Virus record (IMG/VR): IMGVR_UViG_3300036797_000015 | Span: 9,826-73,825 of that record | Source: a virus | Taxonomy: Duplodnaviria; Caudoviricetes | Reading direction: 5' to 3' (one strand) | DNA length: 64,000 nucleotides | Part shown: in pieces, positions 1 to 64,000 of the stretch | Layout of the letters: every line of letters begins with the position of its first letter | Numbering within the stretch: the first letter of the stretch is position 1 | The notes under the pieces: generated by a model | Told to the model about the DNA's origin: nothing | Seen by the model: only the letters and a program-made list of their open reading frames with translations | Database searches by the model: none | Program-made: the position numbers and the translations under genes

Positions 1-1
1 G

Positions 2-466
2 GCCCGTGAGGATCGGGAGAAGGCACGCGAGGCAAGCAAGGCTGAAGCCGATGAGAAGCGTAAGGCCAAGGAAGCCGAGCGCGAATCAAAGCGTGCTGAG
101 CGCGAGCAACAGGCCGAGGCAAAGCAGGCCGAGCGCGCCCAGAAGGAACAGGAACGCGAAGCAAAGCGCGTCCAGCGCGAGCAGGAGCGTGAGCAGAAGG
201 AAGCAGAACGGGCGCAGCGCGCTACCGAGCGTGAAGAGAAGCGCAAGCAACAGGAAGAGGAACGCGCCCAGAAGCAGCAAGAACGTGAAGCTGCTCGTGC
301 GGCCAAGGAAGCAGAGCGCGAAGCCAAGAAGGCAAGCTCTGGCGCTGACGGTGACGACAGCACTTCCGCTACTCCTGCTGCGGCCGAGAATGGCCGCGAG
401 TCTCGTCGGCGTATTCGTCGGCGTGACGACGCTGATACGGTTGCTGTCAGCGAATCAAGTTTCTAG
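2..466 (+). CDS. Partial E/R/K/A-rich charged helical (coiled-coil/SAH-like) protein, 3' part
   Basis: Frame starting at nt 2 is open to TAG 464-466 (AREDREKAREASKAEADEKRK...SESSF). Missing from the ORF track because its start lies upstream of the window. Confidence 0.85.
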   Translation, partial: AREDREKAREASKAEADEKRKAKEAERESKRAEREQQAEAKQAERAQKEQEREAKRVQREQEREQKEAERAQRATEREEKRKQQEEERAQKQQEREAARAAKEAEREAKKASSGADGDDSTSATPAAAENGRESRRRIRRRDDADTVAVSESSF

Positions 467-487
467 ACCAATGGTTGTTGGCCAGAC

Positions 488-514
488 CCCTGAACGCTCA
501 CGAGGCGTCCAGGG
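488..514 (+). other. Intergenic RNA hairpin upstream of the tRNA-like element
   Basis: CCCTG-A-ACGCT / GGCGT-C-CAGGG pairing with a 5-nt loop. Confidence 0.5.
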
Positions 515-523
515 TGCTCTGGT

Positions 524-601
524 GAGTAGCGCGGACGGTAGACCCATGGGAAGTGGGATCGTGTGCACCCGTTCGACTCGGGCATTCCGCGCTACTCTCC
601 A
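524..601 (+). ncRNA. tRNA-like structured RNA (12-bp terminal stem, GGTAGA, internal hairpin, T-arm, 3' T-CCA); not a canonical tRNA
   Basis: GAGTAGCGCGGA (524-535) pairs perfectly with TCCGCGCTACTC (586-597). CCCG-TTCGACT-CGGG T-arm at 568-582. TCCA at 598-601. Confidence 0.6.
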
Positions 602-628
602 GGGTAACCCTCTTGGCCGAGGTTACCC
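602..628 (+). other. Hairpin GGGTAACC...GGTTACCC directly after the tRNA-like element
   Basis: Perfect 8-bp stem (602-609/621-628) plus 2 inner pairs; no U-tract. Confidence 0.55.
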
Positions 629-650
629 CAGACAGAAAGACTGGGAAGAT

Positions 651-980
651 ATGCCAATCCATTTCGATGTAGGCGGTGTAGCCGTTAAGGCTGATACCGT
701 ATCAGAAGGTGCGGAGCTACTACGCGAGTTGCTAGCTCCAGTGAAGCAAAAGGCTAAGTCTAACGGAAGTGCGCCTACAAACGGCAAGCTTAAGCGCGAT
801 GAGGTTCTACCCGCCACGCTGGCGTATATTGGCAACTCTGCTAAGGGCAGGACTACCAAGCAAATAGCGCATTACTTCGCTATCAGTTCTGCTACCGCTT
901 CAAGCAGGCTACAGACGTTACGGAGCCAGGGCTTGATTAATGTGCCAGAGAAGCGCGGCGGGTATTGGACGGCAGCATGA
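651..980 (+). CDS. Winged-helix HTH DNA-binding protein
   Basis: C-terminal TTKQIAHYFAISSATASSRLQTLRSQGLI HTH plus wing. Real start is probably ATG 651 inside track ORF 6..980. Confidence 0.75.
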   Translation: MPIHFDVGGVAVKADTVSEGAELLRELLAPVKQKAKSNGSAPTNGKLKRDEVLPATLAYIGNSAKGRTTKQIAHYFAISSATASSRLQTLRSQGLINVPEKRGGYWTAA

Positions 981-1234
981 AGTCTATCCAAGTAATACTT
1001 AGCTGTATGTATAAAGGTTGTACAACTAAGTCAGATCCTGTTGATGCACACGAGATAGATACTTATGAATACCATGATGCGCCAAGCGACGGCATCACAT
1101 TTTGTCAGCCTAAAGATTGGTGGCACGATACGTTGTATGGCCATATCGTCACGTGTCCAGAGCATAAGCAGGAATACTTAGAACGACGATCTAGCGAACA
1201 ATGGCGCGACAACCATATCGAATGGAAGTTCTAA
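977..1234 (+). CDS. Hypothetical protein (Cys/His-containing)
   Basis: ATGA overlap with upstream stop; stop overlaps next start. Confidence 0.7.
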   Translation: MKSIQVILSCMYKGCTTKSDPVDAHEIDTYEYHDAPSDGITFCQPKDWWHDTLYGHIVTCPEHKQEYLERRSSEQWRDNHIEWKF

Positions 1235-1542
1235 TGAGTATTGCCCTTGAACGAGTGATCCGCTGCGATATGTGCCACACGAATGTGGGGAAGCCGGTAG
1301 CAGACGGACCTACCTCTGAGGAACTTGCCAAGTCGCTTGAGGACGATTTACTCATGCTTCTGCGCAAACCCGACGGTACCGAGTTCAAGGTCTGCGGTAG
1401 GTGCTTCCTGAACCATCCTGACTGGCAGCTAAGCAAGTCGCAGCTAGCGGAGGACGAAATTGTAGACGAGTTACCGCCAGGCAAATATTGGCCTGAAGGT
1501 GACCTTGGCGACGATCCAGATGGTGATCTGGATGCGGATTAA
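1234..1542 (+). CDS. Hypothetical zinc-ribbon protein with acidic tail
   Basis: CDMC...CGRC pairs; TAATG coupling. Confidence 0.7.
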   Translation: MSIALERVIRCDMCHTNVGKPVADGPTSEELAKSLEDDLLMLLRKPDGTEFKVCGRCFLNHPDWQLSKSQLAEDEIVDELPPGKYWPEGDLGDDPDGDLDAD

Positions 1543-1696
1543 TAGGCCAACCTGGAATCCTCTCCAGGTTGTTGGGAAGTGGCGGCGTGCTAGGCGTTAC
1601 AGTCTAGCACGTCGTCACGCAAATGATGCGGCCCATATAGAGTGGGCAAGTGCCTTGGCCGGCAATACACGAAAGGACCGAAGTGGCAAGAGCTAA
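1532..1696 (+). CDS. Small basic hypothetical protein
   Basis: Fills the gap with short overlaps at both ends. Confidence 0.5.
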   Translation: MRINRPTWNPLQVVGKWRRARRYSLARRHANDAAHIEWASALAGNTRKDRSGKS

Positions 1697-1961
1697 AAGT
1701 ATCCAAGCAGAGCGCAATAAGCGCGGCCATAAGCGTTCGCACGTAGCGCAGTTAAACGACAGGACGCTAGCGAACGCTTATAACCACGGATTGCCTTGGG
1801 TGGATTCAGACGTGGAAACGTTGGCGAATCTGATCGCTAAGAACTCATCGACGTTCGATATGGCGATGTCCCTGGGCCGCTCGTACTACTCGACGCAATA
1901 TGCTCGTGCGCATATCAGTTTCGCCCTACGGCACGCCAAGACCTTTAGGAAGCTACTGTGA
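1683..1961 (+). CDS. Putative HTH/Myb-like DNA-binding protein
   Basis: GAAAGGA RBS before GTG 1683; NHGLPWVDSDVETL...MAMSLGRSYYS pattern. Confidence 0.55.
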   Translation: MARAKSIQAERNKRGHKRSHVAQLNDRTLANAYNHGLPWVDSDVETLANLIAKNSSTFDMAMSLGRSYYSTQYARAHISFALRHAKTFRKLL

Positions 1962-2107
1962 CTGTCAAAGTAGTAATCACATTCGATAATGCTGATGATG
2001 AAGTGCAAGCATTGGCTATACGGAAATGGGTTGAAGACGCTATGCCTGTTGGGCTAGTTAATCCGCCTGTAGCAGTGGTATTGACGCAGCGACCGGAGAG
2101 GCACTAG
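1958..2107 (+). CDS. Small hypothetical protein (49 aa)
   Basis: GTGA coupling; MTVKVVITFDNADD...; below the ORF-track cutoff. Confidence 0.55.
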   Translation: MTVKVVITFDNADDEVQALAIRKWVEDAMPVGLVNPPVAVVLTQRPERH

Positions 2108-2108
2108 G

Positions 2109-2816
2109 TTGGCAGACATTGGGAACCAAAACATCCAGGCGACAATGGAGGCTTTGGCTTGCCGCGAGACTGCGGAGTATATCATCAGCCACGAGCAGCT
2201 ATATGTGGCGGAACAAGTTGAGGGTGCCTCCGAGATAATTGACTGGTCTCTAGGCAAAGCGCCAAAGAACGGTCTATGTCTCGAATTTGGCATAGGGTTT
2301 GGCCGAACGCTCAAGCGAATCGCTGCACAACGCTATGTCCACGGGTTTGACAGTTTCAAAGGTCTACCGGAAGCCTGGCGCTCTGGACTACCTAAAGGCA
2401 CTTTCAGCAATGCCGGTATGGTCAAAGAACAGATTGTAACTAAACTTCACAACTTACATGACGAGGATGCCAGTCGTGGTGGAGAGATACATGTTGGTTG
2501 GTTCAATGAAACGCTGCCAAAGTGGATTGAATATTACCAGTTACAGCTAGAGCGTGGCATTGACTATATCCATCTTGACTCAGACCTCTACAGTTCCGCG
2601 GTGACCATCCTTGAAGGTGTTAAGGAATACCTCAAGCCGGGTAGCGTCATCCTGTTTGATGAGTACTGGAACTATCCCGGGTGGAAGCTAGATGGGCACG
2701 GAGAACACGCCGCGCTAATGGACTGGAGTATTCCCGATGTTGCTTGGGAGTACATAGGTTACAATCCTATTGGGCAAGAAGTAGCAATTAGAATGAAGAG
2801 GAATCGTGACAAATAA
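2109..2816 (+). CDS. Class I SAM-dependent O-methyltransferase, TylF/MycF-like
   Basis: LEFGIGFG, GFDSFKGLPE, GWFNETLP, IHLDSDLYSS, FDEY motifs. Confidence 0.85.
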   Translation: MADIGNQNIQATMEALACRETAEYIISHEQLYVAEQVEGASEIIDWSLGKAPKNGLCLEFGIGFGRTLKRIAAQRYVHGFDSFKGLPEAWRSGLPKGTFSNAGMVKEQIVTKLHNLHDEDASRGGEIHVGWFNETLPKWIEYYQLQLERGIDYIHLDSDLYSSAVTILEGVKEYLKPGSVILFDEYWNYPGWKLDGHGEHAALMDWSIPDVAWEYIGYNPIGQEVAIRMKRNRDK

Positions 2817-3684
2817 CCCTAGAGTGTATATCCCCAGCCGTAGCCGCTGGGAGAATGTCCCTAAGCTAACCAAAGCCTGGGACGATGAGATGTTCGATGT
2901 CGTGTTCTCTGTAGAGCCAGACGAGTTGGAGAAGTATGAAGCCGAGATTGATCGTGCTGGCGCTCGTGAGTTCGCTTCTTGTATTGCTTTGCCTGACCGC
3001 AATCTCGGTGTGGGATTTAGCCGAACATTCTGCTTAGAGCACGCCGCGAGTGATGGGCTGGAAAGCATCATCTGTTCGGACGACGACATCAAGCCGAATA
3101 CCGGCCGCAATGGCGAATCTGACGCCGGTATGGATAAGTTGATTGAGATATGTGAAGACCCGATGGTGCTTGGTTGTACCGCATATTACTCATACCTAGA
3201 CCTCATGCTCGGCATCAAGGGTAAGGATCGCAAAGACGTTATCATTGCGCCGAACTGTATTGTTAGGCTGTTCGGCCTGAACGTGAAGGAATCGCTCGAC
3301 CTTGGCGGGTTTGACGCGAGTCTGAAGTGCGGTGATGACGCTGACTTCTTGATCCGTGGTATCTATGCTGGCTTCCCGTGGCTTATCCACCTTGGCGCTA
3401 AGGCTGTCAGTTTCGCACCCAGGTTCGCGACAGGAGGTGTAGCCGCGCTGGAGGATGCTGTAAGCGTAGGCGAGGTGAAAGGCGCCAAGGGCGACGCTAC
3501 CCGCGAAGCCGTCCGCATCATCGCTGAGAAGTTTCCTGATATTGCTACTGCGGTGCGCCCAGACAAGTTAAGCTACAAGTGGCGTCAGCTATATGATAAC
3601 GAGCTACCAGACTGGAAGCATTGGTCTCCGCTACATGGCGGCAATATCAACAACTACTTTGGTGAGGGCTGGGTATGTCCGTAG
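2806..3684 (+). CDS. GT-A fold glycosyltransferase (phage base-glycosyltransferase-like)
   Basis: VYIPSRSR start, GVGFSRTFCL, SDDD (DxD), CGDDADF. Confidence 0.75.
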   Translation: MTNNPRVYIPSRSRWENVPKLTKAWDDEMFDVVFSVEPDELEKYEAEIDRAGAREFASCIALPDRNLGVGFSRTFCLEHAASDGLESIICSDDDIKPNTGRNGESDAGMDKLIEICEDPMVLGCTAYYSYLDLMLGIKGKDRKDVIIAPNCIVRLFGLNVKESLDLGGFDASLKCGDDADFLIRGIYAGFPWLIHLGAKAVSFAPRFATGGVAALEDAVSVGEVKGAKGDATREAVRIIAEKFPDIATAVRPDKLSYKWRQLYDNELPDWKHWSPLHGGNINNYFGEGWVCP

Positions 3685-4814
3685 AGACAGTAGAGCTGCC
3701 ACTACCGAAATTGCGTTCGTCTGAGCGCAATGCGTTCATGCGGTGCCCGCAGATGTGGTATTGGGGCTACGTTGAGCACCTAACGCCCAGGGTACAAAAG
3801 TACAAGGACGCAGCCGAGTTTGGCACAGGGTTCCACTTGGCGCTAGAGAACTACTACAGACCGGGGACAGTACGTGGACCGCACCCAGCAGAGACATGGG
3901 AGAAGTGGGCCGACGATACACTTAGGACCATCAAGACTTCAGAGACTGTTGACGACGAGGTTGTGGCAAAGTGGGTTAATTTTCACCAACTTGGCATTGA
4001 CTTGGCCGAAGCTTATGTCGAGCGATACCAGGGCGACCCACATTGGGATGTACTTGATGCTGAGCGTAAATTTAGTGTGCTTATACCAGATGTACGCTAT
4101 CAGCCGCTCATATCTGAAAAGGGCAGGCGCGGATACAAACCTATTGTCAACTTTGTTGGTGTCGTCGATCTATGTTATCGTGACCTCAATGATGGGTTGG
4201 TGAAGATGACTGACCATAAAACTGCTCAGCAGATTCGCACAGACCACCTAACGCTCGACACACAGGCTAGTAGCTATATCGCTGTTGCTAGCAAAGCACT
4301 TAAGGACCAGCAGCTAATCGGGCCCAAGGAATCGGTAGCCGGTATGGAGTATAACTTCATCCGCCGCACGAACCTGTGGTCTGCGCCGTTGAAAGCCGAT
4401 TATGTCGGTGCGTTAAGCAGAGCTGGTATCCAAGGCCCAAAGCCTCTAGAGAAGATGCTAAAGGCTGATCTGGAGCACCTAGCTTACATGAATGACATTC
4501 GCGTAAATGGGGAAGAAGTCGACAGAAACACGATCTTCAAGCGCCACTTTGTCCCGAGGACGCCCAAGGAACGGCAGCGCTCTATTATACGCATATCTGA
4601 GGAAGCCCGAGTCATGGCGGATGTCCGTGAGGGCAGACTGCCGATTCTAAAGCATACTCAGCGAGACTGCTACTTCTGTGCGTTCTTTGACTTGTGCGAC
4701 CTAGACGAATCTGGAGCCGACACCGACTATTTCAAGGAGTCTGTCTACATGAAGCACGATCCATACGGGGATCACGACGAGAAGAAAGCAAGCGAAAATG
4801 GTGGCGAGGCTTAA
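3675..4814 (+). CDS. Cas4/RecB-like PD-(D/E)xK exonuclease
   Basis: FMRCPQMW, GTGFHLALE, GVVDL..DHKT, C-terminal CYFCAFFDLC (1+3 Cys). Confidence 0.85.
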   Translation: MSVETVELPLPKLRSSERNAFMRCPQMWYWGYVEHLTPRVQKYKDAAEFGTGFHLALENYYRPGTVRGPHPAETWEKWADDTLRTIKTSETVDDEVVAKWVNFHQLGIDLAEAYVERYQGDPHWDVLDAERKFSVLIPDVRYQPLISEKGRRGYKPIVNFVGVVDLCYRDLNDGLVKMTDHKTAQQIRTDHLTLDTQASSYIAVASKALKDQQLIGPKESVAGMEYNFIRRTNLWSAPLKADYVGALSRAGIQGPKPLEKMLKADLEHLAYMNDIRVNGEEVDRNTIFKRHFVPRTPKERQRSIIRISEEARVMADVREGRLPILKHTQRDCYFCAFFDLCDLDESGADTDYFKESVYMKHDPYGDHDEKKASENGGEA

Positions 4815-4992
4815 AGAGAAGGGGATATCTGAGCTTCGCAACTTCAAGACCAGAGTGTTGCGTCAAGCTTCACTCAGGCGCATAAGCCAAACTGATGCTG
4901 ATGAGTTAGTTGATATGGTCAACGAGATTGAGGCTTATGTGATCAAAATGAAAGAAAAACCAATGAAACAAGAAGAGAAGGATCCATTCTGA
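4798..4992 (+). CDS. Hypothetical protein
   Basis: Coupled ORF between exonuclease and ATPase. Confidence 0.65.
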   Translation: MVARLKEKGISELRNFKTRVLRQASLRRISQTDADELVDMVNEIEAYVIKMKEKPMKQEEKDPF

Positions 4993-5921
4993 TGGCAAAT
5001 CTGGAATTGCTCGACCTGCCAGATGACATCGTAGACCTACAGGATGAGGATGAGAATTACAACCTCCTGGTCTACGCTGATTCTGGTGTCGGCAAAACGG
5101 TATTCGGCTGTTCAGACGACAGAGTGCTTGTCGTAGCGACAGAAGATGCCGGAGGTGGCGGGGGAACTATCTCCGCCAAGCGCTTTGGCAGTACGGCGCA
5201 GAAGTGGAAGGTCAAGTCGTGGACCGATATTGTGCGGGCCTACGACTGGCTGTCGAAGCAGGACCCAATCCCGTTCGATTGGGTATTTATCGACAGTTTG
5301 ACTGACGCGCAGTCAATGTGTATGCGGGATGTCTTGGAGAAGGCCACCAAGGAGAATCCGCATCGTGATCCGGATGTGCCGTTGATTGGCGACTGGCAGC
5401 CGTACTACAACAAATTCGAGCGCATGGTGAAATTGTTTAACTCCCTGCCAGTTCACTGCCTGTATTCAGCTCTACAGCAGGAGGAACAGGATGAGGAGGA
5501 AGAAACTGTAGTGCTCCCAATGCTTCAGGGCAAGGGTACGCAGTACGCCAAGAAGGTTGCTTCTTGGATGACCAGTTTCGGCAACATGCGCGTTCGTCGG
5601 CGTCCCACCGGGGAAACTGACGACGATGGCAAGAAGAAGTATGAGGAGGTCCGCGTTATTCAGTGGGCCGCTAGCAAATCCGTTATGGCTAAGGATCGCA
5701 CGCGTTGCTTGGAGCCACGCACTGTGAACCTGAACCTGAAGGAAGTGCGCGAACTGCTTGAGAGCGGTCCAAAGCCGTCTACTCAACCAGGACGTGTAGT
5801 CAAGAGGCCCAAAGCGAATGATGTTGTTCGCGACGAGCCCAAAGCAGAAGAGTCAGTGAATGGCGAATCTGAGGTCAACGAGGAAGATCTGGTTACTGCC
5901 GGAGAGGATTGGGATAAGTGA
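4992..5921 (+). CDS. AAA_24/Sak4-like ATPase (single-strand annealing protein)
   Basis: YADSGVGKT Walker A, VFIDSLT Walker B, AKDR motif; exonuclease-ATPase-SSB context. Confidence 0.8.
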   Translation: MANLELLDLPDDIVDLQDEDENYNLLVYADSGVGKTVFGCSDDRVLVVATEDAGGGGGTISAKRFGSTAQKWKVKSWTDIVRAYDWLSKQDPIPFDWVFIDSLTDAQSMCMRDVLEKATKENPHRDPDVPLIGDWQPYYNKFERMVKLFNSLPVHCLYSALQQEEQDEEEETVVLPMLQGKGTQYAKKVASWMTSFGNMRVRRRPTGETDDDGKKKYEEVRVIQWAASKSVMAKDRTRCLEPRTVNLNLKEVRELLESGPKPSTQPGRVVKRPKANDVVRDEPKAEESVNGESEVNEEDLVTAGEDWDK

Positions 5922-6616
5922 AAGTAAAGTGGGATACTGACGGCAAGGGTGTCACTGCGAGTACTGGCCGGTATGCCGGACCTGACTTGGAGAAGGGCAG
6001 TTATGTCGTCAAGTTGAAGCGCATGACCATCGTCAAGATCAAGGCTAAGGCGAGTCCCAATTTCAACAAGCCTCGCATCAACCTGATCATGGAAGTCTGC
6101 GGGCCAGATAAGGCCAGTGAGTACTTCGGACACCCGATCTTTGATGGCTTGAACATCATCGAATCTGGCCGAGGTTACGTCAACGCATTCCTCCACGCTC
6201 TGACTGACGGATCTGACAAGCAGAAGAAAGCAATCGAAGCTGCTTTCTGGCCGCCCAACGGTCCTGATGCCAAGCGCGAGAAGCGTCGCAACTCTGAGGA
6301 AACTGATCTTCATGTCAAGAAGATTGGGCCGTGGAAGATTGGGTCGCCGAATGGGGAATTGCTTCTCCAGGTGACAGCTAAGCCTGACCACGACCTCAAG
6401 GGCGCATTCCGTGCCGCTGTGACTCAGTATCTGCCCTACCAGGGCGCAGATAACCTCAGCAGCGCTGCGGACGATGATGATTTCGATGACGACGATGAGG
6501 ACTTTGTTGTTGATGCCGACGAAATTGGCGGCGATAACGACAAGCTCATCAGCGACCTCGATGCGGATGATGACGGATTTGTGGATGTTGTAGGGGACGA
6601 CGAGCCACCGTTCTGA
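5918..6616 (+). CDS. Putative ssDNA-binding protein
   Basis: Position after Sak4-like gene; very acidic tail ending DDEPPF. Confidence 0.7.
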   Translation: MKVKWDTDGKGVTASTGRYAGPDLEKGSYVVKLKRMTIVKIKAKASPNFNKPRINLIMEVCGPDKASEYFGHPIFDGLNIIESGRGYVNAFLHALTDGSDKQKKAIEAAFWPPNGPDAKREKRRNSEETDLHVKKIGPWKIGSPNGELLLQVTAKPDHDLKGAFRAAVTQYLPYQGADNLSSAADDDDFDDDDEDFVVDADEIGGDNDKLISDLDADDDGFVDVVGDDEPPF

Positions 6617-6648
6617 TTCCATGAGCGGCAGTTGAATTGAGAACGCTC

Positions 6649-6657
6649 TGCCATAAT
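6649..6657 (+). promoter_or_regulatory. Candidate extended -10 promoter (TGC-CATAAT)
   Basis: TGn plus near-consensus -10 in an intergenic gap; no good -35. Confidence 0.45.
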
Positions 6658-6679
6658 CAAAACGCGAACTCCGTACCGG

Positions 6680-6741
6680 CCTGGCGGTGAAAATCGTAAA
6701 CTGCGGTAGTGTGGAAGCTAGATCTGCGCTATTGGCCCAGG
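6680..6741 (+). ncRNA. Candidate three-way-junction leader RNA
   Basis: CCTGG/CCAGG closing stem, 4-bp hairpin, and a 12-bp hairpin (6704-6734) with five G-U pairs. Confidence 0.4.
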
Positions 6742-6767
6742 ACACCCAAACTTATACAGGAGTTACA

Positions 6768-6935
6768 ATGTCAAGGACAGAACCACACGAATTTGAACCA
6801 GTCATGATATGTGGTCACTGCCAGGGACTACACGAGGATTGTAAATGTGAAGATACCACGCCGGAAGAAACGGACGAGTGCGAAGTCTGCGGACGAGTAG
6901 AAGGTGCCAGCATTCACGAGGTGGACGACGAATGA
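6768..6935 (+). CDS. Small Cys/His-rich zinc-binding protein
   Basis: ACAGGAG RBS; HEFEP..CGHC..H..CKC..CEVCG..IH. Confidence 0.7.
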   Translation: MSRTEPHEFEPVMICGHCQGLHEDCKCEDTTPEETDECEVCGRVEGASIHEVDDE

Positions 6936-7750
6936 AGTCTGTAGCCATTTTGGGATGTGGACCAGCGGGTATGATGGCCGCACTCGCTGCGGATATGTCT
7001 GGGTGGGACTTCCGCATTTACAGCCGCAAAGTTAAGTCACCACTATACGGTGCGCAGTACTTACACAAGGAGATACCCAAGGTTGATTGTGGGCCTCCGC
7101 ATTTGGTGAAGTACGAGTTAACGGGTACGCCGGAACAGTACCGGCAAAAGGTCTATGGGCCTACCTGGGACGGTACGGTATCGCCAGAGGATCTGTCGGA
7201 TAACCATAATGCTTGGAGCCTACGCAGAGCTTACAAGCAGCTATGGCGCTGGTACAACAGCGAGATTACAGATTCGACCATTAGCCCGCTCTGGCACGAC
7301 AGTGAATTCAAGCAAGACATACTACATCGAGAATATGACCTTGTTGTAAGTACGGTACCTCGCAAGATCTGGGCAGAGCCTGGCGACGTATTTGAGTCCA
7401 CCAAGGTATGGGCGCTAGGCGACACCGAAAGTGATCGTGTACCATATAGCCTTAGACCGCCAATGTGGAGCGTACACCTTAATGGTATGCCGCAAATTTC
7501 ATGGTACAGGGTAAGCAATATCTATGGTTACTGTACGGTCGAGTGGCCATACACGCAGTATAAGGCACCACAGATGCTACAGCCTCCGCCAATATCCGGC
7601 GCTAGCATAGTGGAGAAGCCTCTGCGGCATAACAGCAAAGCCGCGAGTGACTTTATACACCTTGGACGGTACGGTGCCTGGGAGAAGGGCATACTTACCA
7701 GTGATGTATTTGACCAAGCATGGAAAGTGTTCCAGGAGGATAAGATATGA
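6932..7750 (+). CDS. FAD-dependent oxidoreductase, UDP-galactopyranose-mutase-like
   Basis: ILGCGPAG Rossmann motif, GAQYLH, VSTVP, HLGRYGAW C-terminal FAD motif. Confidence 0.75.
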   Translation: MKSVAILGCGPAGMMAALAADMSGWDFRIYSRKVKSPLYGAQYLHKEIPKVDCGPPHLVKYELTGTPEQYRQKVYGPTWDGTVSPEDLSDNHNAWSLRRAYKQLWRWYNSEITDSTISPLWHDSEFKQDILHREYDLVVSTVPRKIWAEPGDVFESTKVWALGDTESDRVPYSLRPPMWSVHLNGMPQISWYRVSNIYGYCTVEWPYTQYKAPQMLQPPPISGASIVEKPLRHNSKAASDFIHLGRYGAWEKGILTSDVFDQAWKVFQEDKI

Positions 7751-7932
7751 AGCGCAAGTTGTATTTGGTAACTACTGACAAGCATAAGAAATTTTATGTG
7801 CGCGCCAGATGGGGTGTGCAAGCCATTACTTTATGCAATAGCTTTTTGCAAACTACGATGAATCCGAGTTATGCTGGGCAATTTGCCGTAAGCGCATATA
7901 ATTGGGATGACCAGGTCGTGTTGCCAGCATGA
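7747..7932 (+). CDS. Hypothetical protein
   Basis: ATGA coupling at both ends. Confidence 0.65.
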   Translation: MKRKLYLVTTDKHKKFYVRARWGVQAITLCNSFLQTTMNPSYAGQFAVSAYNWDDQVVLPA

Positions 7933-8246
7933 GCGGCGGTAGCTACGATTACATCTGCTGGGATAGTGACTTTGAGCTCGTAGAGAAGTACAAGATGGCA
8001 CAGCTTGGTTACATGGTTGATGCTCTGCGTGCAATCGACATTGACTCACTCGCCTACAAGCGAACCAAGGTGTTGTATGATCGACTACGTGAGATTGAGA
8101 ACACTAGAGATGATGCTGACAGAGAACTACGAGAAGTCTGGAAAGCTGTCGAGTGGAGAGATAGCGGCGACTATGGTCCACGGCAAGCAATAGATGCGGT
8201 AAAGGAATATGAGCTTAAAGCAAGCAACAGACCACAAACAAGATAA
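7929..8246 (+). CDS. Hypothetical protein
   Basis: ATGA coupling; MSGGSYDYI N-terminus seen in phage proteins. Confidence 0.7.
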   Translation: MSGGSYDYICWDSDFELVEKYKMAQLGYMVDALRAIDIDSLAYKRTKVLYDRLREIENTRDDADRELREVWKAVEWRDSGDYGPRQAIDAVKEYELKASNRPQTR

Positions 8247-8394
8247 CCTTGGCTTCTGCCCAATCAATGATGGGCCTTGCGGTAAGTGCCCCCACGACCG
8301 CTATGAGCATATATTCCATGCGGCTTTTTGCCAAGAGTGTAGAAGTTGTAATTCTTGGGAATGCGCTATCTGTGGAGGTTGTGCAGATACATGA
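8209..8394 (+). CDS. Small Cys-rich hypothetical protein
   Basis: Multiple CxxC motifs; stop overlaps HAD start. Confidence 0.6.
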   Translation: MSLKQATDHKQDNLGFCPINDGPCGKCPHDRYEHIFHAAFCQECRSCNSWECAICGGCADT

Positions 8395-9026
8395 AACCAG
8401 TAGTAGCAATTGACATCGATGGGACATTAGGAGATTATCATTCCCACTTTTTGCAATTCGCTAGTGGGTGGTACGGTCGGGAGATGCCTGAAGCCTCTAC
8501 CATTAACCCAGGACTGCCCTTACACAAGTTCATGCGTACATCAAAAGCAACCTACCGGCAGTGTAAGCTTGCGTATCGTCAAGGAGGACTTGAACGGTCC
8601 ATGCCTGTCTACACAGGAGCTGCAGAACTTTGCCGAAGCGTGCGAAAAGCTGGCGCGGAACTATGGCTTTGTACCACTCGGCCTTACCTTAAGCTTGACA
8701 CCCAATCCCCAAATACCCGCCACTGGCTGAAACGTAACCAAATACAGTATGACCATATGCTATCGGGACCAAACAAATACCGCGACCTGGTGAAGAATGT
8801 ATACCCACCACGCATAGTATGTGTACTGGATGACCTGCCGGAGATGTGCGAGCAAGCTAAGAGCCTGAACCTGCTACCAGTGCTACGGGACCAACCATAC
8901 AATAGGCACTATATGGTAGCGACTGTAGCAAATATAGAAGTATTCCGCGCAATGAATATGCGGCAAGCACAGGAGATAATCTTGAAGAGAATACAAACAT
9001 GGAAGGCTGATCATGTGGAACGATAA
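8391..9026 (+). CDS. HAD-superfamily phosphatase (5'(3')-deoxyribonucleotidase-like)
   Basis: AIDIDGTL motif I, CTTRP motif II, LDDLPE motif IV. Confidence 0.85.
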   Translation: MKPVVAIDIDGTLGDYHSHFLQFASGWYGREMPEASTINPGLPLHKFMRTSKATYRQCKLAYRQGGLERSMPVYTGAAELCRSVRKAGAELWLCTTRPYLKLDTQSPNTRHWLKRNQIQYDHMLSGPNKYRDLVKNVYPPRIVCVLDDLPEMCEQAKSLNLLPVLRDQPYNRHYMVATVANIEVFRAMNMRQAQEIILKRIQTWKADHVER

Positions 9027-9585
9027 GGGTGTAGACTACCATAATCAGGTTCCTGGCGTACAACCGCACAAATACACGCCTAATATGGATGGCTACTGTA
9101 TGGTCGGCATTGGCGGTGGTGAGATATGTGGAAATAGCGATGGATTAGCACCATACCACATACAAAAATATGATGAGCGTGGCTATCCTGGGCTTGCTAA
9201 GGCAATAAGTGGATCTGTTGCGGGCGTACCACCGTATGAGCCAAAGCCATTGCCTGAAGGCCAAATTCGCGTACAGTCCGTGGACGACGTTGTGGCCGGG
9301 TGTATACGCCTAGAGATAGATGGAGCTATCTCAGAGGATGCGCGCCGAATTGTACTGGAAGTTCTCCCGGCTACCCTAGAGCTATTCCTGCGCAAAAACG
9401 CCGAATATGGTGTAGACGAGTTCAGCCTAGGACCCAAAGCCGAATTTGTCCGTATATGGAACAAAGTCCGCAAATTAAAGGCTGGATTGTGGGATAGCCA
9501 GGAGCTTGAATTTGAGCAGGTTAGTGAGATTCTTGATGATCTTATCGGCCATTTACTACTAGCCCGGTTAGGGCTAATGGGGTAA
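9013..9585 (+). CDS. Nucleotide-modification-associated (Nmad1/DUF1599-like) all-alpha NTP-PPase-fold protein
   Basis: C-terminal LFLRKNAEYG...RIWNKVRKLK...EILDDLIGH pattern. Confidence 0.65.
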   Translation: MWNDKGVDYHNQVPGVQPHKYTPNMDGYCMVGIGGGEICGNSDGLAPYHIQKYDERGYPGLAKAISGSVAGVPPYEPKPLPEGQIRVQSVDDVVAGCIRLEIDGAISEDARRIVLEVLPATLELFLRKNAEYGVDEFSLGPKAEFVRIWNKVRKLKAGLWDSQELEFEQVSEILDDLIGHLLLARLGLMG

Positions 9586-9595
9586 AGTAGTTACT

Positions 9596-10525
9596 ATGGG
9601 AAGTATGACATATGTGTCGCTTCACCACCATACTACCTTCAGCTATGGTGACGGTTATGACTTGCCTAAGAACCACGTTGAGTTCTGTGAAAATGCGGGA
9701 ATGACCGCGATGGCCGTAACCGAGCACGGTAACACTAGCTCGCACCCAGCATTGGAGAAGGCTTGTGAGGGAACCAAAGTCAAACCCATCTTTGGCTTGG
9801 AGGGATATATCGCACCCCCAGGGGAGAAGCGAAAGTGCCACCAGACAATCTTGGCCATGGACCAAATTGGCTACCAGAACCTTAACAGACTCGTTTCCCA
9901 AAGCTGGAGAGACTTCTATCAATGGCCGACGATACACCTAGATCAATTGGAGAAGTACAGTGAAGGACTCATTGTGCTTAGCGGATGCGCAGATTCCCAA
10001 CTATCGTGTACGCTGTTGGGTGGCAAGTATTACGGAGACAAAAGAGACAGTTTCTCAACTGCCGACTTTGCCAATTCCGTTAGGCTTGTGGAATGGTACA
10101 AGAGTGTTTTTGGCGACAGATTCTATCTTGAGTGCCAGAGATTTCCTGGTCTTGGTAGGACTTGTGCGCTCAATCCGGCATTCGAGAAGCTGGGCCGAGA
10201 GTGCGGAGTTGGGCTTGCTGCTACGAGCGATTGTCATTATGTCTTTGCTAGAGACAACGAGATGCAAAAGATTCTTCATGCGGCTCATCGTGGTTCTAGC
10301 GTTGACGCAGTCGCTGCGTCGTGGGAGTACGGAATCACCCTCAACATACCGGATTCCGACGAGCGCGTAATTGACGACCTGAAACAGACCGGGCTATCGG
10401 ACGATGGCGCATACGCAGCATGGATAAATACGAGCCTCATCGCTAATCGTTGTAATGTGAAGCTGCCTAAGGTAGAGCCAATCAAGTACCGCATTGATGA
10501 AAAGGACTTTGCCCCATGGGTATAG
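9596..10525 (+). CDS. dnaE: DNA polymerase III alpha, N-terminal PHP (proofreading) half
   Basis: HHHTTFSYGDG, AVTEHGN, GLEGY, HQT, LSGC, TSDCHY metal ligands. Confidence 0.9.
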   Translation: MGSMTYVSLHHHTTFSYGDGYDLPKNHVEFCENAGMTAMAVTEHGNTSSHPALEKACEGTKVKPIFGLEGYIAPPGEKRKCHQTILAMDQIGYQNLNRLVSQSWRDFYQWPTIHLDQLEKYSEGLIVLSGCADSQLSCTLLGGKYYGDKRDSFSTADFANSVRLVEWYKSVFGDRFYLECQRFPGLGRTCALNPAFEKLGRECGVGLAATSDCHYVFARDNEMQKILHAAHRGSSVDAVAASWEYGITLNIPDSDERVIDDLKQTGLSDDGAYAAWINTSLIANRCNVKLPKVEPIKYRIDEKDFAPWV

Positions 10526-10566
10526 CAATTTGGATTATCGCGGTATGTTGTATTGTTGACACATTC

Positions 10567-10641
10567 ATGAAGTTTGACCATTGGGTGTTGCCTATTTGGC
10601 AAGCTTACAAGCGTCGCAGGTGGCTCAAGCATGGCAAATAA
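10567..10641 (+). CDS. Possible 24-aa micro-ORF (MKFDHWVLPIWQAYKRRRWLKHGK)
   Basis: Open frame in the dnaE gap overlapping the next start; no RBS seen. Confidence 0.3.
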   Translation: MKFDHWVLPIWQAYKRRRWLKHGK

Positions 10642-10822
10642 GCATGAGCTAGCGGATGATGCCACGATTCGCTCTGGCAACGTATACATCGATGTTTGCA
10701 ATATTTGTAACCAAAGACCATCTGTACACTTTGATGACTTCTACGGGTACCATTGTAACTTGTGCCACTTTAAGCACCCGATGCGACGCACTACAAGCCC
10801 GTGGACAGGTGCACCATTATGA
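10631..10822 (+). CDS. Small zinc-finger protein inserted between the dnaE halves
   Basis: CNIC...HCNLCH; its TGA overlaps the ATG of dnaE-C. Confidence 0.65.
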   Translation: MANKHELADDATIRSGNVYIDVCNICNQRPSVHFDDFYGYHCNLCHFKHPMRRTTSPWTGAPL

Positions 10823-13170
10823 CAGCTCCGCAGAAGGATGATGTTGCGGCCAGAGTTGCTAAGCTAGTCGGCGCATACTCGACTGGCTCTGAGCAGATTC
10901 GACTTGGCAAGTCGAGTCCTGAGGCTATAGCACTGTTGCGGAAATGGCTTAACTTTGGTTGGGATTTCCGCATCAAGCGCACTAGGAACGCAAACCTAAT
11001 CAAAAACAAGCAGGAGTATATCAATCGTGTCGAATCTGAACTTGAGCTTATCATCAGTAAAGGCTTTGTTGACTACTTCCTCGTCACCTCTGATATTGTG
11101 CGTTGGGCGAAGGATAACAAAATTCCTGTTGGACCAGCACGCGGATCTGCAGCCGCGAGCGTCGTGTGCTATTTGCTCAGGATCACAGAAGTGGATCCAA
11201 TTCAGCACCCAAACATGCTCTTTGAGCGTTTCATCGACCCGACACGCGAAGAATTGCCCGATATTGACCTCGACTTTGACGACGAGCAACGGTACAAAGT
11301 TTTTCGTTATGCGGCACAAAAGTATGGTGTGGACAATGTCGGACATATTGGGAACTTCACACGATACCGAGGGAAGAACAGTCTAGATGATGTTGCTAGG
11401 GTATACCACATCCCGAAGTGGGAGGTTGAAACTGTCAAAGGCCTCATTATTGAGCGAAGCGGTGGTGACTCCCGCATCTCAGATTCGCTTGAGGACACTT
11501 TCATTACCTTTCAGAAGGCGCAAGATGTACTTGACAGGCATCCTGACTTGGCGAATGCGGTTCGGCTTGAAGGCAATTACCGTGGGATGGGCGTACACGC
11601 CGCGGGATTGGTTATCGCTAACGCACCTATCAATGATTACTGTGCAACGTACACCCGTGAAGTCGCAGGGCGTCCGACGAGTGTCGTGGCTTATGACAAG
11701 AAAGATGCAGCATATCTAGGCTTCCTGAAGCAGGACATACTCGGCCTTGCGACTATGGGTATGGTCGGCCACGCACTGCGAATGATAGGGATGGACCTTG
11801 AAGACCTTTACCGGGTTCCACTTACAGACCCGAAAACTCTGGCAGCTTTCAGACGTAACGATGTTATCGGAATCTTTCAGTTTGAGGGGCGAGCCACGAG
11901 GCTTGTCTGTCGTGATGTCGTACCCGACCACTTCCAACACCTCGCAGATATCAATGCTTTGTCTAGACCTGGGCCACTCTTCTCTGGTATGGCAGCAGCA
12001 TACGTTGATGTTAAACATAGCAGGAAAGAAATTGAACATTATCACCCCATCGTGGATGAGTACACTGCTGGGACGTATGGCCAGATTATATATCAGGAGC
12101 AGGTGCTACGAATAATCCGCGAGCTTGGCGGGTTCCCCATGACCAAAGTCCATGCTATCCGCCAGATTATCTCGCAGAAGCTTGGTGAGGCCCAATTTGA
12201 TAGCATGTACAAGGAGTTTGAGGAAAACGCATGTGCGAAGCACGGTTGTACTCCACAGCAAGCTCGCCGCATTTGGAGGTTCATGGCGACAAGTGCGACA
12301 TACAGCTTCAATATTGCCCATTGTATCTCTTACTCGATGCTGGCATTTTGGCAAATGTGGTTGAAGCAACACCACCCCACTGCCTTCTACGCCGCAGCGT
12401 TACGTAAGACACCTGAAGACAAGAAGACAAATCATGCCAGAAGGAATCGACTGCTTAAAGACGCCAAAAGGCATTCCGTTGAGGTGGTACCACCTGACAT
12501 CCTATGGAGCGAAGCAAATTGGTCTGTCACCGACGACGGTCGTGTGTGTGCCGGGTTTCGACAGATTCCTGGTATCGGGCCAGCTATGTCAAATGCAATA
12601 TTGGATTACTTGGATTCCAAAGACTGGGAGGCCGATCCTGCTTGGGAAGACCTCATTAACATTAAAGGCATCGGCCCCAAGACACTTGAGCGAATAACCA
12701 CTTTCGCTATGGACCCAGACCCGTTTAGCCTGGATCTGATCACAAACATGATGAAGGATTTGCGGGCTAATTTGCGGCCGGGGAACCCATACTACCTGCC
12801 TACGCCAACGCATACATCTGACACGTTACCCAGGGAGGGGAAGCATAACGTAACCTGGTGTGGTATCCCGATGATTCGTGAGTACAAGGATCTAATTGAG
12901 GATGAGCGAGCCAGGACCGGCTTAAGCGTTGAGGAGATTCTTGAAAACACCAAAGACCCGCACCTGTTGAAGTCGTGCGTGTTGAAGTGTATAGATGATG
13001 GCGATGAGGAAGTGTACATACGGTTTAACCGTTGGTACTTCCCCAATTTCGCTGACAAAATAGAAAGTCTGCGCCTAGGTGGAGCAGATGCCGTAATTGT
13101 TGAAGGGATAAAGCGTGAAGGCTTTGGGGTTAGCATACAGGCACGCGACTTGTGGGCAGTTGAGCTATGA
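10819..13170 (+). CDS. dnaE: DNA polymerase III alpha, catalytic C-terminal half
   Basis: GFVDYFL, GPARGSAA, FERF, PDIDLDFD, GVHAAG, YQEQ, YSFN.AH, HhH. Confidence 0.95.
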   Translation: MTAPQKDDVAARVAKLVGAYSTGSEQIRLGKSSPEAIALLRKWLNFGWDFRIKRTRNANLIKNKQEYINRVESELELIISKGFVDYFLVTSDIVRWAKDNKIPVGPARGSAAASVVCYLLRITEVDPIQHPNMLFERFIDPTREELPDIDLDFDDEQRYKVFRYAAQKYGVDNVGHIGNFTRYRGKNSLDDVARVYHIPKWEVETVKGLIIERSGGDSRISDSLEDTFITFQKAQDVLDRHPDLANAVRLEGNYRGMGVHAAGLVIANAPINDYCATYTREVAGRPTSVVAYDKKDAAYLGFLKQDILGLATMGMVGHALRMIGMDLEDLYRVPLTDPKTLAAFRRNDVIGIFQFEGRATRLVCRDVVPDHFQHLADINALSRPGPLFSGMAAAYVDVKHSRKEIEHYHPIVDEYTAGTYGQIIYQEQVLRIIRELGGFPMTKVHAIRQIISQKLGEAQFDSMYKEFEENACAKHGCTPQQARRIWRFMATSATYSFNIAHCISYSMLAFWQMWLKQHHPTAFYAAALRKTPEDKKTNHARRNRLLKDAKRHSVEVVPPDILWSEANWSVTDDGRVCAGFRQIPGIGPAMSNAILDYLDSKDWEADPAWEDLINIKGIGPKTLERITTFAMDPDPFSLDLITNMMKDLRANLRPGNPYYLPTPTHTSDTLPREGKHNVTWCGIPMIREYKDLIEDERARTGLSVEEILENTKDPHLLKSCVLKCIDDGDEEVYIRFNRWYFPNFADKIESLRLGGADAVIVEGIKREGFGVSIQARDLWAVEL

Positions 13171-13445
13171 GTAACCCAGCAGAACGCGCCGCGGACGAGC
13201 AGCAGAAGCGCGACCTTGCCAAGAAAGCTGGCGGGTTTATGGATGCGTTCAAGAAGGCACCGCCGTTTATGTCGGTGTCTGAGTCACTTAAGGCTTCCGG
13301 TGTGAACTATAGAGTCATGCCGGTGATGGTAGGCGACCAGACCGAGGAATGCTTGGTCGTTATCATGAATGAGATGATCGCCGGAGAATGGCGACATATG
13401 ACCGGAGGAATCGAATATGACGGACTCAGACGAGTCGATGAGTGA
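13167..13445 (+). CDS. Hypothetical protein
   Basis: ATGA-coupled ORF. Confidence 0.7.
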   Translation: MSNPAERAADEQQKRDLAKKAGGFMDAFKKAPPFMSVSESLKASGVNYRVMPVMVGDQTEECLVVIMNEMIAGEWRHMTGGIEYDGLRRVDE

Positions 13446-14379
13446 ACCAATACAGGCTTTTATCAGCCGATCTTTAAGGGATAAGCGCACGGAAGGCATC
13501 ACGAAGGATGTGGCATTTAACCGCAAGTCATTCGATGATGGCTATCCACGCAATCCCAAGGATAACCAAACGGTTCAGGTCGGAACTGATGGCATCGAAG
13601 TCAAGCTGGTACAAGGCATCAACGAAGGACAGCTTCAGACTACACTTTCGAGAGCAATTAACGCCACCATCGGGGTGGATCTACATAACCCGCCTGCCGA
13701 AGCAGACTGGGAAGAGATGCTCCAGGGTGGCCTTCAAACTGCGCTGGAGACACAGGTTATTGTCTTTGAAGTCTCCGGTGTTTCCCGCACTTGTACGCAC
13801 CAACTGGTTCGTTCACGTCGCGCTGCGTTTCACCAGCAATCTCAACGGGCACATTACTATGGTGACCATCCCGAGGTCAGGTGTCCGGAATCGGTTTGGG
13901 CTAACGATAGAGCGCGAGAAGCGTATCTGAAGGCAGTAGAGGCTAGTTGGGATGCTTACCGAATCGCATGTGAAGAGAATGTGAGCTACCAAGATGCTAG
14001 GTACACTTTGCCAGAGGCCACCACAAACTACATACTCTGCGAGTACACTATTCGGGAGTTCTTGGACGTTTACGCTTACCGTGCCTGTTCAATGTTCTCC
14101 TGGGAAATTGTATCAGTCATGCGAGCTATGGGCGCAGCTCTTACAGATGCCCACCCGTGGATGAAGAAGTATGTCAAGATCAGCTGCGAGAAAACTAGCG
14201 GTGCTGTTGATCTGGGCAAACTCGGTATGATGGCTGATGCAAGCGTGCCAGAGAATGGATATGCCCACGCGTGTACGTTCCAGGGCTGGGAGGAAGTGGA
14301 CGGACAATGCGACTTCCCGTGGGCCAGGGAGAGCAATCGCACGTTCAGGAGTAAGCAGCATGCTATCAAGCAGAAATGA
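13438..14379 (+). CDS. thyX: Divergent ThyX-like flavin-dependent enzyme
   Basis: FEVSGVSR..THQLVRSRRAAFHQQSQR, ARYTLP; several canonical residues altered. Confidence 0.8.
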   Translation: MSEPIQAFISRSLRDKRTEGITKDVAFNRKSFDDGYPRNPKDNQTVQVGTDGIEVKLVQGINEGQLQTTLSRAINATIGVDLHNPPAEADWEEMLQGGLQTALETQVIVFEVSGVSRTCTHQLVRSRRAAFHQQSQRAHYYGDHPEVRCPESVWANDRAREAYLKAVEASWDAYRIACEENVSYQDARYTLPEATTNYILCEYTIREFLDVYAYRACSMFSWEIVSVMRAMGAALTDAHPWMKKYVKISCEKTSGAVDLGKLGMMADASVPENGYAHACTFQGWEEVDGQCDFPWARESNRTFRSKQHAIKQK

Positions 14380-14558
14380 CATTCGTGATAAGCCAAGGAC
14401 GGGAGTGCCCAGAGTGTGGCAGGATATTTGTACTTGAACATGCCAAATTTCCTGCCCACTTCAAGAATGCAAAGGTAAAGGAATGGTGTGGCCTATCGAA
14501 GAAGCATTACCCAAACATAGTCAAATACAGTAGGTATAACAAGCAACGTTACAAATAA
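14376..14558 (+). CDS. Small zinc-ribbon protein
   Basis: CPECGR...H...C; ATGA coupling. Confidence 0.6.
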   Translation: MTFVISQGRECPECGRIFVLEHAKFPAHFKNAKVKEWCGLSKKHYPNIVKYSRYNKQRYK

Positions 14559-14595
14559 ATCCTTGGCAGGTGCGCCTTGAATCTGTAGAGCCAGA

Positions 14596-15288
14596 TTGGA
14601 GGTGCTGAAAGTGACGGCGGTGAAACAACGTGGTATTACTACAATTGATATCAGCAGGAATAGACGACGGAGGCGTGGGTACGTAAGAGATGAAGAAATC
14701 ACCTACAGAGATGCAACAGTTATCGCCGTCGACCCTGGAGGGACCACTGGTTGGAGCCTTATCCAGGTACCTCCAGAAGCATTATGTGAACCCGATGTCC
14801 CCATCCTGGCAAACATTTGGCAGTTCCAACATGGACAGGTTGATTGCGGCGTCCACAGAGGAAATCTGGCAACCAGTCTCCACCCAGGGATTAGTACAGA
14901 AGGAGAATTTTCAGGTATTTATGACCTTGTTGCATTTATTACCTCATGGCCATCTTCGGCCGTGGTTATTGAGGACTTTGCCCTCAGACAACTTAGAATG
15001 GACCGTGATCTGCTTAGTCCTGTGCGGGTCACCGCCGCAATTGGTTATGAGCTATGGAAAAACGGGCGCGACTACCACGTTCAAACTCCGACCGACGCTA
15101 AACGTGTCTGTACCGATGAACGTCTGAAGGAGTGGAACATGTACGATAGGACTGGCGGCCTTCAGCACGCTAGGGATGCCGATAGACACGCGATACTATT
15201 CCTGCGGAAAGCTAAGGCAAAAGCGTCCTTTAGAGCTCAGGCCTGGCCGCATCTTTTCTCAGAGCGTGGGGCTTACTATAATGGCTAG
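14596..15288 (+). CDS. RuvC-like Holliday junction resolvase (start uncertain)
   Basis: VIAVDPGGTTGW, VVIEDF, HARDADRH. Confidence 0.8.
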   Translation: MEVLKVTAVKQRGITTIDISRNRRRRRGYVRDEEITYRDATVIAVDPGGTTGWSLIQVPPEALCEPDVPILANIWQFQHGQVDCGVHRGNLATSLHPGISTEGEFSGIYDLVAFITSWPSSAVVIEDFALRQLRMDRDLLSPVRVTAAIGYELWKNGRDYHVQTPTDAKRVCTDERLKEWNMYDRTGGLQHARDADRHAILFLRKAKAKASFRAQAWPHLFSERGAYYNG

Positions 15289-15580
15289 GAGTAACAAACA
15301 CGCTCTAGCTGGTTACGCTATTGGTGGAGTCCACAAACGCATTAGAAGAATAAGGGGCCGCTCCAAATCCTACAAATGTGTAGATTGTGGTAATCAAGCG
15401 TGTGATTGGTCATGGATACATAACACCGATCCACTAGACATATTTAACTATGAGCCTAGGTGTAAGAGCTGCCATCAAAAGTACGACAGGTTCGGATTCT
15501 TACCTGGGCATAGTAAAAACAAAGGCACTACCGCTTGGATAAATCGACGTCGTGATGCACTTGGTAGATTCACCTCATGA
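15281..15580 (+). CDS. HNH-like endonuclease (His-Me finger)
   Basis: HKRI..CVDCGNQACDWS..NYEPRCKSCHQKYD. Confidence 0.7.
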   Translation: MARSNKHALAGYAIGGVHKRIRRIRGRSKSYKCVDCGNQACDWSWIHNTDPLDIFNYEPRCKSCHQKYDRFGFLPGHSKNKGTTAWINRRRDALGRFTS

Positions 15581-16155
15581 ACCGACATGCCTTCAGTCAG
15601 AAATGTATACCGGGTTGTACTTGTGGTAGACACAATCGACCTAAATATGGGTCGAACACTACAGAGTGCGAGGCTTGCGGTACCAAGGAAGGCCCATTCG
15701 TCCAAGGCTACTGTCCCAAGCACTACCAGCGCTTTAGGCGTACCGGCGACCCATTCGGTGATGGTAGACGCTTCAACAGTGTAGAGAATACCCGTAACTT
15801 CTGGTGTGTCTGCTCGCATTATAGTGACGACCACAAAGGCGAGAAACGGACAGGTTCGTGCAGGGTAAAGGGTTGTGATTGCAAGAAGCCAACTAAGGTC
15901 AATTTGGAGTACCTTAATGACTGTATGCGGAAGATCAAAGGTCTGGGATTCTTCAACCATACGGCTAAGTTAGCAACTTGCTCGCAATGCCTTGAGCCCA
16001 TACAGATTGGTAGGTGGCACGAACCAGAGACAATCAAACGCGCCTTGTTACATAGACGACGAGATTGCCCCGGGCTGCGTAAGGCTAGAGCGGAAAACAG
16101 TAGCCCGAACCGGACTAATGGAGTAGACTACGATTATGGCCAAATACGGCACTGA
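15577..16155 (+). CDS. Multi-zinc-finger protein
   Basis: CEAC..YCPKHYQRFRRTGDP, CVCSH..H..SC..CDC, CSQC. Confidence 0.7.
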   Translation: MNRHAFSQKCIPGCTCGRHNRPKYGSNTTECEACGTKEGPFVQGYCPKHYQRFRRTGDPFGDGRRFNSVENTRNFWCVCSHYSDDHKGEKRTGSCRVKGCDCKKPTKVNLEYLNDCMRKIKGLGFFNHTAKLATCSQCLEPIQIGRWHEPETIKRALLHRRRDCPGLRKARAENSSPNRTNGVDYDYGQIRH

Positions 16156-16402
16156 CTGGGAGAAGCGCATGGAGCTTGCCCTCAAGGGCGGCCCATACCT
16201 TGGGCATCCTATGCTGCCAATCCCATTGCGGGGTGAAGAGGCACGCACCGAGCGTGTGAGTAGTTATGTTGAGCTTGACTTCCTCAAATTCATGGAGGAA
16301 TACAAAGCCCGTGGCGGGTTTAGGTCAGTCAGCGAAGTGCTGCGACGGCTCGCAATTCTAGGAGCAATGACCGAGGGATACGAGCTACAGGAGGCATCGT
16401 GA
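16136..16402 (+). CDS. Ribbon-helix-helix DNA-binding protein
   Basis: ERVSSYV strand, helix, SVSEVLRRL. Confidence 0.65.
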   Translation: MAKYGTDWEKRMELALKGGPYLGHPMLPIPLRGEEARTERVSSYVELDFLKFMEEYKARGGFRSVSEVLRRLAILGAMTEGYELQEAS

Positions 16403-16662
16403 AGGATCTGGTGATTATGCTTGAGAGTCGCGTAAAGGAAATAGATGATTGGCAACGCGAATCTGACCAAGAGCGTGAGAAATTGATGAGTAGGCTGAAT
16501 GACCTGGATGCCAGGTCACAAGAGGCAGCCCACGATAAGCGTCGCATAAAGGCTGCGATCAAAGCACTTGAAAAAGATACTGATGCAGAGAATAAGTTGG
16601 CTGAAGTATGTGGCGAGCTAGCTGCCCCATCCCCACCATATTGGCCAGGAAATGACCGATGA
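16399..16662 (+). CDS. Coiled-coil hypothetical protein
   Basis: Heptad-rich; GTGA coupling. Confidence 0.65.
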   Translation: MKDLVIMLESRVKEIDDWQRESDQEREKLMSRLNDLDARSQEAAHDKRRIKAAIKALEKDTDAENKLAEVCGELAAPSPPYWPGNDR

Positions 16663-16991
16663 GAAAAGCACTGATGACTTCAACGCTGTACGAGAGACAG
16701 CCGAGATTGCCGAAGCGTTCGACATATACTCGGGTCATGTGTGTGATGGTTGCCCTGGGTGGAAGCCTAGCTGCTGCGTGTTTGAGTATGACCCAAGCGA
16801 AAGCCTCGAATAACTATTGCACCTTAGATAACCCAAGTGCCCCGTACAATTCTATCTGTACTGGCAATGGTACGTGGTGTAACTTAGGCATGCAGTACGT
16901 CTGCTCGCCCATACCGGGTATGCCAGGAACCTGGAACCCAAGAGGCTATACCCCGAGTGGTACCGATGCGACATACCCACTACTACCCTAG
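16659..16991 (+). CDS. Predicted exported Cys-containing protein
   Basis: Basic-hydrophobic leader ending AKA; four Cys in the mature part. Confidence 0.65.
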   Translation: MRKALMTSTLYERQPRLPKRSTYTRVMCVMVALGGSLAAACLSMTQAKASNNYCTLDNPSAPYNSICTGNGTWCNLGMQYVCSPIPGMPGTWNPRGYTPSGTDATYPLLP

Positions 16992-17313
16992 CGGCCCACC
17001 TTGGTGGGCGACGGTAGCCGTTCTTGGCCTAGTTGCTATGGCCTGGAAGTGGCTGCTAATACTCGTGTTTGTTCTGTGCTTCTTGTATGCTCTTGGTAAA
17101 CTGAATATGGCATACGAGGAACGCAAGCAAGCAAAGGCGTTTGAGTTAGAGAACTACAGACTCCACGCCGACCACGAAAATGAAATGTACCAGCGCTATG
17201 GCGACATCTATGGTGATTTTCCACCTGCTAGTCAGGTTTACCCGCCAGCTGGTCCGACCGGGACTGTGCCACTACCTAGGCCAGTCAACCCTGATATATA
17301 TGGAGGTTGGTAA
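16957..17313 (+). CDS. Membrane protein
   Basis: N-terminal hydrophobic segment(s), Pro-rich tail. Confidence 0.65.
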   Translation: MVPMRHTHYYPSGPPWWATVAVLGLVAMAWKWLLILVFVLCFLYALGKLNMAYEERKQAKAFELENYRLHADHENEMYQRYGDIYGDFPPASQVYPPAGPTGTVPLPRPVNPDIYGGW

Positions 17314-17720
17314 TGTCACATAGCATTGAGACGTATGAGCGCGAGGATGGTAAGCGCGGCTGGAGGATTGTGAGTGGCGGTGATGTCGTCGCTAACGATG
17401 CTGGCCAGGGCTACAATAACGAGCAGGACAGCTTGGATGCTCTGTTCGGTATGTTCTTTGGCGCATACGATGACAGCTTTCTGGAACTGTACCAGAAGTG
17501 GCAGAGCTACGCTGGTGAGAAGCCACCAGGTTCAGAGACAGGCCCGAACGTCTGGATCCAGGATGGCTCAGCGAAGCCACCTGAGGCACGCGATGCGGAT
17601 GCGCCTAACTACGAGTCTGAGACAACCGATATGGCAGAACGTACAAGCGCTGAGCGTGATGCTGAATTTGAGGCGGGGGCAGCCTTGGGTGCAAAGGTGG
17701 AGAACCAGAATGAGCAATAA
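17313..17720 (+). CDS. DUF1508/YegP-like protein with acidic tail
   Basis: YEREDGKRGWRIVSGGDVVANDAGQGYNNEQD. Confidence 0.6.
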   Translation: MSHSIETYEREDGKRGWRIVSGGDVVANDAGQGYNNEQDSLDALFGMFFGAYDDSFLELYQKWQSYAGEKPPGSETGPNVWIQDGSAKPPEARDADAPNYESETTDMAERTSAERDAEFEAGAALGAKVENQNEQ

Positions 17721-17928
17721 GGCAGAGGCGAGTGCATCAGCTTCAGGCGGAATTGGTGTCGTGGGCCTTCTTGGTGTGGCTTTTGTGGTCCTTAAGCTAG
17801 CGCACATAATCGATTGGTCTTGGGTGTGGGTGTTGGCCCCATTCTGGATTGGTGCGGTAGCCGGATTCTTTGTGCTGCTCATGGTCGTTGTGTTTATTTT
17901 GGTGAAAGCTTTTAAGGAAGTGAAGTGA
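17710..17928 (+). CDS. Small two-TM membrane protein
   Basis: GIGVVGLLGVAFVVLKL..IDWSWVWVLAPFW, a common phage family. Confidence 0.8.
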   Translation: MSNKAEASASASGGIGVVGLLGVAFVVLKLAHIIDWSWVWVLAPFWIGAVAGFFVLLMVVVFILVKAFKEVK

Positions 17929-18140
17929 AGAACTTTGACCAGATCAGAACCCGTGAAGCAATTAACATTGCTGTAACCGTAGACATTCCGGGGACAACCT
18001 TCACCAGGAGTATATCTGTTGCTCCTGACGTTGGTGAACTTGTATCTGATGTATTGAAGATAGCCCTGACAGAGTTGTGCGGGCAAGCAGTCGGTATCGT
18101 GCGAGCGGTAAGTGATGAGGTGAGAAATGCCAATGACTGA
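17925..18140 (+). CDS. Hypothetical protein
   Basis: GTGA coupling. Confidence 0.6.
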   Translation: MKNFDQIRTREAINIAVTVDIPGTTFTRSISVAPDVGELVSDVLKIALTELCGQAVGIVRAVSDEVRNAND

Positions 18141-18354
18141 TGAGGAGTTTGCTAGGGAACGCAGCAAGCGTAGGCATCCTGCCTATCTTGTGCCCAAGCA
18201 GCAGGAACTCAGAGAGAAGGGTTTGTGTGCCAGCCACGACGGCAATGGTAACCTGTGTACCAGACGCGCTAACCACCCCAAGGAAGTGATGCACGCTGAG
18301 CAGGTTATCGGCGGCGTGGATGATGGCCTGACTACAGCAGAGTGGCCATGGTAG
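18127..18354 (+). CDS. Hypothetical protein (C..C..H..H)
   Basis: Coupled ORF. Confidence 0.6.
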   Translation: MPMTDEEFARERSKRRHPAYLVPKQQELREKGLCASHDGNGNLCTRRANHPKEVMHAEQVIGGVDDGLTTAEWPW

Positions 18355-18668
18355 ATGACAACCCAGGCTATGATCCTATGGAGATTGTAGAGGCCGAACT
18401 TGACTGGGAAGTTGGCGACGACGGTAGCCTTATCGAGCTTAGCAGTGGGCTTAGGCATTACTACATATCTGAACATACTCGACCCATACTCGACGTCTGC
18501 TCAGTGGACGGAAGTGGGTTGGCTAGCCGCGAGTGCCGGGACTTACGCCACGCTTTCGATATTGCGGAAGCCTTTGAGCGCGAAGCTAAAAGAAATATCA
18601 GACGAGGTTGTACCTGGCACGGTAAGCAAATCGACGCCCAAGGACTCGCAGTTTCAGGCTTACATTAA
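18348..18668 (+). CDS. Hypothetical protein
   Basis: Short overlap with upstream stop. Confidence 0.55.
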   Translation: MVDDNPGYDPMEIVEAELDWEVGDDGSLIELSSGLRHYYISEHTRPILDVCSVDGSGLASRECRDLRHAFDIAEAFEREAKRNIRRGCTWHGKQIDAQGLAVSGLH

Positions 18669-18705
18669 AAGCCACAACGCTTGGGCCAAGGAAGTTAATG
18701 GGTAC

Positions 18706-19227
18706 ATGGTGCCAGATAACGAGTCAAAGGCGTATTGCTTAGGTTGTGACAGAGTCGTCAACGAGATATTGATGGCTTGGTGCGACTGGAACAAATCTGG
18801 TATTGTAGATGACTATCTGTGCGTCGACTGCCGCAAGGATCCACTAGAGGTTCTGCGGGAAGCTGATGAAGAAGCCCAGATAAAGCGTCTAGCCGAGCGA
18901 CGTGCGCAACATATGGAAGCGGTACGTGAAGCCGGGTACGAGAGGGTAGAGAGTAAGCCCGAGCTATGGTCAAATGGCGAGGTAACGCGCAGATTCGCAG
19001 ATCTACAGGTAGGCGTTGAGTACCCGCAAACTACGCCTGCGTATGATGCTTATATAGAGCGCAGGAGGCAACAGCGAGAATGGCGTCGTGCGCACTCTGA
19101 TAATGTAGACAAGAGCTACATACTGGTAGATGGCACGCGTATGGTGAAAGTGCTAGAGCAAGATGGCAAGGTAAGATATGTTAGACCGGCAGTAGACGAT
19201 ATGGAACCACCGGAGGTATATACATAA
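18706..19227 (+). CDS. Hypothetical zinc-ribbon protein
   Basis: AAGGAAG RBS; CLGC..CVDC; start trimmed from track ORF 18400. Confidence 0.65.
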   Translation: MVPDNESKAYCLGCDRVVNEILMAWCDWNKSGIVDDYLCVDCRKDPLEVLREADEEAQIKRLAERRAQHMEAVREAGYERVESKPELWSNGEVTRRFADLQVGVEYPQTTPAYDAYIERRRQQREWRRAHSDNVDKSYILVDGTRMVKVLEQDGKVRYVRPAVDDMEPPEVYT

Positions 19228-19562
19228 TGACTGACGCTTGGGCAAACTTTGGTAAGCACAAACACCGGCCCACTGTTGAGGATGGTAGGCGAGTCTGTAT
19301 GGACTGCCACCAAGTACTCATTGACCCGATACTGACTGCGGACGACCCACGCATTCCAGAGGTCAAGCCGCTACCATGGCAGGAAGATGGGTTTAACCCG
19401 CCACTGCCGTATGTGTTGGTAGAAATGTATGAGCGCAACCTAATGCCAGCAGCGCCATACATTGAAGTTGTATCTGCTTGCGAGCACCCCAGTAACATCA
19501 ACGAATGGCTATGGGTATTCTATGACCTTGGCCAAGGCAAGAAGGTGGGCGCTGATGACTGA
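19227..19562 (+). CDS. Hypothetical protein
   Basis: TAATG coupling. Confidence 0.65.
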   Translation: MTDAWANFGKHKHRPTVEDGRRVCMDCHQVLIDPILTADDPRIPEVKPLPWQEDGFNPPLPYVLVEMYERNLMPAAPYIEVVSACEHPSNINEWLWVFYDLGQGKKVGADD

Positions 19563-20244
19563 TGAACGCCTGGGCATGTTCGATGGCTTTAAGCCTGTAG
19601 GCAAGATATCTGATAGCAAGGAAACACTACAAGAGTTTGTGGCTGACCTACAAGCAAAGTACCCAGACATACAGTACAAGATAACGCCACAACAAGAGGA
19701 ATTGGTTAAGCGGTTCCAGGAACTCAAAGAGACCAGTGGCGGTGGGATAACATACCCAAGTCTGGGCATACAGCAGCGCAAGATCACCGTTGATATGCCA
19801 AACATTAGTGAGGAACTGGCCGAGATAATCTTTGGCAGCAAAGTCATTGACCCAGAACCTGAGATGGTACACATATACATGAGACCAGGTATCGAAACTG
19901 TACGCAGTTGCTTCATTGGCGGCCCAAATGATGGTAAGCTAATCGTGGTGCCGCGTGGGCAATTTACTATTGAGTATAATGTACCAGAACCAGCAGACAT
20001 AGACTTTAACGTGCCTCGTGGTGATGAAAAACTACAGCCTGTATTTGACAAGATACGTGTTAGCAGGCACACTTACCATGCTACGTCGCTGTGTTTGGGT
20101 AGCACCGCAGAAGAGTTTATTGTATTTGTACACGAGAGCATCAGGGAACTGGGTGAGGGGCTAGCAGAACGGGCTATAAAGATCTTGACTTGGCACGAAC
20201 GCCACAAGTCCAAGGAGGAAGAACTTGAAGACTGGGATTGGTAA
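19555..20244 (+). CDS. Hypothetical protein
   Basis: Coupled ORF; FIGGPNDG motif common in actinophage proteins. Confidence 0.65.
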   Translation: MTDERLGMFDGFKPVGKISDSKETLQEFVADLQAKYPDIQYKITPQQEELVKRFQELKETSGGGITYPSLGIQQRKITVDMPNISEELAEIIFGSKVIDPEPEMVHIYMRPGIETVRSCFIGGPNDGKLIVVPRGQFTIEYNVPEPADIDFNVPRGDEKLQPVFDKIRVSRHTYHATSLCLGSTAEEFIVFVHESIRELGEGLAERAIKILTWHERHKSKEEELEDWDW

Positions 20245-20479
20245 ACTTCGTGAATGGTTTAACACGCTATGTGCTTGGGGCAAACCCACGCCCATTGAGT
20301 GGCTAAACTTTGTAGCAAGTAGCAAGATACTATTTCATGGGTATCGCGTGGATGTGTATGGGCCTGACATGATATATGTGAAAGTGCCTGATATGCAAGA
20401 GCTTATTGAGAGCCTTGAGCACGCAGCAGAAGCATTCGGTGTAATGGTAAAACAACAGATTGAGGAGTGGGATTACTGA
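20225..20479 (+). CDS. Hypothetical protein
   Basis: Coupled ORF. Confidence 0.55.
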   Translation: MKTGIGKLREWFNTLCAWGKPTPIEWLNFVASSKILFHGYRVDVYGPDMIYVKVPDMQELIESLEHAAEAFGVMVKQQIEEWDY

Positions 20480-20883
20480 TGGCTGGTAAAGGCAATGAGG
20501 TTTGGCTTGTGTTCCTGGAGCCAGGCGAGGTGGAGGGCCAGAAGGCATACCGAACCACCGCGGCCGCATTTGACCCAGAGACAAACCAGATAAGACCTTG
20601 CCAGCAATCTGAGGTATCTGAGGATCTGGGCGTACACATTGATAATGTCTCGACTGACATCAATGAAATGGCCCGAACCATTATGCGCGATGTGGGCTTG
20701 AAGTTTAAGGCAGGCGAACCCAAAGTGGGGATCTTTGTGGATTTGCTTTTAGGCGTAGGCAATCTGCCAGCGGCGGTAACCCTGAATATGCTAGCGGTAC
20801 TGTTATTCGAGGCTACCAGGGAAGCTATGGAAGATGATGGATTCCTTGCCAGCTTGGGAGAGATTGACCCAAATATGAACTAG
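20479..20883 (+). CDS. Hypothetical protein
   Basis: TGATG coupling. Confidence 0.65.
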   Translation: MAGKGNEVWLVFLEPGEVEGQKAYRTTAAAFDPETNQIRPCQQSEVSEDLGVHIDNVSTDINEMARTIMRDVGLKFKAGEPKVGIFVDLLLGVGNLPAAVTLNMLAVLLFEATREAMEDDGFLASLGEIDPNMN

Positions 20884-20895
20884 CCCTTACCGGCG

Positions 20896-20901
20896 TATAA
20901 T
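20896..20901 (+). promoter_or_regulatory. Candidate -10 element (TATAAT) for the primase-helicase gene
   Basis: Perfect TATAAT in a 56-nt gap; no properly spaced -35. Confidence 0.5.
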
Positions 20902-20939
20902 TATAACTTCCTGTTTACCTTGGCGAGATTGGCGCATCA

Positions 20940-23615
20940 ATGGTAGATGCCTTCAGGCACGCAGCTACAATGTATCGTGAAGCTGGTTGGCTGGGAACGC
21001 TACCATTACCAGAGGGGCAGAAGGATGCCCCACCGAGAGGTTACACTGGTAATGGCAGGCCATACCCAACTGACCTAGAAGTACAACGCTGGATTAAATA
21101 TGGCCACCCAGAGATGGATGAGACTGAGGCCAACATAGCACTGCGCTTGGCAGATGTACCTGGGTATGTACCACCAGGTTGCCCGCCAGTTGGCTATGAA
21201 TTGATGGCACTGGACGTAGACGACTATGGGGAGAAACATGGCGCAGATACCTTGCGGAAGCTGGAGCAGCAATATGGAGAGCTACCCACTACGCTGCGTA
21301 GTTCCAGCAGATGGGCTAGCAGCAGTGTATCTGCACACTATCTGTTTCTGGTGCCCGCTGGGCTACGATTTCTGGGTAAAGCAGGACCAGGAATTGAGAT
21401 CATCCAGAAAGGGCACCGCTACATAGTTGCGTGGCCGAGTACCAATCCTGACTTTAATAATGAGGTATATCGGTGGAGGTACGGTGACCGAGATTATGAT
21501 GGCATACCGGCCCTGGATGATGTAGCCGTACTACCGGACCCCTGGATCGACTACCTAACGTGTAACCGCCGTGTGGCGATTGATGTAGCCGTCAGCGATC
21601 TTGATGGCGACGAGCTAATGCGTTGGGCAATGCGCACTTTCAATGATAGTAAGGGTGATATGTGCCCTTTTGTTCAGCGTCGTCTGGCTGACCATATTGG
21701 TCGACTGGAGATAGCTGAGCAGGCGCATGACTCAATGATCGACGCGCACTGGAACTTGATCAACCTAGGGCCAGAGGGGCATAGTGGTTGGTTGACTGCG
21801 GTAAATGCTTACAACGAGGCGTGGCGTGAGTTTGCTTCTGCTAAACGTGACGACCCAATGGGCATTAACAGTGAGATCAGAAGAAGCATCTTTGGTACTG
21901 TTAGCAAACTGAAGCCCAAGTTTGAAGAGCTTGGCGGGTATCTGGTTGAGGATCAATGTGACGCAGCAGATACTGAGTTGCCTACGGATAATTGGGAATC
22001 TGATTGGCTACACATCGATGATCCAGATGGATTGATAGCAGCAGGTGATTATGGTGGGCTCGGTAATGTAGTTGGCAAGATGTCAAAGGCAGATACGGAG
22101 CCAGAGAAGTATGAGCATAACGATTGGGGCAATGGCAAGCATCTAATTGATATCTATGGTGACAATATCAAATATGTTACAACACGTAAGTCGTGGGTGC
22201 TATGGGATGGTGAGCGTTGGCATCGTGATAATGAAAACAACCACCTGATAGGTCTTGCCTTTGATGTAGTGAAACGCAGGCAGATAGCATATGCGAACAA
22301 TCTGCCAATCAGCGATGATAAAGCTGATATAGCATACAAGCGTATGTGTGCTATATGGGGGAAGAAGTCTGGTAATGATACGCAAGTGACAAATGCGTTG
22401 AAGATGGCCAGACGTATGTATGTAACAGATAATGAATCCGTAGCATTGAATGGTAACATATTTGACAGTAGACCTGACTTGCTTGGCTGTGAGAATGGCA
22501 TACTGGAATTATCAGCAGAGCCAGTGCTCAGGCAGCCACGCAAGGATGATTATGTAACATACAATACCAAGGTGCCATATTATCCGTGGGACTCTGAGCA
22601 TACAGATCAGTATGGACTAACTGAAAGCTATAAACTCTGGCAAGAGTATCTCAAGAAGTTCTTGCCCGATGCGAATATGCGTAAGTTTGTCCAAAAGGTA
22701 TTGGGCCATTGTTTGATCGGTGAGAACCCAGAGAAGCTGATCATATTCATATTGGGCGAGCATGATACGGGCAAGAGCACTTTGCTTGGTGGTATACGTG
22801 GAGCGTTGGGTGACTACTATGGCACCATCGACGTACACCTGTTCCGCAATAAGGATTTGAATCCAGGCTTGATTCGCGCTGTACCACTACGTGTAACTGG
22901 TATGTCTGAGATTGATAGCCAACGCCTTGATGGTAGCATAGTCAAACGCTTGACAGGCAATGATACTGTAACTGCTGAAGCCAAGTATAGTAATGATATC
23001 TTTGAGGGCAGACCGCAGTTCACCACTTTGATAGCGTGTAACTCTGAACCTGAGATAGCAGGAGCAGATGAGGCATTACGTGAGCGCGTTCTGGTGCTAC
23101 CATTTGAGACGCAGATACCAAGAGCAGATAAAGATTACAATCGTCAGGCTGCCATCGAACGTGACTCTGGCCCAGCTGTATTAGCATGGTTGGTTGAGGG
23201 TTGGAAAATGTACTGTGCTGAAGGTTTGCGCAGACGAGATTGGCCCGCTAGGGTGCGCAGATTCAGCGGCGAAGCAGTCAGCAATTTCAATGGCTCTTTG
23301 ACGTTTATACACGAGCACGTTGAGAAGTACCGTGATTGTAAGGAAGGCGTGGAAGCGCACAAGTTAGCGTTGCGCCGCGCAGCGGCAGCAGGTAGGCAAG
23401 CGCCTAATGCCACTGACTGGCCAGATGATTGGGTGTTACCATCTGGTATGCTGTATGACACTTACAGGCGTTGGGCAACCAATGCTAATATGCCTGTGGT
23501 GAGCTCAATACAGTTCGGGAAAGATCTGGGTGTGGGCAAAGCAGAGAATAGGCACTATGGAGGCAGCAGTCCAAGGTGCTACAAAGGCGTTAGAAGGCGT
23601 GATGCAGACGATTAG
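20940..23615 (+). CDS. Bifunctional primase-polymerase fused to D5-like SF3 helicase
   Basis: LPLPEGQKDAP, ALDVDD, H-x-L-F prim-pol motifs; WDGERW D5_N; GEHDTGKST Walker A. Confidence 0.9.
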   Translation: MVDAFRHAATMYREAGWLGTLPLPEGQKDAPPRGYTGNGRPYPTDLEVQRWIKYGHPEMDETEANIALRLADVPGYVPPGCPPVGYELMALDVDDYGEKHGADTLRKLEQQYGELPTTLRSSSRWASSSVSAHYLFLVPAGLRFLGKAGPGIEIIQKGHRYIVAWPSTNPDFNNEVYRWRYGDRDYDGIPALDDVAVLPDPWIDYLTCNRRVAIDVAVSDLDGDELMRWAMRTFNDSKGDMCPFVQRRLADHIGRLEIAEQAHDSMIDAHWNLINLGPEGHSGWLTAVNAYNEAWREFASAKRDDPMGINSEIRRSIFGTVSKLKPKFEELGGYLVEDQCDAADTELPTDNWESDWLHIDDPDGLIAAGDYGGLGNVVGKMSKADTEPEKYEHNDWGNGKHLIDIYGDNIKYVTTRKSWVLWDGERWHRDNENNHLIGLAFDVVKRRQIAYANNLPISDDKADIAYKRMCAIWGKKSGNDTQVTNALKMARRMYVTDNESVALNGNIFDSRPDLLGCENGILELSAEPVLRQPRKDDYVTYNTKVPYYPWDSEHTDQYGLTESYKLWQEYLKKFLPDANMRKFVQKVLGHCLIGENPEKLIIFILGEHDTGKSTLLGGIRGALGDYYGTIDVHLFRNKDLNPGLIRAVPLRVTGMSEIDSQRLDGSIVKRLTGNDTVTAEAKYSNDIFEGRPQFTTLIACNSEPEIAGADEALRERVLVLPFETQIPRADKDYNRQAAIERDSGPAVLAWLVEGWKMYCAEGLRRRDWPARVRRFSGEAVSNFNGSLTFIHEHVEKYRDCKEGVEAHKLALRRAAAAGRQAPNATDWPDDWVLPSGMLYDTYRRWATNANMPVVSSIQFGKDLGVGKAENRHYGGSSPRCYKGVRRRDADD

Positions 23616-23900
23616 CATTACCCATCTATGTATGGACGAGTATGTATTACCCATTGGGGTAAGGCCTGAATTGCCTGGTAGATGTGGGTTTTGGGGCGAA
23701 ATATTACCACCTTACCCATTACTTGATAGTCAGGCCCCTATATGTGCTTAGGGAGGATGACTAAATATACGATGGGCTAAGTTATGTTACGTTACGTATT
23801 AATCTGATTGGTAATAGGTAATGGGTAAGGAATATATAGAATGACCAGGGACTACACCATATTACCGTTTTTGAATATGAGTAATAGAAAGTGGTTTACC
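23616..23900. repeat. AT-rich non-coding region with TTACC/GGTAA repeats; putative replication origin
   Basis: 13-bp inverted repeat CCTTACCCATTAC (23710-23722) / GTAATGGGTAAGG (23818-23830), plus ATTACCCAT copies at about 23617 and 23646. Confidence 0.6.
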
Positions 23901-24032
23901 AGGAGTTTCAGCGCATTACTGGTTGGTTACCGCCAAATACCGCAAAGGTATCGGCAAGTAAATGCGTTTTTGGGACTCATGTGGGCACGCTTCGCCCCCG
24001 CGAGGATTCTGAATCTGGCGTACCATACTCGT

Positions 24033-24386
24033 ATGCCGCGTAATCCGCATACATACTACAGAGACCAATCTGCGTCTGACAATTGGGAGTCTGAGTTTGG
24101 CTTTGGTGTTGGCAGGTTCCCAGACCCCAGCATCGACTTCAGCGCTGGCGGGTCAAAGTCACGCATCCCCATTGCTGACCCTGATGTACCTGCGCAGCTG
24201 CTCAGATTGGCAGCAGGTAGGCGCACGGATCTGAGTGATGCTAATGCTACAGATCCGGCTGACATTTTCGTGGCTGGCAACCCAGACCGCTATGGTGCTC
24301 AACCACCACTCGTCCGCGAGCGCCGCAGGCCTAAGCGACCCAAGCGTGACCCGCAGTATCCAGCGAGGATGGTCAGGGAGTGGTGA
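24033..24386 (+). CDS. Hypothetical protein
   Basis: Start trimmed to ATG 24033; TACCAT 6 nt upstream may be a leaderless -10. Confidence 0.55.
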   Translation: MPRNPHTYYRDQSASDNWESEFGFGVGRFPDPSIDFSAGGSKSRIPIADPDVPAQLLRLAAGRRTDLSDANATDPADIFVAGNPDRYGAQPPLVRERRRPKRPKRDPQYPARMVREW

Positions 24387-24388
24387 AT

Positions 24389-24556
24389 ATGGCAACCACA
24401 AAACTCTGTATCAAGTGTTTCCATAAGCACTTTGGCGAGCATGCCAAACTCAAAGTGCTTACGTGGAGTCGAGCGTGTTGGGACTGTGGTGTACCAACGC
24501 CACGCTTGAGTACATTGATCAAAGCTGACATTATCGCAGATATGGCCAAAGCATAA
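24389..24556 (+). CDS. 55-aa zinc-ribbon protein
   Basis: CIKC..CWDC; TAATG coupling; not in the ORF track. Confidence 0.55.
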   Translation: MATTKLCIKCFHKHFGEHAKLKVLTWSRACWDCGVPTPRLSTLIKADIIADMAKA

Positions 24557-24696
24557 TGGGACAGACCAGAATGGACCTCGCGCGTAGAGCGCACGTATGT
24601 GAGCTACCACCAGACGCACATAACGGTCTTGCTTGGAAGTGTCCACAAGCGTTCTGTATGCGTACGTGGTATTGGAATGGGGTACAATGGGTATGA
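24556..24696 (+). CDS. 46-aa Cys/Trp-rich protein
   Basis: Coupled at both ends; not in the ORF track. Confidence 0.5.
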   Translation: MGQTRMDLARRAHVCELPPDAHNGLAWKCPQAFCMRTWYWNGVQWV

Positions 24697-24884
24697 AGGT
24701 TTGGGGATGTATATACTGCTTGAAGGCAGGCACCAAATTCACTGTACCACGTTCGCTCCAAGGATACAATGATCTGTCACGCCACTACGCGCACGAGCAT
24801 CCTGGGCGTGTTACTCGTGGCAAGATCACGCTGACGCCCGAAACTGTAGAGCAGGTTACATCGCAGAAGTATGGTGCTACATGA
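24693..24884 (+). CDS. Small C2H2-like protein
   Basis: CIYC...HYAHEH; ATGA coupling. Confidence 0.6.
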   Translation: MKVWGCIYCLKAGTKFTVPRSLQGYNDLSRHYAHEHPGRVTRGKITLTPETVEQVTSQKYGAT

Positions 24885-25009
24885 TGTGGGCACAGGTATG
24901 GGACCATCCTGTAGTCAAGGATATGTGTAGGCCAAGGCGTGCTTATCGTGGCCCACGTAGACCATGGGCATACAAGACATGGAACAAAGTCAAGTGGGAT
25001 CTGCCGTGA
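24881..25009 (+). CDS. 42-aa basic Trp-rich protein
   Basis: ATGA and GTGA coupling at both ends. Confidence 0.45.
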   Translation: MMWAQVWDHPVVKDMCRPRRAYRGPRRPWAYKTWNKVKWDLP

Positions 25010-26034
25010 CACTTAAACCATTCTTCCAGCAGGCCCAGCAGGAATATGAGCGTAAGCAGGAGCTTGCCAAATTGACGCGCCAACAGGCGTTCGATCGTGG
25101 CCTGATTACAGTACAGGACCTGGACGACGAGGAACTGCGCGCAGGTAGGTGTCGCGACGAACTTGGCAGGATACCACGTAACAAGAACAAGACCGAACCT
25201 GTACCACGCGACATACACGACGAGATCATCGCTGAGCACGAAGCACGCTGGAACCAGAACCTGCGTGAGAAGCTAGACACAATGACAGAGGTCATCGCTG
25301 GAGTGGCCCTGGATGATACAGCTGAACCACGTGACAGGATGGAAGCTGCTAAGTGGATCATTGAGCGCGTGGCGGGTAAAGCACCAGAGCGCGTAAATGT
25401 TACTGTTAACAAACTCCCGTGGGAAGAGATGATCCATGGTATCGCCAAACGTACCAAAGCGGAACACGATGCGCTCAAGGCTGGCACTATCGATGCGGAA
25501 GTGGTGGATGTACCTACTGGCGAAAGTGGGCCTGGAGGACTACAAGGGCCAGACGAGTTTGTACAACAAGAAGCACAAGTAGCTGGTGAATCTGATGGAC
25601 CCAACGGATCTGGTGGAGTGCCCAGATATGAGTTTGACCCCACTGATGGACCAGTGGATGATTATGTTCCCCCTGCGCACATCTACACGCAGGAAGTGCG
25701 TTACCCACACGCACCTCCGGCACCATCACAGCAGGTACCAGCAAACTCAATGTCGATAGCGCCTGGACCGCAGATTGAGCGCCCAGAGACTTGGCCCGAT
25801 GAAGGCACGAGTATGTCATGGGACGAGATTGATAGCAAGATCAGGGAACGTGCTGAGGGCCGCAAGCAAAAAGACGACATCCGCAAGCAGGCCAAGAAGC
25901 GCAGAATTGTCAAGCGCACATTAGGCTATGACGCTATCCCTAACAATCTAACAGTGGCAGCCAACGAACATGAACAAGACAACGGTCGCATCAAAGTCAC
26001 ATTCGACTTACAAAAGCGCGACGACGACGTGTGA
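25006..26034 (+). CDS. Putative terminase small subunit with long acidic/Pro-rich extension
   Basis: ITVQDLDDEELRAGRCRD, DRMEAAKWIIERVAGK; upstream of TerL. Confidence 0.6.
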   Translation: MTLKPFFQQAQQEYERKQELAKLTRQQAFDRGLITVQDLDDEELRAGRCRDELGRIPRNKNKTEPVPRDIHDEIIAEHEARWNQNLREKLDTMTEVIAGVALDDTAEPRDRMEAAKWIIERVAGKAPERVNVTVNKLPWEEMIHGIAKRTKAEHDALKAGTIDAEVVDVPTGESGPGGLQGPDEFVQQEAQVAGESDGPNGSGGVPRYEFDPTDGPVDDYVPPAHIYTQEVRYPHAPPAPSQQVPANSMSIAPGPQIERPETWPDEGTSMSWDEIDSKIRERAEGRKQKDDIRKQAKKRRIVKRTLGYDAIPNNLTVAANEHEQDNGRIKVTFDLQKRDDDV

Positions 26035-26073
26035 GATATACTCAAGTTGTGCGCATCGGCCAAGGTACCGCAC

Positions 26074-26128
26074 TCAGCTGCCCGACCTGGTTAGTGTTTC
26101 CCCGGTCCACGCCGGGTCGGGCGGCTGA
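26074..26128 (+). other. 17-bp intergenic RNA hairpin with two G-U pairs
   Basis: TCAGCTGCCCGACCTGG / CCGGGTCGGGCGGCTGA, 21-nt loop, no U-tract. Confidence 0.6.
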
Positions 26129-26186
26129 CCCAATAACTTAACATTGCCTGCGACACTGGTAAGTGGCGCGCTCCCAACGAGTTAGG

Positions 26187-26378
26187 ATGAAGCAAATGGC
26201 AAAGTGGCAGACTACGCCACGGAAGGCTCTACAGCCCATTCCGCGTGTGGTAGATAACACGGATCTGATTGGTATTCGCCAGTGGATCCTTCAGGCCAGC
26301 AGAGTGCCGATCCGCAGTCAGGATATGCCTGGTGGACCTGGTACATTCTCGCCTTATGGCAACACGAACTTCCGCTAG
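26187..26378 (+). CDS. Small basic hypothetical protein
   Basis: TAGG upstream; MKQMAKWQTTPRK... Confidence 0.55.
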   Translation: MKQMAKWQTTPRKALQPIPRVVDNTDLIGIRQWILQASRVPIRSQDMPGGPGTFSPYGNTNFR

Positions 26379-26391
26379 GTCTGGCACCAAT

Positions 26392-26715
26392 GTGTCTTGG
26401 ACAATTGACGGAATCATGCTCGCACTCGTGGTCCTATTGTGGCTATGGCTGCGCGACCAGTTTCACCACCAAAACAGGAAGTTGGATCATATCATGACCG
26501 CTGTACAGGTTGAGCAGGAAGAGCTGGACACCGTAGCTGCCTCTGTTGAGGACATTGCTGTAGCGATCAGCAATCTCCCGCCTGAGTCACTGCCCGCTGG
26601 CGTGCTCGATGGCATCAACAAGAGTCTGGCAGACGCCCAGGCCGCAATCTCAGCCAAGACGCCAGAGGTACCTACGCCTGTGGCAGATTCGCTGGCCAAG
26701 AAGCATCATGGCTAA
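26392..26715 (+). CDS. Single-TM coiled-coil membrane protein
   Basis: MLALVVLLWLWLR then heptads; start GTG 26392 or ATG 26416. Confidence 0.7.
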   Translation: MSWTIDGIMLALVVLLWLWLRDQFHHQNRKLDHIMTAVQVEQEELDTVAASVEDIAVAISNLPPESLPAGVLDGINKSLADAQAAISAKTPEVPTPVADSLAKKHHG

Positions 26716-26824
26716 GCCCAAACCGAAGCTGCCCAAGAAGGTGCTCAAGAAGGCCAAGCGCAATTTCAAGCGTTCTGGCTTGGGTGCTAAGGCGCAGCTC
26801 AAAGGCAAACAAAAGGCATACTGA
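26708..26824 (+). CDS. 38-aa Lys-rich peptide
   Basis: 13 K, 2 R, no D/E; coupled to the next gene. Confidence 0.65.
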   Translation: MAKPKPKLPKKVLKKAKRNFKRSGLGAKAQLKGKQKAY

Positions 26825-27342
26825 TGGCTAGGTCAGCAAAGCAGCGCGCACAGTCAAAGCTAAATGGCGCGAAGCACAGAGGCCATACTGCCAAGCAATT
26901 TCGTGCTGTTGGCAATCAGCTTTCACAGCATGGTATGGGTAGCTCAGCCAAGCAGAGACGCAACACTGCTCGTTACATGCGACCCAGTTTCGGTCCTGAT
27001 GGTCGTATGACCCAAATCAATCGCACTCCTGAGCAACGTGCTGCTGGTGTTCATAGAGGTGCGAGTATGGGGCACGTAACATTCCCTGTAGCTCGTGGAG
27101 CTAGTGAAGAGTTCCATGTTTACCACCAACCATTGTACGGTGGTAGCAAGAATGTGCGTGGCGTTTGGCAAGCAGGCTCAAAGACTTTGATGTCTAATGG
27201 GGCAGCTATACATAGTCGTGTCGGTGGCCCAACCACCAGTAGACGTGGCGCAGAAATGATAGCACGTAACGCGGCTGCAGCAAGCAAAGCTGCTGCTTCG
27301 CATATCAATGATGCTAAGCGTGCTGGGATTAGGGGCAGATGA
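26824..27342 (+). CDS. Highly basic protein (array member)
   Basis: MARSAKQRAQSK...; TGATG coupling. Confidence 0.75.
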   Translation: MARSAKQRAQSKLNGAKHRGHTAKQFRAVGNQLSQHGMGSSAKQRRNTARYMRPSFGPDGRMTQINRTPEQRAAGVHRGASMGHVTFPVARGASEEFHVYHQPLYGGSKNVRGVWQAGSKTLMSNGAAIHSRVGGPTTSRRGAEMIARNAAAASKAAASHINDAKRAGIRGR

Positions 27343-27617
27343 TGGCCAAGAAGACAAAGAACTTTCGCAACGTAATTGGTGGGCAGAGTCCTGCTGGTGT
27401 AGGTGCCACAGCCGGTCTGAACCGTAACCCGTTTGGCAAATACGGCAAGACCAAATACCCGCAGAACCAGGGCACAACTGGGCGTAGTGCGCGCAAACCG
27501 CAGGTGCCAGCGCCGACAGATGGCTATGGTATCAAGGTACAGAAGGCAAATACCAAGTCTGCGGTGACTATGGGCACACCCAAGATGCGTACACTCGACA
27601 AAGAGCTGGGGTGCTGA
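27339..27617 (+). CDS. Highly basic protein (array member)
   Basis: K/G/T-rich; ATGA coupling. Confidence 0.75.
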   Translation: MMAKKTKNFRNVIGGQSPAGVGATAGLNRNPFGKYGKTKYPQNQGTTGRSARKPQVPAPTDGYGIKVQKANTKSAVTMGTPKMRTLDKELGC

Positions 27618-27618
27618 A

Positions 27619-27828
27619 ATGGGCCTACCAAAGCCAAAGAAGCTGAGCAGCTCAGTGGACGATGCTGTAGCTCGGGCGCTAGCGCGTGGCGGGAAGCGTA
27701 ACCCAAACGCAAATACGGTGCCTGCCGGCAAGATGTGGAACAACTTCAATGAGCTTAGTGGGTTTCGTGGCCCCAGCAAGCCAAAGAAGCCGCACACGAA
27801 TCTGAATGGTAGGCCGATCAATGGCTAA
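27619..27828 (+). CDS. Highly basic protein (array member)
   Basis: K/P/G/N-rich. Confidence 0.7.
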   Translation: MGLPKPKKLSSSVDDAVARALARGGKRNPNANTVPAGKMWNNFNELSGFRGPSKPKKPHTNLNGRPING

Positions 27829-28189
27829 GTTTACCAAGCAGTTCAACAAGGAGCTGGACAAGCAGACCAAAGGCGTATCTGGCAGCCAGTATCTGCTTGG
27901 CGCTAGTACAAGCGTTGGTAAGCAGACGTTCATCCCTTCAATGAGCAACAACTTTGAAGAGAACATCGTTGAGGGCTTGGAGAAGCTACAGGGCACGAAG
28001 CCCAAACTGATGAAGGCAGGCGGTAACAAACACCTGTCTGCGCCAAAGACCAAAGCTAACAAGATGGTTACGCCAGCGACACATACGCAGAATAATGTAT
28101 CGATGGTTGGGGACAACGTGAAAGTGAAGACCCCAAGATCAGGCGTTGGTAGAATTTTTAGACGAGGCACTCACGGGAGGTTCGCATAA
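27821..28189 (+). CDS. Highly basic protein (array member)
   Basis: MAKFTKQFNK...; K-rich. Confidence 0.75.
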   Translation: MAKFTKQFNKELDKQTKGVSGSQYLLGASTSVGKQTFIPSMSNNFEENIVEGLEKLQGTKPKLMKAGGNKHLSAPKTKANKMVTPATHTQNNVSMVGDNVKVKTPRSGVGRIFRRGTHGRFA

Positions 28190-28605
28190 TGGCACGTGGA
28201 GGATCTGGTGGTCGCCGAGGTGGCGGTCGCGGGCGTGGTAACGGTAGTACCGCTGCTGGCGGTGCTGCGGGCTTTCCAGCTGGAGCGCAGGGCACGCGGA
28301 CTAGCTTCGCTCAGTCTGGCGGCAAAGCAAACAGCTTCCAGGGTGGTAAGGGCGGTGGTGCGTGGCAGTCGCCTGGAGGTGGCGCTAAGGGCACCAAAAC
28401 CAAGGGCAAGTCTCAGTTTGGCAACTCTACGCCATTTAACATCCGCAATGCGGGTGGGGATGGTACGCTAATCCCAGGTGCGCACGGAGGCGCTGGGCGT
28501 TTGAATCTGCCAGGCAGTAACGCCAAGGGTAACAAGGGCAGGACGAACACCAGTATCGTCAAGCCTCACCAGTTGGCGCCCAAAGGATTTGGTGGTGGCT
28601 ACTAA
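28189..28605 (+). CDS. Gly/Arg/Lys-rich low-complexity protein (array member)
   Basis: MARGGSGGRRGGGRGRG, RGG-like. Confidence 0.75.
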   Translation: MARGGSGGRRGGGRGRGNGSTAAGGAAGFPAGAQGTRTSFAQSGGKANSFQGGKGGGAWQSPGGGAKGTKTKGKSQFGNSTPFNIRNAGGDGTLIPGAHGGAGRLNLPGSNAKGNKGRTNTSIVKPHQLAPKGFGGGY

Positions 28606-28970
28606 TGGCGCGCAATCGCAGCATGGGCTTTAGCAAAAAGGGCACTGGCACGCCGAGCCGTTTGGGTGGTAGGATAGCACGACGTATCCTCAACCCTTGG
28701 GGCGACAATATGCGCCAGGGTCGACTTGCGCCATTGACTGGTACGACTACCGCACGTAACCGCGCATCTGGTAGCTCACGTAAAGCTCAGCAGATTGACC
28801 CCAGTCGTCTGAGCATGAGTTATCCTGCCAATGACCCGGCGCAGTGGCCTGTTATCCCTGACCCCACTACTGGGCGACGTGGTAACCCAAGTACAAATAC
28901 GCAGGCGAAAGCAGACCGGAACAATGCGGCGGTGAACCACGCGTATCTGCGCACTACTGGTCTGAGCTAG
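28605..28970 (+). CDS. Arg-rich protein (array member)
   Basis: TAATG coupling; R/G/T/P-rich. Confidence 0.75.
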   Translation: MARNRSMGFSKKGTGTPSRLGGRIARRILNPWGDNMRQGRLAPLTGTTTARNRASGSSRKAQQIDPSRLSMSYPANDPAQWPVIPDPTTGRRGNPSTNTQAKADRNNAAVNHAYLRTTGLS

Positions 28971-28986
28971 TAGAGCGCACCGTAAA

Positions 28987-30234
28987 GTGTCACGCACTTA
29001 CATACGCGACTGGCGGGGCAGATTCGCCCGCACAGGTTCTGTTCGTGTTCGTAAGGTCCACAGGCCCACAGTACGCAAGCCTAAACTGCGCAGGCCTAGC
29101 TTTGAACCAGGCATCATCCAGATTGGGCGCACCAAAGACCCGCTGACCTGGGACCAGATTAAGGGCACAAACGCAAAGCGCGATGGGCGAATACTCTGGC
29201 GTCTCAAGAAGGACGGCGACATCCAGACTGAGGACGAGTTTGTCAAGAAGGCAGACCAGCTTCACAGGTTGTATCGAAAGGCGCACCCCAATGACAAGAA
29301 CTTCGCCACCAAGAACTCAATTTGTAACGCAGCCTTACGGCAGGAATTTGACGAAACGGGCAAAGTCAAGCCTTTACCAGTACCTGGCCACACTGAAAAA
29401 GCAGGACCAAGCACTCCTGCACCCAAAAAAGAAGTAGGCAAGACGCCAGGCGGCATGAAACTGCTGGAGAAGTACAAGCCAGACCCCAAAAAGAAGTACC
29501 ACATATTCGGCAAGAACCACCCGCTTGACTCGGATCTGGACTACAAGAAGGCGCAAGACGAGGGTGACAAGGCCGAGATTGCTTTCTTGAAGGGTAAGGT
29601 CAAGTATTATCGTGCTCAGCAGCGAGATAAGCGATCTGCACATACGGCTCCATACGGTGCGTACATAAAAGATGTTGAAGAGCGCATAGACGAGCTTGAG
29701 AACCCAGAACTACACACTGACAAAGAGTTTCTGGAGGGTTTGTATGGTAAAGACGACCCCAAAGAGCAGGCCGCACGCGAAAAGGCCAGGCAGGAACGCA
29801 TAGCGAAGCGTGAAGCCAAGCGTTTGGGCGAGATCACTTACAAGAACCAGCCTGCCTTTGAGATACGCACTCGTGTTCGCCAGCTAACCAAAGAGCTTGG
29901 CGATAGTATGGACGGCTTTTTCAAGTATGCACAAAAGCTTGAGGCCAAAGACCCCAATTTCGACATGTCCCCAGACTACATTAAGCGTCGGCACGATATC
30001 CGCCAGCGCAATGACCAGATTATGGGTGACCTTGGGCGGCTTGAGCAAAAGCTGAATACCATGGAGCCAGATACGAGCGAGAGTATCAAGGACGCAAAAG
30101 ACATTGCGGACCTTATACGCATTATGCAGAACCGCCACCCCAGCGTAGACGTGTCCACTGACTTTGTGACTAGCATTCCTGCGGCTAAAGCTGAGTTCAT
30201 GAGCAAGTACAAATACGATGTTACTCGTGTATAG
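28987..30234 (+). CDS. Hypothetical protein with basic N-terminus (RDWRGRF) and helical body
   Basis: 415-aa ORF. Confidence 0.75.
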   Translation: MSRTYIRDWRGRFARTGSVRVRKVHRPTVRKPKLRRPSFEPGIIQIGRTKDPLTWDQIKGTNAKRDGRILWRLKKDGDIQTEDEFVKKADQLHRLYRKAHPNDKNFATKNSICNAALRQEFDETGKVKPLPVPGHTEKAGPSTPAPKKEVGKTPGGMKLLEKYKPDPKKKYHIFGKNHPLDSDLDYKKAQDEGDKAEIAFLKGKVKYYRAQQRDKRSAHTAPYGAYIKDVEERIDELENPELHTDKEFLEGLYGKDDPKEQAAREKARQERIAKREAKRLGEITYKNQPAFEIRTRVRQLTKELGDSMDGFFKYAQKLEAKDPNFDMSPDYIKRRHDIRQRNDQIMGDLGRLEQKLNTMEPDTSESIKDAKDIADLIRIMQNRHPSVDVSTDFVTSIPAAKAEFMSKYKYDVTRV

Positions 30235-30240
30235 CGTATC

Positions 30241-30924
30241 ATGCATAATGACGACTCAATTTTGGCTGCCATGAAGGGCAGTTTCGCTGGTATCGAACAG
30301 CAGATGGACCGGTACCCCAAACTGAAGATCGACGCGATCACTGATCAGGTTGGCGCTACTAACCAAATAGAGAAGACACGCGTGGGCGCTAGCTGTAGTC
30401 GTGGCTTTACCATTAAGCTGAATGTTAACCCGTTCGCAGTAGCAAATCCAAAGCGTGTACACGATAACACTGCTAACAATGACCAAACGCACTGGCACCC
30501 ATATGGAACGGAAGCGAATGTGTACCAGTTCAATACCATACACGAGTTTGGCCACGCAGTCGATTGGCGCGCCTTTGTCTGGGAGCAGGACAAGAAAGAT
30601 GGCTATCTGGATATAGATAAGAACAACCAGAAGCGACATGCTGCTATTATGAAGGTGTTGTACAAAGAATACTCTGATGCCAATGATGGCAATAAACCTA
30701 GTGGTGAAAATGAATTGCTTGTTTGGATAAAAGCCAAAAAGCAGGTTAGCGCGTATTCTTGGGAACGTAATGACAAAGGTGAGCTAACGGGGCAGCTACA
30801 GGACGACGAGTTGCTAGCTGAAGCGTGGGGTGCGTGCGAGTTTGGGGCAGGTAGGCCAACGAAAGTGGAATTGGCCTTACACAACCTTATGTGGGAGGGG
30901 CTGAAGAAGCATGGACTTACTTGA
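30241..30924 (+). CDS. Zincin-like metallopeptidase domain protein
   Basis: HEFGH (HExxH), then VSAYS...ELLAEAW third-ligand region. Confidence 0.7.
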   Translation: MHNDDSILAAMKGSFAGIEQQMDRYPKLKIDAITDQVGATNQIEKTRVGASCSRGFTIKLNVNPFAVANPKRVHDNTANNDQTHWHPYGTEANVYQFNTIHEFGHAVDWRAFVWEQDKKDGYLDIDKNNQKRHAAIMKVLYKEYSDANDGNKPSGENELLVWIKAKKQVSAYSWERNDKGELTGQLQDDELLAEAWGACEFGAGRPTKVELALHNLMWEGLKKHGLT

Positions 30925-31105
30925 GCGATATGAAGCTGCTATGGCCAGCCCCAGCCCAGACATAGAAACGCACCAAGGCTTTAACATGAATACTGTCTGC
31001 GCGATGACCAAAGCCAAATACGACCCAACGGCTGAGAATCTGGCGGCAGCGCGTAAGGCTATACAAGACCAGATTGATGGCGTGGACCCGTATGAGTTTG
31101 AATAA
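30911..31105 (+). CDS. Hypothetical protein
   Basis: Overlaps both neighbours. Confidence 0.65.
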   Translation: MDLLERYEAAMASPSPDIETHQGFNMNTVCAMTKAKYDPTAENLAAARKAIQDQIDGVDPYEFE

Positions 31106-32732
31106 CCACGTCCTGCTTGACCCATGGGACATCTACGAGTCTGAGCACGTAGATTGGCACCCACACCCGGGCCAGGTACATGTTCTTGACTCCCCAGCGC
31201 GACACCGAGTATGGTGCGCTGGACGACGTACAGGGAAGTCTGAGCTAGGTGGGCATATCCTACTGCCGGAGGTATTCTACACAAAGTCGGTGGCCGAGGA
31301 ATGGCGCAAGAAGGGCAAACGTCGTGAGTTCTGGATAGTAGGAGATGAATATGTTACTGCCGATAAGGAGTTTCGCGTTATCTGGAACCTCGTTAAGCAT
31401 CTTGGAATCCCCATGGATTCAGGGTCCCACCACTCTATCGATGGTAGAAGCCAGGGCGTGCTCTCACTCTGGGATAACGCCTTCATGGTCACCACTCAGT
31501 CAGCGAAGTATCCTGAGAACCTGGTCGGTGAGGCACTCTGCGGGGTGCTGATGGTTGAGGCAGCTAAGAGTAAGCCATCAACGTGGCAGAAGTATGTTCG
31601 CCCAATGCTCAACGACTATAAGGGCTGGAGCATACACACGTCCACCCCAGAAGGCAAGAACCACTTCTGGGAGAAGTACAATATGGGGCAGGACCCATAC
31701 CAGCCAGATTGGGCATCATGGAGAATGCCTGCTTGGCGTAATCCATTTGTCTACACGGAGACCACAAACGACCAGCACGTCAAATTCCTACTCGACCAAC
31801 TTGAGACACACGCAGGTACGAGCGCGGCGAAGATAGCTGCTGTCAACGGTCTACAGATTGACCCTGAGATTTTGTCCCTTGCGGACGAACTAACCATCGA
31901 ACTCTTCAAACAAGAGGTGTTCGCAGACTTTACCGAGTTTGTAGGGCAGGTGTTCAAAGACTATGATGAAGAATATCATGTCAGTGACCTTGAGTTCAAC
32001 CCCGACTGGCTCACGTTTGCTGCTGTTGACTACGGATTTACCAATCCCAACGTTTGGCTACTCATTCAGGTGGGTCCCTGGGGTGAGATTAACGTGCTGG
32101 ATGAGATCTACGAGCCAGGACTCACAGCGGATCAATTTGCTGAGGAAATTAAACGACGAGGCCTCAACCCTCCGCAGCTCAGAGTATTCTATCCCGACCC
32201 AGCTGACCCAATGTCAAGTCAAACACTCCAGGATAAACTGAAAGTTGCCTCGATGGGAGGCACTGGCGGGGAATTGAATGTGCGTATCAATTTGATCCGC
32301 GCTGCGCTTCGTGAAGGTCGTCGTGATTACGGTGCCTTGACAGATTCAAACGCAGAGGTATGGCGTCCGCGCCTTCAGTTCAACAGGCGTTGTATCCATA
32401 CGCGTGAGGATATGATGGCGTACCGTTATCCTGAGCGTAAGGAAGACCAAGAGACCAGCGTTCCACGTATGGAACTGCCAATGAAGAAGGACGATCATGG
32501 GCCTGAAGCTCTGGGCAGGTTTATGGTTGGCTACTTTGGGCCTGCCTCTCTTCTTGGTGCGGGTGGTACCAGAGTTACCAGAGCGAACATGGGCCGCCAC
32601 ACTCGTTCCCGCGCTAATGCTCAGCGTGGTAAGCCTATTAGTGCTATGCGGCCCACCCCGCGAGGTTACCCAGACTGGAAAGACAAACTACAGCCGGGTG
32701 CGTACGGCATTGTCACGAATGAGGAGTGGTAG
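31092..32732 (+). CDS. Terminase large subunit
   Basis: CAGRRTGKS Walker A, STPEG motif III, AVDYG nuclease, KDDHGPEA. Confidence 0.95.
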   Translation: MSLNNHVLLDPWDIYESEHVDWHPHPGQVHVLDSPARHRVWCAGRRTGKSELGGHILLPEVFYTKSVAEEWRKKGKRREFWIVGDEYVTADKEFRVIWNLVKHLGIPMDSGSHHSIDGRSQGVLSLWDNAFMVTTQSAKYPENLVGEALCGVLMVEAAKSKPSTWQKYVRPMLNDYKGWSIHTSTPEGKNHFWEKYNMGQDPYQPDWASWRMPAWRNPFVYTETTNDQHVKFLLDQLETHAGTSAAKIAAVNGLQIDPEILSLADELTIELFKQEVFADFTEFVGQVFKDYDEEYHVSDLEFNPDWLTFAAVDYGFTNPNVWLLIQVGPWGEINVLDEIYEPGLTADQFAEEIKRRGLNPPQLRVFYPDPADPMSSQTLQDKLKVASMGGTGGELNVRINLIRAALREGRRDYGALTDSNAEVWRPRLQFNRRCIHTREDMMAYRYPERKEDQETSVPRMELPMKKDDHGPEALGRFMVGYFGPASLLGAGGTRVTRANMGRHTRSRANAQRGKPISAMRPTPRGYPDWKDKLQPGAYGIVTNEEW

Positions 32733-34390
32733 TGCCAATTGATGCCAGGCAGTATGACTCTGCTATCGACTTTATCGAGCATGACCGCGAGTTCAGCAAA
32801 CTCGTTGGTAACCTAACCAACAACGACGATAAAGCACGCATCAAAGCGTATGAGCTGTATGAAGACTTCTACCATAACCGGCCTGAGCATATTCGCGTCA
32901 CGCTTCGTGGCGAGGATGACGACTCTGTAGAGATTTACGTGCCGAGCCTCAAGAAGTATGTAGAGGCTATCAACAGATTCCTTGCGGTCAACTTTCAATA
33001 CTACATCGACCCAGACGGATCTGGCAACGCAGACGAGCAAGCCAACGTCGACAACGCGCTAGCGACTTTGTTTAAGAACGAAAAGGTGCTTGCCAAGTTC
33101 AACAAGATGAAGCGTTACATGCTCATGAAAGGTGACGCTTGCTTCCATGTTGTCGGATTGCCGTGGGAAAGGCCAGGTAAACGTGTCAAGATATATGAGC
33201 TTAAGCCTGAGCACTACTTTCCCATCGAAGATCCTGTTACAGGGCACGTCATGGGGGCTCACATTGTCGACATCATCGGTAATCCGCGCAACACTCCTAG
33301 CACTCAGCGTTACACCGGTGATTTCTTGGTACGTCGCCAAACATATAGACGAATGGTCAACGAGGATACAAACCTCCCGACTGGTGCGATCACTTCGGAA
33401 CTTTCCCTTTGGGAAATTGGACGTTGGGACGACCGTCTACCTATTCCCCTGAGGACACAAAGCCTGAGTCTGGTAGACATGATTCAGGAAGAGCACGAAC
33501 TACCCAAAGAGATCACGCAGATCCCTGTGTTCCATTGGGCCCATAACTCCCCACCCAATAGCACTTTCGGCATGAGTGTAGCGGCGGGTATCGAATCCAT
33601 CCTGTCTGCTATCAACCAAGCAATGTCTGATGAAGACTTGACTCTGATCACTCAGGGTCTAGGTGTGTACTGGACCGATGCCTCACCGCCTGTTGATGAA
33701 TTCGGGAATGAGACTGAGTGGGAAATTGGCCCAGGCGCAGTGGTCCGAGTAGGGGCAGGCGGCAATTTCAACCGCGTGTCAGGTGTGAGTTCTGTTAGTC
33801 CCTACTTGGACCACGTTAAGCAGCTTGATGAGTTTGCGCAGCAGGGTCTTGGCGTGCCTGATATCGCTATTGGTATGGTAGACGTACAGACTGCCGAATC
33901 TGGTATCGCACTACAGCTCAAATTCGGGCCGATGCTTGCGGCGAATGCTGAGACTGAACTCACGATGGTCGATACTACAGATGACTTCTTGAGCAGCCTA
34001 GTCAACGGGTTCATCCCTGCCTATGAGAAGGTGCCGAACAACGGGCAGATAGAGGCGACGACGCAGTTTGACGACGCGATGCCGAAGAACCAGGATCAGG
34101 AACTTACGAATATCCTGTCAATTTGGCAGCAGACCGAGGGTGTGACAGGCGTCGAGTGGCTATACACGCAGCTGAATGATATCATGGGCTATGAACTTGA
34201 CTACAACAGTGACTTTGATACCGCTGTTGAGGACATGACTAAGATTGCTGGAGCTGCTGGAGGCCCAACCATGATGGGCGGTGGCCCGAATGGCTCTGAC
34301 TTTGCTAACCAACTAGACCAACAGCTCGGCGATAGCCAGAACGCTGGCTTGAACGGTAACAAGTACGACTTCTCTAGCATGAATGGGTGA
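32726..34390 (+). CDS. Portal protein
   Basis: 554 aa after TerL; AESGIALQLKF motif. Confidence 0.85.
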   Translation: MVVPIDARQYDSAIDFIEHDREFSKLVGNLTNNDDKARIKAYELYEDFYHNRPEHIRVTLRGEDDDSVEIYVPSLKKYVEAINRFLAVNFQYYIDPDGSGNADEQANVDNALATLFKNEKVLAKFNKMKRYMLMKGDACFHVVGLPWERPGKRVKIYELKPEHYFPIEDPVTGHVMGAHIVDIIGNPRNTPSTQRYTGDFLVRRQTYRRMVNEDTNLPTGAITSELSLWEIGRWDDRLPIPLRTQSLSLVDMIQEEHELPKEITQIPVFHWAHNSPPNSTFGMSVAAGIESILSAINQAMSDEDLTLITQGLGVYWTDASPPVDEFGNETEWEIGPGAVVRVGAGGNFNRVSGVSSVSPYLDHVKQLDEFAQQGLGVPDIAIGMVDVQTAESGIALQLKFGPMLAANAETELTMVDTTDDFLSSLVNGFIPAYEKVPNNGQIEATTQFDDAMPKNQDQELTNILSIWQQTEGVTGVEWLYTQLNDIMGYELDYNSDFDTAVEDMTKIAGAAGGPTMMGGGPNGSDFANQLDQQLGDSQNAGLNGNKYDFSSMNG

Positions 34391-35127
34391 AAATGGCAAT
34401 CCATGTAGTGATCCACGAAGTAAAGGACCCACGTCTCAAGAGGTTCGTTGAACACGACGACCGTAGCCGGGCATTTGCTTTTGAGGAAACCACTGAAGAC
34501 CGCACCATCTTTTGGGATGACGCTGCGCCTATCCTAGACCAGAAGCAAGTTGGTGGGTGTGTAGGTTTCACTGGTGCGGATTTGTTCAACACGGCCATGT
34601 TCGCGCCACTCCGTAAGGCTAAGAACGGTGGTCAATTCTTCAACAACAAGGATGGCATGTTCTTTTACTCGCAGGCCACCAAGAATGACAACGTCAAAGG
34701 CGTCTACCCGCCAGATGACACTGGCTCGTCGGGTCTGGGGCTTGCCAAGGCACTCAAGAAGCTTGGTGATTGTGATGGCTACAAGCACTGCTTCTCGTGG
34801 AATAGCTATCTGAATGCTATCCAGACTCAGCCGGTCGCGGTTGGTACGCTTTGGACAAACTCGATGTTCAATCCAGACCACAATGGCGTGCTACACGTAG
34901 GTGCGTTGACAGATAGCAATATCGCCGGCGGGCACGAGTACATGATTCGCGGTCGCAATGCTGACACGCACTTGAATTTGATGCGCAACCACTGGAATGC
35001 TTCGTGGTCGCCTAGCAAGAATGGCCCGAAAGTGCCAGGTGAGGCTTGGATCACCGACGACGACCTCAAACTGCTTTTGAAGAACCAAGGTGATGTAACA
35101 GTGATACATGGAAGTGGGTTGCCCTGA
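34387..35127 (+). CDS. Papain-like (C1) cysteine peptidase
   Basis: LDQKQVGGCVGF (Q..C), AGGHEY (H), MRNHW (N). Confidence 0.8.
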   Translation: MKMAIHVVIHEVKDPRLKRFVEHDDRSRAFAFEETTEDRTIFWDDAAPILDQKQVGGCVGFTGADLFNTAMFAPLRKAKNGGQFFNNKDGMFFYSQATKNDNVKGVYPPDDTGSSGLGLAKALKKLGDCDGYKHCFSWNSYLNAIQTQPVAVGTLWTNSMFNPDHNGVLHVGALTDSNIAGGHEYMIRGRNADTHLNLMRNHWNASWSPSKNGPKVPGEAWITDDDLKLLLKNQGDVTVIHGSGLP

Positions 35128-35306
35128 TGGCTCCGTTAGTTGTTGGTATTATTCTGCTGGTTTTGATCTATGTGCTACCAGTTCCGTATGTGTTATGGCT
35201 GATCGGCATGATCGTTGGCATCGTGCTTATCCTGTATGGGCTTTGGGTGCTGTTCAATGGCTACCGCTCGCGTGGTGTCGGGCCGTCAGGCAGGAGATGG
35301 TGGTAG
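35127..35306 (+). CDS. 59-aa two-TM membrane protein (DUF6131-like)
   Basis: MAPLVVGIILLVLIYVLPVPYVLWLIGMIVGIVLILYGLW...GRRWW; TGATG coupling; not in the ORF track. Confidence 0.7.
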   Translation: MAPLVVGIILLVLIYVLPVPYVLWLIGMIVGIVLILYGLWVLFNGYRSRGVGPSGRRWW

Positions 35307-35579
35307 ATGCGGAAGAAGCATGGGCGACATTATCCACCTGGAGTCATACCGGGCCAGCCGGCAGCCGGGCACAAAGCGTTTGCGTCCAAAGCCCAGCAAA
35401 GGTTGTTCTTCGCTAACCCAAAACTTAGGCGTTGGGCCTTGGGCAAAGCACATGCCACAGGCGAACACCACGAACTTGGCAAAGCCAGCGCAGCACGGTA
35501 TCGTGCTTTACCTGACCGCAAGGGAAGCACTTATAAACGAGTGCCCCTCCACCCTGCGCTTAAGGGCAGACGAGCTTAA
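35307..35579 (+). CDS. Small basic protein
   Basis: AFASKAQQRLFFANPKLRRWA; coupled at both ends. Confidence 0.7.
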   Translation: MRKKHGRHYPPGVIPGQPAAGHKAFASKAQQRLFFANPKLRRWALGKAHATGEHHELGKASAARYRALPDRKGSTYKRVPLHPALKGRRA

Positions 35580-35959
35580 TGCCATGGGCCAAAATGGATC
35601 TGAAGGAAGTGTTCCCAAAGACGTTTGGACCGCACCATGAATCTGAACTACGTGATCTCGCAGCCACGGCGATGCCAGAAGAGGCCTGTGGGATCATCTA
35701 TAGTCATGGAATCATTGTACAGTATCCCAACACGTTCGTGGGGGATAAGTGCCACGGATGGAACATGGATGTTTCATACTCCGATGACATCAGATGTATT
35801 TGGCACTCCCACCCCAACGGCTTACAAGAGCCCAGCCGCGATGACATGCCGCTCATTAGGGGAATGGCAGAGGCAGGCTTTCCATTCCACCATGTCATCG
35901 TTACGCTTGCTGGAGTGTTCGAGTATGAGGTCTACCTAGATGGTTCACCCGTTAGCTGA
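35579..35959 (+). CDS. JAB/MPN (Mov34) metalloprotease-like protein
   Basis: PEEACG..WHSHPNGLQEPSRDD. Confidence 0.85.
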   Translation: MPWAKMDLKEVFPKTFGPHHESELRDLAATAMPEEACGIIYSHGIIVQYPNTFVGDKCHGWNMDVSYSDDIRCIWHSHPNGLQEPSRDDMPLIRGMAEAGFPFHHVIVTLAGVFEYEVYLDGSPVS

Positions 35960-36848
35960 TGTAGTACCAGATACAAATTGGTTGATTAAGTATCTGGGGA
36001 TTCAGCGCGCATATGATAAGGATGTGCAATCTGCCCTACAAAGAGCCGCATTTGACGCTGCGAAGATAGCCAACAAACTCAAAGATGGCGAGAAGATCAG
36101 TGAACGCACACGGCGCTACCAAGCCAATCTGGTCAGATACCAAATTCGCGACATCATCAAAGATCTGTTCTCGGACCTTGTCCCGACGCTTAGGGCAGGC
36201 CAAAGAGACGCAGCAGAGGCAGCTGCGAGGCTTGATCTGGCGCAAAGTGCCCAAGTACTAAAGGCTCTATATCCGAACGAGGATATGCGGAAACACGCTG
36301 AGGCGAGTATGGTCCAGACCGCTCGTCATAGTATAGAGGCGATGGTGAACCGGGTCACCGGATACTCCCCGAGCTACCCGCTATCGCGCCGGGTCTACCG
36401 ATCTGGGGCTATCGCGTCAGGTAGGCTGGATCGCAAAATCGACTCAGCCCTAGGTAGAGGCGTAAGTGCCCAGGAGCTTGCCAAAGCCGTCAAAAAGGAC
36501 ATCCTTCCAAATACGCCAGGCGGGGTAAGCTATGCTGCCATGAGATTGGCACGGACTGAAATTGGTAATGCCTTCCATACTCAGGTTATCAACAGCGTAC
36601 AGGATCACGAATGGGTGACTGATGTACGTTGGAATTTGAGCGGCCAACACAAACCCGACCCTGGCGATCTTTGCGAACAGTACGCAGCGCAAGGCACATT
36701 CAACAAGAACGAAGTGCCGAATAGGCCACACCCGAATTGTATGTGCTATGTGACTCCTGTGACAGATAACTTCCAGAGCTTTGCAGACAGACTCAAAGCA
36801 GGCGACTTTCACGCCTACTATCAACGCAGATACGGCGGCGTGGCTTAA
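35940..36848 (+). CDS. MuF/SPP1 gp7-like minor head protein
   Basis: RLARTEI..W..C...PHPNCMCY. Confidence 0.8.
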   Translation: MVHPLADVVPDTNWLIKYLGIQRAYDKDVQSALQRAAFDAAKIANKLKDGEKISERTRRYQANLVRYQIRDIIKDLFSDLVPTLRAGQRDAAEAAARLDLAQSAQVLKALYPNEDMRKHAEASMVQTARHSIEAMVNRVTGYSPSYPLSRRVYRSGAIASGRLDRKIDSALGRGVSAQELAKAVKKDILPNTPGGVSYAAMRLARTEIGNAFHTQVINSVQDHEWVTDVRWNLSGQHKPDPGDLCEQYAAQGTFNKNEVPNRPHPNCMCYVTPVTDNFQSFADRLKAGDFHAYYQRRYGGVA

Positions 36849-36886
36849 AATGAGCGCGTCCTTTTGAAACAGGTTAGGATACCGCT

Positions 36887-37645
36887 ATGACCATGAGTCC
36901 ATTTGAGACCACGACTCCGAACGCTCTATTTGCGGCGTTATTGGCAATCGGTGGTGGTGATGGTGAGCGTGAAACAGACTCGGGCACGTCGAATAACAGT
37001 GCCGGAGGTTCCAGCGACTCCGGTGGAAAAGACTCTGGAGAATCTAAGGATTCTGACAAGTCTGATGGCGACGATGACAAAGACAAGCCTGACGAGCGCG
37101 ATGAGAAGATCAAAGAGCTTGAGAAGAAGGCAGACGACGAGAAGAAGGCCCGCATTAAACTTGAGCGTGAACGTGACAAGGAACTTGAGTCCAAAAACGC
37201 TGAGAATGAAAATGTCGAGGCCGAACGTGACGACTACAAGCAGAAGTACGAGAAGCTGCTCAAGTACGTCGAGAACGATGCCCTTGTTGGCGCTATCGCT
37301 CGGAATAGCAAATTCGACTTCCACGACCCCAAAGCAGTCCTGAACTTTATCGACAAGAACAATATCAGGCTCGATCTGGACAAGGGCGACATTGACGGTC
37401 TGGATCTTGAGATCAAGCGTATTGCCAAGGATAATCCTTGGATGTTGAAGCCTACTGCTCCCCCGGCAGGCGATGGTGATAAGCAGGACCAGCAAGACAA
37501 CCAAAATGGTGGCGGTAGCGCACCGCCGAGCGGTAACCACCCGTTTGGCGGCACTTCGTGGCAACGCGAGACTGACAAGACCAAGCTAGGGTCAAAGTAC
37601 AACATTCCTGGCTTCCGCGGCGCAAGCAATATTCGGCCAGCATAA
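36887..37645 (+). CDS. Scaffolding protein
   Basis: Acidic/low-complexity N-terminus, coiled coil, position before capsid genes. Confidence 0.8.
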   Translation: MTMSPFETTTPNALFAALLAIGGGDGERETDSGTSNNSAGGSSDSGGKDSGESKDSDKSDGDDDKDKPDERDEKIKELEKKADDEKKARIKLERERDKELESKNAENENVEAERDDYKQKYEKLLKYVENDALVGAIARNSKFDFHDPKAVLNFIDKNNIRLDLDKGDIDGLDLEIKRIAKDNPWMLKPTAPPAGDGDKQDQQDNQNGGGSAPPSGNHPFGGTSWQRETDKTKLGSKYNIPGFRGASNIRPA

Positions 37646-37661
37646 AGGGAAGGCAAATACA

Positions 37662-38102
37662 ATGGCCCGGTATGACAAGTATGATCCGATTAATGGTGGT
37701 TTCCGTGCTGCCATTGCTGCAGATTTCCCTGATGACCATCTTGGGAAAGTCTACGGAGTTGGCCTAGACTCTACTGGCAAGATCGTGTTCGGTGGAGGCC
37801 AATCAGGCATCCTCGGTCTGTTGGTCGTGACCCAGAAGCCTGGCCGAGTTGGTCCCAACAAGGAAGTTGCTATATTGGATGTGATGCGTAGTGGTTGCAT
37901 CACCGACTTTGGCCCTACGGCCGGCAACCCTGGTGTTGACTTTGGTGTCGCTGGCACCAAGTACTTCGCTAACTCGTCTACTGGCGTTGTCAGTGCCACT
38001 CCCGCAGTCGGTTCTGTCCTCGTCGGTGCTACTGTCGAGCCTGATAGGCTGGAAGTCAACGTCGTGCAGAACCCCCTGATCACGGGCCAGTACGGTCTGT
38101 AA
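37662..38102 (+). CDS. Capsid decoration/minor capsid protein
   Basis: Small Gly/Val-rich beta protein between scaffold and MCP. Confidence 0.65.
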   Translation: MARYDKYDPINGGFRAAIAADFPDDHLGKVYGVGLDSTGKIVFGGGQSGILGLLVVTQKPGRVGPNKEVAILDVMRSGCITDFGPTAGNPGVDFGVAGTKYFANSSTGVVSATPAVGSVLVGATVEPDRLEVNVVQNPLITGQYGL

Positions 38103-38132
38103 CTGCTGATCGCGCTTGCGGAAAGGAAAGCA

Positions 38133-39353
38133 ATGAAGTTGTATACGCCCGGCATCGAGCGGGAAAAGCAGTTTCTAGCCCAACAGTTCATGAAGTCTTT
38201 GAACTTGGGTGGAGGCGCTGGTAACCGCTCGGGCTACATGACTGAGGGTGATATCCTCACCCATACCATTGATGGTGTCGACCTGAATATGCTTTGGGCC
38301 GAGTTCATCGATGCGAACACGATCTACAATGAGCACAAGCAGGGTATGGTTGGCCTGCTTACCTACCCGGTTCTGTCTGACATCGAACTTGTCCCGCAGA
38401 TTGGCGACTTCAATTTCGAGGAAGCCACGGAGTTTGGTATCCCGCGTGGGCAGAACACGAATATCAGCTACTACCAGCTGGCATACGCCTACAAGGATTA
38501 CGACCTCAAGCTCGGCTACACGTGGAAGTTCCTGCGTGACTCCCCGGCCCAGCAGGTGGAAGCGATCCATACCAAGGCGATCCAGGCTGACCAGGCGCTG
38601 GTGTTCCGCAAGGTGATGGAGGCTCTGTTTGATAACAGGGACCGCCAGACCATCATCAATTCGCTGACATACAATGTCTACCCGTTGGCGAACGCGGATG
38701 GTTGGGTACCTCCCACTTACAAGGGCACGGCGTTCGATGGTACGCATAACCACTACCTCGTGAGTGGCGCGGCGACTGTCGACTCTGACGACTTTGAGAC
38801 TTGCGTGAACCACCTTACCGAGCATGGTTATGGTTGGGACACAGGCACTCAGATCGTATGCTTTGCGAACCGTGCGGAGATCAACTACATCCGTAAGTTC
38901 CGGTTTGGACAGACCAACCAGAACAGCGCGGTTGCCAATTACGACTTCATCCCGGCTCTTGGTCAGCCTGCGCTGATCGTGCCTAACGCTGAAGGTCTGT
39001 TGGGCGGCCAGGCACCTGGAGTTTGGAACGGTCTGCGCGTTTCCGGCTCATACATGGACGTAATTGTCATCGAGGAGCCACTGCTCCCCGCTGGCTATCT
39101 GCTTTTCATGTCGACAGGTGGCGCGAATGCTGACGAGAACATCGTCGGTGTCCGTGAGCACGCTTCGCCAGACTGGCGGGGTCTGAAGTTGCTGCCGGGT
39201 AACCAGCAGCGTTATCCGTTGATCGATGGCTACTACGTCCACGGCTTTGGGACTGGTATCCGTCGTCGCACCGGTGCTGTCGTTATGCAAGTCAAGGCGT
39301 CTGGTTCATACGTGTCGCCGACAGCGTACACGAATGACGGGAGCACTCGATGA
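38133..39353 (+). CDS. Major capsid protein
   Basis: 406 aa, strong RBS, synteny. Confidence 0.85.
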   Translation: MKLYTPGIEREKQFLAQQFMKSLNLGGGAGNRSGYMTEGDILTHTIDGVDLNMLWAEFIDANTIYNEHKQGMVGLLTYPVLSDIELVPQIGDFNFEEATEFGIPRGQNTNISYYQLAYAYKDYDLKLGYTWKFLRDSPAQQVEAIHTKAIQADQALVFRKVMEALFDNRDRQTIINSLTYNVYPLANADGWVPPTYKGTAFDGTHNHYLVSGAATVDSDDFETCVNHLTEHGYGWDTGTQIVCFANRAEINYIRKFRFGQTNQNSAVANYDFIPALGQPALIVPNAEGLLGGQAPGVWNGLRVSGSYMDVIVIEEPLLPAGYLLFMSTGGANADENIVGVREHASPDWRGLKLLPGNQQRYPLIDGYYVHGFGTGIRRRTGAVVMQVKASGSYVSPTAYTNDGSTR

Positions 39354-39784
39354 GTCGTCAAATCGACCATGACAAGCCTCTATCTGAAGAGGATAAGGCT
39401 TGGCTGAGAGAGACCAGCCAAGTCTGGCGCATTGAGGAGAATGAGCGCAAATTCGATAAGGCTCACCAGAAGTCTGAAGGGCATGTTGAGGAACCAGATC
39501 CTCATCGCGCCCCAGAATTGCCTCGACAGCCTGCCAATTTCGCCACTGATCAGTTTGTCACTGGTCCTGCCTATGCGGTAGCCAATCCGCCATGGCAGGG
39601 AGAGGTCCAGTCTGCTCAGGGGTATGTTGGTCAGACTGAGGATTCCAATGATGAAGAGGTTGTCACACCTGACCAGCTGACGGTTCCTGAGCTCAAAGAG
39701 GAACTCAAGAGCCGCGACCTGTCGACTGAGGGCAACAAGGCCGAACTTGTCAAGAGGCTTGAAAAGGCTCTAGACAAGGAGTAA
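39350..39784 (+). CDS. SAP/HeH-domain protein
   Basis: LTVPELKEELKSRDLSTEGNKAELVKRL. Confidence 0.8.
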   Translation: MSRQIDHDKPLSEEDKAWLRETSQVWRIEENERKFDKAHQKSEGHVEEPDPHRAPELPRQPANFATDQFVTGPAYAVANPPWQGEVQSAQGYVGQTEDSNDEEVVTPDQLTVPELKEELKSRDLSTEGNKAELVKRLEKALDKE

Positions 39785-39788
39785 GGCT

Positions 39789-40169
39789 TTGGCTACCCAG
39801 CAGCAGATCGACCTTGTCAAGATGAATCTGCCTTCATGGTGGAGCACTCTTGCTGACTGGGACGATGCCAAAGTCATTGCGGTTATTGACGCATACAATG
39901 GCAACGTCAACCAGTCGATCAGGCAGTTCTGGTACGATCGTGTAGCCTATACACAGCCGCTGGTCGATAGTAGCGAATCTGGTGGTTCTGCACCACTAAG
40001 CCAGGACCACGAATCTGCGGAGCGAATGCTCAAGTATTGGGATCAGCAGATTGCGCAGTCTTCAACTAGCGGTACAATCAAGATCAAGCGCAGGTACCGC
40101 CGTTGTCGCGGTAATGTGATCGTGCCGGACATTTACGGTTACGGGAGCCCATATGCCCGCACCGACTAG
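39789..40169 (+). CDS. Head-to-tail adaptor (putative)
   Basis: Synteny and size. Confidence 0.6.
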   Translation: MATQQQIDLVKMNLPSWWSTLADWDDAKVIAVIDAYNGNVNQSIRQFWYDRVAYTQPLVDSSESGGSAPLSQDHESAERMLKYWDQQIAQSSTSGTIKIKRRYRRCRGNVIVPDIYGYGSPYARTD

Positions 40170-40563
40170 TCTTGAAGACATCAAGCTCAATGAGATGCGT
40201 TGGAACACGCAGGAGTTCATCAAGCGCGACCCCACAGTAGTCACGCTTATTCCAACGCGTGGTGCGCCTATAGCAAAGCCGGGTGGAGGCCACGACTTTG
40301 GTACTCCTGTACCCAAGCCGGAACAGGTCTTCAGGCTTATCTCACAGTCTAATTTTGACGGAGTAGAGCTTAGCCCGAACGACGACGGCACATCCCGCAA
40401 ATTCGGCTATCTCGTCGTGGGAGCCTATGACGCCGACATCAGTATCGGGGATACCTGGGACGAGGGCGACCGTCATTACCATATAGACAGCATATCCGTG
40501 TATAATGGATATGAAGTGCGGGCTACCGCTACAGCATTCGCATCGGACCCGATCCATGGCTAA
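40153..40563 (+). CDS. Head-to-tail stopper (putative)
   Basis: beta-rich, DADISIGDTW; synteny. Confidence 0.65.
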   Translation: MPAPTSLEDIKLNEMRWNTQEFIKRDPTVVTLIPTRGAPIAKPGGGHDFGTPVPKPEQVFRLISQSNFDGVELSPNDDGTSRKFGYLVVGAYDADISIGDTWDEGDRHYHIDSISVYNGYEVRATATAFASDPIHG

Positions 40564-41128
40564 TGTGAATCTGCGAGTAGGTGACTTCAAGTTCGACGGT
40601 GGCGAGCTTACCAAGAACTGCGCACTCTTACCAGAGCAGATCAAAGAGAACATCACGCTAACTGTCGACTACGCCGCAGATTTCGGCACGACCTGGATGA
40701 AGAAAGCTGCACCTTGGCACGACAATACCAGCAATGCTCGAAATGGCTTATTCACCGCCACCTCCCACGCCCTGGGCGTTGGTTCTACAGGAGAGCATCG
40801 CATCCTGTTCAGCCACGGCGTTGATTATGGTATCTGGCTTGAGGTAGCAAACCAAGGTCGATACCAGATCATTATGCCTACGGTGAAGGCAATTGGCGAC
40901 CAACTGTTCAAGGGTTTGGATAGCCTTCTCAATCACCCGAATGACCCGATGCCGAATGTGTTCGACATCACTCAAGCCCCCGTCACGCAGAATGTCCAAC
41001 GCAAAGGCACTTCCCAAGGTGCCACGGTGCGCACACAACGACAAGCGCGACGGGTTAAACGTAATGTCAAGCAAACTGCTCGCGGTACTGCTAGAGTGAA
41101 TACTCGACAGGCAGGCAGGAACCGATGA
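40556..41128 (+). CDS. HK97 gp10-like tail completion protein with basic tail
   Basis: PWHDNTSNARNGL..HGVDYGIWLE..II. Confidence 0.65.
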   Translation: MANVNLRVGDFKFDGGELTKNCALLPEQIKENITLTVDYAADFGTTWMKKAAPWHDNTSNARNGLFTATSHALGVGSTGEHRILFSHGVDYGIWLEVANQGRYQIIMPTVKAIGDQLFKGLDSLLNHPNDPMPNVFDITQAPVTQNVQRKGTSQGATVRTQRQARRVKRNVKQTARGTARVNTRQAGRNR

Positions 41129-41550
41129 GCCGCGCAGCGATCCTTGACGCTATCGTAAATGACAGCGACCTCCAAGCTGAGGGATTTGACAGCACGAATG
41201 TGTTAGTCAATTATGATGGCGAACAGCGACCGTCAGACAAGATGTTTCTTGTCCTTCGCTGGGAAGCTGAAGACCCTGTGCTACTCGGTGATGACGAGGT
41301 TGTGCGCAGTGCCCGCAATCTCGCCGTATGGGTGCATATGTATCGTGAATTCTCTACAGACTTCGTCAGAATCGACGATTTGATCCAAAAGCTAAATGAC
41401 GTCCTGTCTAATATAATTGATACGCCTGGCGCTGATGGATATACTGTCAGCCGAGTTGAGTACAGAGGGAGCAGTCGTGACCTACGTGATGACGGCTACG
41501 ACACCCTATGCCGGTCCACCAGTTACTGGATGCTGAGTCGGAAAACATAA
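41125..41550 (+). CDS. Tail terminator (putative)
   Basis: Synteny and size. Confidence 0.6.
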   Translation: MSRAAILDAIVNDSDLQAEGFDSTNVLVNYDGEQRPSDKMFLVLRWEAEDPVLLGDDEVVRSARNLAVWVHMYREFSTDFVRIDDLIQKLNDVLSNIIDTPGADGYTVSRVEYRGSSRDLRDDGYDTLCRSTSYWMLSRKT

Positions 41551-41565
41551 TGAGAGGTAACCAAA

Positions 41566-42006
41566 ATGGCTGAGACTGCTGCTCAGAAGAAGGCACGTGA
41601 AGAGGCTGAAGGCAACACCGCTTCTCCACCTTCTGATGGCCCGACGCGAAACACGCTCACAGATGATATGCCGCAGCCCCCAGGCGTGGCAGAACGTAAG
41701 CGTCGTGTAGCGCGCAAGACTCGCAAGGGTCCGTTCGTGAAGTACGTTGGCGCCGCATCAGTGCGTGTCATCACGCCGACCCACTGGAACACTCTCGGAT
41801 TCCAGGATGTTCCCAAGGATGGATTTGCTCAGGTCGAGTGGACTAGCAAGAACGACTATATGGTCGAGTCCAAGGCATTCAGCAATGAGCAGCTCGATTA
41901 TCTGCTGATTGATGACATGCAAGCAGGAGGACGCGCCCACTCGTTCCTTGAAGTTGACTATGATAGCGATGGCCAACTTGTACAGGTAATTGACGACGAC
42001 GAATAA
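41566..42006 (+). CDS. Hypothetical virion-region protein
   Basis: GAGAGG RBS; 146 aa. Confidence 0.7.
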   Translation: MAETAAQKKAREEAEGNTASPPSDGPTRNTLTDDMPQPPGVAERKRRVARKTRKGPFVKYVGAASVRVITPTHWNTLGFQDVPKDGFAQVEWTSKNDYMVESKAFSNEQLDYLLIDDMQAGGRAHSFLEVDYDSDGQLVQVIDDDE

Positions 42007-42008
42007 CA

Positions 42009-42242
42009 ATGGCTGCCCCAGATGAGTACTATGAGGAGTTTGAAGGCCCGCTGCAGTGCGAAGGCACTATTGCTGGTGTCCTCAAACACCATCTGGGGAT
42101 TCGGTGTTTGGAGCATAAGTGCCATTCGCCGAAATGCACCAAAGGCAGGGCTGTAGCTGTGTTCCACTACTACAGTCTGGAGACCGGTGAAAGAGTGGAC
42201 ACCGTAGTGTATCAAGACCCAACACGGAGGTTCCGAAAATGA
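42009..42242 (+). CDS. Small Cys/His protein preceding the major tail gene
   Basis: LQC..KHH..KC..KC..VFHYY.LETG..YQDP. Confidence 0.65.
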   Translation: MAAPDEYYEEFEGPLQCEGTIAGVLKHHLGIRCLEHKCHSPKCTKGRAVAVFHYYSLETGERVDTVVYQDPTRRFRK

Positions 42243-43078
42243 CCAGTCTCCCGAATCCGCTACCGTATGGCATCAAGCAGATTCTCCTGACCCCATACGC
42301 AGACGCTCAGGGCAGTGTGCTCAGCAGCACGAGCTACCCGCTGCCGGTCGCTATGACCCTGGGCTTCTCTGAGACAGAGCAGTTTGATGAGCTGCGAGGC
42401 GACGACGAGCTTGTGGCTGTCCACGGTCGTGGACCGCAGGTCGATTGGTCGTTGGAAGCTGGCGGTATGTCGATCAAGGCTTGGTCGATCATTTCCGGCG
42501 CGATGGTGATCGAATCTGGTGTCACTCCGACACGCCAGGTGCGACTGCGCAAGTCCGGTGATGATCTGCGGCCTTACTTCCGCATCGATGGTCGCGTCAT
42601 TTCCGACTCGGGTGGCAACATCATCGCTCGTATCTACCGTGCGAAGGCTAATGGTAGGCTCCAGGCTGACCACCGCGGTGGCGCGTTCCAGACCTCCAAC
42701 ATCGACGGTATCGGTATGCCACTCGTGGGCGATCAGGGCCGGTGGCTGTATGAGATCATCCAGAATGAGACCGACAGCGCGATGTCGACTACGCCTGAAG
42801 CTAACCCTTTGGCAATCCCGACTGGTCTTCATACGACTGCTGTTGCTGCCACTTCAGTTACTCTGGCTTGGGACCCAGTTAGCATTGCTACCAGCTACCG
42901 AGTTCAGCAGTCTGTCGATGCTGGCGTGACGTGGACGAACGTGACGACTGATCCGACAACGCCGACTAAGACTGTCAGCTCGTTGACCACCGCGACGGCA
43001 TACCAGTGGCGGGTCGCTGCTATGGTGTCTTCGCAGGTTGGCGACTTCTGTACACCGATTCTGGTGACTACCTCGTAA
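42239..43078 (+). CDS. Major tail protein with C-terminal FN3 domain
   Basis: LPYGIKQI, ELRGDD; PTGL..SVTLAW..SYRV..YQWRVAA FN3 pattern. Confidence 0.85.
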   Translation: MTSLPNPLPYGIKQILLTPYADAQGSVLSSTSYPLPVAMTLGFSETEQFDELRGDDELVAVHGRGPQVDWSLEAGGMSIKAWSIISGAMVIESGVTPTRQVRLRKSGDDLRPYFRIDGRVISDSGGNIIARIYRAKANGRLQADHRGGAFQTSNIDGIGMPLVGDQGRWLYEIIQNETDSAMSTTPEANPLAIPTGLHTTAVAATSVTLAWDPVSIATSYRVQQSVDAGVTWTNVTTDPTTPTKTVSSLTTATAYQWRVAAMVSSQVGDFCTPILVTTS

Positions 43079-43111
43079 GAAAAGTCAACAATTGAGTCCT
43101 AGGAGGCCAAA

Positions 43112-43759
43112 ATGACTGAAATCAGTATCGAAGGTGCACAACCGAGGCATCAGGCTGCAGAAGCCATTGACTCTCGGTTCGCTACAGGCGTGGAGCCTGA
43201 GACTCCAACTCCCCCGGAACCCCCTCAGGCTCCACCCCCAGTGCAGAATCCATATGCCCCTACGCACTGGGGTCGTAAGCAGTATGTCGAGTATGATGTC
43301 ACTACGCCCAGTGGTCAGCTTTGCCGAGTTCGTAGGCTGGAGCGTAGTGACCTCATATCTCTGAATCTGCTACAGTACCTTGACACTTTCACGCCTATGC
43401 TTGTGGACCAAGGTATGACAGATTCAGAGCGTGAAGCTGAGATTCGTGAGGCCGTCCAGGAGAAGCCAGAATCTATGGGCAAAATGCTCACGGCTATCGA
43501 CAAGATCGTGCTAGCTGCGACGGTGAAGCCGCGTGTCACTGAGGACCCCAAGAAGGTCAATTACGGTACACCGCAGGATTGGGTTAACCAAAACTTCACG
43601 GCAACTGTCTTGCTTAAAGACATAGACGTGTTCGACCGTATGTTCATTTTCGGCGCGGCCTTTGGGCGGTCGATGGATGACTTGAAAAGTGTTCTACAAC
43701 AAGCGTCTGGCGTGGCAAGTGTGGCAGATGGCTCAATCGTACCACAGCAGGCCGAGTGA
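43112..43759 (+). CDS. Tail assembly chaperone (G-like)
   Basis: Between major tail and TMP genes. Confidence 0.8.
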   Translation: MTEISIEGAQPRHQAAEAIDSRFATGVEPETPTPPEPPQAPPPVQNPYAPTHWGRKQYVEYDVTTPSGQLCRVRRLERSDLISLNLLQYLDTFTPMLVDQGMTDSEREAEIREAVQEKPESMGKMLTAIDKIVLAATVKPRVTEDPKKVNYGTPQDWVNQNFTATVLLKDIDVFDRMFIFGAAFGRSMDDLKSVLQQASGVASVADGSIVPQQAE

Positions 43760-44045
43760 GATTTATGAAGTTGAAGGTGCCACTGGTTTGTATTTCGACC
43801 AAGGAATTTGGGCGTTTGGTAGCTGGGTAGAAGGCGAGTTGAACAGTGCTGAAGCGAGTGCTAAGAACGAAATGTTTGCTCGTTCAGCAAAGGAACGTGC
43901 TTTTGCTCGGTGTATGGGCGACGATATGGAACACTCCACGGCAGGTTTTGCTGACCCTTGGTCAGACGGAGGCTTGGCTGAACATATCAGGACGCCGCGA
44001 CGCCGAGTTGACCCAGAAGATGGCGAATTGCTCTGGAGTGAGTGA
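43686..44045 (+). CDS. Tail assembly chaperone C-terminal (T-like) frame, +1 relative to G
   Basis: Frame opens after TGA 43683-43685; WQMAQSYHSRPSEI pattern; stop overlaps TMP start. Confidence 0.7.
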   Translation, partial: KVFYNKRLAWQVWQMAQSYHSRPSEIYEVEGATGLYFDQGIWAFGSWVEGELNSAEASAKNEMFARSAKERAFARCMGDDMEHSTAGFADPWSDGGLAEHIRTPRRRVDPEDGELLWSE

Positions 44046-47000
44046 TGCCAGACTATAACCTAGGTCGTGCCCATGGCGAAATTGTCATCACCGCGGATAC
44101 TCGTGGTGCTGATCAAGCAGCTGTCGCTATGGGCGCGACTGCGGTTGAAGCTGAGGCTCTTGATAAATCCCTAGGCAAAGTCAAGACTCAATTTGGTGAG
44201 ACTTCTAAGGAAGCCCAACGAGCTACCGCGATAGTTGAGCAGAATCGTGGCCGAGTAAGCCAGTTGCGTGGTGAATATGATAGGTTGGGACAAAGCTATC
44301 AGAAGGCATATGAAGAATCCAAAAGGCTGAATAAAGCTTGGGCAGATCTGTCACAACTAGCCAAACATCAAGAAGTAAATCTGAATGATGTCATCAGTGC
44401 TAAGAATGCTGCACAGGAAGCAGATAGAAAAGCAGCAGATATCCTGGAGAAGCTGAACACAAAACATATTCAATATGCTAGTGCTATCAGCAACGTCACA
44501 ACGAGGCTATCTCTGTTGGGTCCTGCCCATAGGCAAGCTGAACGTGACGTAGAGTCATTTGGTAAGAAGATTGGCGAAGCCAATGAGCATATTGAAAAGC
44601 TTGCTGAAACGATTAGCAAAACCCTCTCTACTGCACTACATGGTATTGGGCAGCTTGGCGATATTGGTATGGCTGGCGGCGCTCTTGGCCTTCTGGGCGG
44701 GGGCGCTGGCAACGCACTCGTATCTGGAATGTCAGCCGTTGTCGAAGTCATTCAGCAGTTCAGCGGTGCGGTACTGCTTCTACCCGCCGCCGTTGGTGGT
44801 GCTGTAACTGCCCTAGGCACTCTCGCTGTAGGATTTCACGGAGTCGGCGAAGCCTTGTCGGCTATGGACGACCCCACCAAATTCGCGCAGGCACTCTATA
44901 ATTTGGCTCCAGCTGCCGCAGATGCCGTGCGAACCATCGCTAGCTTTGAATCTGCTTTCAAGGGTGCGATGCGTGAGGTTCAACAGTCTCTATCTGCGCC
45001 GATTGTCAGGGATATACAGCCTCTGATACAGACTTGGCTTCCAGCACTTATGCGTGCCGGCCAGCTTATCGCCGGAGTGTTCGGTGATATCGCCCATGAG
45101 TTCCTGGCCTGGACTCAACAGCCTCAGGTCATGGCGCAGTTTCAGTCCTTTATTGCCAATATGGCTAACGCGCTACGTGCTTTGCTACCCGCCATACAAC
45201 CTATTGCTAACGCTTTCTTGACGTTGACGACTGTTGGGTCGCAGGCGTTCGGTCGTCTGTCTGAAGCCGTTGTCAAATTGGCTAACGAGTTTAATGGTTG
45301 GGTACAGAACGCAGCATCGAACGGCGACCTTACGAAGTGGATCAATACTGCGCTCAACGCTTTCACTTCACTAGCGCATATTGCCGAGAATGTTTGGGGC
45401 ATTCTTGCTAACATCGCCAAGATCGGCGACACGTTCGGTGGCGGGTTCTTGGGTGTACTTGACGAGATAACTGGCAAGCTCAAGGAGTTCACTGAATCCA
45501 GAGAGGGACAAGAGCAGATTAGTGAGTTCTTCTCCATTCTGCGAGAAGCCGGACACGAACTTGGTCCTATTATCAAGATTGTCGCCGGTGGCGTTGGTGA
45601 ACTTGTAAAGCAGCTTCTTGAGCTAGGTGTAGCTATAGCGCCAGGCATTGAGGAGTTCCTGAAAGATCTGGCAGGCTCTATCAAGGAGCTAGGCGAGAAC
45701 TTTGTCAAGTCTGCGCCATCCTTCAACACGTTCCTCAAGGGCTTTGGCGAACTGATGAAGGAATTCATCGAGAGTATTGGCCCGCAGCTGCCTAACTTGT
45801 TCCGTGCGTTGGTACAAGCACTTATCGTGGCTTTGCCGACTTTGGACAAGGTCATTGAGGCTATCGCCAAGCTTATGGGTCACCTCACCCCACGAGAAGT
45901 GGAAGTGATTGCGCTAGTCGCAGCTAGCTTGTGGGGTCTACATGGGGCCTTGTCTGCAATAGCTGCTATCGGTCCTGCCATAGAGACTTTGGCAGCTGGA
46001 TTTGATGCTCTTGTAGCAGTATTCACGAGTCCCATTACCCTAGCAATTGTCGGTATAGTCGCTTTGGTAGGCGCGTTCATTTACGCTTACACGCACGTCA
46101 AGAGTTTCCACGATGCTGTCAATGGTACCCTCAAGGATCTCAAAGACTTCGCTGGTTGGGTAGGCCGCGAGTTTGTTAATGCTTGGCACTCAGTCACCGG
46201 CGCGATCAGCAATGCTATCTCCAGCATCAAGAACTTCCAGACTGAAGCCCACAACACGCTAGCCAATCTTGGTGGCATTATCTCCAGCGAGATTGGCAAG
46301 GTCATAGCACAGGCCGAGAACTGGGGCAGATCCATCGTCCAACGCCTAATTGATGGCATTAAGGGCATGTTCCACCCGCTCGGAGATGCTTGGTCGTGGC
46401 TGTTGAAGGCTGTGCGTGACCAGAACCCAAGTTCACCGCCTAAGACCGGGCCTCTGTCAGGCCAGGGTGACCCTCTGGTAGCCGGTCAGAACGTAGCCGA
46501 CCGATTTGCCACGGGTTTGAAGGCAGGTACTCCCGGCGTTAGTTCGGCATATTCAGCGGCGATTGGGAGCGGCGCAAGTACGTTCCAGACCGCTGGCCAA
46601 ACTGCTAGCGTGTCAGGTGGAGCTGACTTTACGCAGGGCAGATCGGGCTTCGATCAATGGATCAATTCGCTTACCCAAGACCTGTCGGCTTGGTCGTCCA
46701 TCCTACAACATAGCTTCAAGTTGTTCCAAGATGTAGCAGGTATATTCAGCTCTACCGCTCATGTAGTTGCTAACCTCTGGGGTGGTGGCGATAATCCACT
46801 TACGAGGCCTGGCGGGTTATTTGGTCCTCCTAAGAAAACTGGCCAACAGCATGTCGATGGCGTGCCTGACGCTCCTGAGCCCAAGGGTGTCGCGCCTGAC
46901 CAGTATGGTAAGGATTTAGCTGGTGCGCAGAATACAGTTCCGCAGCAGTCGGTCGCCGGAGTGCCTAACGCTAAGTGGTGGGGCAGCAACGGTACCGTAC

Positions 47001-49375
47001 ATGGTCAGTCTGCTCCAGCTACCCAAGGTGTCCCATGGGCCGGTAGTAATGGTTCTCCACCAGCAGCTAATGCACCAGCAGCTAATGTAAGTGCTCCAGG
47101 GCTATCAGACAACCAGAAGAAAATATCTGGGCAGATCATATCTGAGGGTCGCAAACGCGGCATGTCTGATGAGCAGATTCAGGCTGCTCTTGCTATTGCT
47201 AGTGGTGAAAGTAATCTCGGCGATAACCAGACATTCAACACGAGTGGTGGTAACGCTTCTGTTGGCGGTGTTGGCGGTGTATATCAACAGGCCCCGAAAT
47301 ACTACGGCGGCAAAGACAATGTCATGGATCCCAATATTGCGATCCCTGCGTTCTTTGATAGATACCAAAATGCTCTGAATAAGGGTTTGGATCCGTTACA
47401 AGCAGCCGTTAATGTTCAGAATCCGCAGCTTGGTACCAATAACCAGAGTAGCACTTACTATAGGACAATGGCGTCGCACCTTGGTCAAGCCCAAGGCATA
47501 TTGGGTGGCGCCCAGCCGCAGGTAGGGCTTGCTAGCCATGACATCCCGCTAAATGGGCCTACCGGAAACACGCAGGGACAGGCGCCACCCAACGGTCCTC
47601 AGCCAGGACAGAAGTATGGTGTGAGTTTGGGGGCGCCAGAGAGTTATGGATTGCCGGGAGGCACCAACACTGGTGGCTACGGAAGTGGTGGAGCCGGAGT
47701 ATTCCCGCAATGGCTTCTCGATATGGGCAAGAAATTTGGAGTAACGCCTAGCACTTATCCAGGGCACCAGGAATCAGAGCGCAGTAGTGAACCAGGATAT
47801 GCTCCAAATCCGCAACACCTTAACCGTGGTGTAGATTGGGTAGGCACTCCCGCCCAGATGGAAGCGTTCGCACAAGCGATGCTACAGGCTGGCGCGCAAG
47901 GTGCGGTAGAGCAGGTCATATATCGTTCCCAGGGTGGCAAGGAATATGGCTTTGGCGGCGGCAAGGATGTATCGGGGCACTACTACCCACAATCTGGCGA
48001 AGGCTCATATGATGAGCATGCTACTTCACCAACTGGTCAAGGCGGTCACGTTCACACTCGGTTCTCTCGTTCATTCTCAATCTTCCCTGAAGGTGAGGGC
48101 GCTCAAACTCAGGGCCAAGCACCTCCTGGCACCCAAGGTGACCTTAGTGTTGAAGGCACTGCTACAGCACCTAACGCAGCTGAGAACCCAATCCAGAGGT
48201 TCCTTGGTCTTGGTGATAACCCTTACACTGGTCCCCCAGTCAATTTGGGGAATATCGACCAAGGCAAGATTCTTACAGATCCTGCGCATACCTACAAGAC
48301 ACCCGATGGCAACGTATACAATTGGGTGGTAGGCCAAGGTTGGGTTTGGGCCGGAGGTCCAAAGGGTAGTCCGCCACCTCCTGGCGTGCCTAAGACGCCT
48401 ATCGGGGCGCCACCTGTGCCGGGCGCTGGCGTATTTACTGGCAACCAAGGCAATTTCGACGGTCGTTATCCAGGCGGTCTGCCTCCTGGGCAGGGACCGG
48501 GATTGGGCCAAGGAGCTACACAACCGCTAGCTCCGCAGACTTCTGGGGTAGGGCAAGGCACTTCCGCTTACCAGAACCTAGCCGGTGGGCCTCTATCTGG
48601 CACTAGTGGCGCCGACCAAGGACAGACTCCAGCCGGTAGCCAGAAGTCGCCAATGGACACTTTCAGCGACGTTATGTCTGGTGTCGGCACTATCGCAGGT
48701 GACGCGTTCCAGGTGTTCGATGATACGATCAAGTCAATTGGTGCGGCCGCAAACATTACTGATCAGCTAGTACGCGGATTTGCTAACACCCAAGATGTAG
48801 TCGGCTTTATCACTCAAATGCAGACGTTCATCACGACTGCGGCCGATGTAGCTAAACTGGTTGGAGATACCTCAGGAACTATCGGCCAGTTCGTCGGCGC
48901 AGGCGCTGCCGGTGATCCTAGTGGGGCTACTTCTGCTGTAGCCGCCGCATTCGGTGCCGTATCTGCTATAGCTGGTGTGGTCAACCAAGCTTTGGTTGCT
49001 ACGAATGATGCAATTGATCTTGGTAAGGAAGTGTATAAGGAAGTTGGGAAGTATAGCGCCATATTCGCTGGCTATATGCTTGGTGGTGCCGATACTGGGC
49101 CTCTCGGTGGCAATGTACGTATGCTGCTCAATACTAATACTGGACAATTGATTTCATACAGCCAGGATAACCCGAACAACAAGAGCGTGAAGAATTTGCC
49201 TGCCTGGCTTTCAAACGCCTATGGCGGAAACACGAATGTGCCACAAAATCCACAACTCAATCAGCTTAACATTTATGCTGGGCCTGGCCAGAGCACCAGG
49301 CAGATGTTGAGTGACTCTATGTGGATAGTTTCCACCGGAGGCCCGGCAGTATCAAGCGTGGCAGGTAGAGAATAA
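44042..49375 (+). CDS. Tape measure protein with C-terminal peptidoglycan-hydrolase-like domains
   Basis: 1777 aa; LGRAHGEIVI N-terminus; helical repeats; AALAIASGESN..GVYQQ lysozyme-like; STYPGH..H..GVDW peptidase-like. Confidence 0.95.
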   Translation: MMPDYNLGRAHGEIVITADTRGADQAAVAMGATAVEAEALDKSLGKVKTQFGETSKEAQRATAIVEQNRGRVSQLRGEYDRLGQSYQKAYEESKRLNKAWADLSQLAKHQEVNLNDVISAKNAAQEADRKAADILEKLNTKHIQYASAISNVTTRLSLLGPAHRQAERDVESFGKKIGEANEHIEKLAETISKTLSTALHGIGQLGDIGMAGGALGLLGGGAGNALVSGMSAVVEVIQQFSGAVLLLPAAVGGAVTALGTLAVGFHGVGEALSAMDDPTKFAQALYNLAPAAADAVRTIASFESAFKGAMREVQQSLSAPIVRDIQPLIQTWLPALMRAGQLIAGVFGDIAHEFLAWTQQPQVMAQFQSFIANMANALRALLPAIQPIANAFLTLTTVGSQAFGRLSEAVVKLANEFNGWVQNAASNGDLTKWINTALNAFTSLAHIAENVWGILANIAKIGDTFGGGFLGVLDEITGKLKEFTESREGQEQISEFFSILREAGHELGPIIKIVAGGVGELVKQLLELGVAIAPGIEEFLKDLAGSIKELGENFVKSAPSFNTFLKGFGELMKEFIESIGPQLPNLFRALVQALIVALPTLDKVIEAIAKLMGHLTPREVEVIALVAASLWGLHGALSAIAAIGPAIETLAAGFDALVAVFTSPITLAIVGIVALVGAFIYAYTHVKSFHDAVNGTLKDLKDFAGWVGREFVNAWHSVTGAISNAISSIKNFQTEAHNTLANLGGIISSEIGKVIAQAENWGRSIVQRLIDGIKGMFHPLGDAWSWLLKAVRDQNPSSPPKTGPLSGQGDPLVAGQNVADRFATGLKAGTPGVSSAYSAAIGSGASTFQTAGQTASVSGGADFTQGRSGFDQWINSLTQDLSAWSSILQHSFKLFQDVAGIFSSTAHVVANLWGGGDNPLTRPGGLFGPPKKTGQQHVDGVPDAPEPKGVAPDQYGKDLAGAQNTVPQQSVAGVPNAKWWGSNGTVHGQSAPATQGVPWAGSNGSPPAANAPAANVSAPGLSDNQKKISGQIISEGRKRGMSDEQIQAALAIASGESNLGDNQTFNTSGGNASVGGVGGVYQQAPKYYGGKDNVMDPNIAIPAFFDRYQNALNKGLDPLQAAVNVQNPQLGTNNQSSTYYRTMASHLGQAQGILGGAQPQVGLASHDIPLNGPTGNTQGQAPPNGPQPGQKYGVSLGAPESYGLPGGTNTGGYGSGGAGVFPQWLLDMGKKFGVTPSTYPGHQESERSSEPGYAPNPQHLNRGVDWVGTPAQMEAFAQAMLQAGAQGAVEQVIYRSQGGKEYGFGGGKDVSGHYYPQSGEGSYDEHATSPTGQGGHVHTRFSRSFSIFPEGEGAQTQGQAPPGTQGDLSVEGTATAPNAAENPIQRFLGLGDNPYTGPPVNLGNIDQGKILTDPAHTYKTPDGNVYNWVVGQGWVWAGGPKGSPPPPGVPKTPIGAPPVPGAGVFTGNQGNFDGRYPGGLPPGQGPGLGQGATQPLAPQTSGVGQGTSAYQNLAGGPLSGTSGADQGQTPAGSQKSPMDTFSDVMSGVGTIAGDAFQVFDDTIKSIGAAANITDQLVRGFANTQDVVGFITQMQTFITTAADVAKLVGDTSGTIGQFVGAGAAGDPSGATSAVAAAFGAVSAIAGVVNQALVATNDAIDLGKEVYKEVGKYSAIFAGYMLGGADTGPLGGNVRMLLNTNTGQLISYSQDNPNNKSVKNLPAWLSNAYGGNTNVPQNPQLNQLNIYAGPGQSTRQMLSDSMWIVSTGGPAVSSVAGRE

Positions 49376-50259
49376 TGCAACCATACCAGTATCAAATAGG
49401 TAGCGTGCTATTTGGGCGTAATACGGACATACCTGTCAGCAAGGTAGAGGTCCAGCCGTATAACGTCAATCAACAAGACTTCCAGGTTATCCGAACTGAT
49501 GAAACCAGATTCGGGATAGATACGCTAGCCCCTGCACCTATTGTCTTCACTATGGCTGTTATGGATAACTTCGCCCTGGAACAGATATCGCATATCGCCG
49601 GACCTGATCTGGATGACCTGTTCCTACCGCGAGGTAGCCTGCTATCGTCGCTAGCACGTACATGGAAAGCTAGTGACGTGCGAGCATTCTGGGGGCAAGT
49701 GATGCCTCTACTTTGCTGTAAGTGGGATGGTACGGTAGTACGCATTTACGGTAGGCCTGGTAAGTTTCAATATGCTAAACGAGCAAATGATCGCACGACA
49801 TGGATTGAAGTACAAGCAGAGTTCAGGCGTGGCGATACCCTAGCCCATTCTGACATTGAATATTATGTTGGGGATATAACAAATCCGTTGTTGGGCATGG
49901 CTCCAGGAGCGCCAGCTGTGGTAGCGCAACGTGGTGACGGTGATGGCGACTCATGGCTCAGATTCGTGTTCACTGGTCCGATGACACATCCCATCGTCAA
50001 CTATGGTGATAAGACTTTAGAGATGACTACTTCAATCCCGGCTGGGGTATCTGTTGAAGTGTCGACATATCCTTGGGTTCGTCGGGTAGTTGACTCAAAT
50101 TCAGTTAATCGTCGCACTGAAGTAATAGGCAATACTTTGTATCTTGATCAGATTAACTTCCCAGCAGATGATGCTATTGAAGTAAGCTGGGATTGTGATG
50201 ACGCTGACACTTCAACAGGATTGTATTTTATGTGGAGGGAGGCATACAATGTCATTTAA
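49375..50259 (+). CDS. Distal tail (Dit-like) protein
   Basis: Directly after TMP; 294 aa. Confidence 0.75.
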   Translation: MQPYQYQIGSVLFGRNTDIPVSKVEVQPYNVNQQDFQVIRTDETRFGIDTLAPAPIVFTMAVMDNFALEQISHIAGPDLDDLFLPRGSLLSSLARTWKASDVRAFWGQVMPLLCCKWDGTVVRIYGRPGKFQYAKRANDRTTWIEVQAEFRRGDTLAHSDIEYYVGDITNPLLGMAPGAPAVVAQRGDGDGDSWLRFVFTGPMTHPIVNYGDKTLEMTTSIPAGVSVEVSTYPWVRRVVDSNSVNRRTEVIGNTLYLDQINFPADDAIEVSWDCDDADTSTGLYFMWREAYNVI

Positions 50260-50267
50260 GGAGCATC

Positions 50268-51887
50268 ATGCCTAATCCACCTTTGCGTCGCAACTTCATA
50301 AACTTGCGCACGCCTGCGGTAAATGAGTTACCTGCAGCAGATTATAACGCTCACGCTCAGCGTACTGATATTGCCTATGATGTTGCTAGAGCTGCGTTGA
50401 TCAATGCTAGGGTTCAAATTGCTGATAATTGTTATGCCGCGCCTGCTGCCGGGAGCGCATTCAATATCTCAACTGCTGGCACATATGAGTTCTTCTACAA
50501 TGTTGGTATGGATGCTTCAGACCTAAGAATAGGGTTTGGGCAGTGGTCAAATACTATTGTTACTGGCGTCCACACTGACATCGATAGTGCGACTAGCGTT
50601 ACATTTTCCGCTGCTATTAAGGATGCATCGGGCAGCGTATACCAATTGACTTTCGGAGGCCAGAAAACAGTCACTCTTGTCAACGGATTGATCTTGTCTG
50701 ACTCAATTCCGATTGATGTGGTTAAGGGTGACATCATTTATGTCCGTGTTTACATTTCGGCCGGGACAGCCCATTGGAATAGGCTAGCCTTCAAAAATGC
50801 ATCAATTACCAATGCGGGCGGTTTTTCATCGGGTGTTGACTATACATTAACTGGTTCTCCTGCGCTCCCTACGCCAATTCAAGCTTCTGGTTGGGGGCCA
50901 ATGCTTATAATTGGTATCCCAAAGGCAAAAGATGTTACTCCAAAGTCCATTATAATTCAAGGCGACTCAATTGCATGGGGCGCATTTGATGGCTTTACGG
51001 GTGATCTATTCACCGGAGCAATGACGAATCAACCAATTTTGTTGGCTGGCGGATGGATAGCTCGTTGCCTGGCGGGGCAGGCAGGCGTAATTAACGCTGC
51101 GCTACAAGGCGATGGGATTGGATATTTCCTCGCTGGGCTTGGACACTTTCGTAGGGCATCATTGATCAATTATGCTCGTTATGCATTAATTGAATATGGC
51201 GTCAATGATATCAACCTTGATCACACTGCCGCACAAATTCAAGCTGACTTGCTTACGCAAGCAAATCGAAACTTGAACAAGGGCATTATTGCCAACATCA
51301 TAGTAACTCTTACGCCACAATCAACTTCAACTGATCGATGGACGACACTTGGCAACCAAACTCCGATCACCGAGAACTCAGTTAGGGTGACTCATAACAA
51401 TTGGGTGCGGGATGGTGGCCCTATTGATGCAACTACCAAAACCCCAGTAGCGACAGGAACTTCCACCAATGTGCTTCGTTTTGGCGCAGTAGACCATCCA
51501 ATACACGGCTATCTTGAAGTGGCAGATTGTATCGAGTCTGCTCGTGATTCCGGCAAATGGAAGATAGCAGATCGAGTGGTTACGAATGCTGCTATTACTA
51601 CTGGTACGGCAACTTTAACCTCAACTACTGCTAATTTCACTTCGGCCGATATTGGCAAGTGCGTAATTATTGCCGGTGCTGGAGCAGCAGGTGTAGATTT
51701 GGTGGGCACTATTTTGTCTATAAATTCCAGCACCTCTGTTGCAATAACGCAAGTAGCATCAGTTACCGTATCTGGAGCAACTTGTGTCATTGGTGCTTGG
51801 ACTGCTGATGGCGTTCACCCTCGTTGTAATGGACACGCTTATATTGCCGCCCAGGTTCAAGCATCATTTTTGGCGTTGATGAGTTGA
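50268..51887 (+). CDS. SGNH/GDSL esterase-domain protein in the tail module
   Basis: IQGDSIAWG, LQG, YGVNDI, ADGVHP; AAGGAG RBS. Confidence 0.8.
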   Translation: MPNPPLRRNFINLRTPAVNELPAADYNAHAQRTDIAYDVARAALINARVQIADNCYAAPAAGSAFNISTAGTYEFFYNVGMDASDLRIGFGQWSNTIVTGVHTDIDSATSVTFSAAIKDASGSVYQLTFGGQKTVTLVNGLILSDSIPIDVVKGDIIYVRVYISAGTAHWNRLAFKNASITNAGGFSSGVDYTLTGSPALPTPIQASGWGPMLIIGIPKAKDVTPKSIIIQGDSIAWGAFDGFTGDLFTGAMTNQPILLAGGWIARCLAGQAGVINAALQGDGIGYFLAGLGHFRRASLINYARYALIEYGVNDINLDHTAAQIQADLLTQANRNLNKGIIANIIVTLTPQSTSTDRWTTLGNQTPITENSVRVTHNNWVRDGGPIDATTKTPVATGTSTNVLRFGAVDHPIHGYLEVADCIESARDSGKWKIADRVVTNAAITTGTATLTSTTANFTSADIGKCVIIAGAGAAGVDLVGTILSINSSTSVAITQVASVTVSGATCVIGAWTADGVHPRCNGHAYIAAQVQASFLALMS

Positions 51888-51888
51888 T

Positions 51889-53184
51889 ATGAGTTTCCCT
51901 CTAAGTTTCCCAACTGCCTTCGGTGACCCCGTAGGGTTCAACCCTTCCGGGTCTGACCCTGACAGGTTCAGGTTCATTGTTGAAAAAGCAGTCACAGGGG
52001 AGATACTAACACGTGATTTGGTTGTTCAAAAGCCAAAGATACTTCGTGCTTTGAGCGGCCCGTGTAATATTCAATTTGACATCGACTATAGGGACTACAG
52101 CGCAGCAGGCATTTACTTTAAGCCTTGGGAACATATTGTACATGCTGAGAAACTTGTCAATGGTGAGCGTAAGATATGGGCTAGCGGTATAGTCCAGCCA
52201 TCTCAAATTGACAAGAAAACTGGAGTTGTCCATTTAGAGGCCAAAGGCTTCTCTGCTTATGCTAAAGGCACTCCTTGGCTGGAGAATTGGAACCCGCTCG
52301 TTGTCGATCCGTTTGCGGTTGTCCAGCGAGTTTGGACCCATATTCAGAGCTACCCGACCGGGAACCTAGGCGTCATCGTCTACCCAGCTACGTGTGGTAT
52401 CGAGATGCTACCAGGGTATGCGTTCGACGGGGAAATATTCAATCTCAACTTCTTCGCTGAGTTTATTCGAGCGGCCGACAAGCAGGATTGTGGCGATGTT
52501 ATTGATGGTCTTGCTCGTGATATCCCATTTGATTATGTTGAGCAGTCTGCTTGGAATAGCGACAGAAGCGCAATAATCAAAAAGATATTCCTGGGGTATC
52601 CCAAGGCAGGGCAAGACCTTAACAATTTGGCATTCATCCTAAACGAGAATGTATATGAGGCTAGCCCGCACATCGAGACTGAGATTGATTGGGCTAGTGA
52701 TGTTATCATCGATGGTTGGTTCCCTGGCCAGGAGTACAGTTCTACCCTGACCAACGCTGATACAGATAGACTCAGGCGCGTTGTCATGCAGGACGACGTT
52801 CAGATTAACTCTGATGAGCGTGCCGCGGCGTGGGCTAAACGTAAGTTGACTAGGCGCCAAACACCGGCTTACTGGGATTCCATCATTGTGGATATGGGCC
52901 ACCCAAATGCGCCGTTCGGCTACTATGACGTAGGTGACCGAGTTGATGTCAGAGGCTTGATGCCTTGGGTGGGTGACGTTAACCAGACTCATAAGATCAT
53001 CGCTATCGCGGTCGATGAGGAGTCTGAGACTTGCGAGCTTAGCTTGAAGGCAGAGGGCGCATTCTCCTATGACCCGATCTACTACCAAGGCTCTGGCGGG
53101 TCGAGCAACCCCGTTGCGCTTACTGGCGCGAATGTGCCTTTGATCGCATTGTCGACTACCCCAGGCCTGGTGACTATATCATGA
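51889..53184 (+). CDS. Minor tail protein (baseplate hub/Tal-like)
   Basis: IWASGIV..LEAKGFSAY; size and synteny. Confidence 0.75.
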   Translation: MSFPLSFPTAFGDPVGFNPSGSDPDRFRFIVEKAVTGEILTRDLVVQKPKILRALSGPCNIQFDIDYRDYSAAGIYFKPWEHIVHAEKLVNGERKIWASGIVQPSQIDKKTGVVHLEAKGFSAYAKGTPWLENWNPLVVDPFAVVQRVWTHIQSYPTGNLGVIVYPATCGIEMLPGYAFDGEIFNLNFFAEFIRAADKQDCGDVIDGLARDIPFDYVEQSAWNSDRSAIIKKIFLGYPKAGQDLNNLAFILNENVYEASPHIETEIDWASDVIIDGWFPGQEYSSTLTNADTDRLRRVVMQDDVQINSDERAAAWAKRKLTRRQTPAYWDSIIVDMGHPNAPFGYYDVGDRVDVRGLMPWVGDVNQTHKIIAIAVDEESETCELSLKAEGAFSYDPIYYQGSGGSSNPVALTGANVPLIALSTTPGLVTIS

Positions 53185-53624
53185 CAATTAATCAGATTGC
53201 CTATGGGCTATTCCTAGATTCGTTGGCAGACGGACTCATTGACTGGCGAGCCGACATATTCAAGGCTATGCTATGTGATAGTGGTTATACCCCTAATCAA
53301 AATACGCACCAATACAAGAGTAGTGTTACTCATGAGGTTGCCGGGTCTGGTTATGTGCCAGGGGGCATAATTGTCCCCGGTGTTGTTAAGACATATACAT
53401 CCGTAACAAAAACGCTGAATATCGCAGCAGCACCGTTAGTGTGGCCGGTTACCACAATTCCGGCTATTCGCTATATTGTCGTGTATGATGACATAGCAGG
53501 ATTCAGTGATAATGCTAAGCCTTTGGTCATGTATGTTGATCTGGGCGCAGACTCGGTGACTGTGAACCAGACGTTCCAGTACACATTCGCTAGCGGTAAC
53601 ATGTTCCAGGTGGCGGTGCCGTGA
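53181..53624 (+). CDS. Minor tail protein
   Basis: ADIFKAMLCDSGYTPN..HEVAGSGYVPGG family pattern. Confidence 0.75.
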   Translation: MTINQIAYGLFLDSLADGLIDWRADIFKAMLCDSGYTPNQNTHQYKSSVTHEVAGSGYVPGGIIVPGVVKTYTSVTKTLNIAAAPLVWPVTTIPAIRYIVVYDDIAGFSDNAKPLVMYVDLGADSVTVNQTFQYTFASGNMFQVAVP

Positions 53625-55312
53625 GCCTAGACATTTTCGGACAGTACCAGTCACAAACTACTCGCGCTCTAGCATCTATTGATAGCAGCAAATATCCTGA
53701 CACGAATAAGGATTTTGAGGCTAACGTAATCAGGCTCAACCAAGATGTCGATTACATTTCCAAGTTTTTACAGACGATGCAAAAGGGCGTCGACTCAGCC
53801 AATAAAGACCCCATCAGCAGAATCCGCGATCTTGTCGCTGGTCTAGGCATTTTGCTTGGGGGAGGGTCGCTGACTGAGATCACCGATATCAATCTCGGCG
53901 ACCTACAATACTATCTACCCGCCATTGGCGCTCTGCTTGGGTTTGACTCAACTACGCCATTCCCCATCAATCTGTTTGAAGCAGCTGAGCACCTCCTGCT
54001 TGGCTATATTGTGCCGCTTGATGTATTCGCAAGCACGATTGAGGATTTGATCCTTAGCTTCTTTGCGGCTATCGGCATTGATGAAGACGCGCTCAATTCG
54101 CTGCGTGATTTGCTAGACGCTGTTGTAAGCGTAACTGGGGATATACAAACGCTTTTCACTAACCTAGCAAATTTGCTAGACGTATTTGGTATTAACTCTA
54201 GTGGGTTCGGCCCGTTCGCGGATTTGTGGCATGCCGTGACGCAGCTACTCGGCGGTCTGAACCTACAGACGCTAGGTGATTTGGTAGACCCCATATTCCA
54301 CGCGTTGGCGCCGTGGATTGAAGAGGTAGCCCAGTTCGTTAACCAACTTGACTTGATCATCAAAGCGTTCAGCGGTGGATTGACCAACGTTCAAGGCATA
54401 TTGAACTTCGCCAGCATATTCACTAGCTATCTGAACTTCTTGCCCTCATCCTTTGATATACCTACGATGTGGGTCCAGATTGTAGAGAATATCCTGCTAC
54501 CATCAGGGATACTGAATCCTGTAATTGACTCGATAACAAGCGTTCTCGGCGGTTTAGTGCTTGGCGGTCCTGCCTCTACAATTTCGTGGTTCTTGGGGCC
54601 TGAGATCGCAGCATTGAATCTATTCAAGAATGGCATCAGTCAAGTCATAGCCGATATTGAGGCTCTTTGGTCTGGGCACGATGGTCGCATTGAAGCGCTG
54701 GAAACTGCGGCTAGCTCAGGCACTACAGGGCTCAACGCTGGTACAGATGGGTGTAACAATACTACGCGATTCACCCACGTCAGCGGCGGGTCGATTACCA
54801 GTGATGGCTTTGTTATCAGCTCAACGTCTACGTCTGCTAATTACCATACTGATGGTCCCGCAACAGTTAAGCACGGGATCAAATTCAAAGTTCGTCGTAA
54901 GCAAAATGGTGTCTGTGTAGGAGTTATTTGTGCTGACACGGGATTCACGAACTTCTTTGGTCTGGAAGTGTATGTTGGTGGCTTCGGCAATGATTATGCT
55001 CGGATTGTGTATGGCGTTAGCCCGACGGCAGTAATCGACCTAGTTGATGCCGACGGTGAGCCCATACAGTGGAATGGTGCGATCAGCGAGAACTGGGAAT
55101 TTGAGATATACTATTCTGATTCGCCGACAACCAATACAGTGTACGTTACTCTGAATGGTAACCAGATTTTGACCTATACAGATGTTGGTAACTTGGTCGC
55201 CCATACTCCTGGCACAGATATCCACGTAGGCTGGATATCCAATCTCAATAACAATTCTGTATATAAGGGATTTGGGCTAACTCAATTCACTTACGCAGAT
55301 AAGGCGGCATAA
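53621..55312 (+). CDS. Minor tail protein (helical N-terminus, beta-sandwich C-terminus)
   Basis: Synteny and composition. Confidence 0.75.
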   Translation: MSLDIFGQYQSQTTRALASIDSSKYPDTNKDFEANVIRLNQDVDYISKFLQTMQKGVDSANKDPISRIRDLVAGLGILLGGGSLTEITDINLGDLQYYLPAIGALLGFDSTTPFPINLFEAAEHLLLGYIVPLDVFASTIEDLILSFFAAIGIDEDALNSLRDLLDAVVSVTGDIQTLFTNLANLLDVFGINSSGFGPFADLWHAVTQLLGGLNLQTLGDLVDPIFHALAPWIEEVAQFVNQLDLIIKAFSGGLTNVQGILNFASIFTSYLNFLPSSFDIPTMWVQIVENILLPSGILNPVIDSITSVLGGLVLGGPASTISWFLGPEIAALNLFKNGISQVIADIEALWSGHDGRIEALETAASSGTTGLNAGTDGCNNTTRFTHVSGGSITSDGFVISSTSTSANYHTDGPATVKHGIKFKVRRKQNGVCVGVICADTGFTNFFGLEVYVGGFGNDYARIVYGVSPTAVIDLVDADGEPIQWNGAISENWEFEIYYSDSPTTNTVYVTLNGNQILTYTDVGNLVAHTPGTDIHVGWISNLNNNSVYKGFGLTQFTYADKAA

Positions 55313-58300
55313 TGAGCCTTGTCTTCGGCATGAACCAAACCGAGCTAGCGTGGGGTGCGCCATACATATCCAAGACGGATGGCGCGGATGCGATCGCTCG
55401 TATTACTACAGATTGCCAAGGCATAAAGGATATTGGGGCTTCATGGATTCGTCTATCCGCTCAATGGACGCAGTCTGAGCCTGCCAAGAACAAGTACGTC
55501 TGGACCAAAATGGATAATGCGATTAATATCGCTAGATCATTTGGTCTCAACGTGTTGCTAATCCTAGAGCATCCAAATCCAAGTTGGAGTCATACCGCAG
55601 CCGACTACGGCAACTGGGCCCAACAGGTAGCGATGCGATATGGGCCTTTAGGCACTAGTCAGGTAGACCACTTTGAGATTTGGAATGAACCTAATCTGTC
55701 TTCATTCTGGTACCCCATCCGAGCGACGGCGTACACGGAATACCTTAAGGCTGCTTACACCTCTATCAAAGCTATACACCCTAGCTCTGTAGTGCTAACC
55801 GCAGGGCTAGCAGGTGCCGTTGGTGACGACGTGGCGGGTAAGATCGGTGGTCGCACGACATCACCGACGACATACTTCCAAGGTATTGTTGACAATGGCG
55901 GATTAGATTTTTGTGATGCTATTGGTCTACACCCATATTCCTCTGATTACTTTGATCCCCAAGAGCCGGCAATCGGCAACAGGACGTTCCTCAACTACGA
56001 GTTCATTCGTGATTTGAAGAACAGCGAGGGTTTTACCACCATGCCAATATGGTGGACTGAGTGGGGATTTGATGATAAACGCAATACTGTAGATGAAGTG
56101 CTAGCTTGGGTGCCAGAGCAATTTACCATCTATCAGAATTATGTGGCAGCCGGGGACCACCTGGGGCCATTCTTCTGGTACAACTTCAAGAACTCAAGCA
56201 ATTCCGGTAGTGCTAATAGTAGTTATGGCGCTGTCACTTTCGATGGCGTCAAAAAGGCCGTGTGGTCTATCATAAGCACTTGGAACCAGGGCAACACAGG
56301 AGCTGCTTTAGCATGTACAGGCACGCTAACTGCTGCTACAGCACCTTCGCTTAAAGGTCAGTTGTCAGCTAAGGCGCAACTTGATTGTGATATTGAAGGT
56401 TTCAGGAGCGCTGATTTTGCTGCTAGTGTTGGCCTTTCTGCTGTTGTAAGGCTTCCCAATGTAAATGGCGTATTGGGTGTGGGTGTAGGTCTGTCGGGTA
56501 CTGCTTTGAAGCAGACACTATACCAATACACTTTTACCGGCACTGGCAGTACAAAGCCAACTTCACTGTTTACCGATTATGGCCAAGGATATTCTGTATC
56601 TGGTGGTGTAGCAACCAATAATGACGCTCCGCATAGCAACGGTACTTATTACTCTGGCGGCATATACAAGACGCAAGTAACCTCAGCAGATTGCTTCTCG
56701 GAGGTAGTACGCGCCGCTGGTACGCAAACTGGCACCACCTCTGATATGGCTATCGTCCGCTCAAATGCTGCTGGCACGCAGTGGATAGGTGCTACAGCGC
56801 GCTGGGGCGGTAGTGATTCTGTGCAGATTTTGATGCTTGATATACCGAATGGCATAACGACTCCACAAGAGATGGCTAATAGCAATGAGGCGTTTAAGTA
56901 CAGCAATCAAAAACTCAGAATAGTAGCGGACGGAAATGTATACAGTGTATTCATTGACGGAGTACAAACCAACTGTCAATGGATAGATGCTGATGGTGAT
57001 TACGCTGGACATGCAAACGAGTATGTAGGATTCGGCTTTCAGCATAGGTATGCCAACGGCGAATATGCGGCAGCTGGCATTCAAGGTACTTGGCAAGGTG
57101 GCGATCTGCGGCCCGCCGCTCCTGCGGCTTCGGCAACTGGTTCGCTTGCGGCCACGCTATCCCTGACCACCATCATTGCCCCAAAACTGCCCGCTTCATT
57201 GACAAACACAGCCGCACTTACGGCGGTAACCGCACCCAATATGTCAGCGGCAATCTCGTGCGTCGGTAGCTTAACGGCCGCCATAGGCGCCAAACAAGCC
57301 GTACCCGTTTCTGCCGCGGCTACCCTCACAGCGGTATCGGGGCCGGGATTCATACCGAACCTGCCTGTCTCAGCTAGCCTATCCGCGCTCGTAGAGGCGT
57401 CCGAGGTAGGCGCGTTGGCGGCAGTAGGCACACTTACGGCTGCGATAGGTGCTAAGCTAGCAATTCCGGTAGGCGTCAATGTAGGTTTGACTGCGACCGC
57501 AGCACCTCCTGGGGCAGTCACAGGCAACTTCGGCACTACAGGTACGTTGTCTGCTCCACAACCCACTCCCGCGCTGTCGGGTAATGCTTCAGCATCTGCT
57601 GCTTTAGCAGGCACTGGCATACAGGTATCATTGGCCCAATCCATATCGTGTGTTGGTACCCTACAAGCAACCTCAGTAATCCCCAGTCTACCCGCCGTGC
57701 TTACTGCGGCTTTGACGCCTACTGCTTTGCTTGGAGCGATATTGAGTGCTTCACTGACTAATACGGCCGCACTTACCGCCGTAACTGCGCCTAATTTGCC
57801 GGCCGCATTAGCAGCGAGTGCTGCGCTATCAGGAGCTATTGCTCCGCCGCCTCTGTCCGGTAATTTGGCAGCATCTTGTGCTTTGTCTGCGGTGGTACAG
57901 GAAGTTATCCAGATTGTTGGTACGCCGAACCGTAGCGCATTTGCTAGTGCAACTACTATTAGCACCGGCAACGTTGCGACCGCAGGTACTCTTCTAGCTG
58001 GCGATATTGTCGCTACTTGGGTCAGGACTGCTACTTCAGCACCGACTTGGACAGTGCCGACTAACTGGGTGAACCCCTTAGGTGGTACGACACAAGCAGC
58101 TTCTGGAACCACTTCGTGCCAGATGATCTACCATATAGTAACTAGTGCCGAGCAAACTGCCAATACTGTGTCATGGTCGCTTAGCAGTTTCTTTAGCTCT
58201 GGCCAATCTGGTGCTGTGTATTCCATAGTTCTGCGGAATGTTGATCAATCTAACCCAATTGACGCCATTAATACTGCTACTACTTCCAGTACGGGTACGA

Positions 58301-58563
58301 CGCAGGTGTTGGCAGGACTTACACCTAGCAAGGATAACTCGATGGTGCTGTCTGGTATAGCCAACAGCAGCAGCGCGACTTACACTACCGCGCCAAGCGG
58401 TTGGAATATCGAAGTTAACAATGCTGCCGGCCAGAGTGGTGGTGCCATACTGGAAAGAACCGCACTTTCGCAAGCTGGTGTTGCAATTGGGTCGACAAAC
58501 ATAACCGCATCATCATCTACACAATATGCGTCAATCACGGCCGCATTCGCAGCCGCGTTATAG
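55312..58563 (+). CDS. Minor tail protein with clan GH-A glycoside hydrolase domain and Ala/Thr-rich repeats
   Basis: FEIWNEPN acid/base, AIGLHPY, WWTEWG nucleophile; ASLTNTAALTAVTAPN occurs twice. Confidence 0.85.
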   Translation: MSLVFGMNQTELAWGAPYISKTDGADAIARITTDCQGIKDIGASWIRLSAQWTQSEPAKNKYVWTKMDNAINIARSFGLNVLLILEHPNPSWSHTAADYGNWAQQVAMRYGPLGTSQVDHFEIWNEPNLSSFWYPIRATAYTEYLKAAYTSIKAIHPSSVVLTAGLAGAVGDDVAGKIGGRTTSPTTYFQGIVDNGGLDFCDAIGLHPYSSDYFDPQEPAIGNRTFLNYEFIRDLKNSEGFTTMPIWWTEWGFDDKRNTVDEVLAWVPEQFTIYQNYVAAGDHLGPFFWYNFKNSSNSGSANSSYGAVTFDGVKKAVWSIISTWNQGNTGAALACTGTLTAATAPSLKGQLSAKAQLDCDIEGFRSADFAASVGLSAVVRLPNVNGVLGVGVGLSGTALKQTLYQYTFTGTGSTKPTSLFTDYGQGYSVSGGVATNNDAPHSNGTYYSGGIYKTQVTSADCFSEVVRAAGTQTGTTSDMAIVRSNAAGTQWIGATARWGGSDSVQILMLDIPNGITTPQEMANSNEAFKYSNQKLRIVADGNVYSVFIDGVQTNCQWIDADGDYAGHANEYVGFGFQHRYANGEYAAAGIQGTWQGGDLRPAAPAASATGSLAATLSLTTIIAPKLPASLTNTAALTAVTAPNMSAAISCVGSLTAAIGAKQAVPVSAAATLTAVSGPGFIPNLPVSASLSALVEASEVGALAAVGTLTAAIGAKLAIPVGVNVGLTATAAPPGAVTGNFGTTGTLSAPQPTPALSGNASASAALAGTGIQVSLAQSISCVGTLQATSVIPSLPAVLTAALTPTALLGAILSASLTNTAALTAVTAPNLPAALAASAALSGAIAPPPLSGNLAASCALSAVVQEVIQIVGTPNRSAFASATTISTGNVATAGTLLAGDIVATWVRTATSAPTWTVPTNWVNPLGGTTQAASGTTSCQMIYHIVTSAEQTANTVSWSLSSFFSSGQSGAVYSIVLRNVDQSNPIDAINTATTSSTGTTQVLAGLTPSKDNSMVLSGIANSSSATYTTAPSGWNIEVNNAAGQSGGAILERTALSQAGVAIGSTNITASSSTQYASITAAFAAAL

Positions 58564-58588
58564 TAGGGAAACAAAGGAAGGTAATGAA

Positions 58589-58936
58589 ATGAGAGTACTG
58601 GCAAGCAAGGACTCGATTGCTTCGACATACGTGTCTGGGCATACCTACATCGGCCTGGCGACTGGTGACCCCAGCACAAGCACTACGGTGTCGAACGAGG
58701 CCACCGGTGGTTCACCGGCTTACGCTCGCAAAGCTACCACATGGTCGACTGGCGGCTCTAACACTGGTATTCAGAATGGCACTCAGGTGTCAATTGATTG
58801 CCCGGCAGGTACGTTCACTTACATGCTTGTTGCCGCAGCAGCTACCGGCGTACAATGGGATAACTGCACGATCTCGAGCACGACTCTGTCGGCGAGTGGT
58901 CCGCTGATTGTTACACCTACAGTTACGGTGACCTAA
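58589..58936 (+). CDS. Minor tail protein
   Basis: YIGLATGDP..EATGGSPAYARK; AAAGGAAGG RBS. Confidence 0.75.
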   Translation: MRVLASKDSIASTYVSGHTYIGLATGDPSTSTTVSNEATGGSPAYARKATTWSTGGSNTGIQNGTQVSIDCPAGTFTYMLVAAAATGVQWDNCTISSTTLSASGPLIVTPTVTVT

Positions 58937-59313
58937 TGACAGGAGCGGCAGAACCTAAGCTATCCGCTGTTGTCTGGCCGCCATATATCGGTCTTGGTAC
59001 CGATTTGTCAACTTGGCTGCCACCAGACCACAGAGCGCAAATTAGATGGCGCCCCATGTGTACCGAGCATGGAGTTGAGGCTAAGTGTAAATGCCTTGAC
59101 CCGCGCAAGGCCACATTCGCTGGTAAGGCTAGGGCTTGGGTACCATCTGGCACTTATACCAGGTTCCTGTTCTTCCACGCCCCTGATGGCCCGATGACAG
59201 CATTTAAGATGTTGCCACACCCATTCACCCAGGTATTTGATGGATACATTGACATCGATCCCATTATCAATGATAATCCCATCGAAGGAAAAATGGATGC
59301 GATAGCCCGGTAA
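58936..59313 (+). CDS. Hypothetical tail-region protein
   Basis: TAATG coupling. Confidence 0.65.
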   Translation: MTGAAEPKLSAVVWPPYIGLGTDLSTWLPPDHRAQIRWRPMCTEHGVEAKCKCLDPRKATFAGKARAWVPSGTYTRFLFFHAPDGPMTAFKMLPHPFTQVFDGYIDIDPIINDNPIEGKMDAIAR

Positions 59314-59359
59314 GGTTAGCCCGAGACTGGATCGGGTGAAATCAGCTAGGATAAATCCG

Positions 59360-60742
59360 ATGCCTCTGAAGAGAAGTAATGTTGAGTTTGCCAAGCGTGT
59401 ATTCCTAGACCGCTTGACGACGGATCAACAGCCCCTATTCCAACCAGCCCTAATCGACGTAGGCGCAGGTGATGAATATGTATATGGTGGCACTTATGAT
59501 CCTTTCAATTTCGGCATTGGCGCTGATTGCTCTGGGAGTGCTGGAATATTTTTGGGAGCCGCCCAAAATGGACCTGGCGGGATGGTATGGGGCCGATTAT
59601 TCAGCACTGAGACATTTCCTGGACCTCTTCAGGGCTGGCGTAAAGTCGCTTCGCGCAAAGCTCAAATAGACGCCAAGCCGACTATGGCAGTGGCTATTCA
59701 CCATGGTGGTGGAGGCCCAAACTCGCATATGAACTGCTGGATCGACGGTTGGCTTATGGAGTCGAACGGAGACCACGGAACGTGTACAACTCCATATGGC
59801 GCTATCTCGATGGACGACCCATACTGGAATGACTGGTGGGTCTACACCGACCCGATTGAAGAAGACACGACATTTAGGCAGGCGATGAGCTACCCACTTG
59901 GACTAGACTACGCTGGCGGGCATATTGCCGGTGCCAGTCTGAAGAACGCAGGCGTCGTATTTGTTTGCCGCTATATCACCGATGGCGGTAGTGGCTTGCC
60001 GAATAAGCGTATGACTCCTGATGAGGCACACGACCTACTTACCAACGGGATTGAAATTGTATCAAACTGGGAGAGTTACGCCAATAGAATGCGTGAGGGT
60101 TACGCAGCCGGGAAGCAAGATGCTGAAGATGCCCAAGATTGGCACCATCAGTGTGGAGGACCAGATTTGGCGCCTATCTATTTCAGCTGTGACTATGATG
60201 AGCCTGAAGCTGACCAAGCTGCTATCAATGCTTATCTACAAGCGTGCGGTGATGTTCTTGGCGGACCCCAACGTGTTGGAATATACGGAGGATACTGGCC
60301 TTTATCTCGTGCACTTAACGCAGGGGTCTGCCATTACTCCTGGCAAACTGAAGGTTGGTCCGGTGGGAATATTGACTCCCGTATTAACATATTCCAGCGA
60401 AACAATGCCGGGTACAAATACATCGATGGGATAGAGTGTGACATCAATGAAGCGCACACGACTGATTTTGGGCAGTGGTCTACGGCTTCAACCATACCGC
60501 CTGTCCCGCCGGTTCAGCCTGTTGCGACGAGACTCACGGACTCAGACTACATTCGACTCATGTATGAACAACTGTGTGGACCTATCGGCACTACAGGATA
60601 TGGTACTGGGTGGCCCCAAAATGGCCAAGACAAAGACGGTAACAACCTCTTCATGAACGACACGATTGTCAAGATTCTCGGTTTGGTTACGCCCAAGCCA
60701 AAGACCCCAGCTAAGAAAGCACCAGCGAAGAAGGCAACATGA
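59360..60742 (+). CDS. lysA: Lysin A (NlpC/P60-like peptidase plus DUF1906/GH25-like hydrolase)
   Basis: GADCSG..SHM; GLDYAGG..VCRY..PIYFSCD..GIYG..WQT. Confidence 0.85.
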   Translation: MPLKRSNVEFAKRVFLDRLTTDQQPLFQPALIDVGAGDEYVYGGTYDPFNFGIGADCSGSAGIFLGAAQNGPGGMVWGRLFSTETFPGPLQGWRKVASRKAQIDAKPTMAVAIHHGGGGPNSHMNCWIDGWLMESNGDHGTCTTPYGAISMDDPYWNDWWVYTDPIEEDTTFRQAMSYPLGLDYAGGHIAGASLKNAGVVFVCRYITDGGSGLPNKRMTPDEAHDLLTNGIEIVSNWESYANRMREGYAAGKQDAEDAQDWHHQCGGPDLAPIYFSCDYDEPEADQAAINAYLQACGDVLGGPQRVGIYGGYWPLSRALNAGVCHYSWQTEGWSGGNIDSRINIFQRNNAGYKYIDGIECDINEAHTTDFGQWSTASTIPPVPPVQPVATRLTDSDYIRLMYEQLCGPIGTTGYGTGWPQNGQDKDGNNLFMNDTIVKILGLVTPKPKTPAKKAPAKKAT

Positions 60743-61104
60743 GCAATGACCCGGGCAAAGACCAACTCGATGGCATATCCACCGGCGACTCGGTGCTGAA
60801 GACTTCTACAGGTCAGCAGATCATCGTCCACGATGGTCAAGTGCTACCTTGGCGCCCAGTCACGCATTATCGCGTGGTGAAGGATTCTGGCGACCGTAAC
60901 GTCACGCGCAATTCCGGCAGCTACGGTCGCGCCGGTCTGGGAGGTCCGCTAGCCGGTAACGCCTGGGATACGCCTAGCACACTTGATGCCATGACCGTCT
61001 TGTCGGAGATTTATACGGTCGTGTATCAAACTCCTGACGGCAAGAACCTGACGGGCATGGATATCCTGATTGAGCTATACAAAGGCATGAAGGGCATCAA
61101 GTGA
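60739..61104 (+). CDS. Hypothetical protein in the lysis cassette
   Basis: ATGA coupling. Confidence 0.65.
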   Translation: MSNDPGKDQLDGISTGDSVLKTSTGQQIIVHDGQVLPWRPVTHYRVVKDSGDRNVTRNSGSYGRAGLGGPLAGNAWDTPSTLDAMTVLSEIYTVVYQTPDGKNLTGMDILIELYKGMKGIK

Positions 61105-61886
61105 CAACTCTGGCATTTAGCAAGGCGCTTGACGGTGTATATGATGTCAGGCACCGGCTATTCACAATCAATGGGTTTATGGGCCCATGGGATTGGGCAA
61201 TGCCAGCAGATACCGCTCGTGAGCTTGGCGAGGAAGTTGATTGGTTCGCTTTGGATTATGCGAACTTCTCATTCCCGCTCGGAGTTGGCGCCAAGGATGG
61301 CACCAAGAAGATGATTGACCTGATCAACGCTTGGCCTGGTACGTTCATGTTTGCTGCCTATAGCGAAGGCACTATCGTCGCCAAGAATGTTGAGCTGGAA
61401 TTGGCATCAGGTTCGCTCCAGCACAGGTATGACGACTGGGTGTGCTCGGTTAAGTGGGGTGATGCTTGCCGTGAGAAGGGCAAGTGGTTCGGCGACCCGA
61501 AAGACCCTGGCGGGCAAGGCATCTCAGGTCCTGACAACTGGGTGAATACGCCAGACAAGATTCGCAGTTTCGTGTACCCCTGGAATGAGGGTGACGTATA
61601 CACTAACTGCCCGGATACCCAAGCTGGCAAACGCATGACGCTTGTCTACCAGCTAGTCATCGAACGCTGGAATGGCGAGCTAAAGTCAATCTTGGCAGAA
61701 GCCCAGGATCTGCTAAAGGAGCCGCTTGCTAATGTCATTAGCATTGTTTCTGCCATCTTCAAATACATCAACTTCGTTGGGCCTCAAGCACAAGCACCGC
61801 ATATGAACTACCCGATAGATGATGCTGTAGCGTTCATACGGCAGAAGATGGTTGAAGTTCCAGCACGTACTGTAATCACTGTTTAG
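61101..61886 (+). CDS. lysB: Lysin B (cutinase-like mycolylarabinogalactan esterase)
   Basis: LFTINGF, AYSEG nucleophile elbow, GDVY, PHMNY; position. Confidence 0.8.
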   Translation: MTTLAFSKALDGVYDVRHRLFTINGFMGPWDWAMPADTARELGEEVDWFALDYANFSFPLGVGAKDGTKKMIDLINAWPGTFMFAAYSEGTIVAKNVELELASGSLQHRYDDWVCSVKWGDACREKGKWFGDPKDPGGQGISGPDNWVNTPDKIRSFVYPWNEGDVYTNCPDTQAGKRMTLVYQLVIERWNGELKSILAEAQDLLKEPLANVISIVSAIFKYINFVGPQAQAPHMNYPIDDAVAFIRQKMVEVPARTVITV

Positions 61887-61896
61887 GAGGATAGAA

Positions 61897-62190
61897 ATGG
61901 GACACCCGAACCCAGCTTCGACGTCAACGCATAAGGTGTTGGTAAACCCCAAGGGCGATGGCACGCTAGCACGCAAAGCCGGGTCTGTTACATTCTTCGA
62001 CAAGGTCAAGGGTTATTACCATACCTTGATCACTGTGGTTGGTAGCATTCTGGCCTTGCTTAACCAGTTCACGCCGCTTACCAACTTCCTGCCTGATAAT
62101 GTCAGGGGCGCTATCACTGCGGCCATTCTATTCCTGACTGCGGTAAGCAATTTCCTGGTGAGCAATCAGCAATGGGTGAATGACCTTTAG
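61897..62190 (+). CDS. Holin (putative, 2 TM)
   Basis: Two hydrophobic helices; TAGGAGG RBS. Confidence 0.7.
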   Translation: MGHPNPASTSTHKVLVNPKGDGTLARKAGSVTFFDKVKGYYHTLITVVGSILALLNQFTPLTNFLPDNVRGAITAAILFLTAVSNFLVSNQQWVNDL

Positions 62191-62210
62191 GTCCACCTAG
62201 ACACCGACTC

Positions 62211-62459
62211 ATGCGTGCCATAGGGTATGTAATCACTGCTGCCATCATTTTGTTTACCAACGGAATGAGTATGGCCGTAGCACACGCAGACCCGTTGCAA
62301 GTAATCGAGTGTCCATATTCACACGCTCACGTATATAGGCTAGATCAATGTCCGCCAACACCAAGTGGTCCTATTACGCCAATTCCGACAGGCGGCGGTG
62401 GATCTTGTGGAGTGATCTGCGGAGTGGGCAAGATATTAGGAGGTGTTCTGGGTCTGTGA
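62211..62459 (+). CDS. Predicted secreted small protein
   Basis: Signal peptide ending AHA-DP; Cys pairs; Pro/Gly linker. Confidence 0.65.
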   Translation: MRAIGYVITAAIILFTNGMSMAVAHADPLQVIECPYSHAHVYRLDQCPPTPSGPITPIPTGGGGSCGVICGVGKILGGVLGL

Positions 62460-62980
62460 AAGTGCTTACCAAGCTTGATGATTGGTGGGATCGCACAGCA
62501 CCTGACCGTAGGCTAGATCGCAATGCCGGCAACATGTCGGTGCTTATTGGCTTGATCCTACCATCCCTGGCTATCGTGCTATGGGGGCCTGTCCCCACAT
62601 CCGCACTGGCGGGTATGCCACTAGGGTTACAGCTATCTATGTGCGCCTGTATATTCACCGGGTGCTTGACTAAGCTACACGGCGCTTTATGTCATTCTCG
62701 ATATTACTTCCCCAATGTGCCAATCAAGACCTGTTACCGTATAGCCTTTGGCGGAGCACCATTTGCTTCAGCCGGACTAATCGTGTATGGGTACTTCCTG
62801 CTGTTGAATACCCCAACATGGATATCATCCTTTGGTGCGGTGTTCTACCCAATCTTGGGAGTGGGAATATCAGTACAGGCTTTGTTCTATATGCTTGAAG
62901 CCCGCCGCATTGAGCATAACGAGCGTCGAATGATTCATGAAGCTAAGCAGGTGATACGTGAGCAACGTAATTCTGACTAG
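62456..62980 (+). CDS. Four-TM membrane protein
   Basis: Four hydrophobic segments; GTGA coupling. Confidence 0.75.
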   Translation: MKVLTKLDDWWDRTAPDRRLDRNAGNMSVLIGLILPSLAIVLWGPVPTSALAGMPLGLQLSMCACIFTGCLTKLHGALCHSRYYFPNVPIKTCYRIAFGGAPFASAGLIVYGYFLLLNTPTWISSFGAVFYPILGVGISVQALFYMLEARRIEHNERRMIHEAKQVIREQRNSD

Positions 62981-63395
62981 CATCTTGGGTCTTGGAAGTG
63001 CTGGTGGCATAGGCTCTTTGGGTTGGACCATGTACACTAGTGTGCGAGACAAAGACTTTCGGCAGGCTAGGCAAAAGGGTGAGATTAAACTCACAGACGC
63101 GCAGTATACCGAGATTGCTGCTAGAGCCTCACAAACGAAAACAGCCGAGCAGATCCAGGCTGGCGAATACTGGATGAACCAGTTTGCTGCTATCCGTAAG
63201 GAATTAGAGCGCCAAAACAGGCGTTGGGATAAGTTGAAGCCACAGCTACACAAGCACAAGGTTTGGGATGATTACGTCGCAGCCAGATTATTAGAGTGTG
63301 ATATCACTGTGGATTCTGCGCCATCACTGGAGATACCAGAGGATGATGAAATAGAGGAAGAACAAGATGGCACCGACAAGACACCCAATAGTTGA
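62958..63395 (+). CDS. Single-TM coiled-coil protein
   Basis: N-terminal TM then heptads. Confidence 0.7.
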   Translation: MSNVILTSILGLGSAGGIGSLGWTMYTSVRDKDFRQARQKGEIKLTDAQYTEIAARASQTKTAEQIQAGEYWMNQFAAIRKELERQNRRWDKLKPQLHKHKVWDDYVAARLLECDITVDSAPSLEIPEDDEIEEEQDGTDKTPNS

Positions 63396-63846
63396 CATGG
63401 TTCTGACTGACGAGTCAGCACGCTATATTGCCATAATCGAGCACAAGTACAAGGAACTTCTGCTTGAGAACCTACGGTTTAGGACACTTATGGAAGTGCT
63501 TACGGACGAACAGTGGGACGAATACCCATTTTCAGCAGAGGACCGGGAGATCAAGAAACTGGCCGTAGATGCGCTAAAGCGGAGGGTAGGGCTGAGTGAC
63601 GAGGACGCCCGCAAACTCGTTGATGAACGCTGGGAGCGGTATAACCCTCCCGAGCCTACTGAGGCCGCGCTAGCCACAGTCAAGAAGTATGCTGTAGGTA
63701 CCGGACCCACGCCCTGGACGATTACTACGGCTAGGCCGATTGGGGATTCAGGCCCAAGTTTCGACGTAGACAAGCACCTTCAGGGGCGCGGTCGCGTTCT
63801 GGAGCGTAGACGCCAGAAGGCTATCGATGAAGATCGGCACCGCTGA
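63367..63846 (+). CDS. Hypothetical protein
   Basis: 159-aa ORF ending the + strand run. Confidence 0.65.
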   Translation: MAPTRHPIVDMVLTDESARYIAIIEHKYKELLLENLRFRTLMEVLTDEQWDEYPFSAEDREIKKLAVDALKRRVGLSDEDARKLVDERWERYNPPEPTEAALATVKKYAVGTGPTPWTITTARPIGDSGPSFDVDKHLQGRGRVLERRRQKAIDEDRHR

Positions 63847-64000
63847 GCCCTTTGATGTGGTCTGGCCTGAAGCCGTGCCAAACAGTTACATCACCCTGGC
63901 GGGGGTAGTGCTTGACTACCACCATTGGTAGCTGGGTCTTACCCGATTGCTCTACCAGGGCCTTAGCCTCTGGGTCGGCGTCGATGTCGATGTCTGTATA
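63821..64000 (-). CDS. nrdH: NrdH-like glutaredoxin, 3' part (start outside the window)
   Basis: Minus frame YTDIDIDADPEAKALVEQSGKTQLPMVVV..WHGFRPDHIKGL, stop TAG at 63823-63821; not in the ORF track. Confidence 0.85.
   Translation of the reverse strand, partial: YTDIDIDADPEAKALVEQSGKTQLPMVVVKHYPRQGDVTVWHGFRPDHIKGLSGADLHR

Follow-up and report, generated by a model that had tools for sequence, protein, structure and literature searches.

We found that six genes in the replication arm of an uncultured, actinophage-like virus, which a preliminary description had joined into one pathway of DNA glyco-hypermodification, form two evolutionary units instead, as judged from comparison with related loci. 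By this comparison, a Rossmann flavoprotein, a HAD nucleotidase, an Nmad1-like protein, a DnaE polymerase and a ThyX variant deprived of its signature histidines (His-less ThyX) make up a lineage-wide cassette, and a TylF-like methyltransferase and a glycosyltransferase (GT), translationally coupled, make up a rare accessory pair. Because this pair adjoins a widespread nucleotide-tailoring gene set, the DNA of the virus may carry a methylated sugar. In the best reading, which we favor only tentatively, a modified pyrimidine made by the cassette receives a sugar after replication, and this sugar is O-methylated.

Two gene units in the replication arm

The window analyzed is a stretch of 64,000 nt from IMGVR_UViG_3300036797_000015 (positions 9,826-73,825; complete record, 73.8 kb). 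All six previously described ORFs were recovered with the same starts, on the + strand. Since every long ORF forming the window's gene string lies on this strand, the co-orientation of the six genes is uninformative; what goes beyond chance, on comparison of the related sequences, is the conserved synteny of four of them.

Of 65 related loci, 63 had the flavoprotein gene (6932-7750) and 62 the HAD gene (8391-9026), with the former directly followed by the latter in 61. The flavoprotein was also found in 126 cultured actinophages, and in many cultured phages the cassette travels together with the replication module. By contrast, the GT occurred in only 3 of 50 cassette-bearing records and was absent from the cultured relatives Onyinye, Nova (cluster D), Patos (Gordonia) and Yara (Streptomyces), all of which carry the cassette. 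The six genes are therefore not co-inherited as a single pathway, and because the core cassette is near-universal in relatives while the GT is rare, the flavoprotein is not the dedicated sugar supplier for the GT that had been suggested. With 47 of the 50 cassette-bearing records lacking the GT, the link between the two units is one of position only. Further tailoring enzymes, namely Methyltransf_11, SDR and MazG proteins, recur inside the cassette, as in Nova and Patos. Yara has a separate GT/methyltransferase pair adjoining its tail and lysis genes.

The core cassette and its ThyX variant

The atypical ThyX (13438-14379, type A) noted earlier proved to represent a conserved subfamily. Its protein reaches the level of the fold family (Pfam Thy1, 99.5 bits) and falls below the NCBI thyX equivalog TIGR02170 (76.3 vs. 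a cut-off of 87.9). Mapping of its substitutions onto the ThyX of Mtb and C. glutamicum revealed the replacements H69L, H75T, H96S, S100A, Y108A, H203M and R209V (Mtb numbering, then the window residue), with R87, H91, R95, R97, Q103, S105, R107, R172, R190 and R199 retained. The protein matches neither the RHRxxS...SxRY signature nor the GH/LEH histidines; all signature histidines are lost and the EIR arginine is replaced, and the nucleotide-binding arginines are intact. The altered site is conserved across a subfamily of >930 members.

Functions of the HAD and Nmad1-like kinds accompany this enzyme, as had been described. The HAD protein scored above the NT5C cut-off (26.7 vs. 24.8 bits) and has the catalytic DxDxT motif as DIDGT, so that the call as a nucleotidase is upheld and the protein is predicted to be an NT5C-type 5'(3')-deoxyribonucleotidase acting on pyrimidines; its Nova counterpart is annotated as a deoxyribonucleotidase. 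The PHROG name of the family is 'polynucleotide kinase'. The adjacent protein (9013-9585), variably kept in the cassette, had no HMM match in Pfam, in NCBIfam or in a direct PF07659 search (E<=10). What remains of its assignment as Nmad1/DUF1599-like is a language-model and structural lead to a possible MazG-like domain in the C-terminal ~85 residues, where residues 107-190 were linked to DUF1599 clusters by an Atlas feature score (0.90) and by structural matches that were weak. A DnaE-type replicative polymerase follows (9596-13170; Pfam PHP, DNA_pol3_alpha and finger domains), split into a PHP ORF (9596-10525) and a core ORF (10801-13170).

The flavoprotein is a small FAD/NAD(P) Rossmann protein (phrog_8720, E 9e-97) that had been called UGM-like. 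At the sequence level only its GxGxxG Rossmann motif was detectable; its family profile matched nothing beyond Rossmann motifs in the PDB, and the GLF domain (PF03275) was unmatched at E<=10 across the genome, with control genomes matched. In its AF2 model (pLDDT 92), the best solved neighbor was UDP-galactopyranose mutase (UGM) 4dsg (Z 14.8, rmsd 3.9, 259 of 272 residues), leading by approximately 2 Z over flavin monooxygenases and oxidases, which tied at Z 12.7, with further UGMs at 12.3-12.7. Atlas TM values were alike for amine oxidases and UGM, and the protein has 272 aa, compared with 365-473 for UGMs. With UGM as the best solved neighbor and no GLF domain, the term 'UGM-like' is therefore probably apt, and at the fold level only.

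The intact nucleotide-binding residues of ThyX would also suit a cassette that is an ordinary, divergent thymidylate supply with pool sanitizing (dTMP synthase, nucleotidase, pyrophosphatase and flavin partner), in which case the GT and methyltransferase would act on a target that is neither DNA nor virion, for instance a small molecule or glycans of the host envelope. The rarity of the GT and the travel of the cassette with the replication module point the same way, and we know of no DNA modification reported for the cultured phages that carry it. We nevertheless regard this reading as rather unlikely, since the substitutions of all signature histidines and of the EIR arginine are strongly conserved, a dNMP nucleotidase adjoining a dTMP synthase would be counter-productive, and tailoring enzymes (methyltransferase, SDR and TAGT) recur inside the cassette.

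A further argument against plain thymidylate supply comes from Pbunavirus, whose members have modified thymidine and a counterpart of the cassette. Adjoining the DnaE-type polymerase of Pseudomonas phage 14-1 is a distant set in which a small Rossmann flavoprotein is again accompanied by a His-less ThyX, which reads RTR where the signature has RHR, and by a HAD fusion, the last being gp58, in which the HAD domain precedes a C-terminal stretch weakly similar to the Nmad1-like region (BLASTP E 0.057). Comparison with hhalign related the two flavoproteins at 76% probability (E 2e-5) and the two ThyX proteins at 98.4%. Sequence similarity is remote except in DnaE, which is 38% identical to the 14-1 polymerase, and Pbunavirus has no GT or methyltransferase. 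The DNA of PB1, F8 and 14-1 is reported to carry a sugar-like hypermodified thymidine, the genes for which are unassigned, only at TG sites and at about a quarter of thymidines (PMC12191111); the reported nucleoside masses are 362 and 390.

The methyltransferase-glycosyltransferase pair

The GT (P0002; 2806-3684), first described as a GT-A enzyme, can be placed in the TAGT family by both Pfam and its whole-length fold. It matched PF20691 at 41.6 bits (cut-off 27.5), a match confined to residues 7-96 and profile positions 3-90 of 205; the same domain was carried by 17 of 17 close homologues, and the protein also matched phrog_842 (beta-glucosyl-HMC-alpha-glucosyltransferase). Its AF2 model (pLDDT 89) has a GT-A fold, for which the best viral and Atlas matches were TAGT clusters (TM 0.62-0.74, residues 2-292), headed in the Atlas by a viral TAGT cluster at TM 0.74 over the same residues, and the top BFVD matches were TAGT-annotated proteins and a beta-glucosyl-HMC-alpha-GT. 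The residues S91-D92-D93-D94 (SDDD), which hold the DxD motif, are invariant in the family alignment. Membership in a family with known DNA glycosyltransferases supports a predicted activity of this GT on DNA; its acidic pI of 4.8 is unusual for a DNA-binding enzyme and counts against such a role.

TAGT enzymes glucosylate DNA in TET clusters (PMC8256090), and the T6-type second DNA glucosyltransferase, found in phages without TET, has been assigned to PF20691 and acts on glucosyl-hmC, that is, on a sugar already on the DNA and not on the base itself (PMC13390438). With the T2/T6 beta-glucosyl-HMC-alpha-glucosyltransferase and the TET-associated GTs, the window GT shares the Pfam family, the GT-A fold, the DxD motif and a phage-encoded position among DNA-metabolism genes, and the T-even enzyme likewise needs no TET, its base being made before replication. 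Unlike them, it matches the Pfam model by its N-terminal half only, is accompanied by no TET, C5-methyltransferase or ThyA-type hydroxymethylase, and is paired with a sugar O-methyltransferase. The complete 73.8-kb record had no match to TET/JBP (PF12851), ThyA (PF00303) or C5-methyltransferase (PF00145), which leaves the cassette with the His-less ThyX as the sole candidate for supplying an acceptor base; nor did the record contain a second GT. These absences also argue against a GT that has no need of the cassette and acts on a nucleotide or on a canonical or host-made feature of DNA, for instance by extending a sugar added by an unrecognized enzyme. We know of no precedent for a TAGT enzyme on unmodified DNA. 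Such independence would fit the action of the T6-type enzyme on glucosyl-hmC and not on the base (PMC13390438) and the co-occurrence of GT homologues with two different Thy1 types (in the window and in locus L008), and we consider it very improbable.

GT homologues occupy three different places, always within the replication, recombination and nucleotide module. In the window and three other sequences (L005, L011 and P0294) the gene lies upstream of Cas4, here a Cas4/PD-(D/E)XK exonuclease (3675-4814; PDDEXK_1, 67 bits) whose start is overlapped by the GT 3' end by 10 nt. In L008 and L095 it lies between Cas4 and the AAA ATPase, the window counterpart of which is an AAA_24/RecA-like protein (4992-5921; 76 bits), and in L088 between the flavoprotein and HAD genes, with stop and start codons that overlap and an SDR gene after it. 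A relative with 27% identity is flanked by genes for an SbcCD-like nuclease and for a radical SAM enzyme.

The methyltransferase (2109-2816) exceeded the Pfam cut-offs for both Methyltransf_24 (37.8 bits) and TylF (31.5 bits) and matched phrog_6608 (E 8e-35), with no NCBIfam match, which bears out its description as a SAM-dependent, TylF-like sugar O-methyltransferase at the level of type. Its gene runs 11 nt into the start of the GT gene, indicating translational coupling, and wherever a relative carries it, a close GT homologue lies immediately downstream. The nearest matches of the methyltransferase among GenBank phages are the C-terminal domain of Che8 gp108 (36% identity) and cluster-S O-methyltransferases adjoining glycosyltransferases.

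Because these closest relatives belong to the Che8 gene set, the main rival to DNA modification is glycosylation of the virion or another protein, in which the pair would build an O-methylated glycan on a capsid, tail or other phage protein and the ThyX cassette would be an unrelated supply. In Che8, gp108 is followed by two glycosyltransferase genes, so that in gp108-110 a homologous methyltransferase domain adjoins glycosyltransferase genes in an actinophage non-structural region; the methyltransferase is fused to a GT in Che8 and is a separate, coupled gene in the window. Che8 virions are reported to be glycosylated in a passage of PMC11256854 that cites Freeman 2023. GREB1, a TAGT relative, transfers O-GlcNAc to protein (PMC7968844), and both the acidity of the GT and the Yara pair beside tail and lysis genes would agree with a protein target. 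However, tblastn found no match of the window GT to any GenBank phage, the Che8 GTs included. Its fold neighbors are TAGT and beta-glucosyl-HMC-alpha-GT proteins, its homologues lie repeatedly amid replication and nucleotide genes and once between flavoprotein and HAD, and the major capsid and tail (tube) proteins show no additional tails when aligned over their full length with the profiles of their families. Weighing these points, we find protein glycosylation unlikely.

A possible two-layer modification

In the favored reading, sugar addition to a cassette-made base, the cassette identified by comparison as lineage-wide would form a first layer that remodels the pyrimidine pool or DNA, replacing part of the thymidine by a C5-modified, hydroxyl-bearing uracil. 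Competing canonical nucleotides would be cleared by the HAD and Nmad1-like enzymes, and the new one would be incorporated by DnaE. The second layer, accessory by the same comparison, would be the methyltransferase and TAGT pair, fused onto the Cas4 operon and acting after replication: the TAGT enzyme may move a sugar from a host nucleotide-sugar onto a hydroxyl of the modified base or of a sugar-like side chain, and the TylF-type enzyme may then O-methylate it, yielding a bulkier modification that would block restriction and other nucleases.

Partial parallels exist. Bacillus phage SP-15 encodes two Thy1 proteins, one of them proposed as a hydroxymethyl-dUMP synthase, and its DNA has a glucosylated polyol-uracil, 5-(dihydroxypentyl)uracil (PMC5977210). 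The likeness lies in the Thy1-family proteins and in a uracil polyol side chain bearing sugars; SP-15 differs in being a jumbo myovirus that brings its own carbohydrate cluster of 10 genes, and its assignments are likewise hypotheses. In the glycosylated 5-hydroxycytosine pathways of RB69, DLP3 and RL38JI (PMC13326640), a repurposed thymidylate-synthase-family enzyme with flavin also makes a hydroxylated pyrimidine nucleotide that is later glycosylated on DNA, and RL38JI encodes a UGM as well. Those enzymes are, however, ThyA homologues with dCMP as substrate, the GTs are of the GT-B type, and they are served by dedicated dNMP kinases and sugar-nucleotide genes, neither of which was found among the genes of this virus.

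Besides the acidity of the GT, its GREB1 relative and the Che8 kin of the methyltransferase, several points weigh against the two-layer reading: the ThyX variant may simply make dTMP, no dNMP kinase was found, the Pbunavirus modification is confined to TG sites, and the T6 TAGT enzyme acts on a sugar already on the DNA, whereas a first GT is absent here. UGM chemistry passes through a flavin-N5-sugar iminium, and ThyX chemistry hands a flavin-N5-bound carbon to uracil C5. It is conceivable, albeit improbable, that the core cassette puts a sugar-derived carbon chain directly on uracil C5 by a new route, in which the UGM-fold flavoprotein and a ThyX devoid of its folate site would use an aldose, and not methylene-folate, to alkylate dUMP or the uracil of DNA. 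The products would be polyol- or C-glycosyl-uracils, and by our own arithmetic the Pbunavirus mass of 362 fits dU carrying a pentitol chain and that of 390 fits dU carrying a hexosyl ring. In this phage, the TAGT enzyme and O-methyltransferase would then extend the uracil side chain.

If the favored reading is true, a large, mostly soil-borne group of actinophages would carry an unrecognized modified thymidine made by a ThyX-derived route, and a few members would further equip it with an O-methylated sugar, using a TAGT enzyme that works without TET, which would extend the known chemistries of phage DNA hypermodification and provide candidate genes for the unassigned Pbunavirus modification. 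The group includes easily grown SEA-PHAGES isolates, in which the cassette is directly testable. The modification would bear on restriction evasion, on the sequencing and cloning of these phages, and on the choice of phages for therapy.

Gene order in the replication arm

The source record is a complete 73.8-kb IMG/VR phage record, and every long ORF of the window's gene string lies on the + strand. An SNF2 helicase gene lies just 5' of the window and is followed by small ORFs; the ORF at 6-980 (+, 324 aa), at the window start, gave weak MarR/HTH matches, below the Pfam cut-offs, over its last 50 residues. A Methyltransf_24/TylF methyltransferase (2109-2816), a glycosyltransferase (GT; 2806-3684) matching Pfam TAGT (PF20691) and a Cas4 nuclease (3675-4814) follow. 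The first two genes overlap by 11 nt and the last two by 10 nt, and the three therefore form one translationally coupled run. Downstream are a RecA-like AAA_24 ATPase (4992-5921), an SSB-like protein (5918-6616), a flavoprotein (6932-7750), three small ORFs, a HAD protein (8391-9026; slightly above the NT5C cut-off, with a DIDGT motif), the ORF at 9013-9585 with its Nmad1/DUF1599 lead, the DnaE polymerase, one small ORF, a ThyX-like protein (13438-14379), a RuvC-like gene and a primase-helicase, 3' of which lie the packaging and structural genes; all are on the + strand. DnaE is encoded in two pieces, a PHP ORF (9596-10525) and a core ORF (10801-13170) separated by 275 nt. The gene is also split in the cultured actinophage Onyinye, where a small ORF lies between the pieces; actinophages Yara, Nova and Patos carry a fused gene.

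The ORF at 5918-6616, located 3' of the RecA-like ATPase, has no Pfam match and is labelled "methyltransferase" in PHROGs (phrog_9460). We dropped this label, as the methyltransferase motif is absent and the C-terminus forms a long acidic tail (...DDDDFDDDDEDF...DDEPPF) resembling bacterial SSB C-termini. The protein probably binds single-stranded DNA or takes part in recombination.

A conserved cassette and an optional pair

The preliminary description had assigned six enzymes (methyltransferase, GT, flavoprotein, HAD, Nmad1-like protein and ThyX) to a single DNA-base glyco-hypermodification pathway. All six genes are real and lie where it placed them. Four of the labels hold at the HMM level and one, the UGM-like flavoprotein, at the fold level, while the Nmad1/DUF1599 label remains a lead: the ORF at 9013-9585 had no match in Pfam, NCBIfam or a direct PF07659 search, and an Atlas feature and structure point to DUF1599/Nmad1 over its last ~85 residues.

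The proposed check of co-occurrence in related genomes was run by tblastn of the window's proteins against 95 fetched loci, with counts restricted to the 65 having at least 9 kb upstream of the ThyX-like gene. The flavoprotein was present in 63/65 loci and HAD in 62/65, with HAD directly 3' of the flavoprotein in 61/65, and four cultured phages, Onyinye, Yara, Nova (cluster D) and Patos, share this gene order. The flavoprotein occurs in 126 GenBank actinophages. By contrast, the GT profile matched only 3/50 ThyX-bearing IMG/VR records (3/30 near-complete ones) and had no match in Onyinye, Nova, Patos or Yara, and the methyltransferase was found with only the closest GT homologues. The GT gene also changes place, lying 5' of Cas4 in the window clade and for P0294, between Cas4 and the ATPase in loci L008 and L095, and between flavoprotein and HAD in locus L088, with overlapping stops and starts and an SDR gene after it. 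A 27%-identical relative has an SbcCD-like nuclease on one side and a radical SAM enzyme on the other. This rarity and variety of position indicate an optional add-on that has landed repeatedly inside the DNA-metabolism module. The locus is thus a conserved nucleotide-tailoring-type cassette with an optional DNA-type sugar-transferase/methylase pair, and the single-pathway claim has partial support. The proposal that the flavoprotein is a dedicated sugar supplier serving the GT alone is ruled out by this distribution.

In L088 (16673-19709), the flavoprotein, TAGT GT, HAD and short-chain dehydrogenase genes overlap or abut at their ends, and there the dehydrogenase may modify the sugar, a role that could fall to the methyltransferase in the window phage. 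In Nova (L096, 10425-12197) and Patos (L097, 11025-12912 and 17184-17813), the interval from HAD to DnaE/ThyX contains inserted genes for a methyltransferase (Methyltransf_11), a FabG-like SDR and a MazG-like pyrophosphatase; this interval resembles a hot spot where small tailoring enzymes accumulate.

Flavoprotein, ThyX variant and counterparts in phages with modified DNA

In the flavoprotein sequence, a GCGPAG Rossmann motif alone was recognisable, and no GLF domain was found. Its AF2 model (pLDDT 92) had the UGM 4dsg as top solved neighbour (Z 14.8, 259/272 residues), followed by a tie at Z 12.7 that included another UGM, MHPC oxygenase and PhzS; Foldseek ranked VioD, D-amino-acid oxidase and UGMs alike, and UGMs are longer than this protein by 100-200 residues. 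Given 4dsg as best solved neighbour, "UGM-like" is the best description, at the fold level only.

The ThyX variant has more than 930 homologues and falls below the NCBI thyX equivalog cut-off. Its subfamily (28-35 aligned) shows near-invariant GGLQTALET, THQLVRSRRAAFHQQSQRA, YQDAR and YAYRACSMFxWEI motifs and four conserved cysteines. When the family profile was aligned with ThyX of M. tuberculosis and of C. glutamicum (Mtb numbering), R87, H91, R95, R97, Q103, S105, R107, R172, R190 and R199 proved to be kept; we take these to be the residues binding dUMP and FAD phosphates. The substitutions are H69L, H75T, H96S, S100A, Y108A, H203M and R209V, the missing histidines presumably belonging to the flavin/folate/NADPH side. 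The near-invariant cysteines (C224, C257, C286 and C298 in alignment A2) suggest a metal site, and inserts occur in some members of this His-less subfamily, either DnaJ-like zinc fingers (CxxCxGxG) or long stretches rich in cysteine and histidine. Nova, Patos and L008 encode a second Thy1 type (RQR...STRF) in place of the variant, also missing the RHR and LEH histidines; the idea of a flavoprotein without any Thy1 protein was dropped, as Nova and Patos carry this type. No TET/JBP, ThyA-type enzyme or C5-methyltransferase was found in the genome, nor was a dNMP kinase seen there.

The DNA of phage SP-15 contains glucosylated dihydroxypentyl-uracil; of the phage's two Thy1 proteins, one is a proposed hydroxymethyl-dUMP synthase (PMC5977210). 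Flavin-binding ThyA homologues produce 5-hydroxy-dCMP that is later glycosylated (PMC13326640). The Pbunaviruses F8 and 14-1 contain hypermodified thymidines (nucleoside masses 362 and 390; about 1/4 of thymidines) in TG context, with no genes assigned (PMC12191111). In 14-1, gp66 is a Rossmann flavoprotein aligning with the window flavoprotein family (hhalign probability 76%, E 2e-5, 134 columns), gp60, likewise a match (98.4%), is a ThyX lacking the histidines (RTR, FEF, SRA), and the HAD protein gp58 aligns weakly, through its C-terminal part, with the DUF1599-lead region of ORF 9013-9585 (BLASTP E 0.057); the polymerase is 38% identical to the window DnaE. These matches therefore identify a distant cassette counterpart in phages with a reported sugar-like thymidine modification. 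However, the restriction to TG sits poorly with an enzyme acting on the nucleotide pool, and a cassette that makes plain dTMP would fit; we counted both points against a base-modifying cassette. A plain dTMP cassette, with the GT acting on a target unrelated to it, is a credible though less likely reading.

Candidate targets of the glycosyltransferase/methyltransferase pair

The GT, an acidic protein (pI 4.8), scored 41.6 bits against TAGT (cut-off 27.5), with the alignment confined to its N-terminal half, and PHROGs labels it beta-glucosyl-HMC-alpha-glucosyltransferase. Nearly all of its 18 close homologues match PF20691, and their SDDD motif is invariant. Searching 1.84 billion representatives with the GT profile returned 234 relatives, and a later word-indexed search largely recovered the same close family. 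The AF2 model (pLDDT 89) adopts a GT-A fold; solved structures gave generic GT-A enzymes (TM 0.5-0.6), viral models gave TAGT-annotated proteins and a beta-glucosyl-HMC-alpha-GT as top matches, and the first Atlas match was a viral TAGT cluster (TM 0.74, residues 2-292). GenBank phages gave no match to the region (megablast) or to the GT (tblastn), the GT profile had no sequence relatives among PDB entries, and related-locus searches with two GT relatives (P0148 and P0155) returned zero loci; short contigs limited the genomic context of several relatives. TAGT enzymes glucosylate 5hmC in TET clusters (PMC8256090), and the same Pfam family has been assigned to the T6-type second DNA glucosyltransferase of phages without TET (PMC13390438). 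Its members are not confined to DNA substrates, as a protein is glycosylated by GREB1, a relative from eukaryotes (PMC7968844).

Among GenBank phages, the methyltransferase is closest (~36% identity) to the Che8 gp108 C-terminal domain and to cluster-S O-methyltransferases adjoining glycosyltransferases, which supports its reading as a TylF-like sugar O-methyltransferase. In Che8, two genes for glycosyltransferases come directly after gp108, and the virions are reported to carry glycans (PMC11256854). This kinship keeps alive the alternative that the pair glycosylates virion or other proteins, which we judge less likely but still credible; capsid and tail tube proteins showed no extra tails against family profiles, a weak argument against a Che8-like model. 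Yara (L002, 21169-23373) has a separate methyltransferase and glycosyltransferase adjoining its tail and lysin genes, with no detectable relation to the window's pair.

The best available mechanism, which we hold tentatively and at somewhat less than an even chance, is that the cassette would supply a modified base and the GT/methyltransferase pair would then decorate that base.

What the first reader, a model, noticed from the sequence alone, without database searches (positions are those of the whole stretch)
13438..14379. ThyX homolog lacking the canonical His residues, possibly with new chemistry
Seen: GLQTALET aligns to the ThyX H-x-S/T-P-F-E-H segment, and RSRRAAFHQQSQRA aligns to RHRx7SxRY. 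So the folate-stacking His, the RHR His and the SxRY Tyr are all replaced, while the catalytic Ser and Args remain. There is also an N-terminal extension. Inference: it binds FAD and a pyrimidine nucleotide but may not methylate; it could hydroxylate or hydroxymethylate dUMP/dCMP to give a handle for glycosylation.
Basis: partly seen in the sequence, partly recalled or inferred. Interest (0 to 1): 0.72.

Follow-up and report, generated by a model that had tools for sequence, protein, structure and literature searches.

The report
His-less phage ThyX-like flavoenzyme
This phage gene encodes an intact relative of the flavin enzyme that makes thymidylate, but it belongs to an almost virus-only branch that has lost three hallmark active-site residues; it may supply a modified thymine precursor rather than ordinary dTMP, which has not been shown.

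Summary
ORF 13417/13438-14379 has a ThyX (Thy1) fold. It keeps every dUMP-binding residue. L106, S133 and A145 replace T. maritima His53, His79 and Tyr91. A roughly 50-aa N-terminal arm and a 60-aa Cys-bearing tail are added.

These changes are not a one-off. They are fixed across hundreds of relatives and mark one branch of the family, which was almost absent from 185,579 cellular genomes. That branch also holds the ThyX-like genes of Pbunavirus (PB1-like) Pseudomonas phages.

- In all 50 related phage records this is the only thymidylate-synthase-type gene.
- In most loci it lies in one block with a small FAD protein, a HAD phosphatase and a DnaE-type polymerase.
- A 2025 preprint found sugar-bearing thymidine derivatives in Pbunavirus DNA and assigned no genes. 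Their masses fit O-substituted 5-hydroxymethyl-dU.

I therefore rate "flavin-dependent dUMP hydroxymethylase" (0.45) slightly above "divergent ordinary dTMP synthase" (0.40). Nothing here is biochemical.

dCMP is an unlikely substrate.

Follow-up agents of this scan reached the same link on other genomes, in PB1-like, Wifcevirus and actinophage windows.

The parts
13417..14379 (+). ThyX-like ORF, 320 aa (alternative start 13438)
   Evidence: ORF and translation. Pfam Thy1 99.5 bits. phrog_35637 E 2.7e-109. SD GGAGG lies 8 nt before 13417.
13417..13569 (+). N-terminal arm, residues 1-51, absent from solved ThyX. It holds the invariant D31, A33, F34, N35 (AFNR, nt 13513-13524) and P47.
   Evidence: Outside the structural match, where model 52/56-260 equals a whole ThyX chain. 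Invariant columns in A1.
13570..14196 (+). ThyX fold core, residues 52-260
   Evidence: AF2 mean pLDDT 82.5. Foldseek and VIA-align to T. maritima, M. tuberculosis and C. glutamicum ThyX and to PolB, Z 13.6-15.6.
13726..13752 (+). GGLQTALET: His53->Leu106, Glu58 kept, His59->Thr112
   Evidence: HMM alignments to PDB ThyX. Invariant in the clade.
13810..13851 (+). RSRRAAFHQQSQRA: RHR->RSR, Asn85->His139, Ser88 and Arg90 kept, Tyr91->Ala145
14080..14109 (+). RACSMFSWEI: Arg174 equivalent (R222) kept, Asp176->Cys224, His178->Met226
   Evidence: C224 co-varies with the three tail cysteines. Inteins in two relatives sit immediately before this Cys.
14185..14310 (+). Tail cysteines C257 (14185-14187), C286 (14272-14274) and C298 (14308-14310). 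Together with C224 they form a putative four-Cys metal site.
   Evidence: Invariant in A1. Across 125 representatives, 104 have all four and 9 have none. Geometry was not measured.
6878..7750 (+). Partner FAD protein (virus-only family, phrog_8720), co-located with the ThyX-like gene in most relatives
   Evidence: tblastn found it in 58 of 73 loci, always upstream in one block. GxGxxG motif. AF2 mean pLDDT 89; nearest folds are group A flavin monooxygenases, D-amino-acid oxidase and UDP-galactopyranose mutase, TM about 0.5.
8355..9026 (+). HAD phosphatase (NT5C-like), conserved in the same block
   Evidence: Pfam NT5C 26.7 bits against a cut-off of 24.8, and phrog_415. Found in 57 of 73 loci.
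9596..13170 (+). Split DnaE-type polymerase (PHP domain 9596-10525, body 10801-13170) directly upstream of the ThyX-like gene
   Evidence: Pfam PHP. ORF. Same order in Onyinye gp82-86 and Rooney gp51-46. 37% identity to Pbunavirus F8 gp055.
2109..3684 (+). Accessory pair: TylF-like methyltransferase (2109-2816) and TAGT-family glycosyltransferase (2806-3684)
   Evidence: Pfam Methyltransf_24/TylF and TAGT 41.6 bits against a cut-off of 27.5; phrog_842. TAGT is in only 4 of 50 related records.

Best explanation
The gene encodes a working flavoenzyme of a 'His-less' branch of the ThyX family that is almost confined to viruses.

Proposed mechanism:
1. The enzyme binds a flavin and dUMP as ThyX does. 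All phosphate- and uracil-contacting residues are kept.
2. It moves a one-carbon unit from the flavin N5 to C5 of dUMP.
3. The branch has discarded the His53-Tyr91-Asn85 network and the RHR histidine. It has added an N-terminal arm and a four-cysteine site next to the catalytic Arg.
4. I propose that the exocyclic-methylene intermediate is hydrated instead of reduced. The product would then be 5-hydroxymethyl-dUMP or a similar C5-CH2-X nucleotide.
5. The phage's own DnaE-type polymerase would incorporate that nucleotide. Later enzymes could decorate it, here possibly the TAGT-family glycosyltransferase.
6. The neighbouring small FAD protein and HAD phosphatase act in the same pathway. Their steps are unknown.

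What is shown: the fold, the retained and lost residues, clade-wide fixation, near-restriction to viruses, and conserved gene order. What is inferred: flavin and dUMP binding, the product, and the link to DNA modification.
For: Intact enzyme:
- Pfam Thy1 match. Model Z about 15 to ThyX.
- Q129, R132, R134, S142, R144, R195 and R222 are kept and invariant.

The lost residues form one unit:
- In 125 representatives (123 in the tree), H53 and H79 are both present in 57 and both absent in 52. Y91 follows them.
- The tree, built with these sites masked, has a single split, support 0.76.
- Their role in T. maritima: H53 stacks folate or reduced flavin and bonds Y91 and N85. Y91 mutants are about 1000-fold slower in flavin oxidation (PMC11940539).

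Chemistry:
- Trapped FDTS intermediates hydrate to hydroxymethyl-dUMP (PMC4913046).

Near-restriction to viruses:
- The pattern THQLVRTR.GA has 2 true hits in 185,579 species genomes. Both are on MAG contigs of about 50 kb.

Precedent in the same branch:
- Pbunavirus F8 and SMS21 ThyX-like proteins read I-T-A and carry the four Cys. They fall on the non-His side of the tree.
- F8 and 14-1 DNA contain 362 and 390 Da thymidine derivatives at about a quarter of T. No genes were assigned (PMC12191111).
- These masses equal 5-hmdU plus a tetritol or a pentose minus water.
- The one Pbunavirus genome searched whole (SMS21) has no ThyA-type gene and no Tet_JBP match.

Shared module:
- FAD protein, HAD phosphatase, DnaE-type polymerase and ThyX-like gene occur together in 57-58 of 73 loci.
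- The same kinds of genes surround F8 gp059.

This genome:
- It has a TAGT-family glycosyltransferase, no Tet_JBP and no ThyA.
- In relative L074 the TAGT gene is translationally coupled between the FAD protein and the HAD phosphatase.
Against: - There is no biochemical or DNA-composition data for this virus or for any cultured relative (Onyinye, Leopard, Aikoy, the Streptomyces Rooney/Yara group).
- The ThyX-like gene is the only thymidylate-synthase-type gene in 50 of 50 related records. A plain dTMP supply gene would give the same pattern.
- 46 of 50 relatives lack the TAGT glycosyltransferase, and no dNMP kinase was recognised.
- No new polar residue is conserved across the whole His-less branch that could activate water. 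The Tyr91 site is simply variable (A, H, D, W, Y, T).
- Tyr91 is proposed to act before methylene transfer, a step a hydroxymethylase would also need.
- In Pbunavirus about three quarters of T is still ordinary thymidine, and the ThyX-like gene has not been tied to the modification.
- The Tet_JBP searches had no positive control.
Confidence: 0.45

Rival explanations
1. It is an ordinary thymidylate synthase with a divergent mechanism. The enzyme still makes dTMP for phage replication. The His53/Tyr91 gate and direct NADPH use were replaced. The N-terminal arm (for example F34) may take over stacking, and the neighbouring FAD protein may reduce the flavin, possibly through the four-Cys site.
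For: - It is the sole TS-type gene in 50 of 50 related records, with no ThyA.
- It sits in the replication module next to DnaE, as thymidylate synthase genes often do.
- All dUMP-binding and uracil-activating residues are kept.
- The variable Tyr91 site suggests relaxed constraint rather than a new catalytic residue.
- 46 of 50 relatives have no recognisable DNA-glycosylation gene.
- Databases annotate it as a ThyX-like thymidylate synthase.
Against: - It falls below NCBIfam's equivalog cut-off.
- Residues whose mutation cripples T. maritima ThyX are absent.
- The branch is almost absent from cellular genomes.
- It travels with two extra enzymes in most loci. Canonical ThyX is not known to need such partners (general knowledge).
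- Pbunavirus, which has the same branch and no other candidate gene, has modified thymidine.
Confidence: 0.4
2. It has another role. It could act on a different nucleotide (UMP, as PolB does, or dCMP). It could also be a non-catalytic nucleotide- or flavin-binding protein.
For: - The fold is as close to PolB, the UMP/dUMP methylase, as to ThyX (Z 15.4).
- Tyr91 lies in the active-site loop beside the bound nucleotide and is lost.
Against: - The Arg residues that hydrogen-bond uracil O2/O4 (R144, R222) are invariant, which argues against cytosine.
- Strong purifying selection on every catalytic Arg argues against a pseudoenzyme.
- No nucleoside-antibiotic or RNA-modification context was found; the neighbours are replication genes.
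Confidence: 0.1

Closest known systems
Canonical flavin-dependent thymidylate synthase ThyX/FDTS (T. maritima TM0449, M. tuberculosis ThyX, PBCV-1 A674R)
   Same: Same fold (Z about 15) and same Pfam family. The dUMP-binding residues Q75, R78, R80, S88, R90, R147 and R174 are all kept.
   Different: His53, His79 and Tyr91 are replaced, as are His59, Asn85, Asp176 and His178. It has an extra 50-aa N-terminal arm and a 60-aa tail with three Cys plus C224. It scores below the TIGR02170 cut-off. Its branch is almost confined to viruses and is usually accompanied by a small FAD protein and a HAD phosphatase.
ThyX-like proteins of Pbunavirus (F8 gp059, SMS21_059) and of Carpasinavirus and Myosmarvirus phages
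   Same: Same side of the family tree. His53->Ile, RHR->RTR, SxRY->SRA and four Cys. Neighbours are of the same kinds: a Rossmann FAD protein, a HAD phosphatase and a DnaE-type polymerase with 37% identity.
   Different: Only 23-31% identical over the core. They lack the AFNR arm. The tail differs. The partner proteins match only at family or motif level. Pbunavirus DNA is known to carry modified thymidine; nothing is known for this virus.
ThyA-family pyrimidine hydroxymethylases (SPO1-type dUMP hydroxymethylase, T4 gp42 dCMP hydroxymethylase)
   Same: If the favoured reading holds, the reaction outcome (5-hydroxymethyl pyrimidine nucleotide from CH2-THF) and the role as entry step to hypermodification (PMC8989533) would be the same.
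   Different: Unrelated fold and chemistry. No PF00303 match in this genome or in 49 relatives.
PolB, the UMP/dUMP C5-methylase of polyoxin biosynthesis (a ThyX paralogue)
   Same: It is a precedent for a ThyX-fold enzyme with a changed job (PMC5954106). Structural match Z 15.2-15.4.
   Different: PolB still methylates and lies in an antibiotic gene cluster of Streptomyces. I did not compare its motifs here.

Membership tests
ThyX / Thy1 (Pfam PF02511) | Thy1 domain above Pfam's gathering score, and ThyX fold | tested here: met
   99.5 bits against 24.8. Z 13.6-15.6 to 47 PDB entries of ThyX or the ThyX paralogue PolB.
ThyX / FDTS | ThyX motif RHRx7S | tested here: not met
   It reads RSRx7S. 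The His is Ser or Thr throughout the branch.
ThyX / FDTS | Folate- and flavin-stacking His (Tm His53) and its partner Tyr (Tm Tyr91, SxRY) | tested here: not met
   L106 and A145, both invariant. Their roles are described in PMC11940539.
ThyX / FDTS | dUMP-binding and uracil-activating residues (Tm Q75, R78, R80, S88, R90, R147, R174) | tested here: met
   Q129, R132, R134, S142, R144, R195 and R222.
ThyX / FDTS (NCBIfam TIGR02170 equivalog) | Score above the equivalog cut-off | tested here: not met
   76.2 bits against 87.9.
ThyX / FDTS | FAD bound, and dTMP formed from dUMP, CH2-THF and NAD(P)H | not testable with these tools
   This needs enzyme assays.
ThyA-type thymidylate synthases and hydroxymethylases (PF00303) | Thymidylat_synt domain | tested here: not met
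   No match in this genome or in 49 relatives. The control genomes did match.
Thymidine hypermodification pathways based on 5-hmdU (Lee et al., PMC8989533) | Non-canonical thymidine in virion DNA | not testable with these tools
   There are no DNA-composition data for this virus. Data exist only for Pbunavirus.
Thymidine hypermodification pathways based on 5-hmdU | A downstream tailoring enzyme acting on hydroxymethyl-pyrimidine DNA | tested here: inconclusive
   A TAGT-family glycosyltransferase lies at 2806-3684, but only its N-terminal 90 residues match. It is present in only 4 of 50 relatives.

The most novel reading that the evidence does not exclude
The His-less phage ThyX branch is a flavin-dependent dUMP hydroxymethylase, or another non-reducing C5 one-carbon transferase. 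It would be a second, independent origin of 5-hmdUMP synthesis. If so:
- It would be the missing entry enzyme for the unassigned sugar-bearing thymidines of Pbunavirus therapy phages.
- It predicts modified thymidine in Onyinye-like mycobacteriophages, Streptomyces Rooney/Yara-like phages and this virus.
- Here the TAGT-family glycosyltransferase could make a base-J-like glycosyl-hydroxymethyluracil.
Probability: 0.4. Interest if true: 0.85.

Novelty: new variant of a known kind. Interest (0 to 1): 0.68.

Why it matters
Every described thymidine hypermodification starts from 5-hmdUMP made by a ThyA-type enzyme. A ThyX-type route would be new chemistry for a well-studied flavoenzyme.

It would also give a sequence marker (L/I at His53, RTR or RSR, the four Cys, and the partner flavoprotein) for finding phages with modified DNA that current gene-based screens miss. 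These include Pseudomonas therapy phages and mycobacteriophages. Modified DNA affects restriction, CRISPR and sequencing behaviour.

If the enzyme turns out to make plain dTMP, it still shows that ThyX can work without residues thought essential. It would also point to an unstudied four-Cys site and an external flavoprotein partner.

Tried and rejected
Searches that found nothing or could not run:
- Megablast of 10000-18000 against phage records found nothing.
- The search for related loci on genome contigs with alignments A2 and A3 could not run because no conserved stretch was available. I used a DNA pattern instead. It tests only the RTR.GA subgroup, not the query's own RSRRAAF clade.
- Ulmer 2008, Koehn 2012 and Iyer 2013 are not held. 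The 'extended ThyX motif' and the TAGT/JGT relationship therefore rest on my own knowledge.
- Searches for papers on this clade, on ThyX-like phage enzymes or on a ThyX hydroxymethylase found none.

Readings rejected:
- The glycosyltransferase as an obligate partner: TAGT is in 4 of 50 relatives. Rooney's glycosyltransferase and methyltransferase are not homologous to the window's.
- A second thymidylate synthase in these phages: none found.
Its similarity to the C-terminal domain of F8 gp057 is not significant (E 2.1).

Weak or unresolved:
- The window's FAD protein found no match in five Gram-negative phage genomes. F8 gp065 shares only the GxGxxG region and a C-terminal GRxxxW motif. Homology of the partners is not established.
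- The partner's fold did not resolve its function. Monooxygenase, oxidase and mutase folds tie.
- My greedy ORF map called a minus-strand ORF at 5783-6745. tblastn with Onyinye gp76 and gp77 shows the real genes are on the + strand at about 5016-5900 and 5918-6454.

Full report
**What is there.** The window is bases 9826-73825 of a complete 73.8-kb virus record. The ORF at 13417-14379 (+) gives a 320-aa protein. The ATG at 13417 has a GGAGG 8 nt upstream and is the likelier start.

The protein matches Pfam Thy1 at 99.5 bits over residues 100-248 and phrog_35637 'thymidylate synthase' at E 2.7e-109. It falls below NCBIfam's thyX equivalog cut-off, 76.2 against 87.9 bits.

An AlphaFold2 model built on 33 relatives has mean pLDDT 82.5. 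Its residues 52/56-260 superpose on entire chains of ThyX from T. maritima, M. tuberculosis, C. glutamicum, H. pylori and PBCV-1, and on PolB, with Z 13.6-15.6. Residues 1-50 and 261-320 are additions.

Sequence and profile alignments to solved ThyX proteins agree on one register. In T. maritima numbering:

| Status | Residues |
|---|---|
| Changed | H53->L106, H59->T112, H79->S133, N85->H139, Y91->A145, D176->C224, H178->M226 |
| Kept | E58 (E111), Q75 (Q129), R78 (R132), R80 (R134), S88 (S142), R90 (R144), R147 (R195), R174 (R222) |

In 33 relatives of 57-76% identity the new residues are as fixed as the old ones. L106, H139, S142, R144, A145, R195, R222 and C224 are invariant. This is a protein under selection, not a decaying gene.

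**What the lost residues do.** In T. maritima ThyX, His53 stacks on the folate pterin in the ternary complex. It stacks on the reduced isoalloxazine in the resting reduced enzyme, where hydrogen bonds to Tyr91 and Asn85 hold it. Tyr91 is also proposed as the general acid for loss of water from the flavin carbinolamine, and its mutation slows flavin oxidation about 1000-fold (PMC11940539). All three partners of that network are replaced here, so the canonical gating cannot operate.

**It is a branch, not an oddity.**
- An exhaustive HMMER search found 1774 representative clusters at E<=1e-3 and 34 at E<=1e-30. The word-indexed search found 930 proteins at E<=0.001; the best 120 listed all have E<=1e-113.
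- Among 125 full-length representatives, His53 and His79 are both present in 57 and both absent in 52. Tyr91 is kept in 47 of the 57 and lost in 48 of the 52.
- A tree of 123 of them, built with these sites masked, splits once into a His side (68 leaves) and a non-His side (55 leaves), support 0.76.
- On the non-His side, position 53 is nearly always Leu or Ile and position 79 is Thr or Ser. Position 91 drifts (A, H, D, W, Y, T).
- The ThyX-like proteins of Pbunavirus (F8, SMS21), Xanthomonas phage Carpasina and Serratia phage MyoSmar lie on the non-His side.
- The branch is almost absent from cells. A back-translated THQLVRTR.GA pattern found two true genes in 185,579 species genomes, both on MAG contigs of about 50 kb. 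This pattern does not cover the query's own RSRRAAF subgroup.

**A four-cysteine site.** C224, two residues after the catalytic Arg, co-occurs with three cysteines in the C-terminal tail. All four are present in 104 representatives and none in 9, with few mixed cases.
- The site also occurs in many ThyX proteins with canonical His and Tyr. It is missing from the three solved ThyX aligned here.
- Some relatives insert CxxCxGxG units in the loop between the tail cysteines.
- Two relatives carry an intein immediately before C224.
- I read this as a metal site, with zinc more likely than Fe-S. I could not measure geometry.

**Gene context.**
- All 50 related records searched whole, 32 of them at least 90% complete, have exactly this one Thy1 gene and no ThyA.
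- In 57-58 of 73 loci the gene lies in one block with a small FAD protein, a HAD phosphatase and a split DnaE-type polymerase. Mycobacterium phage Onyinye and Streptomyces phage Rooney show the same block.
- The FAD protein belongs to a virus-only family. Its model (pLDDT 89) is equally near group A flavin monooxygenases, D-amino-acid oxidase and UDP-galactopyranose mutase. Its role is open.
- This genome also has a TylF-like methyltransferase and a TAGT-family glycosyltransferase at 2109-3684. It has no Tet_JBP.
- TAGT occurs in only 4 of 50 relatives. In one of them it is translationally coupled between the FAD protein and the HAD phosphatase.

**The outside evidence.** A 2025 preprint showed that Pbunavirus F8 and 14-1 DNA, long thought unmodified, resists enzymes whose sites contain TG. 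It contains new nucleosides of 362 and 390 Da that replace about a quarter of thymidine. These were read as a tetrose sugar-alcohol derivative and a cyclic pentose derivative. The main text names no biosynthetic genes and does not contain the words thymidylate or ThyX (PMC12191111).

By my arithmetic both masses equal 5-hydroxymethyl-dU plus a tetritol or a pentose, minus water. The Pbunavirus genome I searched has no ThyA-type gene, no Tet_JBP match (no positive control) and no TAGT.

In F8, the ThyX-like gp059 lies near three genes of the same kinds as in this window:
- a Rossmann FAD protein (gp065);
- a HAD_PNKP phosphatase (gp057);
- a DnaE-type polymerase 37% identical to the window's.

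The partner proteins match the window's only at family or motif level.

All described thymidine hypermodifications start from 5-hmdUMP made by a thymidylate synthase homologue (PMC8989533). Trapped ThyX intermediates hydrate to hydroxymethyl-dUMP (PMC4913046).

**Verdict.** The protein is a real, conserved, new variant of ThyX.

| Reading | Confidence |
|---|---|
| Non-reducing C5 one-carbon transfer (5-hmdUMP) | 0.45 |
| Plain dTMP synthesis by an altered mechanism | 0.40 |
| Other roles | 0.10 |

- For the second: it is the sole thymidylate-synthase-type gene beside the polymerase, no new catalytic residue is conserved across the branch, and most relatives have no recognisable tailoring gene.
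- dCMP is unlikely because the uracil-reading arginines are kept.

Follow-up agents of this scan reached the same link on PB1-like, Wifcevirus and actinophage windows. I found the preprint independently and checked their claims only in part.

Noticed in passing
window 14080-14310 (C224, C257, C286, C298); representatives P0169, P0180, P0209 and others: A four-Cys site made of R-x-C after the catalytic Arg plus three C-terminal Cys. It is present in most ThyX representatives retrieved, including ones with canonical His53/RHR/SxRY. It is absent from the three solved ThyX aligned here. The counts are all-or-none: 104 against 9. It may be an unstudied metal site of ThyX in general.
   Followed up: partly
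representatives P0172 (610 aa) and P0215 (578 aa): An insertion of about 330 aa immediately before the C224-equivalent Cys. It starts with Cys and ends with HN followed by Cys, so it looks like an intein using C224 as its +1 residue.
   Followed up: no
window 2109-3684; L074:16673-18936: A TylF-like methyltransferase and a TAGT-family glycosyltransferase lie in the early region of a genome with no Tet_JBP. In relative L074 the TAGT gene overlaps the stop of the FAD protein gene by 4 nt and is followed directly by the HAD phosphatase gene.
   Followed up: partly
window 9596-13170: The DnaE-type polymerase is split into a PHP-domain ORF (9596-10525) and the polymerase body (10801-13170), with a small ORF between them, as in Onyinye gp82-84. 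Rooney has a single fused gene.
   Followed up: no
L003 (Rooney gp46), P0034, P0038, P0044, P0094: Some clade members carry CxxCxGxG (DnaJ-type zinc-finger-like) units inserted in the variable loop between the first and second tail cysteines. Others have Cys/His-rich inserts before the GGLQ motif.
   Followed up: no
window 5016-6454: Plus-strand genes homologous to Onyinye gp76 (AAA ATPase, 62% identity) and gp77 lie here. The long minus-strand ORF 5783-6745 is probably spurious.
   Followed up: partly
L088 (Pseudomonas phage F8) 7994-9058: F8 gp057, annotated as polynucleotide kinase, has a HAD_PNKP phosphatase domain, an acidic low-complexity linker and a helical C-terminal domain with a weak DUF6378 match. 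No kinase domain was detected.
   Followed up: partly
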